Source: Octopus vulgaris (lineage: Eukaryota). Taken from it: DNA of 64,000 nucleotides. A model generated the notes under the pieces. That model was not told the origin of the DNA, ran no database searches, and worked only from the letters and a program-made list of their open reading frames with translations. The position numbers were made by a program, and so were the translations under genes. Of this stretch, positions 1 to 64,000 are shown in pieces. The stretch lies in contig OX597827.1 in assembly GCA_951406725.2 (NCBI GenBank), positions 79,670,001 to 79,734,000 of the forward strand, given 5' to 3'. Positions within the stretch are counted from its first letter, which is position 1. Each line of letters starts with the position of its first letter.

Positions 1-3000
1 TAAGGATACAGTATATAATTTGCTTTCTTTGCCCATTGGAATTTTAACTTATGTATCTTGTCTATTTCTTTCTCTTGTAATTCGTTCAATGACAATATGT
101 GGTAGGTGTGATTTTTAAAAAATATTTAGACAGTATATTCTTTTTTAATGATAGTGCTTCTTTTCCATATAAAATGAGGTGTAATTTAGAATATTATTAC
201 AATAGATGTAAGAAAATTATTGCTATAAGAGACAGAAACAAAATCGTTTATTTGAATGTGTAAGATTGGGTTGAATCAAGTTGTGCAACTTGTGTGAGAT
301 CATTTTTCATCTGCAGTTTCATATTATGCCATGATGGAAAACAAAATAAAAGATAACAAATTTGAAAGAATTTCATTTTATAGAATTAAATGGGAAGAGT
401 TCTTTAAATCTCTATTAAAAGAGAGCATTTGTAGTTAAAAGGCAAAATTTGAAATAATGCTGAGAAAACTCTGTTGGATAATGGTATCGGTAATAGCACC
501 TTAAAAATACCATAACTATTATTCTCATTAAGACCAAGAACTATTTCTAAAAACCAATTTCGAATTTGTACTAGGAGACTAGAAATCAATTTTTTTCTGT
601 CTTCTCTTTCCTTCTTCATTTTCCTTTAAATAATTAAGTTGTAATGTTTCTTTGCTATCTCCTGTATATGAATATTTTACTGCCAGCTCACTGGCAAAAC
701 ATTAATAATGATTCAAGTAAATATTAGTGAATTTGCAGTATGCAATATGGCTTATTGGTTTGTCATGATACTGCCTTAAAGGGGTGATGACACTTTTCAA
801 GTGTAAATCTTCTAGCTGCCTCGTAATGATTTTTACAGAAATTATATAGTTATTTGGAAAATATGTGGGGGATTTTCTCAAATATTGTTATGAATTAATG
901 ACATTAAAGAAATTAGATTGTTTATATATTAAACAAAATCAAAAATATATTAAAACTATCAATGATTAGAGATATTTCATATTGTAGCAATCTGAATATT
1001 ATGCCATTTGCCCATGTTTCAGTGATTATTGTAATGATTAGATTAACTTAATTACTGAGTAGATTCACTGCTCTGCCTCTTCATAAATCTTATATTTGTT
1101 ATTTTGTTTAAATCAAGGCTATGCTGGAGTACTACCTTTCATATCTGTGGGAGAAACTATTGTTATTTCACTTAGAATTATAATAATTCCTTAATGAATG
1201 GGTTAATATTAATTAACCAATTACCTTTTTCATTCTTTCTGCAATATTTTGATCAATAAAATATCCTTTAAGATACTGACTCAAAGTTTAAACTTAATAG
1301 AAATTCTCAATCTGTCTGTCTGTCTCTCTTTTTCTCTCTTATACATATTCCTTAGTCTGCATGTCCTTACTAGATTTTCCCTATTTTACTTTAAAAAAAA
1401 GCATATCATTATCGTGTACTGAAATCAAAAAACAAAATTAGAAATTAAATCAATGCAATAGAATTAAAATAAAGAAACTGAATTAAATAAAGTTTTGATT
1501 AAACAAAATATTTGCTTTAGAGTTTTTAACAAGACTATAAAGAGATGTCTCTGAATAATTTTTTCTACTTCTTTGGATTTTGATTATGATTCTTTAAAGT
1601 AATTCTCCAAAATCTAAAGGTATGCATACTTATTGTAAAGAGAGGATTATTATCTCTTACATTTTTAGCAGAACTTTTAGATTTAGATGACTTATTTTCT
1701 TAAATAAATTACTCCTAATTGGAAAGAGTGTTGATCTTCTATTAGAGTTTAAAGTGGACTGCATATAACAGCAAACCAAACAGTGTATCTCTGAACCAAG
1801 CTTCTGCAAATGGTAGGTTTCCAAGTGGATGGGAGCAATAATGAAGCATAGAATCATTCTACATTATTTTACAAGTAGCATCTTAATCTCAAAAGATAAA
1901 TAGTCTTTATTACAGTCATAACTTTCATTGATTTTTAATAATATATTTCAGCAGTCATACATTTTCTGTTCAATTCTTCAGTTGAAGTGTTTGCTTAGGA
2001 ATGAACAGGATGTGACCTTTACAACCACACATTTCTACTTAGCATGGTAAAAGACATTGCTAAATGATTTCATCACTATATTTACACAGTGCAGCTTTGT
2101 TTATCACTACAAAAGCAATTCTCTGTGTAATATTTATTGCATGATAATCCAATTGGCAGTTAAGATTCCACTCATGCCTCTCCTTTTAGTATTTTCCAAT
2201 TGACCTTTCAGAGCACTTCATATGGTGAGGCTGATTTTGATGGAAGATATATGACTATTTAATTATTGTTGATAATATTGTTGGAGTTTTATGACAGAAA
2301 GCATAGTTGAGAAAATTGCATACAGTTGATATTAATTCTAGTTAATTAGCCATATGATACTTAAATATGTGAAGTTGACTGAGAATATTTTTCCACCATT
2401 AATTGTTTTTGTCTTATATTGTCATAATTCTGAAATGATATTCACTATTGACACATCATACTTCATTCTTATTTGTTATAGTCTATCTGCATCTACACAC
2501 ACACACATACACACACGCACACCCTCTCTTCTCCCTTTCTCTTTCTCTCACCCTCTCTCATATATATAATGTTCTCCTTAATTTGGAAATTGCTATATTG
2601 AAAAGGTTGCTTTAATAAATGTATAATCCCAAAAGAAATAAAACACGACTAATTTGAAGCTGTAATATGTATAGCTTAAACATGACTTTCTAATTACAAA
2701 AGTCATTAACTTGTTGACTTCTTTGACATTTTGGTAATTTTCAATTAAAATATTAACTTTGCAATATCACATTATCATGGCTTTCAAGTTGCTGCTTGTC
2801 TTTCTGGCATAATATAATATTTTTGTTGTGATTTTATTTTCTAAGAATGTCTACATCAAAATGATGTAAAAGAAAGTATTTTCTGGCAAGTGTACCTCAG
2901 TGTCAATCTCTCGTGTTCAAAATTCAAGATAATTGCTTCATTGAGAGGCTTCATTTTGCACCATATTTGCTCTGGCATTATTTGGCTCAGGGAAAATAGA

Positions 3001-3913
3001 AAAAATATCTATAATTTAATTCTAAAGTCTCTTCTGTTACTTATATTGCCTGTGAAAGTTGAGTCCAATTAGATCTGAAATAGGAAATAGATGTGAGGTC
3101 AAAATTTGAATACCAGTTGTGATGTTCCTTGATCATTCTTTAAAATTGTGTAGTCTCCAGCAATAAAAGCTACAACTCTCAGGGTTTTAATCAAGGCTTA
3201 TATTTGCTAGCTCATCATTCCAAAGAATAATTACGTAATGGATATTAGAGCTTTAAAGCTAAATCTTTTCTGATTATATGTTTAATTTCATTTATAAAAA
3301 ATTGCCATCTGATGTTCATCTTTGCTGAAGGAGTTTATCAAAGGCTAGTATATGTGCTGATCTTTTCCAATCATCGTATCTTTCAGTGATGTACTTTATC
3401 TATTATCCTGACTGTTCCATCAGAGTTTATATCTTCTCTTTTCACCCCCAAAGTGATCAGCAATGCCTAGTTTTTCTGCCTCTCACGAATAACAGTTTGC
3501 AATATTCTTATAACTTAGTTTTAATAGAAGGTTGGTCACATCTCTGTATTCACTACCACGACTGCAGCATCAGAATTCACACAGTTCTTAGTTATGATCC
3601 ATTCGAATGGAGTTTTTGTTCAGGAGAGATGAATCTGAAGGAAAAGGAGAATTAGCTGACCTTCATGTTAATAACTCACCCGGGAGCATGGATTCTTAAC
3701 ATCCATACATCATAAGCCCACACTTACAAGATAATATTTGAAATTTGATTATCACTGTCCATAGAGTGTGAAGAAAAGGATTCTTTGCAGCCTGTAACAT
3801 TTAACAAGTCTAAAGTTTTCAGCATTTGCTCTTTTTAACCTTTGCCCTACCGGTGTGGGTTAAGCAAATGTAAAAAAAAAAAAAAATTTTTTTAAAAAGC
3901 AGCATTTACTCAC

Positions 3914-3960
3914 GCATATCCATCATATCTCATCTTTTTGGTTTGATCTGTCACCCCAGT
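3914..3960 (-). other. Candidate 47-nt spliced exon of an unidentified transcript
   Basis: On the minus strand, acceptor ttaatttctcatcttatAG and donor GTGAGT flank the segment; one open frame reads TGVTDQTKKMRYDGY. No homology recognised. Confidence 0.3.
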
Positions 3961-6900
3961 CTATAAGATGAGAAATTAATAAAGCCAACAAGAAATTAAT
4001 AAGTCAGCTTTACTTGGGAGTAGACATGATCAAAGGATTGACTGATGTCAAGAACAACAGCAGAGCTTTTCCATTGTTCTCACAAGAAAGCCACTACAAA
4101 CTGTGTATCATATGAATGAATTTCAGATAACTTTGTTTATATATATATATATATATAAATAAGGATAAGATCGTTATTTAAAATACCGATCATATCAGGT
4201 GGTTAGCATGGGAAAAACCTCGTAGGTAATAATAATTATTACCTATATATAAATTATATATATAATTGGTAAGTGAAGGAAGCAATGCTAGGTGATAAAA
4301 AAAAAATGTAGACATTTAGAATAGTTTCTAGTCTTTTTGAGGCATTAGCAAAGTAGCAGTTAAGATGTTATGGAAATTAGTGTTGCTATCAACAAATATA
4401 ACATCAGTATTGTTGATAATAATAATAATAACAGTAATCCTTGTCACAATGCAAACTATATCATTTAATAATTATAATGTGATAATAACTGCGATAATAT
4501 TAATGTACTTTTACAACAGTTATCTATGATTGGTTCTGTATTTAATTTACTTTGTTAATTCTAACTAGAAATTGGTGTTATGCACCATAATTTCCCTCCA
4601 CTCTCATCTTTTCTACTTCACATCATCAGAAATGATTTCATCTATACCAGTAGAATGGAAGTTAAAGTCAGTATTGACAAGACTGGAACTGGAGACAATA
4701 GTAACACAATTGCCATTAAAACTAACAACAGTTCATTACAGTCTTAGAAATAAAATGTTCATAACATTAGCAACTGTATTGTCAGCAAACACAGTGCTAT
4801 CATCAATACGCCCATCTTCAAGTTTCAATATCTTCCCCATCACCATCATCTCACCATCATGTCTACCACTATTGCCTCATAGTAACAACAGGAATAATAC
4901 TAATAAATCAACAGAAACAACTGATAAAAGATGAGCTCACAGATAAAAGAATAGATAAATTTAAATATTGTTCAAACTTGTGCTGAGAATTCATTTTTAT
5001 CAGGAACCCAGACTGACAGTATATTTCATTACACAGAAAGTCTGTTGAGAATAACAATGGCTTTCTCAGCAAGTGACAACAGAAAGGGATTTATTAATTC
5101 TTATCAGTTTCCCTTCTTTTTTCACCCTTTTTACTGTTTCTATAGAATTTTTAGATTTAACAGATATAGTATTGTATTAAAATGTTTTTTTAGTGTCATG
5201 CTCTTAAATTTATTGTTATTTAAATTTTTTCTCCTCCATATTTATCATCTCGCTTTTCTCTAGCAAGCTATCTATCTGTTTATCTCAACCTTGCTTTCTC
5301 TCAAAGAGATCTTTGAACATAAATAGTTGATACGTGTACATTCCTGTAGATTTTCTCTGAAGTAAATGTAATATAGTCAATATTGTATGTCATTGCTACA
5401 CACTTCATACACATTGCGTTCTTTTAGCTTTCAGAGAATCAGTTGATGTGAGAAAAGTCTGCAACATAAAACAGTCTTTATCTTGATGATTGGCAGAGTT
5501 ATTGTTTGAGGCAAAATGTTATAAACTAATGATATTGGTATTTTATGAGCTGAAGCATTGTTTCCAGTGTAAAATTGTTATATCAAAGCAAAACTAATAC
5601 TACAAGTGATATTACAATATGTAATCCATATGTATAATACAATTATATTGTTTGAGATATTATTATTACTAAATATGCCACTCTTTGTAGGTAAAATTAT
5701 TTTATTTCTGTATGCTGTAAATTTATACAGGACTTAGTAAATTAGTGGCACTTATATCACTATAGACTTGTTCCAGCTTAAACATTAACATTATTTTCCA
5801 TAAATCTTTCAGCATCCATCCACCACGAATTGATAAATCATTCATTATTGAAACCTTAAACACAATATTTCTTAAAGTTTAGGTCACTTGGCTCTTTCCA
5901 TAACTAACTTTTTTCTTTTATCTCTTCACCCATCTCACATCTCTTTTAAATCAGTAAGCAATGCTGTGATCTTTGTCAATTTTTTCTCTACAACTGACGC
6001 TAAAAAATTATCATGGAATAATTAAGATAATTGGCTGTATATCTCCATCTTCCTCTGTTCATTTGTCCCCTGAAGAGAGATATCTCTGATATTAAGTGTA
6101 CTTACGTCTCTTGGTTACCATGTAATGTTGCAATCACACTTTCTTCTATTATTGATGGTCTTAGGTGATGTCACATTTGTTAACTGATGATTAAACAGCA
6201 TTATTGTTATTGGTAATATATATTCATTGCACTGATACAAATGTGAAAATTGTTTTAATTGTATTTTGATTTTAAAATTATTTTTAGTTTGAAAATTAAT
6301 ATTCATTTCATTTGTATTCCCTTCACCATAAAATTTTAAAAAAGGAAACTTGTAGTTATTCTACCTATATAACCTTACCTGATATTACTCACAAGTAAAA
6401 GTATATTCCAGACATTACCTGTGATAAAACATGTAACATTCTGATTTCTTTTTACAAACATGGATTTCACATAACACAGATATTTGTGAAGCTGAACAAT
6501 TAATTGTTGAATAAACCACTTCTATTCATATCTTTGTATACTGTCTCTATTTTCTTAGTATTTCATTACTCTTAGGGCCATCTGAATCCTAAATTCACTC
6601 CTTGATCATATTTTTTATACTATTACTTTTAATTATTCAAATGTATTCATGAAATATAAAAATCCTTTTAGTACTCATTTTCTATTTGTATGCTACTAGT
6701 TTTATCTAATTCTCTCTCCAAAATAATTATAATTAAGTTTATACATACATATTTTCAATATATTCTAAAATCTTACTTAAAAAAAATATACCTCAATTTT
6801 TAATATTTGAAAGAATATTTTATACTAGAAAACACTAGTAAGCAAGAGTTAGTAAAAACAAGATAGTGTTGTTCTTTTTAAAACTGAATACAAATTGCGA

Positions 6901-7004
6901 CTAAAAGGAAACTTGCATAAGATGGTTGGTCCCTTATATACAAGGTGAATTCATTCTATACAAGGTTGAATACGTTATATACCGGGTTAATAATATATAT
7001 ATAG

Positions 7005-7200
7005 TTTTTGTATTTGGTTTGGAAGATTCTTTATGTGAATTCATGTGTTGAAGCATGTTTTATTGTGTCTGGAGTGAGTCATTCTGTTTTAATGCCTTAT
7101 TAATTAACACACTCACTAGTTTGATTTCCACTCATTTATTTATTTATTTCTTCTAAAATTTTCATTGCTTCTTGCAACCTCTTCAATAGTTGTTGACTCT
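7005..7200. repeat. Dispersed repeat related to the 12.1-12.6 kb palindromic element
   Basis: Blocks tttgtatttggtttggaagattctttatgtg, attgtgtctggagtgagtcatt and ttcattgcttcttgcaacctcttca match segments at 12098-12610. Confidence 0.45.
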
Positions 7201-8148
7201 GTCCGTTATTGGTGCTGCATTCTTTTTGTTTGTTTGTGTGCATCAGTGTGCATGGGTATACATGTGTGTGTATGCATATATGTGTGTGTGTGCGTGTATG
7301 TATGTATGTGTTCTGAATATTCATGTTTTCATGTGTATTTGTGTGTATACCACTGTCTCCTTGTGTGTGCATGTTTGAGCATGTCGATGAGTATGGGTTT
7401 GTGTGACTGTGTGTATCTGTTATGTATGGGTGTATTTCCATGTGTGTCCTTGTGTATCTTCAATAGTTCATATAACTAATGGGGGGCGGGAGCCTCTGGA
7501 AATGGAACTTAACTCCATTTCCTCAGTATGAAGTGAGTGGAATATAAGTCTCTCCTGTGTAGGTTATTAGTCTATTGCAGGAAACAATCTTCAATGATCT
7601 TATAATCTGTTCCCATATATTCTGTACGCTGTCAGTTTTTCATGTATCAACTACTTGATTGTGCATACCTGAATCAAACTTAATTCTTTAATAATTAGAT
7701 ACTGCACTAATGAGCCAGGTGCTCAAAGTGGATGATTTAAAAAAAAAAATCTGACAGTAAATTTAAACTTGATGATACATTTTTAAAATTTTGAAAATAT
7801 ATTTAGTTCAGTGATAAAGAACAAAGTGTCTCTCACTTTGCTTTGAAATAATTTATGGTACGTCTAAATACGTTTTCCTTTATAGAAAGAATTATTTTTA
7901 CTTTGATTCTTATATAATCATTGTTTACATTTATTGTCATATTTCATTATTGGAAAAAAACCTGTTAGATATTTCTGAGTGTTTACTCCCACTAAGTTCA
8001 TCTTTGTTTTTTTTATCCTTCAGAGATGATAAAACATATACCAGGGAAATACTGGAGTCAATTTAAAGTGAATGCTCCTAGCCTTTGAAATTTTCACATG
8101 AAATTATTTGGTGTTCCTAGTACCTGAACGCCAACCTGCTTTCCCAGT

Positions 8149-8377
8149 ACCCATCACCTACCCACTTTCAAAAAGCTAAAAACACACTATCTTTCACTCT
8201 CATCTAATGTTTCATGCTTGCATAGAATTGTACTGAAATAGCAGATATAAAAAATATTAGAGCACCACCAGAAAATCTGACATGCTAGAAACAACAGGTA
8301 AACTTCCCCACTTTCTTAAAAGCTAAAGGTGAAACATTGGGAACTTGTAGCTCTTTGAAAGTGGTGAGGTGATGGGT
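8149..8377. repeat. 30-bp imperfect inverted repeat (MITE-like remnant)
   Basis: acccatcacctacccactttcaaaaagcta (8149-8178) versus tagctctttgaaagtggtgaggtgatgggt (8348-8377). The internal 27-mer tctgacatgctagaaacaacaggtaaa recurs at about 8642. Confidence 0.5.
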
Positions 8378-8904
8378 GGATGTTTGGCTAGGAGATTTTA
8401 GTGTTTCTTTAAGAAAAAAGAAAGAAAATTTTTAAAGATTCATACTCTTTTGTTTTTTTCTCTGTTGATTGCCAAGAAAGAAATTCAAAAAAGTAAAGCA
8501 TGAAGAAACTGGGATGGAGAAGGGAGAAAATTAAAATATTAAGAACGTGTTTTTGTGCAAAATCCTAATATCCTGTATTGAAAACATAGGAATCAGAAGC
8601 AATTTAGGAAAAGAAAATCAGCAAGGGGTGCAAATGTCATCTCTGACATGCTAGAAACAACAGGTAAAGGACAAGATTTCTGGAACTTTCTTTTGTAGAA
8701 AAAGGTTAGAAAAAGGTGATTTCAATTGGATTTGAGCTGTAATTTTGTGCATGCATATAACAAGAAATAACATAATTCATACAGAAGTTTTACCTACAGT
8801 GTGTGTGCCAAAGGAATTTATCTTATGGCATTCTTTCGTTTGAAGCAGGAAAGTTGTTAACTCAATCATATGATCGATCATTTGGGATCATATTATTGTT
8901 TGTT

Positions 8905-10712
8905 AATTTCTGTAAAAGTTTTTTTATTTCTTTATGCTTTAAAGAGAGCAGAAATTGAAAGAGAAGAGAAAGTGAAAAAGCAACACTTGCTTTGGAGTGA
9001 GAGCTGAAAGTGAAAGATAGGAGAAAGTGAAAGATGTATGTACGTGTATATGAAATGGATGTGTGTGAGGGAGAGACAGAGAGTAAGTGAAGGTGTGTGT
9101 GTTGTCATGTATGTACTTTTGTATGTATAAGTAGCACTCACTCTCTCTTTCTTTCTCTCTCTCTCCCTCTCGCACACATTACCTTTCATATACACGTACA
9201 TAAATACATATGCATACATGTTTTTTGTATGTATGTGTGCATGTAAAAGAGAAAGTGAGTGACTCATCATATAGAGAAATGGATGTCTTTTAAGGTACAC
9301 TCATACAGAAAATGTGACGTCATCGTCATCATGGTATAAGATATTGTTAGTTAGTTAGTTAGTTAATTTGGCTCAAAAGGAAATAGCAAGGCCATGTAGG
9401 GGGACATGGAGTTAAGTACAGGGTGGTGTTCATGTAAAGAGTTCAGGCCACTTGAGGTCCAGGGAGGCTTTGAACAAAGCGGTCGTCGGCATCTTCACCA
9501 TCTCGTCTGGCAGCTTGTTCCACGGATCCGCAACCCGGACGGAGAAAGCTCCTCTCCTTCGATTGAGATGAAATCGTCGCAGGTAGAGCTTTTCGGAATG
9601 ACCCCGCAGCCGACGCTCCGGAGCAGGAGTGAAGAACAGCTCTTTCGAGAGGTTACACTTCCCGCTTATGATGTTGTGGGCGAGAATGAGATCACCACGG
9701 CGGCGGCGTTTTTCAAGAGAATAAAGGTCGAGCGTCCTCAGCCTTTCTTCGTAGGACAAATTTTTGAGACCATGAACCATGCGGGTAGCCAGCCTCTGGA
9801 CTCTTTCGAGATGCTGTATGTCTTTGAGGAGATAAGGAGAAGAGGCTTGAATCCCATACTCCAATATGGGTCTCACCAGCGTGACATAGAGTGGTAGGAA
9901 TATGGCTGCTGTGAGCATTCCGAATGACCGTCGAATCAAAAACAGAATTCCGCGCGCTTTGTTGGCAGCATGGACGCACTGGGCCGAAGGCGAAAAGGAG
10001 GAATCCACCAAGATACCCAGGTCCTTTACCTGATCGGTCCTCTCCAGCAGCAGATTGTTTAGGATAGTTGAATCATAGAAAGATTATAATGTTAAATTTT
10101 TGTAATGTAAATGTGTAAATGAGAATAAAGTTTATTTATTAGCTGAATGATTACTGAATCTTTTGATACCCCATATATCAAAATCAGGAACTCAGTTTTT
10201 GAATGTATTTGTGAATTTCTGTAATTTTTTTATTTCTTTATGCTTTGAAAAGAGCAGAAGTTGAAAGAAAAAGTGCAAGATGTATATACATGTATATGAA
10301 ATGGATGTGTGTGTGCATGTCCGTGAGAGAGAAGGAGAGAGTGAGTGAAGATGTGTGGCACTCGGTCACTCACTCTCTCTCTCACACACGCACACACACC
10401 TTTCATATACATTTTACATGCATCTTTTTGCATGTATGTGTGCATGTGAGAGAGAGTGAGTGTCTGTATTTCATCATAACATTTAGAGAAATGGATGTGT
10501 TTTAAGGTACATGTGCATATAGAAAGTGTGACATCATTGTTGTTGTCATTGTGGTATAAAATGTTTACAATAGTTGACTTATAGAAAAGATTATAACGTG
10601 AAACTTTTGTAATGCAAATATGTAAATGAAAATAAACTTTATTTGGTAATTGTGAGATTACTGGTTCTTTTGATAACCCATACGTCAAAATCGGCAGCTC
10701 AGTTTCTGAATA
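8905..10712. repeat. Diverged tandem duplication of a ~500-600 bp unit; the first unit is interrupted by a CR1-like LINE
   Basis: Units start aatttctgtaa...tatttctttatgcttt at 8905 and 10214 and share ordered blocks (atatgaaatggatgtgtgtg, agagaaatggatgt, ccata..tcaaaatc.g.a.ctcagttt). Confidence 0.8.
9346..10052 (-). mobile_element. 5'-truncated CR1-like LINE (RT C-terminus, 3'UTR, (AACT)n tail)
   Basis: ORF 9430-10011 has LYVTLVRPILEY, ERVQRLATRMV, YEERLRTLDLYSLEKRRRRGDLI and WNKLP. The tail reads (ttag)n on +. Probable TSD attgtt at 9343-9348 and 10054-10059. Confidence 0.93.
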
Positions 10713-10879
10713 CATAAGGAAGATATGCACACACACACACACACATACAAACTCTCTTTTATATATATATGGAAGACGTCTCTGTCTGTCTCTCACAATC
10801 CCTGTGTGTCTATCTCTTCCTGTCTCCTCCCCTTCCCTGATATCAGCCACCCTCATTATACCACATTTTCCTGAACCCA

Positions 10880-11090
10880 ACACTTTTGCACTCATCTCAT
10901 TTTATCATGTAATTAGCCCAACTGTTGAGGTCGGTCTGTTATCAATTTATATTGAAATCTAATTAGCCTAAAATTTAACTGGATGTTAGTTCAACATGTA
11001 TTCAAAGTTTGGTGAACATTGGTTCTCTGGTTAGCGTAGCAAGAGGGTAAAAAGACAGACGGACAGAAATTGCTATTTATATATTATATA
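10880..11090 (+). mobile_element. Possible non-autonomous Helitron-like 3' end
   Basis: caaagtttggtgaacattgg...ggtt...gacagacggacagaaattgctatttatatattata resembles by eye the ends of Lep1/DINE-type helitron derivatives. Confidence 0.3.
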
Positions 11091-11198
11091 TATGTATATA
11101 TACGTGTGTGTGTGTGTATGCACATATACAAACACGCACATAGGTGCAAAACAAGGTGGAGGAAATAGTACTCGAATACAAAAGGTAGAGTAATATAC

Positions 11199-12063
11199 TA
11201 TTTCAATGAAGCTGAAAAGATCTTCACAAACTATTATTCAGAGTTTCTGGTGACCTTTTATCAGACAGTCGTGATAATATGGAATAATTAAATTATATGA
11301 GTGTATATAATAGAATCTTTAGTAAATACAGTTCTCTGAATAAGCATTTCAATCTGATTGGGTCATTAATTTAAAAAAATGACCAGTGTATATTTGGCTG
11401 TCAGTGGGGCCTGACCTTAGAGGAGAAATAAATATAAACAATATTTGAATGAAAAAACACTTTGTGTAAAAGCGAATAAACAAAAAACAGGAAAAAATAG
11501 AATATGTCTAGAAATGTAAATTGCAAATAATTAAAAGGAATAGAATCAAAAAGAGGGGTTTAAAATAGGAATTAGAATTGGATAGATTAAAAGCTGTAGA
11601 AGAGAATTTTTTGTTTTGTATCTTTTGTTTGCTTATTTTATTCTCATCTCCATCTTTTAATCTTTAATATTAATTCTAATTTTAATTTGAAACCCCTTTT
11701 TCTGACTTCTATTATGTTTTCTAATTATTTGCTATTCCTATTTCTGGACATATCTATTATATTCTATTCTTTTGCTCACTAGATTTTACATGATTTTTTT
11801 TATATTCAACTATTGTTTATATTTTATATATATTTCTCCTTTCATGTCAACCTTCACAGGCAACCAGTTATATACTGTTAACTTTTTGAGGGTAGTAAAC
11901 TAATCAGATTGAAATGCTTATTCATTAAACTGTATCTACTAAAGACTATATTATATATGCTCACATAATTTAATCATTTTGTATCATTACAACTGTCTGA
12001 TGAACAGTCACATGAAACTCTGAGTAGCAGACTGTGGAGATTTTTTCCAGTTTTAATAAAATA
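11199..12063. mobile_element. ~860-bp diverged palindrome, Penelope pLTR-like, with a hammerhead-like motif in each arm
   Basis: Arms pair, e.g. tgaataagcatttcaatctgatt / aatcagattgaaatgcttattca and aggagaaata..tataaacaata / tattgtttat..tatttctcct. Centre is near 11620. Confidence 0.75.
11993..12030 (+). ncRNA. Minimal type I hammerhead ribozyme motif
   Basis: ctgt-CTGATGA-acagtcacat-GAAA-ctc-t-gag-TA-gcag: intact core, GUA triplet, stems I and III can form; stem II is weak. Confidence 0.6.
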
Positions 12064-12149
12064 ATGTGTGTGTGTATGTGATATATATATATATACAATT
12101 GTGTCTTGGGGGAATCATTACACAAATACTAATAAATAATGATAACACA

Positions 12150-12546
12150 AAACACAGATTCAATTCCATTTCTTTATTATTAGTGAATTGGTTAAATACC
12201 TAACCAACCAACTAATTAATTAATCATTTATTTAACATGTTGGTTAAGCAATCAGTCAGTTGTTTGTCTGTCAAATTTCTTTCATTGCTCTTTACAACAT
12301 TTTCAGTGACCTTTGACTCTTTGTTTGCTTCAAGGCCTGCTTTTGTCTGTCTTGAAAGCAGGCATTGGAGCAAGTTAGGAGTCACAAGTCACTGAATAAG
12401 TTGCAAACAGCATTGAAAGGGCTTCCGTGGACAAACAAACAACTAATTGATTGTTTAACCAACACGTTGAACAAATGATTGGTTAGTTGGTTAGATATTT
12501 AAACAATTGACAAATAATAAAGAAGTGGAGGAATTGAACCTGTGCA
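12150..12546. repeat. ~400-bp imperfect palindrome (fold-back element)
   Basis: Centre gcctgcttt...aaagcaggc near 12347; paired arms ttcagtgac/gtcactgaa, taaccaaccaact/ggttagttggttag, tctttattatt/aataataaaga. Confidence 0.75.
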
Positions 12547-12659
12547 CGTATTAACAAAATTTGTTCCAACACACAATTTCACATCAAGAATCTTGCTAAC
12601 TGAATACAAAGAAAAAATACATACAGAGAGAGAGAGAGGTCATTTTTCAGTTAATATAT

Positions 12660-12780
12660 ATGAAATCCATCGCAAAGCTTTTGTAGAACACACTGGCTGA
12701 AAATGCTGTACTGTGGAATTTAACCCCAAACCACATATTTGGGAATGAAACTTCTCAGTTACACATCTATGCATGATTTC
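12660..12780 (-). mobile_element. Degenerate head fragment of the tRNA-derived SINE
   Basis: Reverse-complement similarity to the head of the 36581 SINE (aaatcca.t.gcaa.gct; aacccc..aaccaca). Confidence 0.4.
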
Positions 12781-13589
12781 CTTCATTTAAGTTAAGCAGC
12801 AAAGCTATAAGGAATTTTTTGAGACCTTAAGATAAGGAAGGGAGCAAGAATAAAATAGAACCCAAGAAAGTGGTTCAGGGTTCACCTGTCACACACAGTT
12901 TAGCAAATGTATACAGAAATAAAGTTTAAGTCCAAAGAAAGAATACAATAACGGCTCAGCAATATCGATATGCACATTAGAGTAGAAGGTAAAAATAAAC
13001 AGATAAAAAAGCATCAGATGAAAAATACTTTGGCAATGTTTTCTCTATAAAAAGGGTTATATATTTTGTAATATTTTCAACTGATTTGAGGCATTTTTCA
13101 AAAACTGTAAAGTGACGAAAAAAGAAAGAATGTATTTAAATGCATACGTACACAACATAAGCATATTTTAATATTTGAGCTTAAAATATAAGAATCAATT
13201 GTAAAATATCCTTAAGTAAAATGGTAAAATGATATAACTATTGGAATAAATGAAAGCTAAGTTCAAAGAATTATAGTGAATGTATGTTATATAAACAATA
13301 TATGCATCTATGTAACTCTTGGTTTAAAGTTTAACTTGCTATTCAAGTTAAAACATTTCAGAGGACTTAAGCCATAGTTAGACAATTTAATGGTATTCCT
13401 ATAAATATACATATATTAACATTTAGATGTAAGTATATGCATGCAAGATTATTGATCTCATGAAAGAACAGGGGGTTCAACACATAGAAATTTTTCTGTT
13501 TTTTAAAAAAGCTAAAATTATTTGATAGAAAAATGCATTGATATAACACATTTTATTGCATTAGAGATGTCTGTATGTATACATTTGAT

Positions 13590-13670
13590 GTATAAGTGTG
13601 TGCACGTATATAAATGTGTGTGTGTATGTATATATGTATATGTTTGTATTTATGTATGTACATGTATACA

Positions 13671-13720
<50 letters not shown>

Positions 13721-13727
13721 TAGACAG

Positions 13728-13809
<82 letters not shown>

Positions 13810-13830
13810 GGAGAGAGAGAGAGAGGTGGG
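13590..13830. repeat. Compound microsatellite (TG)n/(TA)n/(CA)n/(TC)n/(GA)n
   Basis: Directly visible; accounts for three spurious ORFs. Confidence 0.95.
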
Positions 13831-16800
13831 GTGAAGGAGTGATAGAGAGAGAGATAATGTGTGCACTCAAAAATAAATCTCAGAAAACAAAGCCATCATC
13901 ATTTCTTTATAAATCTCTTGGGAGCAAAACCCATCATCAAATCATTGGAAGCAGCATTCATTTCCTCATATAATGATGAACAACAATAGCTTTTGGTTTT
14001 GTGTATTCTAGGAGCCAGTGGAGCATTTTCTATACAAGCAATAGCTGTTATGTTTAGTCTTGTCAACCAGCTTCCCTGCAATGCCTATTGACTGATTATT
14101 ATAAAAGGAAAAACTTTCTGGGTTTTTTTCTTTTTCACTCAACTTTTTTCATTTTTTTTTTTTCCTTATATTTTAGAAATAATCACACTGTGTGAAAGCT
14201 TTGGCTCCCCTTTCCACTATCTTTAACCAGGGGTGGGAGGGCTCATGGGTTAGAGGAAACTTCATTGTAATGCAAAAGCTAGCTTGGTATTGAGGGGAGA
14301 GTATTACAATGGGGTTGTCAGCATAGCTGTTAAGCAATTCTATTATTGAGCCGACTGGGGACAGAAGTAATTATTTGGTGTTTGACTGCAGGGAAATGTG
14401 TTATAAAAAAGAATAAATAAATAAAAGCAATAAATAGCATATGCAATCCAATACCATTCAATATTGTCCACTAGCGTGCATCAACAGACTCTTCTTTTCT
14501 TTGAAGTAATTGCTTTGAGTATCCAATGAAGAGGTCCATTAATTTAGAATGTTATGAGTAAATAATAAGGATGATGGTCATGAATAGGATGTTGGTCAGG
14601 GAATGGATGAGTTGATATTGCTATAATGTGAAAATGTGATACTGATATTGATAGTGGTTTCAGTGAAACTCATAAATATGTGACATGAAAACATTGATGC
14701 TGATGATGATGATGATCATCATCATTATGATGAAGATTATGGTGATGGTATCAGAAGCTACTCACAAGAATGTTAATGCTAGGAATTACTGATACATTCT
14801 AATGGTTTGGTGTGAAAGGCTGTCTACTTTATCTTCACACTGATTTGCAAAATCCTTTTATTTCTAAATTGTTCTCCACCACGAACTAAAGAAACCTAAA
14901 CTTAGTGACTTCATTCAATGTTTGGTAAACTCCAGAATATTTATGGTTGTTATTTGCTATTTAAAGAGAAGTGATTATACAGTAGTAGTAGAAGTAGTAG
15001 TAGTAGTAGTAGCAGTAGCTTGATGAGAGTTATATTGATGAAGAGAAATAGAATTTGGAAGAAAACTAAAATATAAATAATATATGAAGGAATAAAATGA
15101 AAGATATGCAGTGAAAAGAAAAATGAACACATTTAGAAGGGGACAAAAAGGAAGTGTTAGAAATGGAAGGTAAAAAAAGTTAATAAATATTAATAAGGGA
15201 AAGAAAGGTTAAATTAAAATGAAGCAATGAGAGAAGATGAAAATGGAAATAATGTCGAGAGAAAAGATTAATAAAGGAAAGATTGAAGTGAAGAAGAGAG
15301 AATATTCTAAAAAAAAAGAGACAAAAACATACATGAAAATAGAGAGAAGGGGAGAGGAAGTTAATAAAGGTGGTGGGAGAAAAGCTGAGAGAAAAAAAAA
15401 GATAAAAATTAAGACAAGAAGACAAAATATGCCTCAGAGTATTGCAAGTAGGAAGATGAGTTGGAGATATTTAGCTGAAAAGTTTACACTGTGAAAAGAA
15501 AGAAAACTAATAAGTATATATAATATAATTAAATCAACTGCTTCCTTAGAAAGGAGTCAATAGATTTCAAAGAAAACTGCCTTTTCATCTTGATATATAC
15601 TCTATTCTTTATTTCTGTAGAATATTTCATCTTTCTGTCTTCCTGATTAGTTATTTATTTTCTCCAGTCATTTCTCTGCTGATTCAACAATAGAGAAAGA
15701 AAAAAAAAAACTTCTAACCCTAGGGGTCCCGAAAGAACATGATTAGTTATCATCAGTCAGAAATTGAACCTGGGGCAGCAAGCCATGTAACTACTTACCA
15801 GCCAACCTACCAACCAACTTGCCAACCTAATGCTAGAGGGTCTGAAGATGATGAATTGGAGAAGTGGAGGGTTTAGGATGAAGGTAAGAAGTATTGTAAT
15901 ATCACTAAGAATGTTGCTATGGTTTCACATTTCTAGCAGAAGAATCTTCTTTGAATACAACTAAGCTGGAAACAGTCAACTAGCCAGTGTGCTTCTATAG
16001 AGTACCACAGATTTCTATAGGATGAATAAAGAAGCAATAGATTCTTAAATTAACGACAGCAAAGTTGTTGATGTCAACAGTATAGCTATGGCTGGTGTGG
16101 TTGTTGGATGTATGACCTTCTTCACCATTGTCTTATGTCAGACTGTGTTCTCAGGCAATGGAATATGGGATGCAAGTAATTCAAAATCAGATATTTCTAG
16201 AATTTCAAATTGAGTTATGATAATACTTCACTGCACCTATGGCAATACAAATTTTCCTGTAGAATTATACACATGTACACATACAAACACATATCTTTGT
16301 ACATATCTTTTCTTTGTAGATAGTTGAAATGCTTACATTCAATGTAGCATGAATATTTTGGTCAACATAGAACATTGTTCAATATTTAAATTTATATTCA
16401 TATGATAAATTTATATATCATTGCGTAGGTGTGTGTGTGTGAAATATTCATTGAGAAAAATTGAATTAAAGTCAGTTTAAATTATTCACTGAAACAGGAC
16501 CCACTATTATGGAAGACTAAATATTTTATGTTAAAAATTCACAGTGACTGACTTTGGATTGGAGTTTCGCTGAGAGTTACGGCTAATCAGAAGCCTAATG
16601 AAAAATTACCCCTGAAATTTAGAAGTTGCAGTCACCATGTATTTCTGAAAAATATAATGTATATCTTATATGTATCAATATCGTCATCATAATTATCATC
16701 ATCATTATTATTGTTTTGCATTTGCTTTCCATGCTGACATAGATTGGTTAGGTTCTCACAGTCTGAGTCCTTTCTTATTGAAACCTGCTGCTGTCAAAGA

Positions 16801-17434
16801 CTGGGGCTCATTTGTGTCCTTTCAGTTTGATATCTACAGCTGGATGCCCATCACATCACCAGTCACTTTACAGAGTGTACAGGATACATTGTCCCATGAC
16901 TCTAGCACTAGAGAGGTTGATAAACCCTTGGTGATACAGGACTAAAGGGACCTCATAACCTTATTCTTTATTCATTCATTTGTTATCTGCTTTGCAGTGT
17001 GTACTGGATGTATTTTCAGGACAACAACACGAGGGAAGTTGTCAAATTCTTGATGAGACAAACCTAAGGACATCTCACTCTTCCTAACTTCTGTGTGCTC
17101 ACAAATCACTTTAGTGGGTATGCATGGGTACCTAGTAGGCTTTCCATCATAGCAGCAATATATTAGTAATTCTACTAATAAAGATGGTCATTGGCCTAGT
17201 GAGTAGGAAAGGATGGTGGTAGAGAAGGCTTCCTTGTTTGCAGAAGACACAGGTGGTAAAGAAATGAAAAGCAAAAGACTATGAGTCATAGCAGAGACGG
17301 ATCGTGGAGGGAAGGTGAGCTCAGGTAAGGTACTACAGGGGACTAATACAGTCTCTTATATCTAGGTAAATAAGTGATGGGAGAGAGTTATATACTTATA
17401 CACACACAGTTATGTATGTGTGTGTGTGTGTGTA

Positions 17435-17610
17435 TCACTATCGTCTTTTAATATCCACTTTCCATACTGGTAGAGGTTGGACAATTTGACAGGGAACCAC
17501 CACGCTGTAGGGCTGTTTCAGGCTCCATGTCATTTTTGGCTTGGTTTCTACGGCTGGATGTACTTCCTAAAGTTAATTACTGTAAGGAGTGTACTGGCTG
17601 CTTCTTACAT
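17435..17610 (-). mobile_element. Degenerate RTE 3'-terminal fragment
   Basis: atatccactttccatactggtagaggttggac...tttctacggctggatg matches the reverse complement of the RTE terminus. Confidence 0.65.
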
Positions 17611-17611
17611 A

Positions 17612-17889
17612 TGCCAGCCTTGTCTGGCACCTGTGTCGGTGGCACATAAAAACACCATCCGAGCGTGGCCGTTCGCCAGCCTCGTCTGGCACCTGTGTCG
17701 GTGGCACATAAAATCACCCACTACACTCTCGGAGTGGTTGGCGTTAGGAAGGGCATCCAGCTGTAGAAACACTGCCAGATCTGACTGGCCTGGTGCAGCC
17801 TTCAGGCTCCCCAGACACCAGTTGAACCGTCCAACCCATGCTAGCATGGAGAGCGGACGTTAAATGATGATGATGATGATGATGATGAT
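17612..17889 (+). mobile_element. Young RTE 3'UTR fragment: two repeat modules, terminal motif and (GAT)n tail
   Basis: Near-identical to the reverse complement of 38291-38570; ends cggacgttaaatgatgatgat. Confidence 0.88.
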
Positions 17890-18049
17890 ATATATGTGCG
17901 TGTGTGTTTTAAGATGAGATCTAAGGATCCAGATGTAGGAAGTTAGTAAGATTTGAGCAGTGATATAGAAGATCAACTTTCAGAGTAGAAAGTATTAAAA
18001 AACCATTATCGAAGTGACTTCTTCTTCTCCTCCTCCTTCTTTGAACTTT

Positions 18050-18190
18050 TCCCTTTCTCCTTTCTGACAAAGAGCTATCCTCAAAATATTAAACTCTCTC
18101 CTTTTACTGAGCATCAAGTTGATATACTTCTTGTGCATGATCTCACATTTGTCGTTTTGCTTTTTTCGTTTTTCTCAGTGAATTCAAAAT
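18050..18190 (+). mobile_element. Degenerate Penelope pLTR-like fragment with a decayed hammerhead
   Basis: tttctgacaaagagctatcctcaaaatattaaa...tgagcatcaa...gtcgttttg...aattcaa parallels 52538-52662. Confidence 0.4.
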
Positions 18191-18195
18191 TCACT

Positions 18196-20027
18196 ATCAT
18201 CATCATCATCATCATCATCATCATCGTTTAACATCCGCTTTCCATGCTAGCATAGGTTGGACGATTTGACTGATGACTAGCAAACCAGATGGCTGTAGCA
18301 GGTACCAATCTGATCTGGCAGAGTTTCTAAAGCTGGATGTCCTTCATAATGCTATGCACTCTGAGAGTGTAGTGGGTACTTTTACATGCCACTGGCATGA
18401 GGACCAGTCAGGCAGTACTGGCAATGGCCACATTCAAATGGGGTTTTTTACATGCCACCTGCACAGGAACCAATCCAGTGGAACTGGCAACAACCTCGAT
18501 CAAATGTTTTTTCATGTGCTACTGGCATGGAAGCCAGTCAGCTGCTCTTGCAACGATCACACTCACATGGTGCTCTTAGCGCTCCACTGGTCTTAACAGG
18601 CCTTCGCAAGCAGAGTTTAGTGTCCAATGAAGGAAAGATATGCATAAGTGGGCTGGTTACACCCCTGGCATAGGCCACGGGTTATGGTCTCACTTGGCTT
18701 GTCGGGTCTTCTCGTGCACTGCATATTTCCAAAGGTCTAGGTCACTACTCATTGCCTTGGTGAAGCCTAAAGTTCGAAGGTCATGCTTCACCACCTCATC
18801 CCAGGACTTCCTTGGTCTACATCTTCCACAGGTTCCCTCAACTGCTCGGATTTGGCATTTTTCACACAGCTGTCCTCCTCCATTCTCGTCACATGACCAT
18901 ACCAGCGCAGTCATCTCTCTTGCACCCCACATCTGATGCTTCTTAGGTCCAACTTTTTTCTCAAGGTACTTACACACTGTTGAGTATGCACACCGATATT
19001 ACACATCCAGTGGAGCATACTAGCTTCATTCCTTGTGAACTTACACATGTCCTCAGCAGTCATGGCCCATGTTTCACTGCCATGTAGTATGGCTGTTCCT
19101 ACACATGCATCATACAGTCTACCTTTTACTCTGAGCAAGAGGCCCTTTGTCACCAGCAAAAGTAAGAGCTCTCTGAACTTTTCCCAGGCTATTCTTATTC
19201 TGGAAGCTACACTTTCCCCTGCTACTGACTTGGTCACCTACGTAATGGAAGCTATCAACTACTTCTAGTTTTTCTCCCTGGAATGTGGCGGAAGTTGTTC
19301 TCTGCACATTTTCAGTGTTTATTGTTCCTGAGCATCTGCCACATAGAAAAACTATCTTCCCATTTAGCCTTCCTTTGACATTGCTGCACCTCTTATGTGT
19401 CCATAGCTTACACTGGATACATCTTATAGAGTTTCTACCTATGTCTTTTCTACAGATCGAGCAGAGCCATATACCTGAAGGGATTTGTGGTTTGTCTGCC
19501 TTCCTACTTATTAGGACTTTTGTTTTAGCTATATTGACTCTAAGGCCCTTCAATTCTAATCCTTGTTTCCACACTTGAAACTTCTCCTCAAGTTCTGATT
19601 GTGACTCAGCAATAAGAGCAAGGTCGTCAGCATAGAGGAGCTCCCAGAGGCATCCTGTCTTGAATTCCTCTGTTATTGCCTGGAGGACTATGATAAATAG
19701 GAGGGGGCTGAGGACTGAACCTTGGTGGACCTCTACCCACAATTCTTCACCGTACTCATTGTCAACCCTCACCTTACTAACAGCATCTCTGTACATGGCT
19801 TGCACAGCTCTCACTAACCATTCATCTATCCCTAGTTTCCTCATTGACCACCAGATAAAGGATTGGGGGACCCTGTCAGAAGCTTTCTCCATGTCAACAA
19901 AAGCTAGTTACAGAGGTTTATCTTTGGCTAGGTATTTCTCCTACAGCTGTCTTACCAGAAATATATCATCTGTGGTGCTTTTCCCTGGCATGAACCCAAA
20001 CTGCATCTCATCTAAACTGACTCTCTC
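18196..20027 (-). mobile_element. 5'-truncated, frameshifted RTE LINE (PHD-containing RT) with 3'UTR array and (GAT)n tail
   Basis: ORFs contain HQGSVLSPLLF, LLYADDL, KTKV, CSIC..CIQC..H..C..CGRC, LHGSETW and GRCRPRKSWDEVVKHDL. Confidence 0.93.
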
Positions 20028-20399
20028 ATATATATATATATATACATACACACATGTCCTTTAAAAAACTGAACACCAATATATAAGCCTTGTCCAAGCT
20101 TAATTAGGTTAGCTCTGAAGAAAACCAAACAATACCAAAGTTACTGATCCCCTCAAACTATCAATCCACAAATACTTCTCAGTTAACAAGACAAGACTGA
20201 AGGACAACAATGAATAATGAGACTAAGACATCAGAGATTCACAATTAAAGAATGACAGATGTGCATTCTCATCATCAACTACCCAAATGGACATCACTAT
20301 GGTTTCAACATCTTGCTTTAGTCATTAGACGGCAGCTGTGCTGGGGCCCTGTCCTGAAGAGTTTAGTCAAATAAATTCACCCATGCATCTGACTGACTT

Positions 20400-21070
20400 G
20401 CCTCACAAAACAAAATCCTTGACAAACCTAAAGACTAGCAATCATAATTTAAGCATTGCCATCTCTATACATACTTCATACAAGTAGATATTAGAACTGG
20501 TGATAATTTCGAATATATACTTCAAACAAGTGGATTCTTTTCCCTATCTTTTCAACAACTACTTTCAAAAAGTAGGAGAAACACAGAATTGGGTCAATGT
20601 ATCTAGCATTTGGGAAACTGGCAAAATTTGTTTTAAAAGCAAATATTTAATCCTAAAGCAAAACTGATGACTTATGAAGATATCTTCTCCATGTTGTATG
20701 ATTGTAAAACATGGATACTTCATCATTTGACATAAAAAAAGCTGGATTGTTTCCATCAACTAAATTCTTTGCATCTTATACATCAAATAGAAGGACCATA
20801 AAATCAAGAATGCTATCCCAGAAAAATCCAACAGTTAAAGCATAAAATCAGTCATTATGAAACTCCAACTGTAATGGTTAAGACCTGTAACTAGAGTGAA
20901 AGTTAAGGGATACTTTGTGAAATTATCTTCTGGGAACTAACCATTATGTAAAAACCTAAAATATGCCTTTTCCACCAAGACAACCACCAGCTGAGGGTAG
21001 CCCTCAAATAATGTGCTCCAGAAACACTTCAACTGGTGTCACTCTATCACCCACCATGAGAACTGATCTC
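20400..21070 (+). mobile_element. Heavily decayed RTE-like LINE C-terminal fragment
   Basis: Remnant motifs KQVDSFPYL (20524) and atgttgtatgattgtaaaacatgg (LLYGCETW-like). Confidence 0.45.
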
Positions 21071-21109
21071 CTTCAAGTTGAAAGCAAACAATAAATTGCT
21101 AGGGCCCAA

Positions 21110-21334
21110 TTACGTGTGTGTGTGTGTGTGTGTATAGACACACCACACATGCACCCACCACACGTGCACAAACACACACACATGCACCCACCATGTGTGC
21201 ACACATATTGGTATACCACACACATATATAAATATATATACAATATATATGCGTATACACATATACATATATATATACATATATATGTATATATATTTGT
21301 GTGTATATACATGCATGTATATATATTTATATAC

Positions 21335-21400
<66 letters not shown>
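21110..21400. repeat. (TG)/(CA)/(TA) compound microsatellite
   Basis: Directly visible. Confidence 0.9.
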
Positions 21401-21401
<1 letters not shown>

Positions 21402-22124
21402 TATATTACCTACATATGCAAGTGCACATATATATTGCCCAGAATGATATTACATACTCTGCTACAGTTAACTTTTTCCTCTGTTGCAGAAATATTAATT
21501 CGTTGAAAAGGTATATATGGGAATTAGACGCTGCATGCTAAAGACATTTAGACAAACTGATATGTTATTTGAAAGATATAAAAATGAAATGAACATTAAA
21601 TAATGTTTTCTCAATTAGAGTAAACTATTTCAATTTGCCATTAATAAGAAATCTAAAAATAACACGCAGAAATTTCCTGATAGTTGCTTAACGTTCATAC
21701 AATTCTATAACTTAGTTTTCTACACTAAGAACTGCAGTCATACATTCACACCACATGTGATAACCATGTATATTCATTTGCTCATTCACAAGCAACTTTC
21801 TCTTTTTCTAATTGCGTGTGCGTGCTGAGGAATTTAAGTGTTTGTTTATCAGTTTCCCTATGTTTGTAATATATATATATATATACATTCATAAACACAA
21901 ATACTATTTTGCTATTACACTCTCTCATGAATTCAGTAGATTCTCGTATTTTAGTATATGTAATTATGACTATCAGTTTTTAACAAACACAACAGCAACA
22001 ACAACAACAGTGATAATAATGCACACACATACAAAATATAATACATATCATTAACACTATACATTTAACAAAATGAGTGTATATGTTGTTTGTGTATACC
22101 ATTCTCAAATTTGTATGTGTGCAT

Positions 22125-22234
22125 GTAGATATGAGTATATGAGCGTGTACATACAATAGTGTAGATATGGGTATATGAGCGTGTACATACAATAGTGTAG
22201 ATATGGGTATATGAGCGTGTACATACAATAGTGT
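22125..22234. repeat. 36-bp minisatellite, 3 copies
   Basis: gtagatatg(a/g)gtatatgagcgtgtacatacaatagt three times. Confidence 0.92.
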
Positions 22235-22426
22235 CACCCTCTAAGTTTGGAATGTTTTTAATATTTATGCTTTTCTAATTTGTGTGTGAGAATTCATGTA
22301 ACTTTCAACTTACCTGGCTGTCACAACCAGCTTCCCTGTCTGCTCTCCAGATTTGAGCGATATATGTAGATATGTGAGTATGTGTCTATTCATTGGCGCT
22401 ATCTTTTTTCTTCCCATCTGGTAGTG

Positions 22427-22458
<32 letters not shown>

Positions 22459-23656
22459 CACACACATATATATATATATAAGCTCTTTTTTTCTTTAGCT
22501 TAACTAAAAAGGTGAGACTGTTTGTGTAATTTCCACTTGCACGTAGATACACAAGTGTGTATAAGTGTGTGTTTTCATTTGTGTGTGTAGTTGTGAGCTC
22601 TTTTGCATACTTCCATATAAATGTGGTTTATATTAATCCATAAACTTGGAGGTGGGTTCCCACATCGAGATGAGTGAATGCTTTTCTGCATGTTTTATAT
22701 ACATGTTTACATCCTCACAACACTCTTCCAACTGCTGCATGCTTAAGAGCCCCGACCACATCTATCACAGTTATCACTTTCTGTTCAACTCATCAATATC
22801 ATTCTCCCCACACTTCCATTTGTCACATTTTCCTTTGACCTCCCAGCAACACTTGTCTCTACCCCCCTCCTTCTTCTTTATCTAAATATTCTCTTTAGGG
22901 TCTCAAACTTTTTACAAGCATTTTGTCTCTCTCACACATAGACATTGCTCAAAACATGAGCAGCAGCTGCTAGCCATGGCATGAAATATACAAATTTACA
23001 AACTTCTAACAGTAGTGACTGTATGTGTACACGCATGCACGCACACACGCACGCACGCACGCACACACACTCACACATACACACACATTGTATTAAGCTA
23101 ATACAATATTTATTAAAACATGTCACATCAGTATTATCTTTTACTTTATTGTTATTGTTCCACATTACATTTACTATTAAATATATATATATATATATAT
23201 ATATTAAATGTTTTTATTTGTATGAATGAATATACATATATACATAAGTATAACCATATAAATATATGTATGCACACGTGTGTGTGTGTAGATGTATGTG
23301 TGCATATATGTATATGAGTGTGTATATAGATGTATGTATATATATATATGTGTTGTGTGTGTGTATAGATGTATGTGTGTATATATATGTGTGTGTGTAT
23401 ATATGCATATATATATATAAATTCCAAGAAAGTTACAGGTTGTGAATCCAACCAAGGGTTAATATCTATCCAATATACTGCTGCTGGAAGAATACCCAAT
23501 TATTAATACATAAATGTTTTTTATTGCATACCTATTACATATTACCGAGTTTACTAAATGGGTGGGGGTAAAGATATATATATATATATTTACATACATA
23601 CACATCTCTATCTATATATATATACATACATATCTATCTATATATACATACATATT

Positions 23657-23697
<41 letters not shown>

Positions 23698-23704
23698 AAA
23701 TAAG

Positions 23705-23945
23705 CAACAAGGATGTCCAGTTCACTCAGCTGTAGAAATGAGTTGCAACATCACAGGTGCTGAGCTGTATTGGCCCCTTTGCCTTTCCCTTGAATAACAC
23801 CGGTGACATGGAGAGGGGAGAGTCTGCTATGTATGGGTGACCACTGGCCTTCCATAAACAACCTTGCCCAGACTTGTGCCACATAGTGGAACTTTCTAGG
23901 TGCAATTCCATGGGCATTCATGATCAAAGGGGTCTTTAAACTTTA
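23705..23945 (+). mobile_element. SINE-like fragment between (TA)n runs
   Basis: GC-richer block with gtccagttcactcagctgtagaaatg (resembles a SINE central domain), ending cattcatgatcaaaggggtcttt. Confidence 0.45.
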
Positions 23946-23959
23946 TATATATATATATA

Positions 23960-24122
23960 TAGGGGTAGGAGTGGCTGTGTGGTAAGTAGCTTGCTTACGA
24001 ACCACATGGTTCTGGGTTCAGTCCAACTGCATGGCATCTTGGGCAAGTGTCTTCTACTGTAGCCTGAGGCCGACTAAATCCTTTTGAGTGGATTCGGTAG
24101 ACGGAAACTGAAAGAAGCCCGT

Positions 24123-24182
<60 letters not shown>

Positions 24183-24410
24183 TGTATGTGTGTGTATATG
24201 TTTGTGTGTCTGTTTTTGTCACCCTAGCATCACTTGACAACCGATGCTGATGTCTTTGCGTCCCCATCACTTAGTGGTTCGGCAAGAGAGACCAATAGAA
24301 TAAGTACTAAGCTTACAAAGAATATGTCCTGGAGTTGATTTGCTCGACTAATGGCGGTGCTCCAGTATGGCCGCAGTCAAATGACTGAAAGAAGTAAAAG
24401 AATAAAAGAA
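23960..24410 (+). mobile_element. Full-length tRNA-derived SINE (CORE-like; possibly octopus OR2/OK type) with internal (TA)n
   Basis: A-box tggctgtgtgg, B-box ggttcagtcc, CORE-like tcttgggcaagtgtctt, tail gtaaaagaataaaagaa; near-identical to 36581-36991. Confidence 0.88.
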
Positions 24411-24564
24411 TATCATCATCATCATCATCATATATATACACACATATATATATATATGCATATTTATATGTGCATATATATAAGCATATTTATGTATATA
24501 TATATATATATGCATATGTATATATATATATGCATATATATATAAGCATTTATTTATGCATATG

Positions 24565-24604
<40 letters not shown>

Positions 24605-24799
24605 ATATGTATATGTATATATATGTATGCATATGATATGTATATGTATATATATTTTTTATATATTTATATATATATATCCATATGTATATATATATAT
24701 AAGCATAGATATATATGCATATATATGTATATCTATATATCCGTATATATGTTATTGTGCATGCACATCTATTCATTCAGAATATGTGTGAACACGTAT

Positions 24800-25232
24800 G
24801 TGTGTAGTAAGTAGATTACTTTTGGACACATTGCTCTGGGTTCAGTTCCACTTCATTGTACCTTGGGTAAGTGTCTTCTACTATAGTGTTGTGCTGACCA
24901 AGGCCCTGTGAGTGGATTTGGTAGATGGATCTTGAAAGAAACTCTTCATATACATATACGTATATATAGACATATATATATATATATTCACACACACACA
25001 CATGTATATATTTGTGTGTGTGTCTTTGTGTTTGTAGCCCCTACCACAGCTTGACAACTGATGTTGTGTTTAATTCCCTGTAACTTTGAATTTAGCAAAA
25101 GAGACCAATAGAATTAGTACTATGGTTACAGAGAATAAAGTCCTGGCATCGATTTATTCAACTAAAATCCCTGTAAGGCAGTGCTCCAGCATGGCCACAG
25201 TCAAATGACTTAAACAAGTAAAAATAAAAGTA
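24800..25232 (+). mobile_element. Older copy of the same tRNA-derived SINE
   Basis: gggttcagttcca, ccttgggtaagtgtcttctactatag, gtgagtggatttggtaga, gctccagcatggccacagtcaaatgact. Confidence 0.8.
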
Positions 25233-25244
25233 TATATATATATA

Positions 25245-25468
25245 TCCGTGCTGTGGGCAAACAAGCACCATCCGATCGTGGCCGTTTTGCCAAACCTGTG
25301 TCGGTGGCACATAAAAACTAAGCCTCGTCTGGCAAGCACATAAAACACCATCCGAGCTGGCGTTTGCCAGCTCGTCTGGCACCTGTGTGGTGGCACATTA
25401 TATATATATATATATATGAACGTCCAACCCATGCTGCACACGTTAAATGATGATGATGATGATGATGA

Positions 25469-25472
<4 letters not shown>
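25245..25472 (+). mobile_element. Scrambled RTE 3'UTR fragment
   Basis: Modules cctgtgtcggtggcacataaaa, then (TA)n in place of the central terminal motif, then cgtccaacccatgc...gttaaatgatgat. Confidence 0.75.
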
Positions 25473-25505
<33 letters not shown>

Positions 25506-25989
25506 CACACACATGTATATATATATGCATGCACATGTAGCAAGCTGTGTGTAATATTTAATGTGGATACACCACAGAAAGCCTAATTCATTAATTCATC
25601 TCAATGTGGTATCTCTCATATATATAGAGCATCAAAAAAGTTAAATATATATCAATAGCAAACGAAAATTGTCAAGTAACAGTGAACTGCCTACATCCAA
25701 ACTTCAAACTTACCCAGTCTTTATATTTGTTTACCTCCTATTCTCCTATTTCTTGCTGCCCCAGTACAATTGCACATTTCCACACACCCACTCTCCTAGT
25801 TCCAACTCATTTCTACTCACCTTGTATCAGGATTTCCCAGTCCTACCGATCAGTCTTTAACTTCTCCTCCAAATCTGAGTAACCATGCAACTCCTTTACA
25901 GCACAAACTTACTTGCCACTCCTCTCCATTTAAAGCCACCTCATCTCTGTCTTGATTTTGTAGTCTTCTAAGCTGCATAGTAACCTGAC

Positions 25990-26145
25990 AAGGGCTGGTG
26001 TCATGATAGAACACCCAATACATGTCGTAAAGTGTTTGGTTTTAGGAGGGGCATCCCTCTGTAGAAACCAGGCCAAGTGGACACTGGAGCATTTTGGAAT
26101 TCTTGAACATATTGAATCCTGTTAATCCATCCAGCCCATGACAAC
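25990..26145 (-). mobile_element. Degenerate RTE-tail-related fragment
   Basis: aacaccca...aaagtgtttggttttaggaggggcatccctctgtagaaacc...ccagcccatg; the motif order matches the family sense strand, so orientation is probably + rather than - (uncertain). Confidence 0.4.
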
Positions 26146-26159
26146 AGACACACACATAC

Positions 26160-26201
<42 letters not shown>

Positions 26202-26481
26202 CACAATATATATGTGTATGAATATGAGTGTGTATATACGTGTGCGTGTGTATACATATGCATGCATATGTATGTGTATCTGCACATACTCTTAAACAGT
26301 GACTTTGAAGTTTCAGTCAGCTAAGAGTCAAATGATGGCTTAGTAAGCTGAAGCTTCGAAGTCACTGTCAGTAACATTCTTGTTTAAGTATAGAATAACC
26401 CTACAGATTAATATGAAATTGTTTTTATTATAACTGAACATAAAAACAAACATTGATATATGTGTATCTGTATGTATCTTC

Positions 26482-26519
<38 letters not shown>

Positions 26520-28730
26520 ATACATCAATGCATGCATATACATACACACACACCAACATGTCTATATACATCTCTAAATGCACCTATAGGTATAAATATA
26601 ACCTTATTTTTATATATAAGAATGTGTGTGCATATATGCACAACTCAAGCTTATATATATATATATATATATACATATAATTATTTAAATATCTGTTCCA
26701 CAGATATGATACATAGTTTATATACAAATACATTTATTCATCCTAACATACTTGTGCATAAACAAGTCCACATTTATTGCTATAAACTTTAAACATGTGA
26801 AAATGTATATTTGCATTAATAGAAACAAAACATATATACACAACCCCTAAACAGAACTATAAAAATATCTACACGTGATTTCCTGTTAACTTTTAATTAG
26901 TCACCTTTTATCTGACTTTAATTAATTTCCTATCGAAACGCAATATTCTTTCAATTCTCTGATTAGAAACAAGATATTCTTTAGCCACTATTATTTTCAA
27001 CACGCCAACTAGTCTTTGATATATGGTTCAATCTATTGTATAGAACTATTCAGAATGTCAGACCTAGCTCTAGTCAATTGTTAATTTTGGCTTGAGTAAT
27101 TCAATGATAAATTGTATAAAATTCTATAAATTTACAGTGAAATACATTTTTGATTTTATTTTACATTATCAGAATTTACTGATCAATGGGCATCTATAAA
27201 CTAATATAGTATTTCAGCTTTCTAAAGAAATATCAGATAAAAGTTCCGTGTTTTATTTTAACAGAGTATTGATTAAATAGAATTCCCAATGTCGGCCATT
27301 TTGATTGACTATCTCCCAGCTGTCAATGAAAGCTATGATTACATTATAGGAGACTGCAATATCTAACACTAGCAAGAGAGTCCTTTCCTTACAATCTATA
27401 GAACTCTGTCAGGTTTCATGACCTCAGTGTGGATTTCATGAATCCTACTCTTTGTATCACTGATGCTCTATTGTTAAGTCTTTCTGACTCAAACAAAGCC
27501 TCAGGCTAGCTACACAATGAGACTGAATTCTATGAAGACTTATATTACAGTAAATCAATAAACATCCCCAACAGCCAATAAGGGAAAAATCTCCTTAAGA
27601 TCTGGTATGACAGATAGTTTTCTGTAAACTTCCCTATAATAACATAGCACTCCCTCTTTCTCAACAAATTCATGTGGAAAGCTTTTATTATTTAATATTT
27701 TCCTATTCTTAAAGAGTTAGAGAAATTTCATTAATTTCTATTCACTTCAAAAATGAATGTTACATATAGATTCTGTGAAATTATTTTATTTTTTTTAGTT
27801 GTTTAAAAGCACTCTGTGAAAATGCATTTAACTGAAAAGTCAGAGATACTTATATGATTCTGAACATTTTCCCCAGTTTGAATGTTTAAAGTAGAAAAAG
27901 TAAATATATGAAATAAAATTAAAAAATAAATGTAAAAACTTACTTTCATTTTGTTTTATCCTTAGTTTTGAACTATGGTAGGCAACATATCCCAATGAAA
28001 GGCTTTACTGTTAGGGCAGTGTCCTGATCTTTGAAAGTCTGTATCATGACTTGGTGAAAGCCTATACTCTGTGTGTAACTTTTGAATCTGTGATTGAGTG
28101 AGAAAGTCTGTTAGTATTAACCTCTGACTGGTTGATTGTGATTGGTACTGAAAGATACTAGAAGCATCAATCCAACACTTTTAGCTTCTCTTATGAAATC
28201 TCTTACACCCACATAGTTGAACCAATCAAATCATTTATCTTTTACACAGCTAATTCACATGAAAGTTTGTGTATGCATGTGTGTATATATATATACATTA
28301 GTTCAACAAAACACACTTGATAGCTCTAAAATATTACTATTATTTGTGCACATCTAAGTGAACATATATGCATGTGAGTGTGGTTGAGTCTGTGTTTGAG
28401 AAAGTGAATAAATAAGATAGATAAGCACATTGGATATATTTAAATGTGTTATTCCTAATGACATACTATAATGGAGATGGAAAGAAACAGTTTAGTACAA
28501 ATGAATTTTGATACATAAATTTCTCCAAAGAAGAGAAATGATTACTTTCCTTCTCCCAATATGATAAGAATAAGATTGGTAATTTTTAAATAAAAATAAA
28601 AATCATTCTTTCAGGTATCATTTTTTAAATTCAAGACATTTCTCAAAAATTGAGTTTCCGGGAAGAGTATTTCTTACTGTTGTGTGTATATGTATAATGC
28701 ATGTGCTTGTGTGGGTATACATACATACAT

Positions 28731-28780
<50 letters not shown>

Positions 28781-29764
28781 ATTACTGAGAGATTCAGTAA
28801 TATCTCATTTTGAGCTAGAAATAAATAAAATGTGTGTGTGTGTGTGTGGGAAAGCAAAAGAACTATCAATATTTCATGTTCCCTTCCAGTTAGGGAAATA
28901 ATTATTTCATACATTATTTATTTTTCATTTTCAACTGTCTTCTATCTTTCTTCTACAGAACTGAGGAATACAGATGGGAAACATTGTAGTGGCTTTTGGG
29001 TTTCTTTTTATATATGTTTATTTTAACTTCTTTACATCAGTAATTGCAGTTCAGCTGTTTAATAATTCATGCAATTTCCCAAATATTTCTAACTCAGTGA
29101 ATGATAATTCTTTCTTATTCACTATTTTATATGATGTTGGTTTAGCTGCACAAGCTTAACAAATACCACTCTCATAAATATACTAAACACACATACATTC
29201 ACATTATACACTTCAAATCTTTTACAAATATCTGGTGTGTGTGTATGTATGTATGTATACACTTACACATATATATATATATGCAAAAAATATGAATATA
29301 CACACAGAAACACACAGGTTTTAATGAATGTGGAGAGCATTCATGCTTTCTTTGAATTAGTTTATTCATATCCATTTTATTAATTCTATTTCTTTTCCAA
29401 TGTGGTAAAAATTAGATATGACCTTTAAGAGTCTATATACTGAGCGAAAAATTTCATGTATTGTTGTCCCTCAAACCCCTGCCATCTTGTATATTTAAAA
29501 GTATGTATAAACTATATTTGAAAGGAAAACTTGAAATATCTTTGAAAAAAGAACATGATAAAAAAAAATCAAATCCTTTTATTCTGCGAGATTGGTTCTC
29601 TAAAGTTGCATTTTATGTATTTTTATTTTTCATCCTAAATTGAGTCTTTTTCTTTTTCTCTCTGCATTTAAAAGAAACTGACTCCAACAACACAGAATAA
29701 AACATAGTAAACTATATATATATATATATACACATGTCTATGTGTCCTTGTGTGTGTGTGTAAC

Positions 29765-30205
29765 GGATAGACCGAGGAAGATGTGGGATGAAGTGTGAGA
29801 AAGGATCTACAGACGTTGGGGCTCACAGAGGGGATGATAGGGGACTGACACTCCTGGCAGTTTTCTATGCTTGAAAAGACATGTCAAGCTAAGTAAAAAG
29901 CATGGTTGCCCTTGCCTACAGGCCATGTGTCTCTTGCATCCGTCTCCAGTTGAGCATTCCTAACCTTGCAAGCTCATGGGTGCTGGGTTCCACATCACAA
30001 GCATTCATACTGGTGCAACATAAATGCACCTATGCTGGGGCTATCTAAAAGCACCTGGTACACTCTGTAAAGTGGTTTGCATTAAGAAGGGCATCCAGCC
30101 ATAGAAACCATGCCAAAACAAACATGGAGCCTGGGCAACTCTTCAACTGGCCAGCTCCTCTCAAACCATCAAACCCATGCCAGCATGGAAAATGGACATT
30201 AAGGG
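29765..30205 (+). mobile_element. Older RTE 3' end (ORF terminus plus 3'UTR)
   Basis: agaccgaggaagatgtgggatgaagtg (RPRK.WDEV), short gcacc modules, aagaagggcatccagccatagaaacc, catgccagcatggaaaatggacattaa. Confidence 0.75.
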
Positions 30206-30337
30206 TGTCATTGAGACACAAAGGTGTCAGGTAATGCTGAATAAGTGCTATAGATAGACCATAGTTAAGTTCCAGGTTCTGTGATTTTGCAAATAAGGGG
30301 TTCAACGTTGGTCATATGTCAGCATGTGAATATAAGA

Positions 30338-30618
30338 ATTTTTTGCCTAATGAGATATAAAACCAAGGCTGTGTAGATATTAGAACATTTAGAGATAGAA
30401 GGTCTTACAGCTGTTTCCAGGATATTTATTAATTATATCCCTTCATTGGAGTCGGTGTGAGAGGATGGTTAAGTAATAATAAGTAATAACTATCCTCTCA
30501 CACTGTCTCCGATGAAGGGATATGATTAATAAATATCCTGGAAACAGCTGTAAGACCTTCTATCTATAAATGTTCTAATATCTACACAGCCTTGGTTTTA
30601 TATCTCATTAGGCAAAAA

Positions 30619-30620
<2 letters not shown>
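30338..30620. mobile_element. ~280-bp near-perfect palindrome, Penelope pLTR-like, carrying a hammerhead-like motif
   Basis: Arms 30338-30471 and 30487-30620 with a ~15-nt loop and few mismatches. Confidence 0.85.
30505..30556 (+). ncRNA. Minimal type I hammerhead-like motif (CCGAUGA core variant)
   Basis: gtct-CCGATGA-ag[ggatat..atatcc]tg-GAAA-cagctg-TA-agac: stem I gtct/agac, palindromic stem III cagctg, GUA triplet. Confidence 0.62.
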
Positions 30621-30679
<59 letters not shown>

Positions 30680-30959
30680 AAAAAGAAAATGGAGAAACTG
30701 ATGTATAGACATCAGTTTATTTGATGCACAATATATATATATATGGTTAATGTGAGAGACAGAAGAAAGGAGAAACTCAAAAACCACTACAATGTTTCTC
30801 CATTTGTATTCCATCTTCCATCTCTCTCATTAACCAAATACAGAATGAACACTGCGAAAGTGAATGTGCTTTACTGGTAAGCTATAAGGTATATACCATA
30901 TGTCTTCTAATCTCTAATGCTCAGGAGGCTCCCTTGAGTTAGTGCATAGTTTGTGCTAC

Positions 30960-31325
30960 TTAGGTAACCAATTAGTTATTGGTGGATACTCTGAAAGTAT
31001 TGTTTTTAGAATAAAAATAGGATGGAGGAAGCTGAGACAGCTACTTTTCTGTTGACAACAGAAGGACTCCCTCTCAAAGGGAAATGTAGATTGTGTATGA
31101 ATGTCTATACTCCATGCTAGTGAAACATGGGCTGTGGATGCAGAGGACATGCATAGACTGGAGAAGAATGAAGGCAGTATGCTTCATTTGCAGCATTAGT
31201 GTGCAGGACCAACAAAATGCAATTGTGCTGAGACTTAGGAATTAAATGTGCCATGCTGGAGAGGAGGATGCGTTGGTTTGGACATGTGATGCTTATGAGT
31301 AAAGACAAGCTGTATACAGAAGTGG
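30960..31325 (+). mobile_element. Decayed RTE C-terminal fragment
   Basis: ctccatgctagtgaaacatgggctgtggatgcagaggacatg (LH.SETWAV.AEDM) and tggtttggacatgtg (WFGHV). Confidence 0.75.
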
Positions 31326-31747
31326 GATCTTTTCTAAAAGATGGACAGAATTTTCTACTTAACTAAATAATTTGAAACTTCGTATACTGGTAGAATGTGT
31401 CAAAAGAAAACATTAATTTCAGTTAGTTTTTTGAGAAATTTAACCAATCTTCAAATTTTAACCAATCGTATTCTCTGTTTTGACCTCAATTTATTTTCTG
31501 CCGTGTTATTCGTCCTGATCACTGTCTTCTGTCTTCAAAAGCTTCTCGCATGTTTATTTCAATGTCATCCCTGACTTACGGAATGATTACCTGTGTGTTT
31601 TTGTTGTGTATGTGTGTGCGTGTGTGTGTGTTATTGTTGTATCACCACACCTGTTTCTGTCTCCTTTCTTGTACTTCTCTCTTCCTTCTATTTCTCTTGT
31701 CTCTCTTCCTTCTATTTCTCTTGTCTCTCTTCTCTCTGTCTGCGTAT

Positions 31748-32185
31748 GCAGGGAAAGGTTGAAACAGTTAAGACTCTACTCCCTGGAGAGAAGACAGGAG
31801 AGGCATGCAGTAATATATATCTGGAAGATCCTGGAAGGAATTGTGCCAAATTTTGGCATTGAAAGCTACACCAATACCAGAACGGGATGACACTGCATAG
31901 TGCCAAAGGTCACAGCAATGCCATCACACTTCAGGACCAGTTACTGCAACAGCCTGGGTTTCAAGGGCCCACAGCTTTGTAATATTCTCCCAAAGAGTCT
32001 GAGGAACTTGCACAAAGTAGATGTAGCGGTTTTTAAATCAAAGCTGGACCTCTTCCTGTCGAGAGTCCCACATGAACCTACCTAACGGCAAGAGGTGCAA
32101 ATGAGGGTAGCTATATCAAACTCCTTGCTTCACCAAGTGCGACATATTAGAGGAGGCTCTTAGTAATAACAGCAAAACAGCAGTG
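31748..32185 (+). mobile_element. CR1-like LINE C-terminal fragment (second CR1 family)
   Basis: ERLKQLRLYSLERRQER..IYIWKIL and NILPKSLR..FKSKLDLFL. Confidence 0.85.
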
Positions 32186-32187
32186 CA

Positions 32188-32950
32188 TCAGCAAAATCAA
32201 GGTATATTACATCCACATTTGATTTGTTCAGTAACTGCCTCAACATCCAGTCATAATGTTGCAAGAGATGGGTCAGGCAGCTTCTACCTGGTCGAAAACC
32301 ATGCTGGATATCACTCAGCAAGTTATTTTCTTCAAGGAATGCAATTAGTTTCCTTCTAACTATCCGTTCCTTGACTTTGCTGATGTGTGAAGTCAGAGAG
32401 AAAGGCCTATAGTTTTTGGCATCTGCTCTACTTCCCCCTTTATGTATTGGGCATATTATTCCCTCCTTCAGCTTGCTTGGCAGTTTGCCATTTGTAAGAA
32501 AGCTCTGAAAGAGAATCGGGAGGGGTTTTGCCAGGGCATGCTTACACGATTTGAGGAGGATTGCTGGGAAACCATCAGGACCAGCAGTTGAGATTGTGTC
32601 CACTTCATCTATGGCTAGTAGTATATCTTCTTCGCTTATGTCAATGTATTCCATCATAACTGTCTTGCTGGTTATAGTGAAAAGAAGTCCACTGGTTCGT
32701 TCACTTGTCTGTGTTCCAATGGGGTGGTAAAGACACTTTTGAACTGGTCATTCAGTATTTCACTGATCTTAGTTGGACTGTCTGTGAGGGAGCCATCCTT
32801 TTGAAGGAGGGGTCCTATCTTGCAGTGTACTGAGGCTGTTTCTTTCGTGTATTGAAAGAACGCCTTCAGGTTTGACTTAATGTTTTTTATAACCCAGGCG
32901 TTTTTGTCTGCTTTCTCCCTCACATAGGATTGTTGCAGCCTTTTTTTCAA
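32188..32950 (-). mobile_element. CR1-like LINE fragment (linker to N-terminal RT)
   Basis: AGPDGFP, PIHKGGSR...NYRPFSLTS, QHGFRPGRSC, DVIYLDFA, ILNDQFKSVFT. Confidence 0.9.
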
Positions 32951-33439
32951 TTATATATACAGAGAGAGAGAAAGAGAGACAGTGTGAGAGATGTATGTAT
33001 AAAGGTAGCAAATGCATAAGCAAAAATGTTTAGATACACTCATATATGAGACATAAGCTATTTTTATTTTTAAAAGTGATCAATGATATATATATATAAA
33101 TAGAATTTTCTTCCCAAGTCACTGAACTGTTTTGACTCTGTTTTTCATTACTACTCTTTGACTGGGACAGCTCATCTCATTAGAAAACTAAAAGAAGATA
33201 ATTTGTAATTGAAAGATTAATTTTTACACTCTCATATTCGTATTTTTGTTACTAGTCATTGCTGTTTTTATATTAGCATTATACTTTTTGTTAAGAATGC
33301 TTGTACAAGTTAATTCATTTGTCTTCAAAAAACGTTTCAGTTGTTTTAGAAGGACCCTCTTTGCTATTCCTTTATCAACAGGAGAAATTAGAAAGCTAAG
33401 TTTGTTTTAATGTTTCATATATGAAACCTTGAAAGGAAA

Positions 33440-34240
33440 GTTCCATTACTTCAATAACAGCATCCCAGGTGTTTGTTAAATCCAGGGAGGACATGTTTCC
33501 CAACTTTAGCCACTTTGTGAGGGACCCATGTAAGTCCTCCAAAAAGACCCTTGTCACAGCCTCCTTCATCTTCTCAATGTCTTTAAAATGACTGTCCCTG
33601 AGGTTCTCTTTCAGTTTGGGGAACAACTAAAATTCACAGGAAGCAAGGTCTGGACTGTAGGGTGGGTGAAGGACAGTTTTGATAACCATCTCTGTCAAGC
33701 AGTTGGTGACCAAGATAGAATTGTGGACTGGTGCACTGCACAAATTTTGTTCATGTTCAGATCTTCATAAATAATTCCATGTGCAGTTGCCATACTGACT
33801 CCAAACTATGCTTATTATCTTTATAGATACAAAACAGTCTTCATCCAGAAAATTGTGAATTTTCTGAATCATCTCTGATGTTCTGACATCCCCATCCATT
33901 CACACCTCTCATTGTTTCTTAACTCCTCTCAACCATCCTTGAACCACTTGTGTCAGTGAAAAAGTTTAACCATAAGCAGTCTGGAACATCATAAATTTCT
34001 GTAGTATTTTACCCAGTTCAACACAAAGCTTTACATAGCATAGAAATCTTCCAAATGACCCAAATGCATTCTGAAAGCTAGTCAGCTGTGACAAACGGTG
34101 TTTAGTTGGGCGGGTTCAAAGTACTGTTTCAGCCATCTTCAATCTGGAATAACAAGAGTTGGCAGGTCAGCTTATTAAATTTATTGTAATGATATTCTAA
34201 AATTAATATAATCTAGGACAGTTATAACTGCCCCTCCTTA
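33440..34240 (-). mobile_element. Decayed mariner-like transposon
   Basis: ccctacagtccagaccttgcttcc (PYSPDLA) followed by FPKLKENLRDSHFKDIE; boundaries approximate. Confidence 0.65.
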
Positions 34241-34250
34241 AAATTACATA

Positions 34251-34710
34251 TCATCATCATCATCATTTAGCGTCCGTTTTCCATGCTAGCATGGGTTGGA
34301 CGGTTCAACTGGGGTCTGTGAAGCCGGAAGGCTGCATCAGGCCCAGTCAGATCTGGCAGTGTTTCTACGGCTGGATGCCCTTCCTAATGCCAACCACTCC
34401 GTGAGTGTAGTGGGTGCTTTTTACGTGCCACCCGCACAGGTGCCAGACGGAGCTGGCAAACGGCCACGAATGGATGGTGCTTTTACGTGCCACCGGCACG
34501 GGGGCCAGGCAAGGCTGGCAGCGGACACGAACGGATGGTGCTTTTACGTGCCACCAGCACGGAGGCCAGACGGGGCGGCGCCGGCAATGGCCACGATCGG
34601 ATGGTTCACTTAACCACAGCTGCAACTTCCACTGATGTTGATTGACCTCAATTTTGGTTCTGCTTTCTGATATCTGATTTGATTTGGTTTGATTTTCATT
34701 TTCATTTTGA
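34251..34710 (-). mobile_element. RTE 3'UTR fragment with 3 modules and (GAT)n tail
   Basis: Same terminal motif and tacgtgccacc modules as 38291-38790. Confidence 0.88.
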
Positions 34711-34859
34711 TTTTGACTGTTCTCACTGGTCAACAAAGAATTTTTAAACAAACAATATATTGCATATTTAATAGTTTGCTACATGCAAAAATTTATGGGT
34801 GTTATTCAAGCACAACTTTGTCCACTTAGTTTATAAATTGTTGTCAGATTTACTCAGCT

Positions 34860-34980
34860 GAGTAAGTTGGAAAATGATAAAAGACAAAATTGACCTCAGC
34901 AGGATTTGAACTTGGAACATAAAGATCTGAAATAAATTGTAAAAGTTAATTTGTCCCATGCTCTAACAATTCTGACAGTC
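34860..34980 (-). mobile_element. Degenerate copy of the 35352 SINE family
   Basis: aaagacaaaattgacctcagcaggatttgaactt...ctctaacaattctgacag. Confidence 0.5.
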
Positions 34981-35079
34981 TAAATAGCAACATTTAGCTT
35001 CATGTCCATTTGGGCAATGCAATATGAAACTTTTACCTTACCATTCCCTCTATTAAGCCTCATGATCGTGGTTATATGG

Positions 35080-35187
35080 ATGAGAATGTAAGAATGTTGG
35101 TCTATGAGAATGTTGGTCTATGAGAATGTTGGTCTATGAGAATGTTGGTCTGTGAGTGTTTGTCTATGAGAATGTAGGTCTGTGAGT
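35080..35187. repeat. 16-bp minisatellite, about 6 copies
   Basis: tgagaatgttggtcta repeated with variants. Confidence 0.9.
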
Positions 35188-35351
35188 CAGTTTCCAACCA
35201 GAACACTTATACATAAATATAGCATATATCACATTAGATGATGAACAGAATTGAACAGTTCAAAATGTTTTGGTTTATAAAATTGAAAAATAATGAATAG
35301 TCTGGGAAGTTCCATCCATTAATGTATTATCATTATATTTCAGTCTATAAA

Positions 35352-35570
35352 GGGTAGGGAGCTGGCAGAAAACGTTAGCACGCCAGCAAAATGCTTAGCT
35401 GTATTTTGTCTGTCTTTACATTCTGAGTTTAAATTTCACCAAGGTTGACTTTGCCTTTCATCCTTTCAGGGGTCGATAAATTAGGTACCAGTTGTATGCT
35501 GGGGTTGATCTAATTGACTGGCCCCCTCCCCCAAAATTTTGGGCTTGTGCCTATAGTAGAAAAGAATATT
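35352..35570 (+). mobile_element. Second tRNA-derived SINE family
   Basis: Head gagctggcagaaaacgttagc, B-box-like gagtttaaatt, central gactttgcctttcatcctttcaggggtcgataaattaggtaccag. Decayed copies at about 7990-8065 (+) and 38020-38145 (-). Confidence 0.75.
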
Positions 35571-36580
35571 TCAGTCTATTTTATTATAATATTGATTTCA
35601 TCCATTTAAGTCGTTGAAGAAGGAGTGTCTGAGTGTGAGAGAAGCAAACAGTATCTGCATCAATACCAAAATAACCAATCAGCAAGCGATGATTTTTTTT
35701 AAAAGGATGTAATCTGAATAGAAAAGGATACCTTATTCCTCTCCTGACCCTTCATGATGGAAAGAGAGGAATAATTATTTGATTTATTTTATTCTATATC
35801 ACAATTGATGAGCAGTTGCATTGCTGATTACAAACTTATAAATAATGAACTATAACAGGTCTGTTACATTTCTGATGGCAAACTTGAAATGAGAATATCT
35901 ATAACTGAGTACAGAACAAATATTGCAAGGAAATTCATTTGAAATGCACTGGCTTTTTTTTTGGCAATTTACTCACTGATGTTTATATACTTTGCTAATA
36001 TTCAGGGTAATTTAGAAGTTCTTTTAACATATAAATGATGTTTAGAAATTTGATTTTTTATTTTGCCATCATTTAAAAAAATATATTTTAAATACTATCT
36101 TTGCTATTTTTATTGTAAATATCCATTGATATATATAGTTTTTTTTTATATATATTTTAGAGGAACATCATTATTAAAAGATGGGGGAATATTCATTGTC
36201 CTAAAAATGGTATATTAAGATAACAGTAATCCGGTTAAATAGTTTAGGTGTCCTTATTTTTACTATCTGTGGTGGTCCAAGTAGCAGGCAATAAGAATGG
36301 TACAGCAATGGACCTACCTGCTATCCCAGAATTTCTGAATAGTAGCAGTCAATGGAGACAGGGGAGTATACTGGGATTAGAAGGGGTTTAATGAATATAA
36401 GGAGGAGGTGGGCAAAGATTATAGCAAAGGAGATAGGAGGGAGGGATAGAGAGAGGAACAATAAAACAACCAGATACAAAGGCTCTCCTGACTTCAAATA
36501 ATCTTGTTTTATATCAATGCAAAAGGAACTTTTGAATCATCTGCATAGTGATGAAATAATTATACATATAATTATTATTA

Positions 36581-36747
36581 TAGGTGCAGGAGTGGCTGTG
36601 TGGTAAGTAGCTTGCTTACCAACCACATGGTTCCGGGTTCAGTCTCACTGCGTGGCATCTTGGGCAAGTGTCTTTTGCTATAGCCCTGAGCCGACCAATG
36701 CCTTGTGAGTGGATTTGGTAGACGGAAACTGAAAGAAGCCTGTCGTA

Positions 36748-36790
<43 letters not shown>

Positions 36791-36991
36791 TTGTGTTTGT
36801 CCCCCTAGCATTGCTTGACAACCGATGCTGGTGTGTTTACGTCCCCGTCACTTATCGGTTCGGCAAAAGCAACTGATAGGATAAGTACTGGGCTTACAAA
36901 GAATAAGTCCCGGGGTCGATTTGCTCGACTAAAGGCGGTGCTCCAGTATGGCCGCAGTCAAATGACTGAAACAAGTAAAAGAGTAAAAGAG
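36581..36991 (+). mobile_element. Full-length young tRNA-derived SINE (CORE-like) with internal (TA)n
   Basis: A and B boxes, CORE-like segment, tail gtaaaagagtaaaagag; CpGs retained. Confidence 0.9.
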
Positions 36992-37355
36992 AAATATCTA
37001 CAAGCAATACAATATACATATAACCCAGCTATCAGTGGCCTGCCTGTCACATGTATCTCAGAATTGATGAGAATGTTGCATATGTTAGTACTAAAGCCAG
37101 AGAGTAACAAAGTAATACTTTAGTAGACTTCAGAAATTGCGTCAGAGTTGGTACTTATTCAGTATGGCCATATATCATATTCAGTAAGACCATATACCAT
37201 GATGTTTTTGCAGTGCCAAGGGTAGTATTGACATCTGTGTTACTAAATTAAACTCAAGAAGAGATCCAAAATTAGGATATACTGTAGCATCTCTTGTCCT
37301 TCACTCACTCGAGGACGTTAAGTGTGTCTCAGCTTGTGATTGTAACAAACATGCA

Positions 37356-37387
<32 letters not shown>

Positions 37388-37394
37388 TAATAAC

Positions 37395-37900
37395 AATAGA
37401 AAATTGGTATGAACATGAACCAGAAGCTATGATAAGAAATGAAAATTACAGGATTTCATGGGACTTACCCATAAAGACTGATCATAACTACTGAAGCAAG
37501 AAGACCGAATGTGATTAGAGAGGATGAAATAAATAAACGTCTGCAATTTCCTATGATAACAGAGTTGATACCAAAGAAATTGAAAAAAATTGAGAAATGG
37601 ATGTAGCCAGAGAGCTGAAGAGACTGGAAGACTAAGGTAACAATTATTCCTGTGGTTATTGGTGCACTTGGCATAATGAAGTCTTGAAATTATTAAAAAT
37701 AGATGAGAATATACTTACATACACACATATGTACTGCACATTCATATACGCATGGCTCCTGTCAGTCACTGCTGACCATGCATCTGCACATGTATGTGCA
37801 GGCCTGGGCAATAACGCTTTGAAGAAGACTAGCAGTCATCTATATACACAGAACTCTCTGCATGATCTCGGATTTCTATCCAAGATCTCTGATTTGGGTG
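37395..37900 (+). mobile_element. Decayed R4/Dong-like non-LTR fragment (restriction-like endonuclease region) next to (TAA)n
   Basis: WYEHEPE..ENYRISWDLPIKTDH, EARRPN(D), PYDNRVDTKEIEKIEK and IIPVVIGALG across frameshifts. Confidence 0.75.
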
Positions 37901-38290
37901 AACATAGCTCAACATCAGTGTTGTCAAGGGTGTTGTTGTCAGAATACAAATGACCAGAACAAATACTGCAAGGCCATTCACTGAAATCTCTTACAGTTTT
38001 ACCAACCTACTTCGTTGGATTGGTATTATTTTATTGACCCTGAAAGAATGAAAAGCAAAGTTGCCCTTTACAGGTTTTGAACTGAATGTGTAGATTTGAA
38101 AACCTCGATGCATTCTATACAACACACTAATGATTCAACCAATTTATCACTTAACAAACACTTGCATACATACAGACTTGTGTATATATATATGTATGTG
38201 TGTGTGTGTAAATATATTTTTTCTGTAGTTTCAGCTCAGAGCTGCGGCCATGCTGATGCACCGCCATTGCTTTTCCACAATATATATATA

Positions 38291-41071
38291 TCATCATCAT
38301 CATCATCATCGTTTAACGTCCGCTTTCCATGCTAGCATGGGTTGGACGGTTCAACTGGGGTCTGGGGAGCCCAAAGGCTGCACCAGACCAGTCAGATCTG
38401 GCAGTGTTTCTACAGCTGGATGCCCTTCCTAACGCCAACCACTCCGAGAGTGTAGTGGGTGATTTTATGTGCCACCGACACAGGTGCCAGACGAGGCTGG
38501 CGAACGGCCACGCTCGGATGGTGTTTATGTGCCACCGACACAGGTGCCAGACGAGGCTGGCAGACGGCCACGCTCGGATGGTGTTTTTTATGTGCCACCA
38601 ACACAGATGCCAGACGAGGCTGGCGAACGGCCACGATCGGATGGTGTTTGTTACGTGCCCACAGCACAGAGGCCAGTCGATGCGGTACTGGCTACGGCCA
38701 CGTTCGGATGGTTTTCTTATGTGCCACCGGCACTGGTACCACAAAGATACAAATTCCATTGATGTTCATCTATTTTGAATTGGTTTGATTTTCACTTGCC
38801 TCAACAGGTCTTCACAAGTGTCACAAGAAGGAAGGTATGCACAGGTGGACTGACTACGTCCCAGGTAGGGGCACGGGTTATGGCCTCACTAGTCTTGCCG
38901 GGTCTTCTCACGCACAGCATACTTCCATAGGTCTCGGTCACTAGTCATTTCCTTGCTGAGACCTAAAGTTCGAAGGTCGTGCTTCACCACCTCGTCCCAG
39001 GTTTTCCTGGGTCTACCTCTTCCACAGGTTCCCTCAACTGCTAGGGTGTAGCACTTTTGCACACAACTATCTTCAGCCATTTTCGTCACATGACCATACC
39101 AGCGCAGCCGTCTCTCTTGCACACCACAACTGATGCTTCTTAGGTTCAACTTTTCTCTCAAGGTACTTACACTCTGTCGATTATGAACACTGACATTACA
39201 CATCCATCGGAGCATACTGGCTTCATTTCTTGCGAGCTTACGCATATCCTCAGCAGTCACGGCCCATGTTTCACTACCATGTAGCATGGCTTTGCGTACA
39301 CATGCATCATACAGTCTGCCTTTTACTCTGAGCGAGAGGCCTTTTGTCACCAGCAGGGGTAAGAGCTCTCTAAACTTTGCCCAGGCTATTCTTACTCTAG
39401 CAGTTACACTTTCAGCACACCCACCCCCGCTACTGACTTGGTCACCTAGGTAGCGGAAGCTATCAACTACTTCTAGTTTTTCTTCCTGGAACATGGTAGA
39501 CGTTGGTCTCTGCACATTTTCAGTGTTTATTGCTCCTGAGCATCTGCCACAGACAAAAACTATTTTCCTAGTTAGCCTTCCTTTGACATTGCTACACCTC
39601 TTATGTGTCCATAGCTTGCACTTGGTGCACCTTATAGAGTTTCTACCTACACCTTTTTTACAGATCGAGCAGGGCCATCTACCTGAAGGCGTTTGTGACT
39701 TGTCTACTTTCCTACTTATTAGGACTTTGGTTTTGGCTAGATTGATTCTGAGGCCCTTCGATTCTAGACCTTGCTTCCACACCTGAAACTTCTCTTCCAG
39801 TTCTGATAGTGACTCAGCAATTAGAGCAAGGTCATTAGCATAGAGGAGCTCCCAGGGGCATCCTGTCTTGAATTCCTCCGTTATTGCCTGGAGGACTATG
39901 ATAAATAGGAGGGGACTGAGGACTGAACCTTGGTGGACCCCAACCTCTACCCGGAATTCTTCACTGTACTCGTTGCCAACCCTCACCTTACTAGCAGCGT
40001 CTCTGTACATGGCTCGCACAGCTCTCACTAACCATTCATCTATCCCTAATTTCCTCATTGACCACCAGATAAGGGATCGGGGGACCCTGTCAAAGGCTTT
40101 CTCCATGTCAACAAAAGCCAGGTACAAGGGCTTATCTTTGGCTTGGTATTTCTCCTGCAGCTGTCTTACCAGGAATATAGCATCAGTAGTACTTTTCCCT
40201 GGCACGAACCCAAACTGCATCTCATCTAAGCTAACTCTCTCTCTAATTAATTGGGCTATAACCCTCTCCGTAACCTTCATTACCTGATCCAGCAGCTTGA
40301 TTCCCCTCGTAGTTATTTGTATCTAGGGCGTCACCTTTACCTTTGTAGCAGTTGACTATTATGCTGCTACACCAGTCATTGGGTATGACTCCTTCGTGTA
40401 TCACCTGGTTAACTATACGGGTGACTATGCTATAGCCGACACTACCAGATATTTTGACCATCTCTGCAGTAATTCCTGATGGGCCTGGGGCTTTCCCTGT
40501 TTTCATGCTTGTAATTGCCTTAACTACTAAGGAACTGTTAAATCGGATTGCTGGTCCCTCTGTTGGGTCGACATTCGGCAGACTCTCTTTATCCCATTCA
40601 TTTTCCTCATTCAGCAACCTTTCATAGTGGCGTCTCCAAGCCTCTCTCTTTGCATCCTCATTTAGCGCAAGTGAACCGTCATCCTTGCGAACACATTTCT
40701 CTCCTACCACGTCACGATTCTCTCTCACACACTGTCTAGCAACACGAAATACCTCAAGTCTTTCATCCTCACGGCGCAGGACATTGGCAAATTTTTTCTT
40801 ATCTGCTTCCCCTCTGGCTAGATAGACCTGTCTCCTAGCTTCTCTTCTGGCAGTCTGATACACTTCCCTGCTACCACCGTTCTTCCAGGCCTTCCAAGCC
40901 TGTTTCTTTTGTCTAATAGCCCTGTCAACAATATTGTTCCACCACCACATTACCTTAGGTCGAGAGGGGACTTTGCACCAGCCACAGATCTGGTCAGTGG
41001 CTTTCAGCAGGTTGTCCCTCAGAAGCGTCTAGTTGTCTTCTACCCCATGCGTAGCTATAACCCCTTCCGAC
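38291..41071 (-). mobile_element. Longest RTE LINE copy (2.8 kb, 5'-truncated, no endonuclease; one frameshift; YADD changed to YAND)
   Basis: ORFs 40243-40950 and 38889-40280: MKTGKAPGPSG, QFGFVPGKST, FVDMEKAFDRV, GVHQGSVLSPLLF, LLYAND, FRYLG, RLRWYGHV, RGRPRKTW. The 3'UTR array and (GAT)n tail follow. Confidence 0.95.
38456..38736 (-). repeat. Tandem ~58-65 nt structured modules (4-5 copies) in the RTE 3'UTR
   Basis: Unit on + strand: tttatgtgccaccgacacaggtgccagacgaggctggcgaacggccacgctcggatggtg. Confidence 0.92.
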
Positions 41072-42260
41072 ATGGCAGACTGAAAAACTTTTGAAAAGTG
41101 CTGGTGACTTATGGATGTCCTGAAAAACTTGTTAACAGCATCAAGCAGTTCCTCCCAGGAATGAAAGGGCTAGTCTCAGGTGATTGAGGATTTAGTAAAG
41201 CATTACAGTTCATCACAGTGTGAAGCAGGGGTGCATACTTTCCCTTGCACTCTTCTCTCTTTACTTTGCAGCTGTGCATGACACTATGAGGGTCAATCTG
41301 CACAAGGGGTTTCCTTCTTTAACTTAGCTCGTCTTCATGCCTCCACCAAAATCAGAGGAATGTGTGTTAGGGAGCTGCTATACACAGATGACTCAGCTCT
41401 CATGGTTATCAGCATTGAGGATATCCAACACACTGTGGGGCAGTTTTTTTGTGCAGCTTGGTCTCAAAATCAACACTTTTAAGACTGAGCTGCTCTACTA
41501 GTCCCCCACCCACCAGATGTTCTAATAGATTGAGAGAGCCCAAGCCAGTGACAGAATATGGAGAACCCCTGAAGTACACCAAAGCCTTTACCTGTCTTAA
41601 CAGTGCAGTGACTTTTCAGACCTCAAAGTTGAGAGGTAAATACTGCATGTTGTAAAGGCTTTTGGCTCTCTTGAGTCTTTTGAGCTGTCATTACATCACC
41701 TACAACACAGAGATAAAGATGTACAGTGCTGCAGTGGTCCTTTGCCACCTCTACACCATGGAATGCATAGCACGCTTCTGCAGGCACATTAAGTTCCTGA
41801 TGCAAGTCTAACTTCATCATCTGTGCTCCATCTTGCATATCAGATGGCAGGATCACATTTCTGATGTTGAGGTCTTGTACTGCACTATTGCTGTTAGGCC
41901 CTCGGTATCCCATGTTTGCAGGAAAGGCAGTTTTCTATACTGAACTATGACAGGGAAGGAGAAGTCATAGTGGCCAGAGGTTTCAATACAGAGATATGCT
42001 GAAGAGACATATGAAAAACTTCTGTATTTCTCCCGACACTTGGGAGGAGAAGGCGCTGGTGAATGGTACAGATCACTGAAGCTCATAATTCCAGCCACTG
42101 AGGAGACACAAGAGAGAGAATATAAAAGATCCCCTGAGGAGCATCACTTCTTTGTTGGATCAAGTAACTTCACCTGCAACAGATGTCATCACTGCTGCAG
42201 AGCAAGGGCACACCATGTAGCCCCATGCAAGCCTGCTGAAGATAATTTCTGAACAGAACA
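41072..42260 (+). mobile_element. Decayed BovB-like RTE LINE
   Basis: YGCPEKLV, FNLARL...VRELLYTDDSAL (about 41320-41400) and a C-terminal TCNRCHHCC..H zinc-finger-like end. Confidence 0.75.
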
Positions 42261-42301
42261 GTCAGTGTCAACTCTTGATAGACAGCTGATGAGGATATAT
42301 A

Positions 42302-43360
42302 TACAAGCTGGTATGAAAATGTTCCTGGACTATTTACTTAAGTTTTAACATCATCTCCTTTGAATTAGTCACCTTGCACAGCAATATACCAGTTCCAGTG
42401 TTCTGCCACTTCTGAAATCCAGCCTGGAAGTAATTTTCTGTAAGCAAGTTTCAGAGTTTCTGAGACTTGCCTGGGATCTTGACAATGATGTTAGAAAGGT
42501 GACCTTTGAGTTGCCTTTTCATCTTGGGGAGGAGATGAAGTAATCTGGAGATTAGGGCAGCTGCGGAAGCAATACTGTGTTGCTTTTGGTGAGAAACTCC
42601 TGAGTGAGGAGAACCCAGAGACAGGGTGTATTGCTGTGAAGAATCCAATTCTTCATGCTCCACAGATTCAGTTGATTTCGCCAAATGTCTTCCTTGAAAC
42701 TCTTCAAAACATTGCCGTAAAACTCCAATTGACAGTCTGGCCCTAGGGGATGAATTCTTGATGCAGAATACGATGGATGTCGGAAAAAAAGGATGTGCCA
42801 CCTCTTGATTGATCTGCGACTCTGTCATGCCTTCTCGGGGTTGTACCTGTTGACCCAACTCTCGTCACCAGTGATGATCCTCAACATGAAGAATGGGTCA
42901 TCATTGGCACACTGATGGAGATCTAGATTGACTTAAATATGATGTTCTTTCTGCCCAGTGGTCAGCAGACGGTGGACAGTCCTGGCAGTGACATGCCACA
43001 TATTCAATTCAGATGTTAGGATTGCCTGCATAGACCCATACCACAGACTGGCAATATCAGTGATGTCATTGATTGTCCTCCAATGATCCTCATGCACAAG
43101 TTGATGAATTTTCTCCACATTTCCAGGAGTGACCCTTGTGGCAGGTCTTCCAGATCACTCATTGTGTTCAAGGACAGCCTTCTGCTTTTGAAGCACCTGT
43201 ACCATTTGAAATTTTGCATATGACCCATTGCTTCATTACTGTAACCTTGCCATGAGCTTGCTGAAGGGTGCTCAAGATATCTGTAGCAGACTTCCCAAGT
43301 TTAACACAAAGTTTCATGTTGGCCCTTTGTTCCAAGGGGTGCACTTGCATTCATGTGATA
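42302..43360 (-). mobile_element. Decayed mariner transposon
   Basis: EQRANMKLCVKLGKSAT, WYRCFK, KIHQLVHED.RTINDI, TGDESWV (about 42875-42855); TIR-like tacaagctggtatgaaaatgttcc after TA. Confidence 0.85.
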
Positions 43361-43499
43361 CATGTGCATGCTACATGTACACATATTTGCATACATGTGT
43401 TCATTTCAGGAAACCCAACAGGTGAATGTTTCTGTCATTTTTTCATGTAGTTCTCTTTTGCAAATAACAATGAAAACGTTTAGTATCCACTTAAAATAA

Positions 43500-44330
43500 T
43501 TGATCAAAGGAGCATAGATGAATTGTGAGACCAAACTAATACAAAAGAATCAGTTGTTGAGTCCGAGAGAGAAGACTGCTGGCAGGCATAGAGATGTGTA
43601 CAAAGAATGATAGTTTTGTGAAGAAATAGCAAATGCTATAAGAAGAAACCTGAGGAGGACATCAAAAGTGCTAAAGTCTGATCTTAGAATACTGGATCTC
43701 ACAAAAGAGATTTCAAAGGTGATCAGCTACTCTTGAGAAGAACTGCCAAACTCATGCAAACATAAGTAAACAGGCATAAAAGATGATGCTGATGATAGTT
43801 GTGGTTGAGGTTGTGCTGACAGTGGTAGTGGTGGTGATGAATTATGATGATGATGATGAAAAGTTCAGGGAGTTACTACTACAACTGGCAACAAGGCTCT
43901 TTTCTGTCGGAGTGAAAGGCAGATTATATGATGCTTGTGTTAGAACTGCAATGCTACGTGGTAGAGAGATGAGATATGGGCCTTGACAGCAGAGGACATG
44001 AGAAGACTGGAAAGAAATGAACTAGCATGCTCCATTGAATGTACAATGAAAGTGTGCATGAATGTCATAGAAAGCCTGTGTAATAAGAAGAATTGGGTGT
44101 AGTGTGCCAGAAAGAAGGCGATACTAGTCTGGATATGTGATGCATATAGATGAGGACAGCTGTGCAAAGAAGTGTTAATCACTAAACATGGCTGGAGCTT
44201 GAGAACAAGAAAGACATGGGATGAAGTAGTGAAGGCTGACTTGAGGATCCTGAACCTCAGAAGAAATGACAAAGACTTGGTTATCTGGTAGTATGAAGTT
44301 TCTTGAAAACCTACTCCTCATAATGAAACT
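43500..44330 (+). mobile_element. Two decayed RTE C-terminal fragments separated by (GTG)/(GAT) repeats
   Basis: KFRELLLQLATR..GVKGRLYDACVRTAML and aagacatgggatgaagtagtgaaggctgac. Confidence 0.7.
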
Positions 44331-45039
44331 GACTTCTAGAAGCACTGCATAAATATGCATACGTGTGTGTGTCTTGTATATACATATATATATATAGATA
44401 GATACTCATGCACATATAAGCACTCCATCAACCCCGTTTCATGTCCCCCCCCCCACACACACACACAATATCGTCCACTGCAGCTTCCTTCCCCTACCAT
44501 ATAGATAACCCTTTTCTCACTTGCTACTCAGAATCATCTCGTTCGACATTGATATTGTTCTCCACACTCATTTTACAGTGATCATTCCACCTTCTTGGCC
44601 CATCAAATTATCTCCCCTTATGTATTATTCTTAATCTATCTACTTCTCTCCTGCTGCCTACCCAAACATGTCATCTCCCTTTTTCTTCTCCTGTCAACAA
44701 TATCATTACTACCATACTGTTAATATCCTTGCAGCCTCCTTAACTCATGCCCTCTCTCCCCTTAATCTTTACAGATGTTGCCCACCTTCCTCTACCAAAT
44801 TTCCCTATTGCTTTCCTCACACAATCTTGTAACCCCCCCATTCCCTACCATCCACTACTGCTAACTGATGTTCCACCTGGACACCTCTTCACTACTGCCT
44901 ACCTCCTTGGATTACTTCTAAATTCATTCTCACTCTTTCTCCTAAATGTAAGTAGCCATGTAGTTCCTCTATAGCAAGAATACTCTCTACTCCAATCTCT
45001 TCCCTCCATTTAACATCCTTCCCTGGGTTTGTTGACTTG

Positions 45040-45260
45040 TGAGCTATATGGTGACATCAATAGTCCTGGTAACATAAAAAAAAGCACCCAGTACACCTTG
45101 TAAAGTGGTTGGTGTTAGAAAGGGTATCCCTCTGTTGAGACCATGCCAAAGCAGACACTGGAGTACAATGCAGTTCTTAATCCACTATATCCTTGTCAAA
45201 TAGCCCAACCCATGCCAGTATGGAACATAGACATTGAAGTATGATGATGATGATGATAAT
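45040..45260 (+). mobile_element. Older RTE 3'-terminal fragment
   Basis: aaaagcaccca...gtggttggtgttagaaagggtatcc...cccatgccagtatggaa...atgatgatg. Confidence 0.7.
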
Positions 45261-48084
45261 GGTGATATTGCTTATTAATCTGTAACCTTTTCCACTAAGC
45301 TCTTTGCATAGTCATAAAATATTTTTATGGTCATAAAAATATTTCAGATACTAAATGTAAGCTTTTCACATCATTTCCATAACTATTCATCATTCTCATT
45401 ATCAAGGTCAGATATAGAGCTTTATATTTTGTCATTATTACCATGTAGATATTTGATATCATCATAAATAAATTTGATATTACAAGGAGCTTATACCATG
45501 GGTAATTTTCAATGATTTTAAGTTCTGTTCTCTCAGGTTATATATACTATTTCTATTAAAAAAGAAACATGCAATCTTATAAATTCTTTCATTGAATAAA
45601 TATTTATTAAAGTATCAGTTGAAATTTATTCCAACTGATATTTTGCATATTTTATGAAGCTAATTAAATACATTTTTATTCACTGGGCCATAGACCTTGA
45701 AGTCTTGTTTCTACCTTAAAGTGAATCTTCCAATTTGGGTATATTAATTTCTGTGAAGTCAACAGTGAATTAAATTTGACTCCCAAGGCTTAAGTTAACC
45801 TGAGGTTAATGTAAAAAGCATTTGTATGAAGTGCTGTCAAGAAGGATTGAACTCAAAGCAACATAGCTGCAAAGTCTGCGCATGTTATTTTGCACCACTA
45901 CTATTTATATATCAGCCTCCATTCCGAAGATTGATTTAATACTTCAGTGTCTCAGAAGTGACTGAAGCAAGGAAGTTTAGTGTCTGCTTTGGTAACTGAG
46001 AAACTTCTGAAGTTAGGAAGTTTGAATTAATTTTATGAAGGATTACCAATGAAAATAGAAATTGCCATTTATTTCAGTTTCAAATTTAGAAGCAATTTTT
46101 GAAAATTTGTCCAGTTTAAGAAAACCAAAATTCAGTAGAAACATATATGAAACAAAATAAGCAAAATGCAATAAAATATATTCCTTCTCAGTGAAGTACC
46201 ACCTACTGTCTTTTACATCGGGTGACGATGTCAGGAGCACAAACATTAAATGATTAACTATCTCTGTAGAAAACACTGTTTTGGTTGTTTTCATTTGAAA
46301 AGGTTTTTGTTAATATTAGGCCAAATATTTCTTCTGATTAGTTAATAATACAGGAGCAGGGTGCAACACTGAATGAACCCTACTTCTATTTCTTCACTTT
46401 GATCACATTTTCTTTTTATTAAGAGAGACTTTTGTAGCTATAAGGTTATGAATAAAAAATGTATCATGTCAAAAAATGTTTTTCTTTGCTTGGTGGCTAT
46501 AAAATATACTTCAATGTATTTCATAATAATCAGGAAATAGTAAGTAAATAAATACAAAAAATTATTATTCATGAGTTATATGTTTCAAGCCATATTAAAC
46601 ACAATAATAATAAATGAATGACATATTTAATAGCAGAAGTAGTAGATATTGATTTTGATGAAATGAAAATAACCACAGTATGAGACTCGGTGTTAAGTAA
46701 TAAAGATTTCAGTACAACATTAATGGAGAAGCTGCTTTGCAATAGAAGTGTGCTAAAGCTATTTTATTGTTATTATTATTATATGATTAAATGCTTGTGG
46801 ATTGATTTTATTCTTAGAGAGACTCAAAAGAGGAAAGACAAGATACAAATTAACAACGGGGATTTTGTAAATTCATTTCCCCCTTTTCTTACTCTTGGAT
46901 AAAGGGGAGCAACCCTTTACAATTCAGGCATAGTAGTGAAAGTAATATTTTTGCAGAAAATTGTTTTTAAGTCATTGTGTAACCCCTGATTGTGAAAATT
47001 TATGATCAAAGTCTTACTAACCATAATGATCCTGTTTAACAGCAACTACTTTGTCCAATCTCTCCTTCTTTTCTTAAGATTGTAGAATGTGATTGAAGGA
47101 AGGTTTAACTGTTATTTCTAGCTTCCACATAGTCTCTATTTTTGGTTCAATTATTTTAAAGGGTTTAGTATGTTTTTGTTAAACATATTATCATAGAACA
47201 AGAGTTAATGCAAAAATAAATTATAATTTAATTCTTGGTTGCATTCAGTTATTCTACTAATGTTACAGTTACCATTTTACCTTCCCTTAATTATAGGCCC
47301 TTTTCAATAAATCAATAAATTAGAAGAAACCATTTTTAAAATCAAATAGATATTTACAATGTTAAAAGATTATCACATCAAGAATTCTTTGAAACATTCT
47401 CTTTATTCATTTAGAAATTATTTTCAGGAGCATTTCGATATCTAGATATATCAACTGGTATATGTTTATATCTTGATATGCTCACTCAGACAATTTTCAC
47501 CACGGTTTGTTGTAGAACTTTCACAAAAAAATATTGTTTTAAACTGAATTAAATTTTAACTTCTTCTGTTAACTCATACTTTTATTTTGAAAATACTGTT
47601 GACAATACACTGAATATTAAACTGTTGCACATAATTTGTTGAGACATTTAATACTCAGAATTTCAAGTGAAAACTTTTTAATTCGAAATAATGAATTTAA
47701 AAGTAATTAAGTTTTTTACTAGAATATTGCCATCCCTCTTTTAGAGGTCACATATAGTTATCTCCCTTGGACTTCCTAAGCGTTGTCGATAAAAGACTGA
47801 TAATATGTTGGCACAGCATATGAGATGGGGGAGGCTGACTGGAAACGTTTGGCCATATGTAAGAACTCTCCAACTATCTTTGAATGATTGTATCAGTCCT
47901 CCCCATTTCCAGGCAGAAAATAAGCATCAGACAGCTCACTCGTCACTGGAGATTATAGTCTTCTTGTCAGTTGAAAAAGTCAGTTGATCCCACTAATTTT
48001 GGCTGGATAAAAGGAAGATATGTTAGAACTAGAAGTGAGTAGATGCATGCTGGGTGCAGGAGATAAGATGGAGGGAGTCTCATC

Positions 48085-49628
48085 TAGAGTCAATCTAGCT
48101 AAAACAAAAGTCCTAATAAGCAGGAAGGTAGACAAACCACAAATCCCTTCAGGTAGATGGCCCTGCTCGATCTGTAGAAAAGGCGTAGGTAGAAACTCTA
48201 TAAGATGTACCCAGTGTAAGCTATGGACACATAAGAGGTGCAGCAATGTCAAAGGAAGGCTAACTGGGAAGATAGTTTTTCTATGTGGCAGATGCTCAGG
48301 AACAATAAACACTGAAAATCTGCAGAAAACAACTTCCGTCACTTTCCAAGGGGAGAAACTAGAAGTGGTTGATAGCTTCCATTACCTAGGGGACCAAGTC
48401 AGTAGTGGGGGTGGGTGCGCTGAAAGTGTAACTGCTAGAATAAGAATAGCCTGGGCAAAGTTTAGGGAGCTCTTACCTCTGCTGGTGACTAAAGGCCTCT
48501 CGCTCAGATTAAAAGGCAGACTGTATGACGCATGTGTACGAACAGCCATGCTACATGGCAGTAAAACATGGGCCATGACTGCTGAGGACATGTGTAAGCT
48601 CACAAGGAATGAAGGCAGTATATACACTGTAATGTCAGTGTACATACTCGACAGAGTGTAAGTACCTTGAGAGAAAAGTTGGACCTAAGAAGCATCAGTT
48701 GTGGTGTGCAAGAGAGACGTTTGCGCTGGTATGGTCATGTGGCGAGAATGGATGAAGATAGGTGTGTGAAAAAGTGCCAATCCCTAGTGGTTGAGGGAAC
48801 CCGTGGAAGAGGTAGACCCAGGAAAACCTGGGACGAGGTGGTGAAGCACAACCTTCGAACATTAGGCCTCACCGAGGCAATGACTAGTGATTGAGACCTT
48901 TGGAAATATGCTGTGCGTAAGAAGACCCGGCAGGACAAGTGAGTCCATCCCGTGTCCCTTGCCAGGGATGTAGCCAACCCACTTATGCATGCCTTTCCTT
49001 CCTTGGACACTTGAAGACCTGTTGAGGCAAGTGAAGCTGAAGTTGAATTTGAAATCGAACCTCATCCGACGACTGGCACCCATGCCAACCTCCCTTCATT
49101 GGACACTAAACTCTGCTTGTGAAGACCTGTTGGGGCAAATCGGAATTGAAATTGAACCAATCCTATGACTGGCACCCGGCAGTTGCCAGTGCCGCTGGAC
49201 TGACTCCTGTGCAGGTGCAGGTAAAGAAACACTGTTTCGACCCTGTGCTTGAGGAGACCTATTGAGTCAAGTACACCAACATCAAAAATCAATGGAAATT
49301 GTAGATGTGATCCCTGTGCCAGTGGCACGTAAAAAGCACCATCCGAACGTGGCCGATGCCAGCACTGCCTTGACTGGCTTCCGTGCCGGTGGCACGTAAA
49401 AAACACCAGTCTGATCGTAGCTGTTGTCAGCCTTGCCTGGCACCTGTGCCAATGGAATGTAAAAAGCACCCACTATACTCACGGAGAGGTCGGCGTTAGG
49501 AAGGGCATCCAGCTGTAGAAACACTGCCAGATCAGACTGGAGCCTGGTGCAGCCTCCTGGCTTCCCAGATCCCGGTCGAACCGTCCAACCCATGCTAGCA
49601 TGGAGAACGGTCGTTAAACGACGATGAT
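48085..49628 (+). mobile_element. 5'-truncated RTE LINE (PHD plus thumb, long 3'UTR, module array, GAT tail)
   Basis: ORFs 48020-48661 and 48667-48894 are highly similar to the 38889-40280 ORF; modules at 49312-49471. Confidence 0.93.
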
Positions 49629-49641
49629 GGTATATTATATA

Positions 49642-49680
<39 letters not shown>

Positions 49681-49694
49681 GCATAGATATATAT

Positions 49695-49732
<38 letters not shown>

Positions 49733-50189
49733 GGAGAGTATTGTAGTTCGCTTGAAGCATTGTGTATTGTTTGTAAAGAATAAAAACTTTTGAATGGTAC
49801 CGCAATGCACTAATAATACAGACAATGGGCTGTGTATACCTGTTGTAATTTAGTCATCCATAGTCTTATATGATATTTTGGAATTATATTCCTTCTTCGG
49901 ATATTCTTAGATGGAGTTGCTGCTATAATCGGTTTTCTAACAACTTTTCTTTTCTATTCTTTTGGAAGTGTCTCAGCAGTGGTCTCACGATGCTCCTTCT
50001 GAAATTCCTCATGAGAAGTGTGTGAGGTCGGCCATGTCTCAATCTCATGTGTCCTGGTACATCCATAGCACTGCTTCTAAGCTACATGTTATATGTGCTG
50101 CTTCCTTCCCACCCACCCCTTATTTCTCTTCTCTTTTTTTATTTTTGTCATAAACTATAGATGAGCATGTGTGTGTGTGTGTGTGTGTG

Positions 50190-51882
50190 TGTGTGGCATG
50201 TAGACCTTTACAAGTCTGAAGCTCTCCACCAACTTCAAAACTCCTCTTCCTATTGCCGTCTCTCCTCCAACCCCACACCTAACTGCCAACAGACTCTATC
50301 TTCCTCTATTCATGACCTCATTTCCTCCAACCTCGTCGTCCACACTCCATCCACCCCCACTGTTTACTTCTCAATATTCACAAGCCCAAACAACCCTGGC
50401 TACCCTATCCCCGCCAGAAATGATCACCAAATACTTCAACCATGTTCTTGCACCCCTAGTGGCTTCCCTTCCCTCCCACATATATGACACTAACCATGCT
50501 CTCCATCTCTTTAACTCTTTCTCCTTCCCTTTTGGCCCCTCTAAATTTCTGTTCACTCTTGATATCATGAGTTTATATATAGTAATGCCACGCAATGAAG
50601 GACTTCTTGTGCTGAAACACTTTCTCGACCTTCGACCTGACCCCCAACCTGATACCTCTACACTTTGTCTGGCCAAACTTGTTCTCTTCCTCAACTGCTT
50701 CTCGTTCACAGGGGATTTTTACCAACAGGTCTCAGGAGTGGCCATGGGAACGAGAATGGGCCTTACCTATGTGAACCTGTTCATTGGCTATGTTGAGGCC
50801 CAAATATTCTCTCAGTTCACTGGTCCCACTCCAGAACTATACGGTTGTTATATTGATGACTGTATTGGCACGACCTCACTCCCCTATGAACAACTAGACT
50901 CCATCCTCTCTTTTGTCCAATCCTTCCATCCTACCCTCAAACTCTCCTGCACTTCTGTCAAATTTCTTGACATTTCTGTCAGAATACACCACTCCACTTT
51001 CACTACCTCCATCCACCACAAACACACTGACTCACACTCTTACCTTAACTTCTCGTCCTCCCACCCTCCCCACATCAAGCTCTCCATCTCCTATTCCCAA
51101 TTCTTCCATCTGCGCAAGCTCTGCAGTGACAACCATGACTTTGGGACTCAGCTTCAACTCATGTCTTGCCACTTCATCCTATGTGGATAACTCCTCACCA
51201 CTATCCATACTACCCTTGCCAGGGCACAATCTGTAAACTGTGCCTCTGCTCTTTCTCCTTGCACCTGTCCCACTGTTGCCTGTCTCCCATTTTTCCTCAG
51301 CTACCACCCCTCCACCCTGCCCCGCCAATGCATCATTCCCTGAGCCTTCTGGCAACTCCAGTCCAACCCCTTCACCTCTTGCATCTTCCCCAACTTACCC
51401 CTTCCCTCCTTCAAATGAGTCCTTAACCTGCGTGACCTACTGGTCCACAGTTTCTTCCTTAACTCCACCTCACAGTCTAGTTTGTTCCTCTGCTCTTACC
51501 CATGCTGTTGCCTCTCCAACACCACCATCCTCACAGGAACCCATCATCATCCCTATCACATCACCAACTCCTTTACCTGCACTTCTAGAAATGTCATATA
51601 CTGGGTCTCCTGCTCTCTCTGTCATTTCCTGGACATCAGTCAATGGGATGCTGCTTGGCTGACCAGTTTGTGGAGCACCTCTAATACATCAGACTCAGCA
51701 ATGACACCCCAGTCCCATGCCATTTCTGCTCTACCAGTCATTTGCTACAACATATGTCTGTGTTTTGACTGTTTTTGTACAGGGGTCATCTGGACTCCCG
51801 CCTTCGCTGTGAACAGGAATTAATCTTCTCTCTTCACTCCTTTGTGTCACATGGGCTCAACTCACCTCCTCTTTTCATTTGA
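50190..51882 (+). mobile_element. Penelope-like element: degraded RT and GIY-YIG endonuclease
   Basis: FTLDIMSLY, YQQVSGVAMGTRMG, YIDD, FLDISV, KHTDSHSYLNFSSSHP, FTCTSRNVIYWVSCSLC. Confidence 0.9.
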
Positions 51883-52537
51883 TACCAACCCCACACCACT
51901 CCACACACACTAGCACTGATCACTTCCCAGCACCCACACCACACACCATCATCCAAACACTCTCACACAATCTTCAATAGCGTCACCACACAGACATATG
52001 AGCAGCCACACTGTTCAACTCAGTACACACACCATCATGTACAATTCCACACCCACACAAACACATAATACCTGGACACAAACAATATATACTTCCACAC
52101 CCCATAAGCACATAAGACTTGAACACAGGCTATACACAACACTCACACGCAACATGCATAGACAAAAATAACTTTCACCCACTTGTATATACACCATACA
52201 CATGCACACTGTTTGGTCACAGATGCACACACACACCATGTGAAAAAACATGCATCAACTGCTTCACACACACACACACACACACACACGTTACTCACAC
52301 ATGTCATAGTCTCTCACCCCAATTCACACACACCATTCTCACATACACACACTTGCATGCACACCTTCTCTTGTTGGGATCACTAGCACTTTATTATCTC
52401 CCTTTCATTCAACCTCTTTTTTATTATTATTATCTCCCTTCTTTCAACCATTTTTTTCCCCCCACCAATCACTCGCCATGTTAGACTGCTGAAATCTACA
52501 ACTTTTTTTCATTCTCTCTGTTTACTTTCTCTTATTC

Positions 52538-52662
52538 CTTTCTGCTGAAGAGCGTAGGCATGAAATGTAAAAGACTTTCTCATTTTCCCAAGCATTAAAC
52601 TAATACACTTGCTTGTTGTTCATACACCTGTCTTCGTCTTTTGTTTTTCCATAAATTTCAAC
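52538..52662 (+). mobile_element. Penelope pLTR-like terminus with a degenerate hammerhead
   Basis: tttctg-CTGAAGA-gcgtaggcat-GAAA-tg-TA-aaag (core 52545-52569), ~660 bp downstream of the Penelope ORF in the same orientation. Confidence 0.6.
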
Positions 52663-52765
52663 GACATATATATATGTGTGTGTGTGTGTTTATATATATA
52701 TGTTTACACTACCTGTAATGATAGAAGGAGTCCGTTTCAATATCATTAGGAAATGAGGATTACAT

Positions 52766-52928
52766 TTATTGATTGATACAGTTATGGAGAGTTTCATTCA
52801 GGACTTTAAGTTTCTATGCCAACAACTCGATGATTGCTGCACAGCTGAGTGTCTGCAATGACCAGTGAATTGTTGATACAGAAACTTAAAGTCCTGAATG
52901 TAAATCTCCATACCTGTCTCAATCAATA
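52766..52928. repeat. Imperfect palindrome, ~160 bp
   Basis: attgattga..tatggaga..cattcaggactttaagtttct versus agaaacttaaagtcctgaatg..tctccata..tcaatcaat. Confidence 0.8.
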
Positions 52929-52938
52929 TACATGCATA

Positions 52939-52981
<43 letters not shown>

Positions 52982-53294
52982 GTAAAAGTAAAAACTACAG
53001 AGTTGTTTTAAAAGGTTAAAAAATATATTTGAGATATATATGTGTGTGTATATATATATGTATAGAAAATAGTAAAAAGTGAAAAAACTACAGAAAGCTT
53101 GTTTTAAAAGGTTAAAAAATATATATTTGAGTCATTATGTCAGAAGAATGTTATAAATTTTTTTCATACAATGTCATAGTTTTTGTATGAAAAAAATTTA
53201 TAACATTCTTCTGACATAATGACTCAAATATATATTTTTTAACCTTTTAAAACAAGCTTTCTGTAGTTTTTTCACTTTTTACTATTTTCTATAC

Positions 53295-53325
<31 letters not shown>

Positions 53326-53369
53326 TATATATGCATGTATATTGATTGAGACAGGTATGGAGATTTACA
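52899..53369. repeat. Near-perfect long palindrome (centre about 53177) with an extra partial duplication in the left arm
   Basis: 53041-53171 mirrors 53183-53310 almost exactly; outer ends tgtaaatctccatacctgtctcaatcaat / attgattgagacaggtatggagatttaca. Confidence 0.9.
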
Positions 53370-53640
53370 AAGGTTGCGATACAAGGATATGCATAAGAGA
53401 TATATGAAGAACTCCAGCACCTCTTCTGAAATCTAGGAGGTGAAGGCCCAGCACCAATCACTGAAGCTCATAATTCCAGCCATTGAGGAGACACAATGGA
53501 GAGACTACAAAAGAGCACATTAGGGGCCTCACTTCTCTGTTGCATCAAGTAGCTTTACCTGCAGCAGGTCATTGTTGCTGCAGATTAAGGAGTAGGCCTT
53601 TTAGCTCACATGCAAGCCGATTTAGGACAAGCAGCCAAAA
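53370..53640 (+). mobile_element. BovB-like RTE 3' fragment (same family as 41990-42240)
   Basis: Shared tcactgaagctcataattccagcca.tgaggagacacaa and cacttct.tgttg.atcaagta.ctt.acctgca. Confidence 0.75.
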
Positions 53641-53650
53641 AGGAATAAGA

Positions 53651-53685
<35 letters not shown>

Positions 53686-54090
53686 TAACAATCTATATAA
53701 TAATCTGCTTGTTCATTCACCCTTTATACTTTAGTTAGTTGTGGAGGTGGAGTGAAAGAGCGAGAGAGGGGAGGAGTATGTGTAGAAAAGAAAGAAGTGA
53801 GGAAGAAGTAGAGAAAGATGTATAAGGCCAAATGTGTCATGTGGCTAGTTAAAGGGTGTGGAGAAGAGCAAGAGAAAAAGATGGTGATAGAAAAGAGAGA
53901 GAGAGAAGTGTTAATGACATGCAGTAAGGTGGGGAGGGAAAGGTAAAGAGAAAGATGTATGTTTCAGATGGTGATGTTCTGGTGGTGAGATTAAAGAAAG
54001 GCAGATAGAGAGAGATGGACAAGGGAGGCAGCTACATTGAGAGAGAGAGAGAGAAGCAGATAGTGTTTTTATTGTCAGAGTAGAGATACA

Positions 54091-55023
54091 TTCATAAATG
54101 ACTTGCCCGACGACCTCACGCAACACACCCTTCTATTTGCCGACGATGTCAAACTGGTCGCTCCTCGCGGTGATATAGAGGATCTTCGTCGATGCCTCCA
54201 CCAAATTTGGAGGTGGTCTAACGAATGGGACCTGTGTCTGAACATGTCAAACTGCTGTCATCTGCCTGTTGGCTCTCCTCCTGAAACTCAACTTGATTTC
54301 GAGCCGGGTCGTTTGCTGCTGGAGAGGACCGATCAGGTAAAGGACCTGGGTATCTTGGTGGATTCCTCCTTTTTGCCTTCGGCCCAGTGCGTCCATGCTG
54401 CCAACAAAGCACGCGGAATTCTGTTCTTGATTCGACGGTCATTCGGAATGCTCACAGCAGCCATATTCCTACCACTCTATGTCACGCTGGTGAGACCCAT
54501 ATTGGAGTACGGGATTCAAGCCTCTTCTCCTTATCTCCTCAAAGACATACAGCATCTCGAAAGAGTCCAAAGCTGGCTACCCGCATGGTTCATGGTCTCA
54601 AAAATTTGTCTTATGAAGAAAGGCTGAGGACGCTCGACCTTTATTCTCTAGAAAAACGCCGCCGCCGTGGTGATCTCATTCTCGCTCACAACATCATAAG
54701 CGGAAAGTGTAACCTCTTGAAAGAGCTGTTCTTCACTCCTGCTCCAGAGCGTCGGCTGCAGGGTCATTCCGAAAAGCTCTACCTGCGACGATTTCATCTC
54801 AATCGAAGGAGAGGAGCTTTCTCCGTCCGGGTTGCGGATCCATGGAACAAGCTGCCAGACGAGATGGTGAAGATGCCAACGACCGCTTTGTTCAAAGTCT
54901 CCCTGGACCTCAAGTGGCCTGAACTCTTTACATGAACACCACCCTGTACTTAACTCCATGTCCCCCTACATGGCCTTGCTATTTGCTTTTGAGCCAAATT
55001 AACTAACTAACTAACTAACTAAC
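54091..55023 (+). mobile_element. 5'-truncated CR1-like LINE, same young family as 9346-10052
   Basis: FINDLPDDL..LLFADDVKL, VKDLGILVD; one frameshift near 54570; (AACT)n tail; possible TSD acatt (54088-54092 and 55022-55026). Confidence 0.94.
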
Positions 55024-56164
55024 ATTGACAGCAAGAAAAATTAAATATACAGCTGAACTGAAATGAAATGAAATGAAATGAGCTTTGTTACTGAAAACTA
55101 TAATGATGATGATGATGATGGTAGTGGTTATGGTGTGTTGATGGTGAAAATAATTTATTTTTTCTATCGAATGAAATCTCACACTTTATGCTTTAGTTTG
55201 TTAGGGAGGAGGGGGAGGTGGCATGAAAGAGAGGAAGAAGGGATGTGAGAGTGAGTGAGGGAGTAGAAAACCAGGGGATGCATTGTGCTGGCACTCCTGT
55301 GGTTAGTGGAGAGGGAAAGAGGGGAGGGGAAGAGAGACATGTTAAAGACATGAAGAGGCAAATTCCATGGTTAAAGAGTTTGTTGAAGAGAAAGAGAGAA
55401 ATATAAAGTGCTTAGCTGAGGGAAATTTTAAGAGTCATATTATAATATATATTATTGTGACGAGAAGTGAAATAACTTAGCAAAATAAAAATGCAAATCA
55501 TCCTTTCTTTCTTAAATGGCTTGTCTTAATCCTTTTCGTTCTGTGGAATTTCTACGGGTCTCACTAGTTGTAAAGGAACCTTTTACTGATGCAGTAGTTT
55601 TTTTGATTTGTCTCTTATGTTCTTACTAGTTTTTACTTTTTAAATATTAAAATAAAAGAAACTTTTATAAGAAATTCCAACTTAAGAAGTTCCAACTTAT
55701 AAGATTAATAAAAGAAAAGTTGCTTAGTCAGAGTCAATTATTAAACTAATTGCAGAAAAAGCCATTGGACAAAATCTTTTTTATTTTCATCAATATATTA
55801 GTCACCTCTTACATTATATACTACAAAATGTTGCATTATGCTGGCGAGATATAGTGAAGAGCCACAGAGCTCTTTATGCAGGACACAGTTTTTAACTTCG
55901 ATCCCAGCTTTAACAAAGTAAATGATATTTAATTAATATTTATGCTTCATGTCTTTGAGAATATTTTAGTTATTTAATTTTGTGTTCATTCAATCTCATA
56001 TACCTTGTAGAAATAGATTCTGTGCAGATGCATTTATGTGGATGTATGTGTGTGTGTATATATATATATGTGTGTGTGTGTGTGCATGTGTATGAGGAAC
56101 AAAGAGAAGAAAAAAGAAAATATAAAAAAGAAAAAAAGATAAAATGTAAATACAAAAAAGAAAA

Positions 56165-56382
56165 TCTAGTCCTTGTGGCACCTAAAAAGCACTCAGCACA
56201 CACAGTCCCAGCACATGCTGTCCTAGCACACTCTACAAAGTGGTTGGCATTAGGATGGGCATCCAGCTGTAGACACCATGCCAAAACAGACAGTGTCTGG
56301 ACAGCTTCCCAGCTGGCCAGCCTCTGTCGAACCACCCAACCCATACCAGCATGGAAAACAAATGTTAAACAATGATGATGGT
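56165..56382 (+). mobile_element. Older RTE 3'-terminal fragment
   Basis: gtggcacctaaaaagcac...gtggttggcattaggatgggcatccagctgtag...gttaaacaatgatgatg. Confidence 0.75.
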
Positions 56383-56391
56383 GATATATAT

Positions 56392-56671
56392 ATCATCATC
56401 ATCATCATTTAATGTCCACTTTCCATGTTAACATGGGTTGGACGGTTCGACCAGGGTCTAGGAAGTCAGGAGGCTGCACCAGGCTCCAGCCTGATCTGGC
56501 AGTGTTTCTACAGCTGGATGCCCTTCCTAACACCAACCACTCCAAGAGTGTAGTGGGTGCTTTTTACATGCCACCAGCACAGGGGCTGGCAACGGCCATG
56601 ATCAGTTGGTGCTTTTTATATGCCACCGGCACAGATGCCAGTCAAGGCAGTGCTGGCATTAGTCACATTCG

Positions 56672-56672
<1 letters not shown>
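56392..56672 (-). mobile_element. RTE 3'UTR fragment, tail-to-tail with the previous copy
   Basis: tcatcatcatttaatgtccactttccatg...gggtgctttttacatgccacc. Confidence 0.85.
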
Positions 56673-56716
<44 letters not shown>

Positions 56717-57269
56717 TCTTTATGATCAATGTTTTAATGTTTACTTTTCCATGATAGCAGATAAGAGTAGGTCAGAGCAGTTTCCTACTGCTAGATGCCC
56801 TTCTTTTTGCTAAGCCTCCCACTAAATACCACACGTGTTTTCATTGAATGAGACAGTAATCTATTGACCAACAAACAGCCCAGACATGCTATGTGGTGAA
56901 ATGGAAATGAAAGACAACATAGAAATGTGCCTTCTGTCTACAATGGTTGCACAATATGTTAGAAGCTCAAAGGTTATCTTATGGCAGACAAGAAGCAACT
57001 GACAGTATTAACGAAACCATTGTTTATAATCAGTGAATATAAACACATGTAGATGAGAAGTATGTATGAACGTTTGTGTGTGTGTGCTTGTATATGTGTT
57101 TGTGCACATGTTTGTATGGGTATCTATATGTGTGTGCATATATGCATGTGTATACACATGCACACACACACACACACACAAACACTCAGGGATTGGGTTA
57201 AATCTGATGATTTCTATGTCTCCTGTTTTCAGGAGCAGTTTGATGTATTGATGAACAGTGAAAAGCATT

Positions 57270-58505
57270 AGAGAGCATAAAGATTGAAGTTGTAGTTGAG
57301 AAAAAGTTTGCTGACATGGAACGTTGGAAGCCATTTGAATATTGGGAAAGAGTTGCTTGTGTCATGATGGTTCAATTCAGGTGTCGAAATGCCAGCATCA
57401 TGACTGCTGCTCAATGTTCTGTGAACTTTTTAAAGATGGAAGACGTGACATAGACAGCTCAACAAAGACTACGAAGCTGTTGCCAGCAGTAAGGACACAA
57501 TAGGCACTCTGATTGTGCACACATGGTGGAATTCTTGCAACAACAGCAAGAACAGGTGATGGAAGATTTGAGCAAGGAAATCTGGGTTTTGGCAAGTGGG
57601 ATGGGTGTTGGAATTACCACCATGAAGCTGGTCTTGAATGAAAATCTTTGCAGTCACTTGTACAAGAGGTGTAAGGGACAAATTCTAACAGTCAAAGTCA
57701 AGGAGGACCCCTTGACAAAAGCAAAGAAACTCTTGAACAAGATGAGGCATCCTGTTGAGCTGCAGAGGATCTGGTTCTTTTCAGATGAAAAGAACTTCTG
57801 CTAGAACCAGTTGTACAACACCCAGAACAACAGGTGGCCTGTCTATAGTCCATATAATGTTCCACATATGAAAACTAAGTTCCTCCAAGCTGTGATGGAC
57901 TTTGGGTATGTCTCCAAGGAGGGTGCCATCATTCCACATCTTTGAACAAGGTCTTAGACTCAATTCAGGTGGTTATGTGAAGCTACTGGAGATTGGTCAA
58001 TCCCAGGCTAGAGAGGGTTGTTACTGGCGACTGTGGTCAATCTCTGGCTGGAGGGGTCTGCTGCTGAAAGGTCATATGTGTAGCAGTAGGAGTTGGCTCT
58101 TTGCCATACTTTCAGAAAGAGTCAGAAGTAGCTGTCAAGAGAATTTCTACAATTTCACCTGCTTCAGTTTCTGGTCTCTTAATTTATCCAATTCTAATCT
58201 CATTGATTACTATGTGTGGGCACGACTGACAAAAACACCCCCATTCAGTTTGCAATACCAAGGTCGAGCCGGTAGCCAAGATCAAGGAGGTGTTTGAAGA
58301 TCTTCCCAGGGATACAGTGAGGAATGTATGTGCCAGGTTTTGAAGTTGTTTTAAGGTCATGGGGGAAACTGAGGGAAGCTACTTTCAGTAAACTGTTATC
58401 TCTCAGCTATAATCTAGTTGATAGTTTGTAATTTTAAAAAATTCTTTTTATTTTTGGATGGGATCATGTTTTTATGCAAACTATCAAATTTAATCTGAAC
58501 ACCCA
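57270..58505 (+). mobile_element. Decayed Tc1/mariner-superfamily transposon (possibly maT/DD37D-like)
   Basis: KAKKLLNKMRHP..WFFSDEKNF, QNNRW, FW..N..NLIDYYVW; TIR-like end aatttaatctgaacaccc. Confidence 0.75.
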
Positions 58506-59629
58506 AGCCTATATTGATCATCTTTTTGTCACTCATTTCCCCATTCAATTCAGTTATCATGTCCTTTAATCACTCATACCCCTCCAGCTTTTCTTTTCCT
58601 ACCTGTTGTAAAGCTCACAAATTATGACAGGTATTTTCTCATATTTTTCACTTTACTTTCCCCATCCATCATTGTATGAGTAAATGTATTGGTCCATCTT
58701 CATAACTCTATTTGTACTCACCTTTGCTCCTCCGTCAATATCCACACATTCTTCGATTGTCACTGAACTATTTATATCTCTTGTCTGTCCATCAACATCA
58801 CTCTAACTCCCTACTCATTTCTGTCATCATTCATACCTCTTGTCTCACCACTTGTGATGCTTACTTGTTTGCCCACAGCACGTATCACTCCTTCTCTGCC
58901 TCTTTTCTCTTACCGTCTTCCCCTAATAGCTTATATGCCCCTGAAACACCTCAGCTCCTTAACTTTCCTCCATGACTTCCATATTTTTCTTTCATCCTCT
59001 GGACATCCTCCAACTTCACCTGTATTCTCTCTTTCATGTCCATCCCAACTTTTCATCTATACTTACCTTTGTAATTTTGGACGGCATGGACCTCTCTACA
59101 CACCCTTATCACTCTTTCAGCAATAACTTCTGGCTGCTCTGGCTCAATGTCTCCCTGTCTCCTTCACCTAAATACATTTGCTCCTCCTTCTATCACTGTG
59201 CACATTCCTTAAACCACCTGCAAACCAGAGATCATCTGTCTCACTTCTCCCTTTTCCATAGACTTCATCCTTCAGCAAATAACTCCTCATGGCTTTCACA
59301 CTCATCCCTCACCAATGATGCCAATACTGAAATTGCATCCTTTACTATACGCAACTTTTTGCACCTTTATGCTTTATATCCTGGAGTTCTGGAGTTAGGG
59401 ATGTTCCCCGGGTTGAGGGAGTCCTTTCGAATCTTCACCCATTCCGCTATGTATAGTTTACAATGCTTGCTTGGTCCCATTTATGTAGGAGCCTAGATTT
59501 TCTATGCATACATATATATATATATGCATTGTGTGTGTATATATATGTGTATCTCTTTGTGTTCTCATCATATGATGGTTGTGAGTGGCACTGCCATACA
59601 TGCAGTGTCATTTATAACCTGTCTTCCAT

Positions 59630-59790
59630 GATAATGTGTCTAGCCAAGGGGAAATATTACCTTATTTGGAAACAAGTGAAGTTAGGTGACAGAAAAGACA
59701 TATAGCCATACTAGATTCTGCTTCAACAAATTCTTTCACACCCATGCAAGTATGGAGAAATGGATGCTAAAATAGAAATGATGATCTGTA
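59630..59790 (+). mobile_element. Old RTE-tail-related fragment
   Basis: aggtgacagaaaagacatatagcc...cacccatgcaagtatggagaaatggatgctaaaa..atgatgat. Confidence 0.5.
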
Positions 59791-61639
59791 TGTATGTATG
59801 TATGGGTTCACTCATACACAGATGCACATAAATGTGAGAGTATGGATGTGTGTTTGTGTGAGATCTACTTGTATGTGAGCGTGCGAAATTTTCAAAATAT
59901 GTGAAATTCTTGTCCAATCTATACAAGCACAAGAGCTATCACTGATAAAAAAGAAAAATCAATAATCAGTATCTTGCTTGGGTGCCAACGTCACTTTGTA
60001 GTATATTTGGTTACTACGCATACACACTTGCACACAAATTCATAGATGCACTAAGTGATGAAAGCTGTTATTTGTTTTGACTTATTATAAACGTTTTTGA
60101 ACAAATTTTGCATGATTTGCAACATTAATATCATTGAGATTAATGCATTCAGTTGACTTCGAAGTTAAATGTGTTTATCAGCTAATTAATAACACTTTTA
60201 GATGTAAGATAGTCTTTGTTAGTGTTATTTTCAATAAATTTCCCTTTAGTTTGATAGTGTTTTGTTCTTAAAAAATAGGTAAATAAAATGAAAAACATGG
60301 TATAAATAATATTTTAATATTGGCTCCACTGACTGAGAAGTTAATTGTTGGGATATTTAATATTTTTATTAAAATGTTCAGGCAAAAGAATCTTCTGTGA
60401 ATGTTATGTAATTCTCTTATTGATATGTAAATTTAAACATATTCATAGCTGATGATGAAGGGATTAATTAACCAGACGGTTCATTTCACAACCTTGAAGC
60501 ACACACTAGAACTGAGGTTTCAAGTAACCATTGTTATGTGTCTCCCTATTTTTCTTCTTGTTTATATATTTTCCCTTTTTCTTTATATATATATACCTTC
60601 TTGTTTTTTCATAAATGTTAAATTTCATTTGTTGTTTCCAGTGTGATGTCACGATGTGCAAAAATCTTCTTTTTAAACTTTATGTTTTAACTGAAGCACC
60701 TCAATGGAATATCAGAAAGAGCCAGAATTCATTTAGCTCCAGGCTGAAATAGTCTATCAATAAGTTGTAAGCCGAACAGTTTCCGTGTCTTCTTTCAGGA
60801 GAGAAACAGAATTGTTTTTAGATTTTGTTTTTGTACTTCATTTCTATAAATATTTGAGAAATAGAAATTTAACAGAAAAAATAGCATTTAGAAGAAGTGT
60901 AATTTCCAAAGCTGAGGTTCATTTCATATAAAATGCATAGCATGTTCAAACAAGTTCTTCAAACATTCAATTCTATCCAGTTATTGAACAATGGTTTTTC
61001 AGTTTAAAATTGCTTTTGCATTTAGTGAAAATTATATTATTTTCTAATATCCATGTGAAGTTGTTTTTGCTGTGAAACTGGTGATATAGTTAAGTGGGAA
61101 CTGTTGAATTCTGCAAAAGATACAAATAAATACATTAAGATAAAATGTTTACCTTCTGTCCTATATACATCAATAAATAACAAACTTTCTTTATTAACTT
61201 ATATTATTATGGTACAAAATTTTACACATTTATACATTATCAATTGCAAAACCTTTTGCTTTATTTTATTAACTCCCTGATTCATGTGCTGGTAGGTGTT
61301 TTGCTGTAGAATAGAAAGATTGCTACCCCAGTTGAAAAAGGAGGGTGGAAGATGGAAGTGACGAAGTATTTAGGATGTACCTTTAAGGTACAAGAGGGAG
61401 AATGTAAGGTGGAGGGGAGAGGGGAATGAGTGATGTGAATAGGGTGACAGAGGATGAGATACTTTCACAAGAGTGTGAGGTGAATGACAGATGGTTAGAG
61501 ATTAAGAATGTAAGGGTGGAAGTAATACAATGACCTGCAAACAAGGGAGGGGATCATAGTCGATGGGAGAGAGGTGTGAAGAAAATGGGAGTGGGGCCAG
61601 GGAAAAGGAGGTGATGAGTGGCAGTATAAAAAGCACAAA

Positions 61640-62272
61640 TACAGAAATAAGAAACAATTTAGAGCAGCTTATGCATGGCATGAACAAGAGCAAAATATGA
61701 CAAAGTTTCAATAACCCACCTACTGGATCTAGCGAACATACGCATCTAAATATTAACAAAGGAGATGTAAACCACAGTGAAAATCTCCAATTATGGCCAA
61801 ATTATAATAGTAGAAATACTCATGATACAGCTAACATGGTAACGTCGGTAAATGGAGTCGGGGCTGCCTTATATACAAATAAATATGATCAATGCTCATG
61901 CAGAGAAAAATCAAAATGTCCATTGATGAATCTCTGTATGAGTACAAATCTTGTATATAAATGTACTATGCATACAAGGGGAGGGTCGTATGTTTACATT
62001 GGGCAGATGGCTGATACATTTAAGGATTGTTATCGTAACCATGTAACCAGCTTTAAGACAATGAATAAGAGATATTCAACATCTTTGGCTGATTTTGTAT
62101 GGCAACTGAAGGAGGATAAAATAAAGTACAGCATAACTTGGTCCATAGTAAGGTATGCAAAACCATACAACATAATTTCCAGGAGATGCCATCTCTGCTC
62201 TGAGGCTGAGGAATCCCTGTGGACTAATGAGAAGATCAGTAATAGAATTTCTGAAAGACTCTTGAAATGCCT
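61640..62272 (+). mobile_element. Penelope-like GIY-YIG endonuclease fragment (second clade)
   Basis: CSCREKSKCPL..C..NLVY...YVYIG..FK.CY.NH..SF...ITWSI...CHLC; truncated by (TC)n. Confidence 0.8.
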
Positions 62273-62859
62273 CTCCCTCTCTCTCTCTCTCTCTCTCTGC
62301 GCGTGCGCCCGCGAGTCCTTCCCTCCCTCCCTCCCTCCCTCCCTCCCTTCCTTCCTTCCTTCCTTCCACACATACAGGCTTGTCCTTTCAGGTGCTGGTT
62401 AAAAAAGCATTCATGCCGGTGCTGCATAAAGGTACCTATGTTGGCTAAATTAAGTCTTCTTCCAGTGCAGACAGCTGGTTGGTTGGTTGGTTGGTTGGTC
62501 CAGAACGAAACAACATGGAGGCAACAGCAGCGTTACAGTTCTTCACCAAATGCTGGTCTCTTACAAAGCATTGTATCCAAGATTGTTAATATATCCTCAA
62601 TAAATCTATTTCCATCTTATGATTGTGAAAGTAAAAAGTATGGAGGGAGCTAAGTGACTTGATATTTACTGTTTGTTCAAGGAGATTTGGAAGCTATCTC
62701 TATCTGGTCGAGTCACCACTCTTTTTCAATTTTTATGAACCAATATCAAGCAGTACAAAATGTTGCATTAAAATAATTCACTTACTTTTACAACTTTTTA
62801 TCTTACAAATGTTTAAAAGTTATTTCATCATTGATTTAGCTTAGTCAACCAAATATTCA

Positions 62860-64000
62860 CACTGCAGTGGGTTTTCAAGAAACCATGGTTGTATTGTCAA
62901 GAGGTGTACGCTTGCTTTGTTGACCTCAAAAGGGCATACAACTGCATTCCACAGGACTTGTTGTGGAAGGTTCTGCAGGAGGATGGGATTGAGGGACTGC
63001 TTCTTGTCGTCTTCAAGTTCCTACATATATGTCCTAGTATTTGTGTTTGGATAAATGTTGCCAAGTTGTAATCATTCAATATGGATGTTGGACTCTGCTA
63101 AGCGTGTGTACTGTCACCTCCCCTGTTCATAATCTTTATGGACAGGATTGACATGCACAGCCAGGTTGGAATCAGTATCAAGACTGGCAGATGTAGGATC
63201 AGGTGGCTAGAATTTGCAGATGCATGGTACCACTCAGTTCATTGGGAGGTGGTTGCCAATGTGCACATTAGAAGTTTCCTACCAAGTGCTGCTCAGCAGG
63301 AATGAATATTAGTATTCTCAAGACTGAGACACTCATCTTCTCAAAGAAGCCTGCTTAATGTACTCTTACATGTGAGTGGAGTTGCACTGAAGCAGGTGGG
63401 GAAGTTCAAGTGTCTTGGGGTCATCTTCATGAATGATGGAAGACAGGAGGACGAATTAGGTGCAGTAATGGTGCCAGTTCAACATTCGGTCATCAGAAGA
63501 TGGGATTTAGATGTAAAAATCAAACTCGCTATCTTCAATTCGGTATTTGTACCTACCCCTACCTTTGGTCATGAATCTTGGGTAATGCCTGAAAGACTAC
63601 GATTGCATATAGAAGCAAGATGGGGATTTCCACCCAACAAAGGGTTGTTGAAGTAACAGTAATCAATAAAGTGCATAGCTTGGAGATCAGAGAGGCACTC
63701 CAGATAGAGCCACCACTTATCTGAATTGAAAGGTCACAGCTTTGATGTTACAACATGTAAAAATTACTCTGGAATGCATTTCTGAATAAGTATTATGGGC
63801 AAAACCAAACAGCAAGAGACCCCCCAGGGGTAGAGAACAAACTTAATGATTGGATGACATTCATGAGCTTGGTTGGTCTCACTTGGGAATCCAGCCAATC
63901 AATTGGGGACAATTGCTTTTGAGGGGACATGATGGAAGGCATGCTTGAGGACTCTGTCCCAGCGACCCTACCAGGATTAAATGGGCAAAGAAGATGAGAT
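62860..64000 (+). mobile_element. Decayed RTE LINE (Rex3/Expander-like)
   Basis: YACFVDLKRAY..LLWKVL, LSPPLFIIFMDRI, LKQVGKFKCLGVIF, FVPTPTFGHESWV; 3' end gcgaccct..ggatt..gaagatgagat. Confidence 0.8.

Follow-up and report, generated by a model that had tools for sequence, protein, structure and literature searches.

Two features that meet in the element described here are already known separately, namely PHD fingers in ORF1 of LINEs and a DNA-reading loop at the same site of the reverse transcriptase (RT). According to the accessible text of PMC4120745, LINEs of the CR1 and L2 lineages carry their PHD fingers in ORF1 or upstream of the endonuclease, the best structural matches of these fingers are the Pygopus structures 2vpb and 3zpv, and a general role of such fingers in targeting the host genome has been suggested. 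Nicking by R2Bm requires loop 6a (residues 672–677), a stretch between RT motifs 6 and 7 that recognizes upstream bases of the target (PMC10499050, in part). Vertebrate R2s are described as using loop 6a likewise (bioRxiv 2024.11.11.623112, in part), and it contacts upstream DNA in three R2 structures (the same excerpts of PMC10499050 and bioRxiv 2024.11.11.623112). Other RTEs (Bov-B, plant RTEs and the octopus RTE-2_OV) resemble the present element in having a single ORF with an AP endonuclease and an RT, and a microsatellite 3′ tail; they differ in that the accessible parts of PMC13295347 and PMC9115989 report no PHD finger for them, and RTE-2_OV is a protein of 1109 aa with a terminal C2H2 finger.

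The window analyzed here is a stretch of 64,000 nucleotides of Octopus vulgaris DNA (GCA_951406725.2, contig OX597827.1, positions 79,670,001 to 79,734,000). A first-pass annotation had placed a complete C4HC3 finger inside the RT of three RTE copies, between KTKV and YLG. We found the motif, C-x2-C-x10-C-x2-C-x4-H-x2-C-x14-C-x2-C, at all three places and between the two RT motifs (Table 1); a loose PHD pattern run over the six frames of the window gave these three matches only, and 0 of 100 shuffled windows matched it. The short linkers claimed for the two other RTE families were also confirmed: the motif-6 lysine and the motif-7 Phe are 276 nt apart in the 48 kb PHD copy but 106 nt apart in the RTE at 41 kb and 85 nt in that at 63 kb.

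Table 1. Positions within the window of the PHD-bearing RTE copies (PHD-RTE) and of the landmarks of their insert
Feature	Position	Strand	Basis
PHD finger core, C4HC3, copy 1	48164..48295	+	motif pattern, Pfam, fold model
Whole insert: variable N-linker, PHD and variable C-linker, flanked by RT motifs 6 and 7	48119..48334 (limits approximate)	+	
Aromatic residue at the second position before Cys1; in alignment the counterpart of the pocket-wall residue Y341 of Pygo1	48158..48160	+	
Trp at the second position before the His ligand; in alignment the counterpart of W366 of Pygo1	48224..48226	+	
RT motif 6 (KTKV)	48101..48112	+	
RT motif 7 (YLG)	48383..48391	+	
PHD-RTE copy 1: 5′-truncated, frameshifted, with 3′ UTR, then a short (GAT)n tail, then a TA/TG microsatellite	48085..49629	+	
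PHD finger core, copy 2	39540..39671	-	motif pattern, Pfam
PHD-RTE copy 2: 5′-truncated, YAND, frameshift near 40300	38291..41068	-	
PHD finger core, copy 3	19332..19463	-	motif pattern, Pfam
PHD-RTE copy 3: 5′-truncated, with stops	18206..20027	-	

All eight ligands are present in the three copies, as had been stated, but the copies are 87–88% identical in DNA and all dead, which makes this retention weak evidence. The 48 kb copy begins just upstream of motif 6, is without YADD and has a frameshift near 48630, while the other two carry the defects given in Table 1. The window also holds two old PHD-less RTE copies, at 41030–42100 (+) and 62800–64000 (+), presumably Bov-B-like and Rex3-like. 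Two copies of the 63 kb stretch, 96–97% identical, lie less than 3 Mb away on the same contig, which suggests local duplication.

In contrast to the three dead copies of the window, other members of the family are young and intact. Searching the genome returned 24,030 first-look candidates, a figure that is not a copy number; many of the best 150, which were scored, had open frames near 1040 codons. Ten copies with such frames were fetched, and all had a single ORF of 1038–1043 codons, with pairwise identities of 97–99.6%, and a 43-base stretch of the young 3′ end occurs exactly 804 times in the genome. The ORF encodes, in order, an AP endonuclease (EN), the RT, the PHD finger (within the RT, between motifs 6 and 7) and the thumb. 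EN and RT match L1 ORF2p, in an alignment that reaches residue 1062 of 1275 only. The young copies end in (GAT)n, a short-tandem-repeat 3′ tail as in RTE LINEs; the label RTE is that of the first-pass annotation, a putative assignment in line with what is generally known of these elements. The 5′ UTR of the young copies is built of repeated units, and the length of the 3′ UTR varies by a tandem block. The closest named protein comes from Octopus bimaculoides (83% identical over the region).

The genome has a second, old PHD-bearing RTE family with about 35–40% protein identity to the first and its own version of the finger. Public gene models of O. bimaculoides and of the catfish Neoarius graeffei fuse the frame of the element to host exons (a PF07766 protein, slc22a21 and a kinase-myosin); such fusions probably arose in annotation, from copies that lie in introns. 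One intact PHD-RTE has been assigned to the bin of a bacterial symbiont from a bivalve, probably as contaminating host DNA.

The C4HC3 motif is a PHD finger, as judged from Pfam and the predicted fold. PF00628 matched the window copies over all 47 profile positions with 26.1, 21.5, and 24.8 bits; the cut-off is 24 bits, so two of the three are above it and the third has 21.5. In the model of the whole protein (mean pLDDT 91.5), the finger had values of 87–94 and the two linkers 75 and 68, which would fit a folded module on a tether. The finger predicted alone (pLDDT 77) was submitted to two fold searches. In the VIA search, PHD was named in 42 of the best 50 rows, with a best Z of 5.9 (rmsd 2.8, 53 aligned), and Pygopus came first among the fold matches (3zpv, Z 5.9) with modest scores; Foldseek gave a best TM of 0.66 (2vpg, E 0.013) and no row with E ≤ 0.001. 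Fold searches with the whole protein were dominated by EN and RT matches and were uninformative on the finger. Both the Pfam comparison and the structure model favor the PHD assignment of the first-pass annotation, the latter as a predicted fold with modest scores. A RING finger was rejected: the His is the fifth ligand, not the fourth as in C3HC4, and the best RING-type Pfam score was 13.7 against a cut-off of 27.4. A C1 domain was also rejected, with a Pfam score under the cut-off. Given the invariance of the ligands described below, the finger probably binds two zinc ions.

Rather than a local oddity of the window, the insert proved to be the normal condition across a large RTE sub-lineage. 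A profile search found 775 proteins, the best 120 of which were listed. From 129 proteins we used 122, leaving out four PHD-less catfish proteins, two chimeric gene models and one truncated protein. These relatives are about 42–55% identical to the intact ORF, and not one of the eight ligands varies in any of the 122, so that the conservation across divergent families by which the first-pass annotation had proposed to judge the finger was found. The commonest ligand spacing, 2-10-2-4-2-14-2, occurs in 84 of the 122. To avoid selecting for the finger, the relatives were also ranked by the RT alone, and all eight ligands were present in 94 of the best 120; among the 26 misses, 19 belong to one PHD-less catfish family (about 45% identity) and 7 were broken or unparsed. 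The motif 6–7 span is 37 residues in the catfish family and about 101 in PHD-RTE, and therefore the insert measures about 64 residues; the loop is 97–108 residues long among the correctly parsed rows. A tree of the RT only split 43 PHD rows from 4 catfish rows with 100/100 support (4 rows were skipped), and with its one outgroup family it is compatible with a single gain of the insert, short of proving it. Among representatives at 50% identity there were 618 matches at E ≤ 1e-10, with all ligands in 103 of the best 150 listed. The named hosts among the relatives are one octopus and one catfish only; ten clusters that were looked up yielded no species. When the PHD-less catfish stretch was compared with the present genome, no PHD-less sister family appeared in the best 150 scored, and the 30 loci read were PHD-family copies.

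Mean column conservation was 0.65 in the finger, 0.62 in EN, and 0.71 in the RT, against 0.41 and 0.31 in the linkers. The pN/pS between subfamilies, another comparison that had been proposed, was 0.17 in the finger (three replacement and five silent changes, thus small counts), under the 0.33–0.62 of the linkers, with 0.07 in the RT. The three changes within the finger were all to K or R. In dead copies chosen by their downstream region, all eight ligands were found in one frame in 16 of 30, which indicates that the finger decays.

R2Bm is matched by the profile as far as its residue 671 (profile position 764), just past motif 6. Compared with the start of loop 6a, this places the PHD insert putatively in the same motif 6–7 loop, from the end-point of an alignment and not from a superposition. 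The two are alike as insertions between RT motifs 6 and 7 with the same aligned starting place and, by analogy, target DNA may pass this loop also in an element with an N-terminal endonuclease. Loop 6a differs in being short, in reading bases upstream of a fixed rDNA site and in being called unique to R2 (in the accessible parts of PMC10499050 and bioRxiv 2024.11.11.623112), whereas PHD-RTE has a zinc-finger module of about 64 residues, is dispersed and carries an N-terminal AP endonuclease. The geometry of the R2 endonuclease differs from that of PHD-RTE, and this weakens the equivalence with loop 6a.

In Pygo1, the K4me2 pocket has W366, Y341, and D352 as walls and V350 and A356 as floor, with acids around it; the binding face of Pygo is acidic, mutation of E360 abolished binding, and Pygo PHDs also bind BCL9 through the rear face (excerpts of PMC2726290). 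Pygopus was the best or a near-best match of the RTE finger in sequence and fold, and in the alignment to Pygo1 several positions are kept: Y/W/F/H at Y341 (117/122), V at V350 (112/122), S/A/C at A356 (122/122), I/V/L at I357 (121/122), W at W366 (120/122), and L at L382 (116/122). D352 and E360 are not, with D/E in only 6/122 and 4/122; both loops are shorter, and in contrast to the acidic Pygo face the net charge of the finger is +1 to +11 (median +6) across the 122 proteins, always positive. The W two residues before the His had been described as typical of PHDs. This did not hold as a general rule, since none of nine host PHD motifs examined in this genome has it (0/9); the fold therefore does not require the W, which points instead to a methyl-lysine pocket. 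Together, the aromatic residue, V, S/A, and W suggest that the finger retains a Pygopus-type methyl-lysine pocket with putative binding, although several of these may simply be core residues. As described in part of the review PMC3241642, readers of unmethylated H3K4 (BHC80/AIRE type) have an acidic cluster before Cys1 and no aromatic cage, the cage Trp is invariable in K4me3 readers, and two yeast PHDs prefer H3K36me3. A reader of the BHC80/AIRE type was rejected here: the RTE positions before Cys1 are mostly G, K/R, aromatic, and P, with no acidic cluster.

Copy placement was studied through the CpG content of the flanks. Flanks with CpG o/e <0.45 were counted as CpG-poor, simple repeats and elements were masked and flanks of <500 bases were dropped. 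Young PHD-RTE copies, sampled from two contigs only, had CpG-poor flanks in 55 of 67 cases (70 examined), and random sites in 20 of 39 (40 examined; p = 0.0016). The signal was first noticed post hoc, and further loci were fetched as a fresh set, which alone gave 30/38 (p = 0.017 vs. random). The two old PHD-less RTE families were like random (16/29 and 15/27; 31/56 in total); these controls are older than the young family and were chosen by their likeness to degenerate copies. The old PHD family, in which the motif was in one frame at only 2 of 30 loci, had 22/30 CpG-poor flanks, not significant by Fisher tests (p = 0.08 vs. random, 0.11 vs. PHD-less), with rank tests giving p = 0.019 and p = 0.017, respectively. 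The true unit of this comparison is the family, and it covers few of them: two of PHD-bearing RTEs, two of PHD-less RTEs and one CR1-like. PHD-RTE 3′-end fragments were present at 5 of 21 CpG-poor random sites and at 0 of 19 CpG-rich ones.

The CR1-like family (9430–10083 and 54064–55030 in the window) ends in a (TAAC)n tail, and its young 3′ end has 2237 exact occurrences. Its copies favor CpG-rich flanks, the reverse of PHD-RTE (CpG-poor in 15/69, 70 examined, against 20/39 for random; p = 0.0025), and the two LINEs seem to partition the genome. The window itself is CpG-poor throughout (o/e 0.16–0.26 in all eight 8-kb bins) and is likely an intron-rich gene body.

In the accessible text of PMC9476566, 5mC marks the bodies of highly expressed genes in O. 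bimaculoides. Host-gene exon loci were CpG-poor in 16 of 23 cases and histone loci in 0 of 12. From the exon loci and the octopus methylation pattern, the CpG-poor flanks are likely gene bodies. Targeting of CpG-rich promoters, as expected of a plain H3K4me3 reader, was rejected, as the flanks show the opposite. Targeting of TA microsatellites by the finger was rejected as well: (TA)4 was found at 9 of 30 junctions against a local background of 3.5%, but also at 3 of 30 CR1-like junctions (p = 0.10). TA repeats are rarer at CpG-poor random sites (0.9% vs. 3.9%), and a preference for TA therefore does not explain the CpG-poor bias. Other RTEs have a Tn-TA insertion signature (PMC13295347), which was not evident at PHD-RTE ends: A/T starts were common, and there was no T-tract at −10 in the 14 sites with a repeat of at least 7 bp among 40 examined, most of them microsatellites that blur the ends. 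Outside microsatellites the apparent target duplications are short, about 4–7 bp, and in many cases they overlap with the AT in the (GAT)n tail.

We consider it an even chance that the finger, held on a tether, reads nucleosomes and thereby steers insertion toward the bodies of transcribed genes. A conserved basic PHD on two variable linkers, in the RT motif 6–7 loop of a large RTE sub-lineage, would grip the nucleosome with methyl-lysine in the retained pocket and DNA on the basic face; this grip would hold the enzyme on chromatin and bias priming, and hence new copies, toward CpG-poor DNA, likely transcribed gene bodies. The identity, position, conservation, pocket residues and charge of the finger and the flank bias are the observations that this steering builds on; it further supposes that zinc and a methyl-lysine ligand are bound, that the flanks are gene bodies and that the finger causes the bias. 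The first-pass annotation had supposed that a chromatin- or nucleic-acid-reading module could steer integration; PHD identity, conservation and a non-random copy placement that fits steering stand, whereas the bound ligand and the causal role go further than these results. With the acids missing and CpG-rich DNA avoided, a gene-body mark (H3K36me or low-methyl H3K4) would fit better than promoter H3K4me3. A more specific form, which we hold as a tentative and somewhat doubtful proposal, is that the PHD recognizes both such a mark and nucleosomal DNA and thereby guides insertion into transcribed genes, as a self-encoded LINE counterpart of LEDGF-guided integration in an undescribed RTE sub-lineage; the motif 6–7 loop would then be a place at which non-LTR RTs in general can dock targeting modules. 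Against steering, the acids at the D352 and E360 positions are largely missing, although E360 is essential in Pygo; the CR1-like family has the opposite bias, although CR1/L2 elements often encode Pygo-like PHDs; and survival after insertion, the endonuclease or timing could give an equal bias.

The positive charge of every finger, and a site that in R2 contacts upstream DNA, agree with a rather unlikely alternative in which the finger serves solely to clamp nucleic acid. With its basic face and two aromatics it would hold target DNA or template RNA in TPRT, like loop 6a, and perhaps replace a missing C-terminal domain, as the end of the L1 ORF2p alignment at 1062 of 1275 may suggest. The PHD of yeast Hop1 touches nucleosomal DNA, but its loop contributes little affinity (both from part of bioRxiv 2023.03.04.531117); moreover, a clamp leaves the Pygo-type pocket with its small floor residue unexplained, and the (TA)4 counts give no sequence signature tied to the finger. 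That the finger instead serves to dock a host protein other than a histone, or packs against the enzyme itself, with the flank bias coming from the endonuclease, germline timing or copy survival, is in our judgment unlikely. BCL9 binding on the rear face of Pygo PHDs, the tightly kept loop length and the thin family-level replication of the bias speak for it; the variable linkers, with their lower predicted confidence, are unlike a packed subdomain, and both PHD families lean CpG-poor while neither PHD-less RTE does. A tolerated passenger with no function is highly improbable and already contradicted: PHD-less RTEs are successful and the finger decays in dead copies, but the ligands are invariant in all 122 divergent proteins and the pN/pS of the finger, small as the counts are, lies between those of the RT and the linkers.

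PHD-RTE shares with CR1/L2 elements a PHD in a LINE with Pygo chains among its best structural matches, which hints at a shared pool or donor as a plausible origin; it differs in being a single-ORF element whose finger splits the RT, at the point between motifs 6 and 7. Chromoviral chromodomains and the PWWP domain of LEDGF are methyl-lysine readers that tether integration machinery, and the proposed tethering logic is the same; those systems concern the integrases of LTR elements and retroviruses, and LEDGF is a host protein, whereas the reader of PHD-RTE is part of the LINE polymerase. The accessible portions of PMC9115989, PMC3849965, PMC3747384, PMC4120745, PMC12503042, PMC10124903, and PMC12365614, and the titles and abstract openings found in directed literature searches, contain no account of a PHD inside an RTE RT; Repbase, Dfam, subscription journals and supplements may describe one. 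Automatic Pfam labels already show the combination of RVT_1 and PHD.

The choice of landing sites by dispersed LINEs is largely an open question. The targeting role suggested for LINE PHDs, as worded in the accessible text of PMC4120745, becomes testable with this element, which has one ORF and numerous young copies, can be compared with PHD-less relatives and shows a placement bias that can be measured. A natural and long-kept graft site in a TPRT polymerase is also relevant to gene insertion tools based on retrotransposons. For the octopus, a family with more than 800 very young ends that favors likely gene bodies would shape the intron content of the genome.
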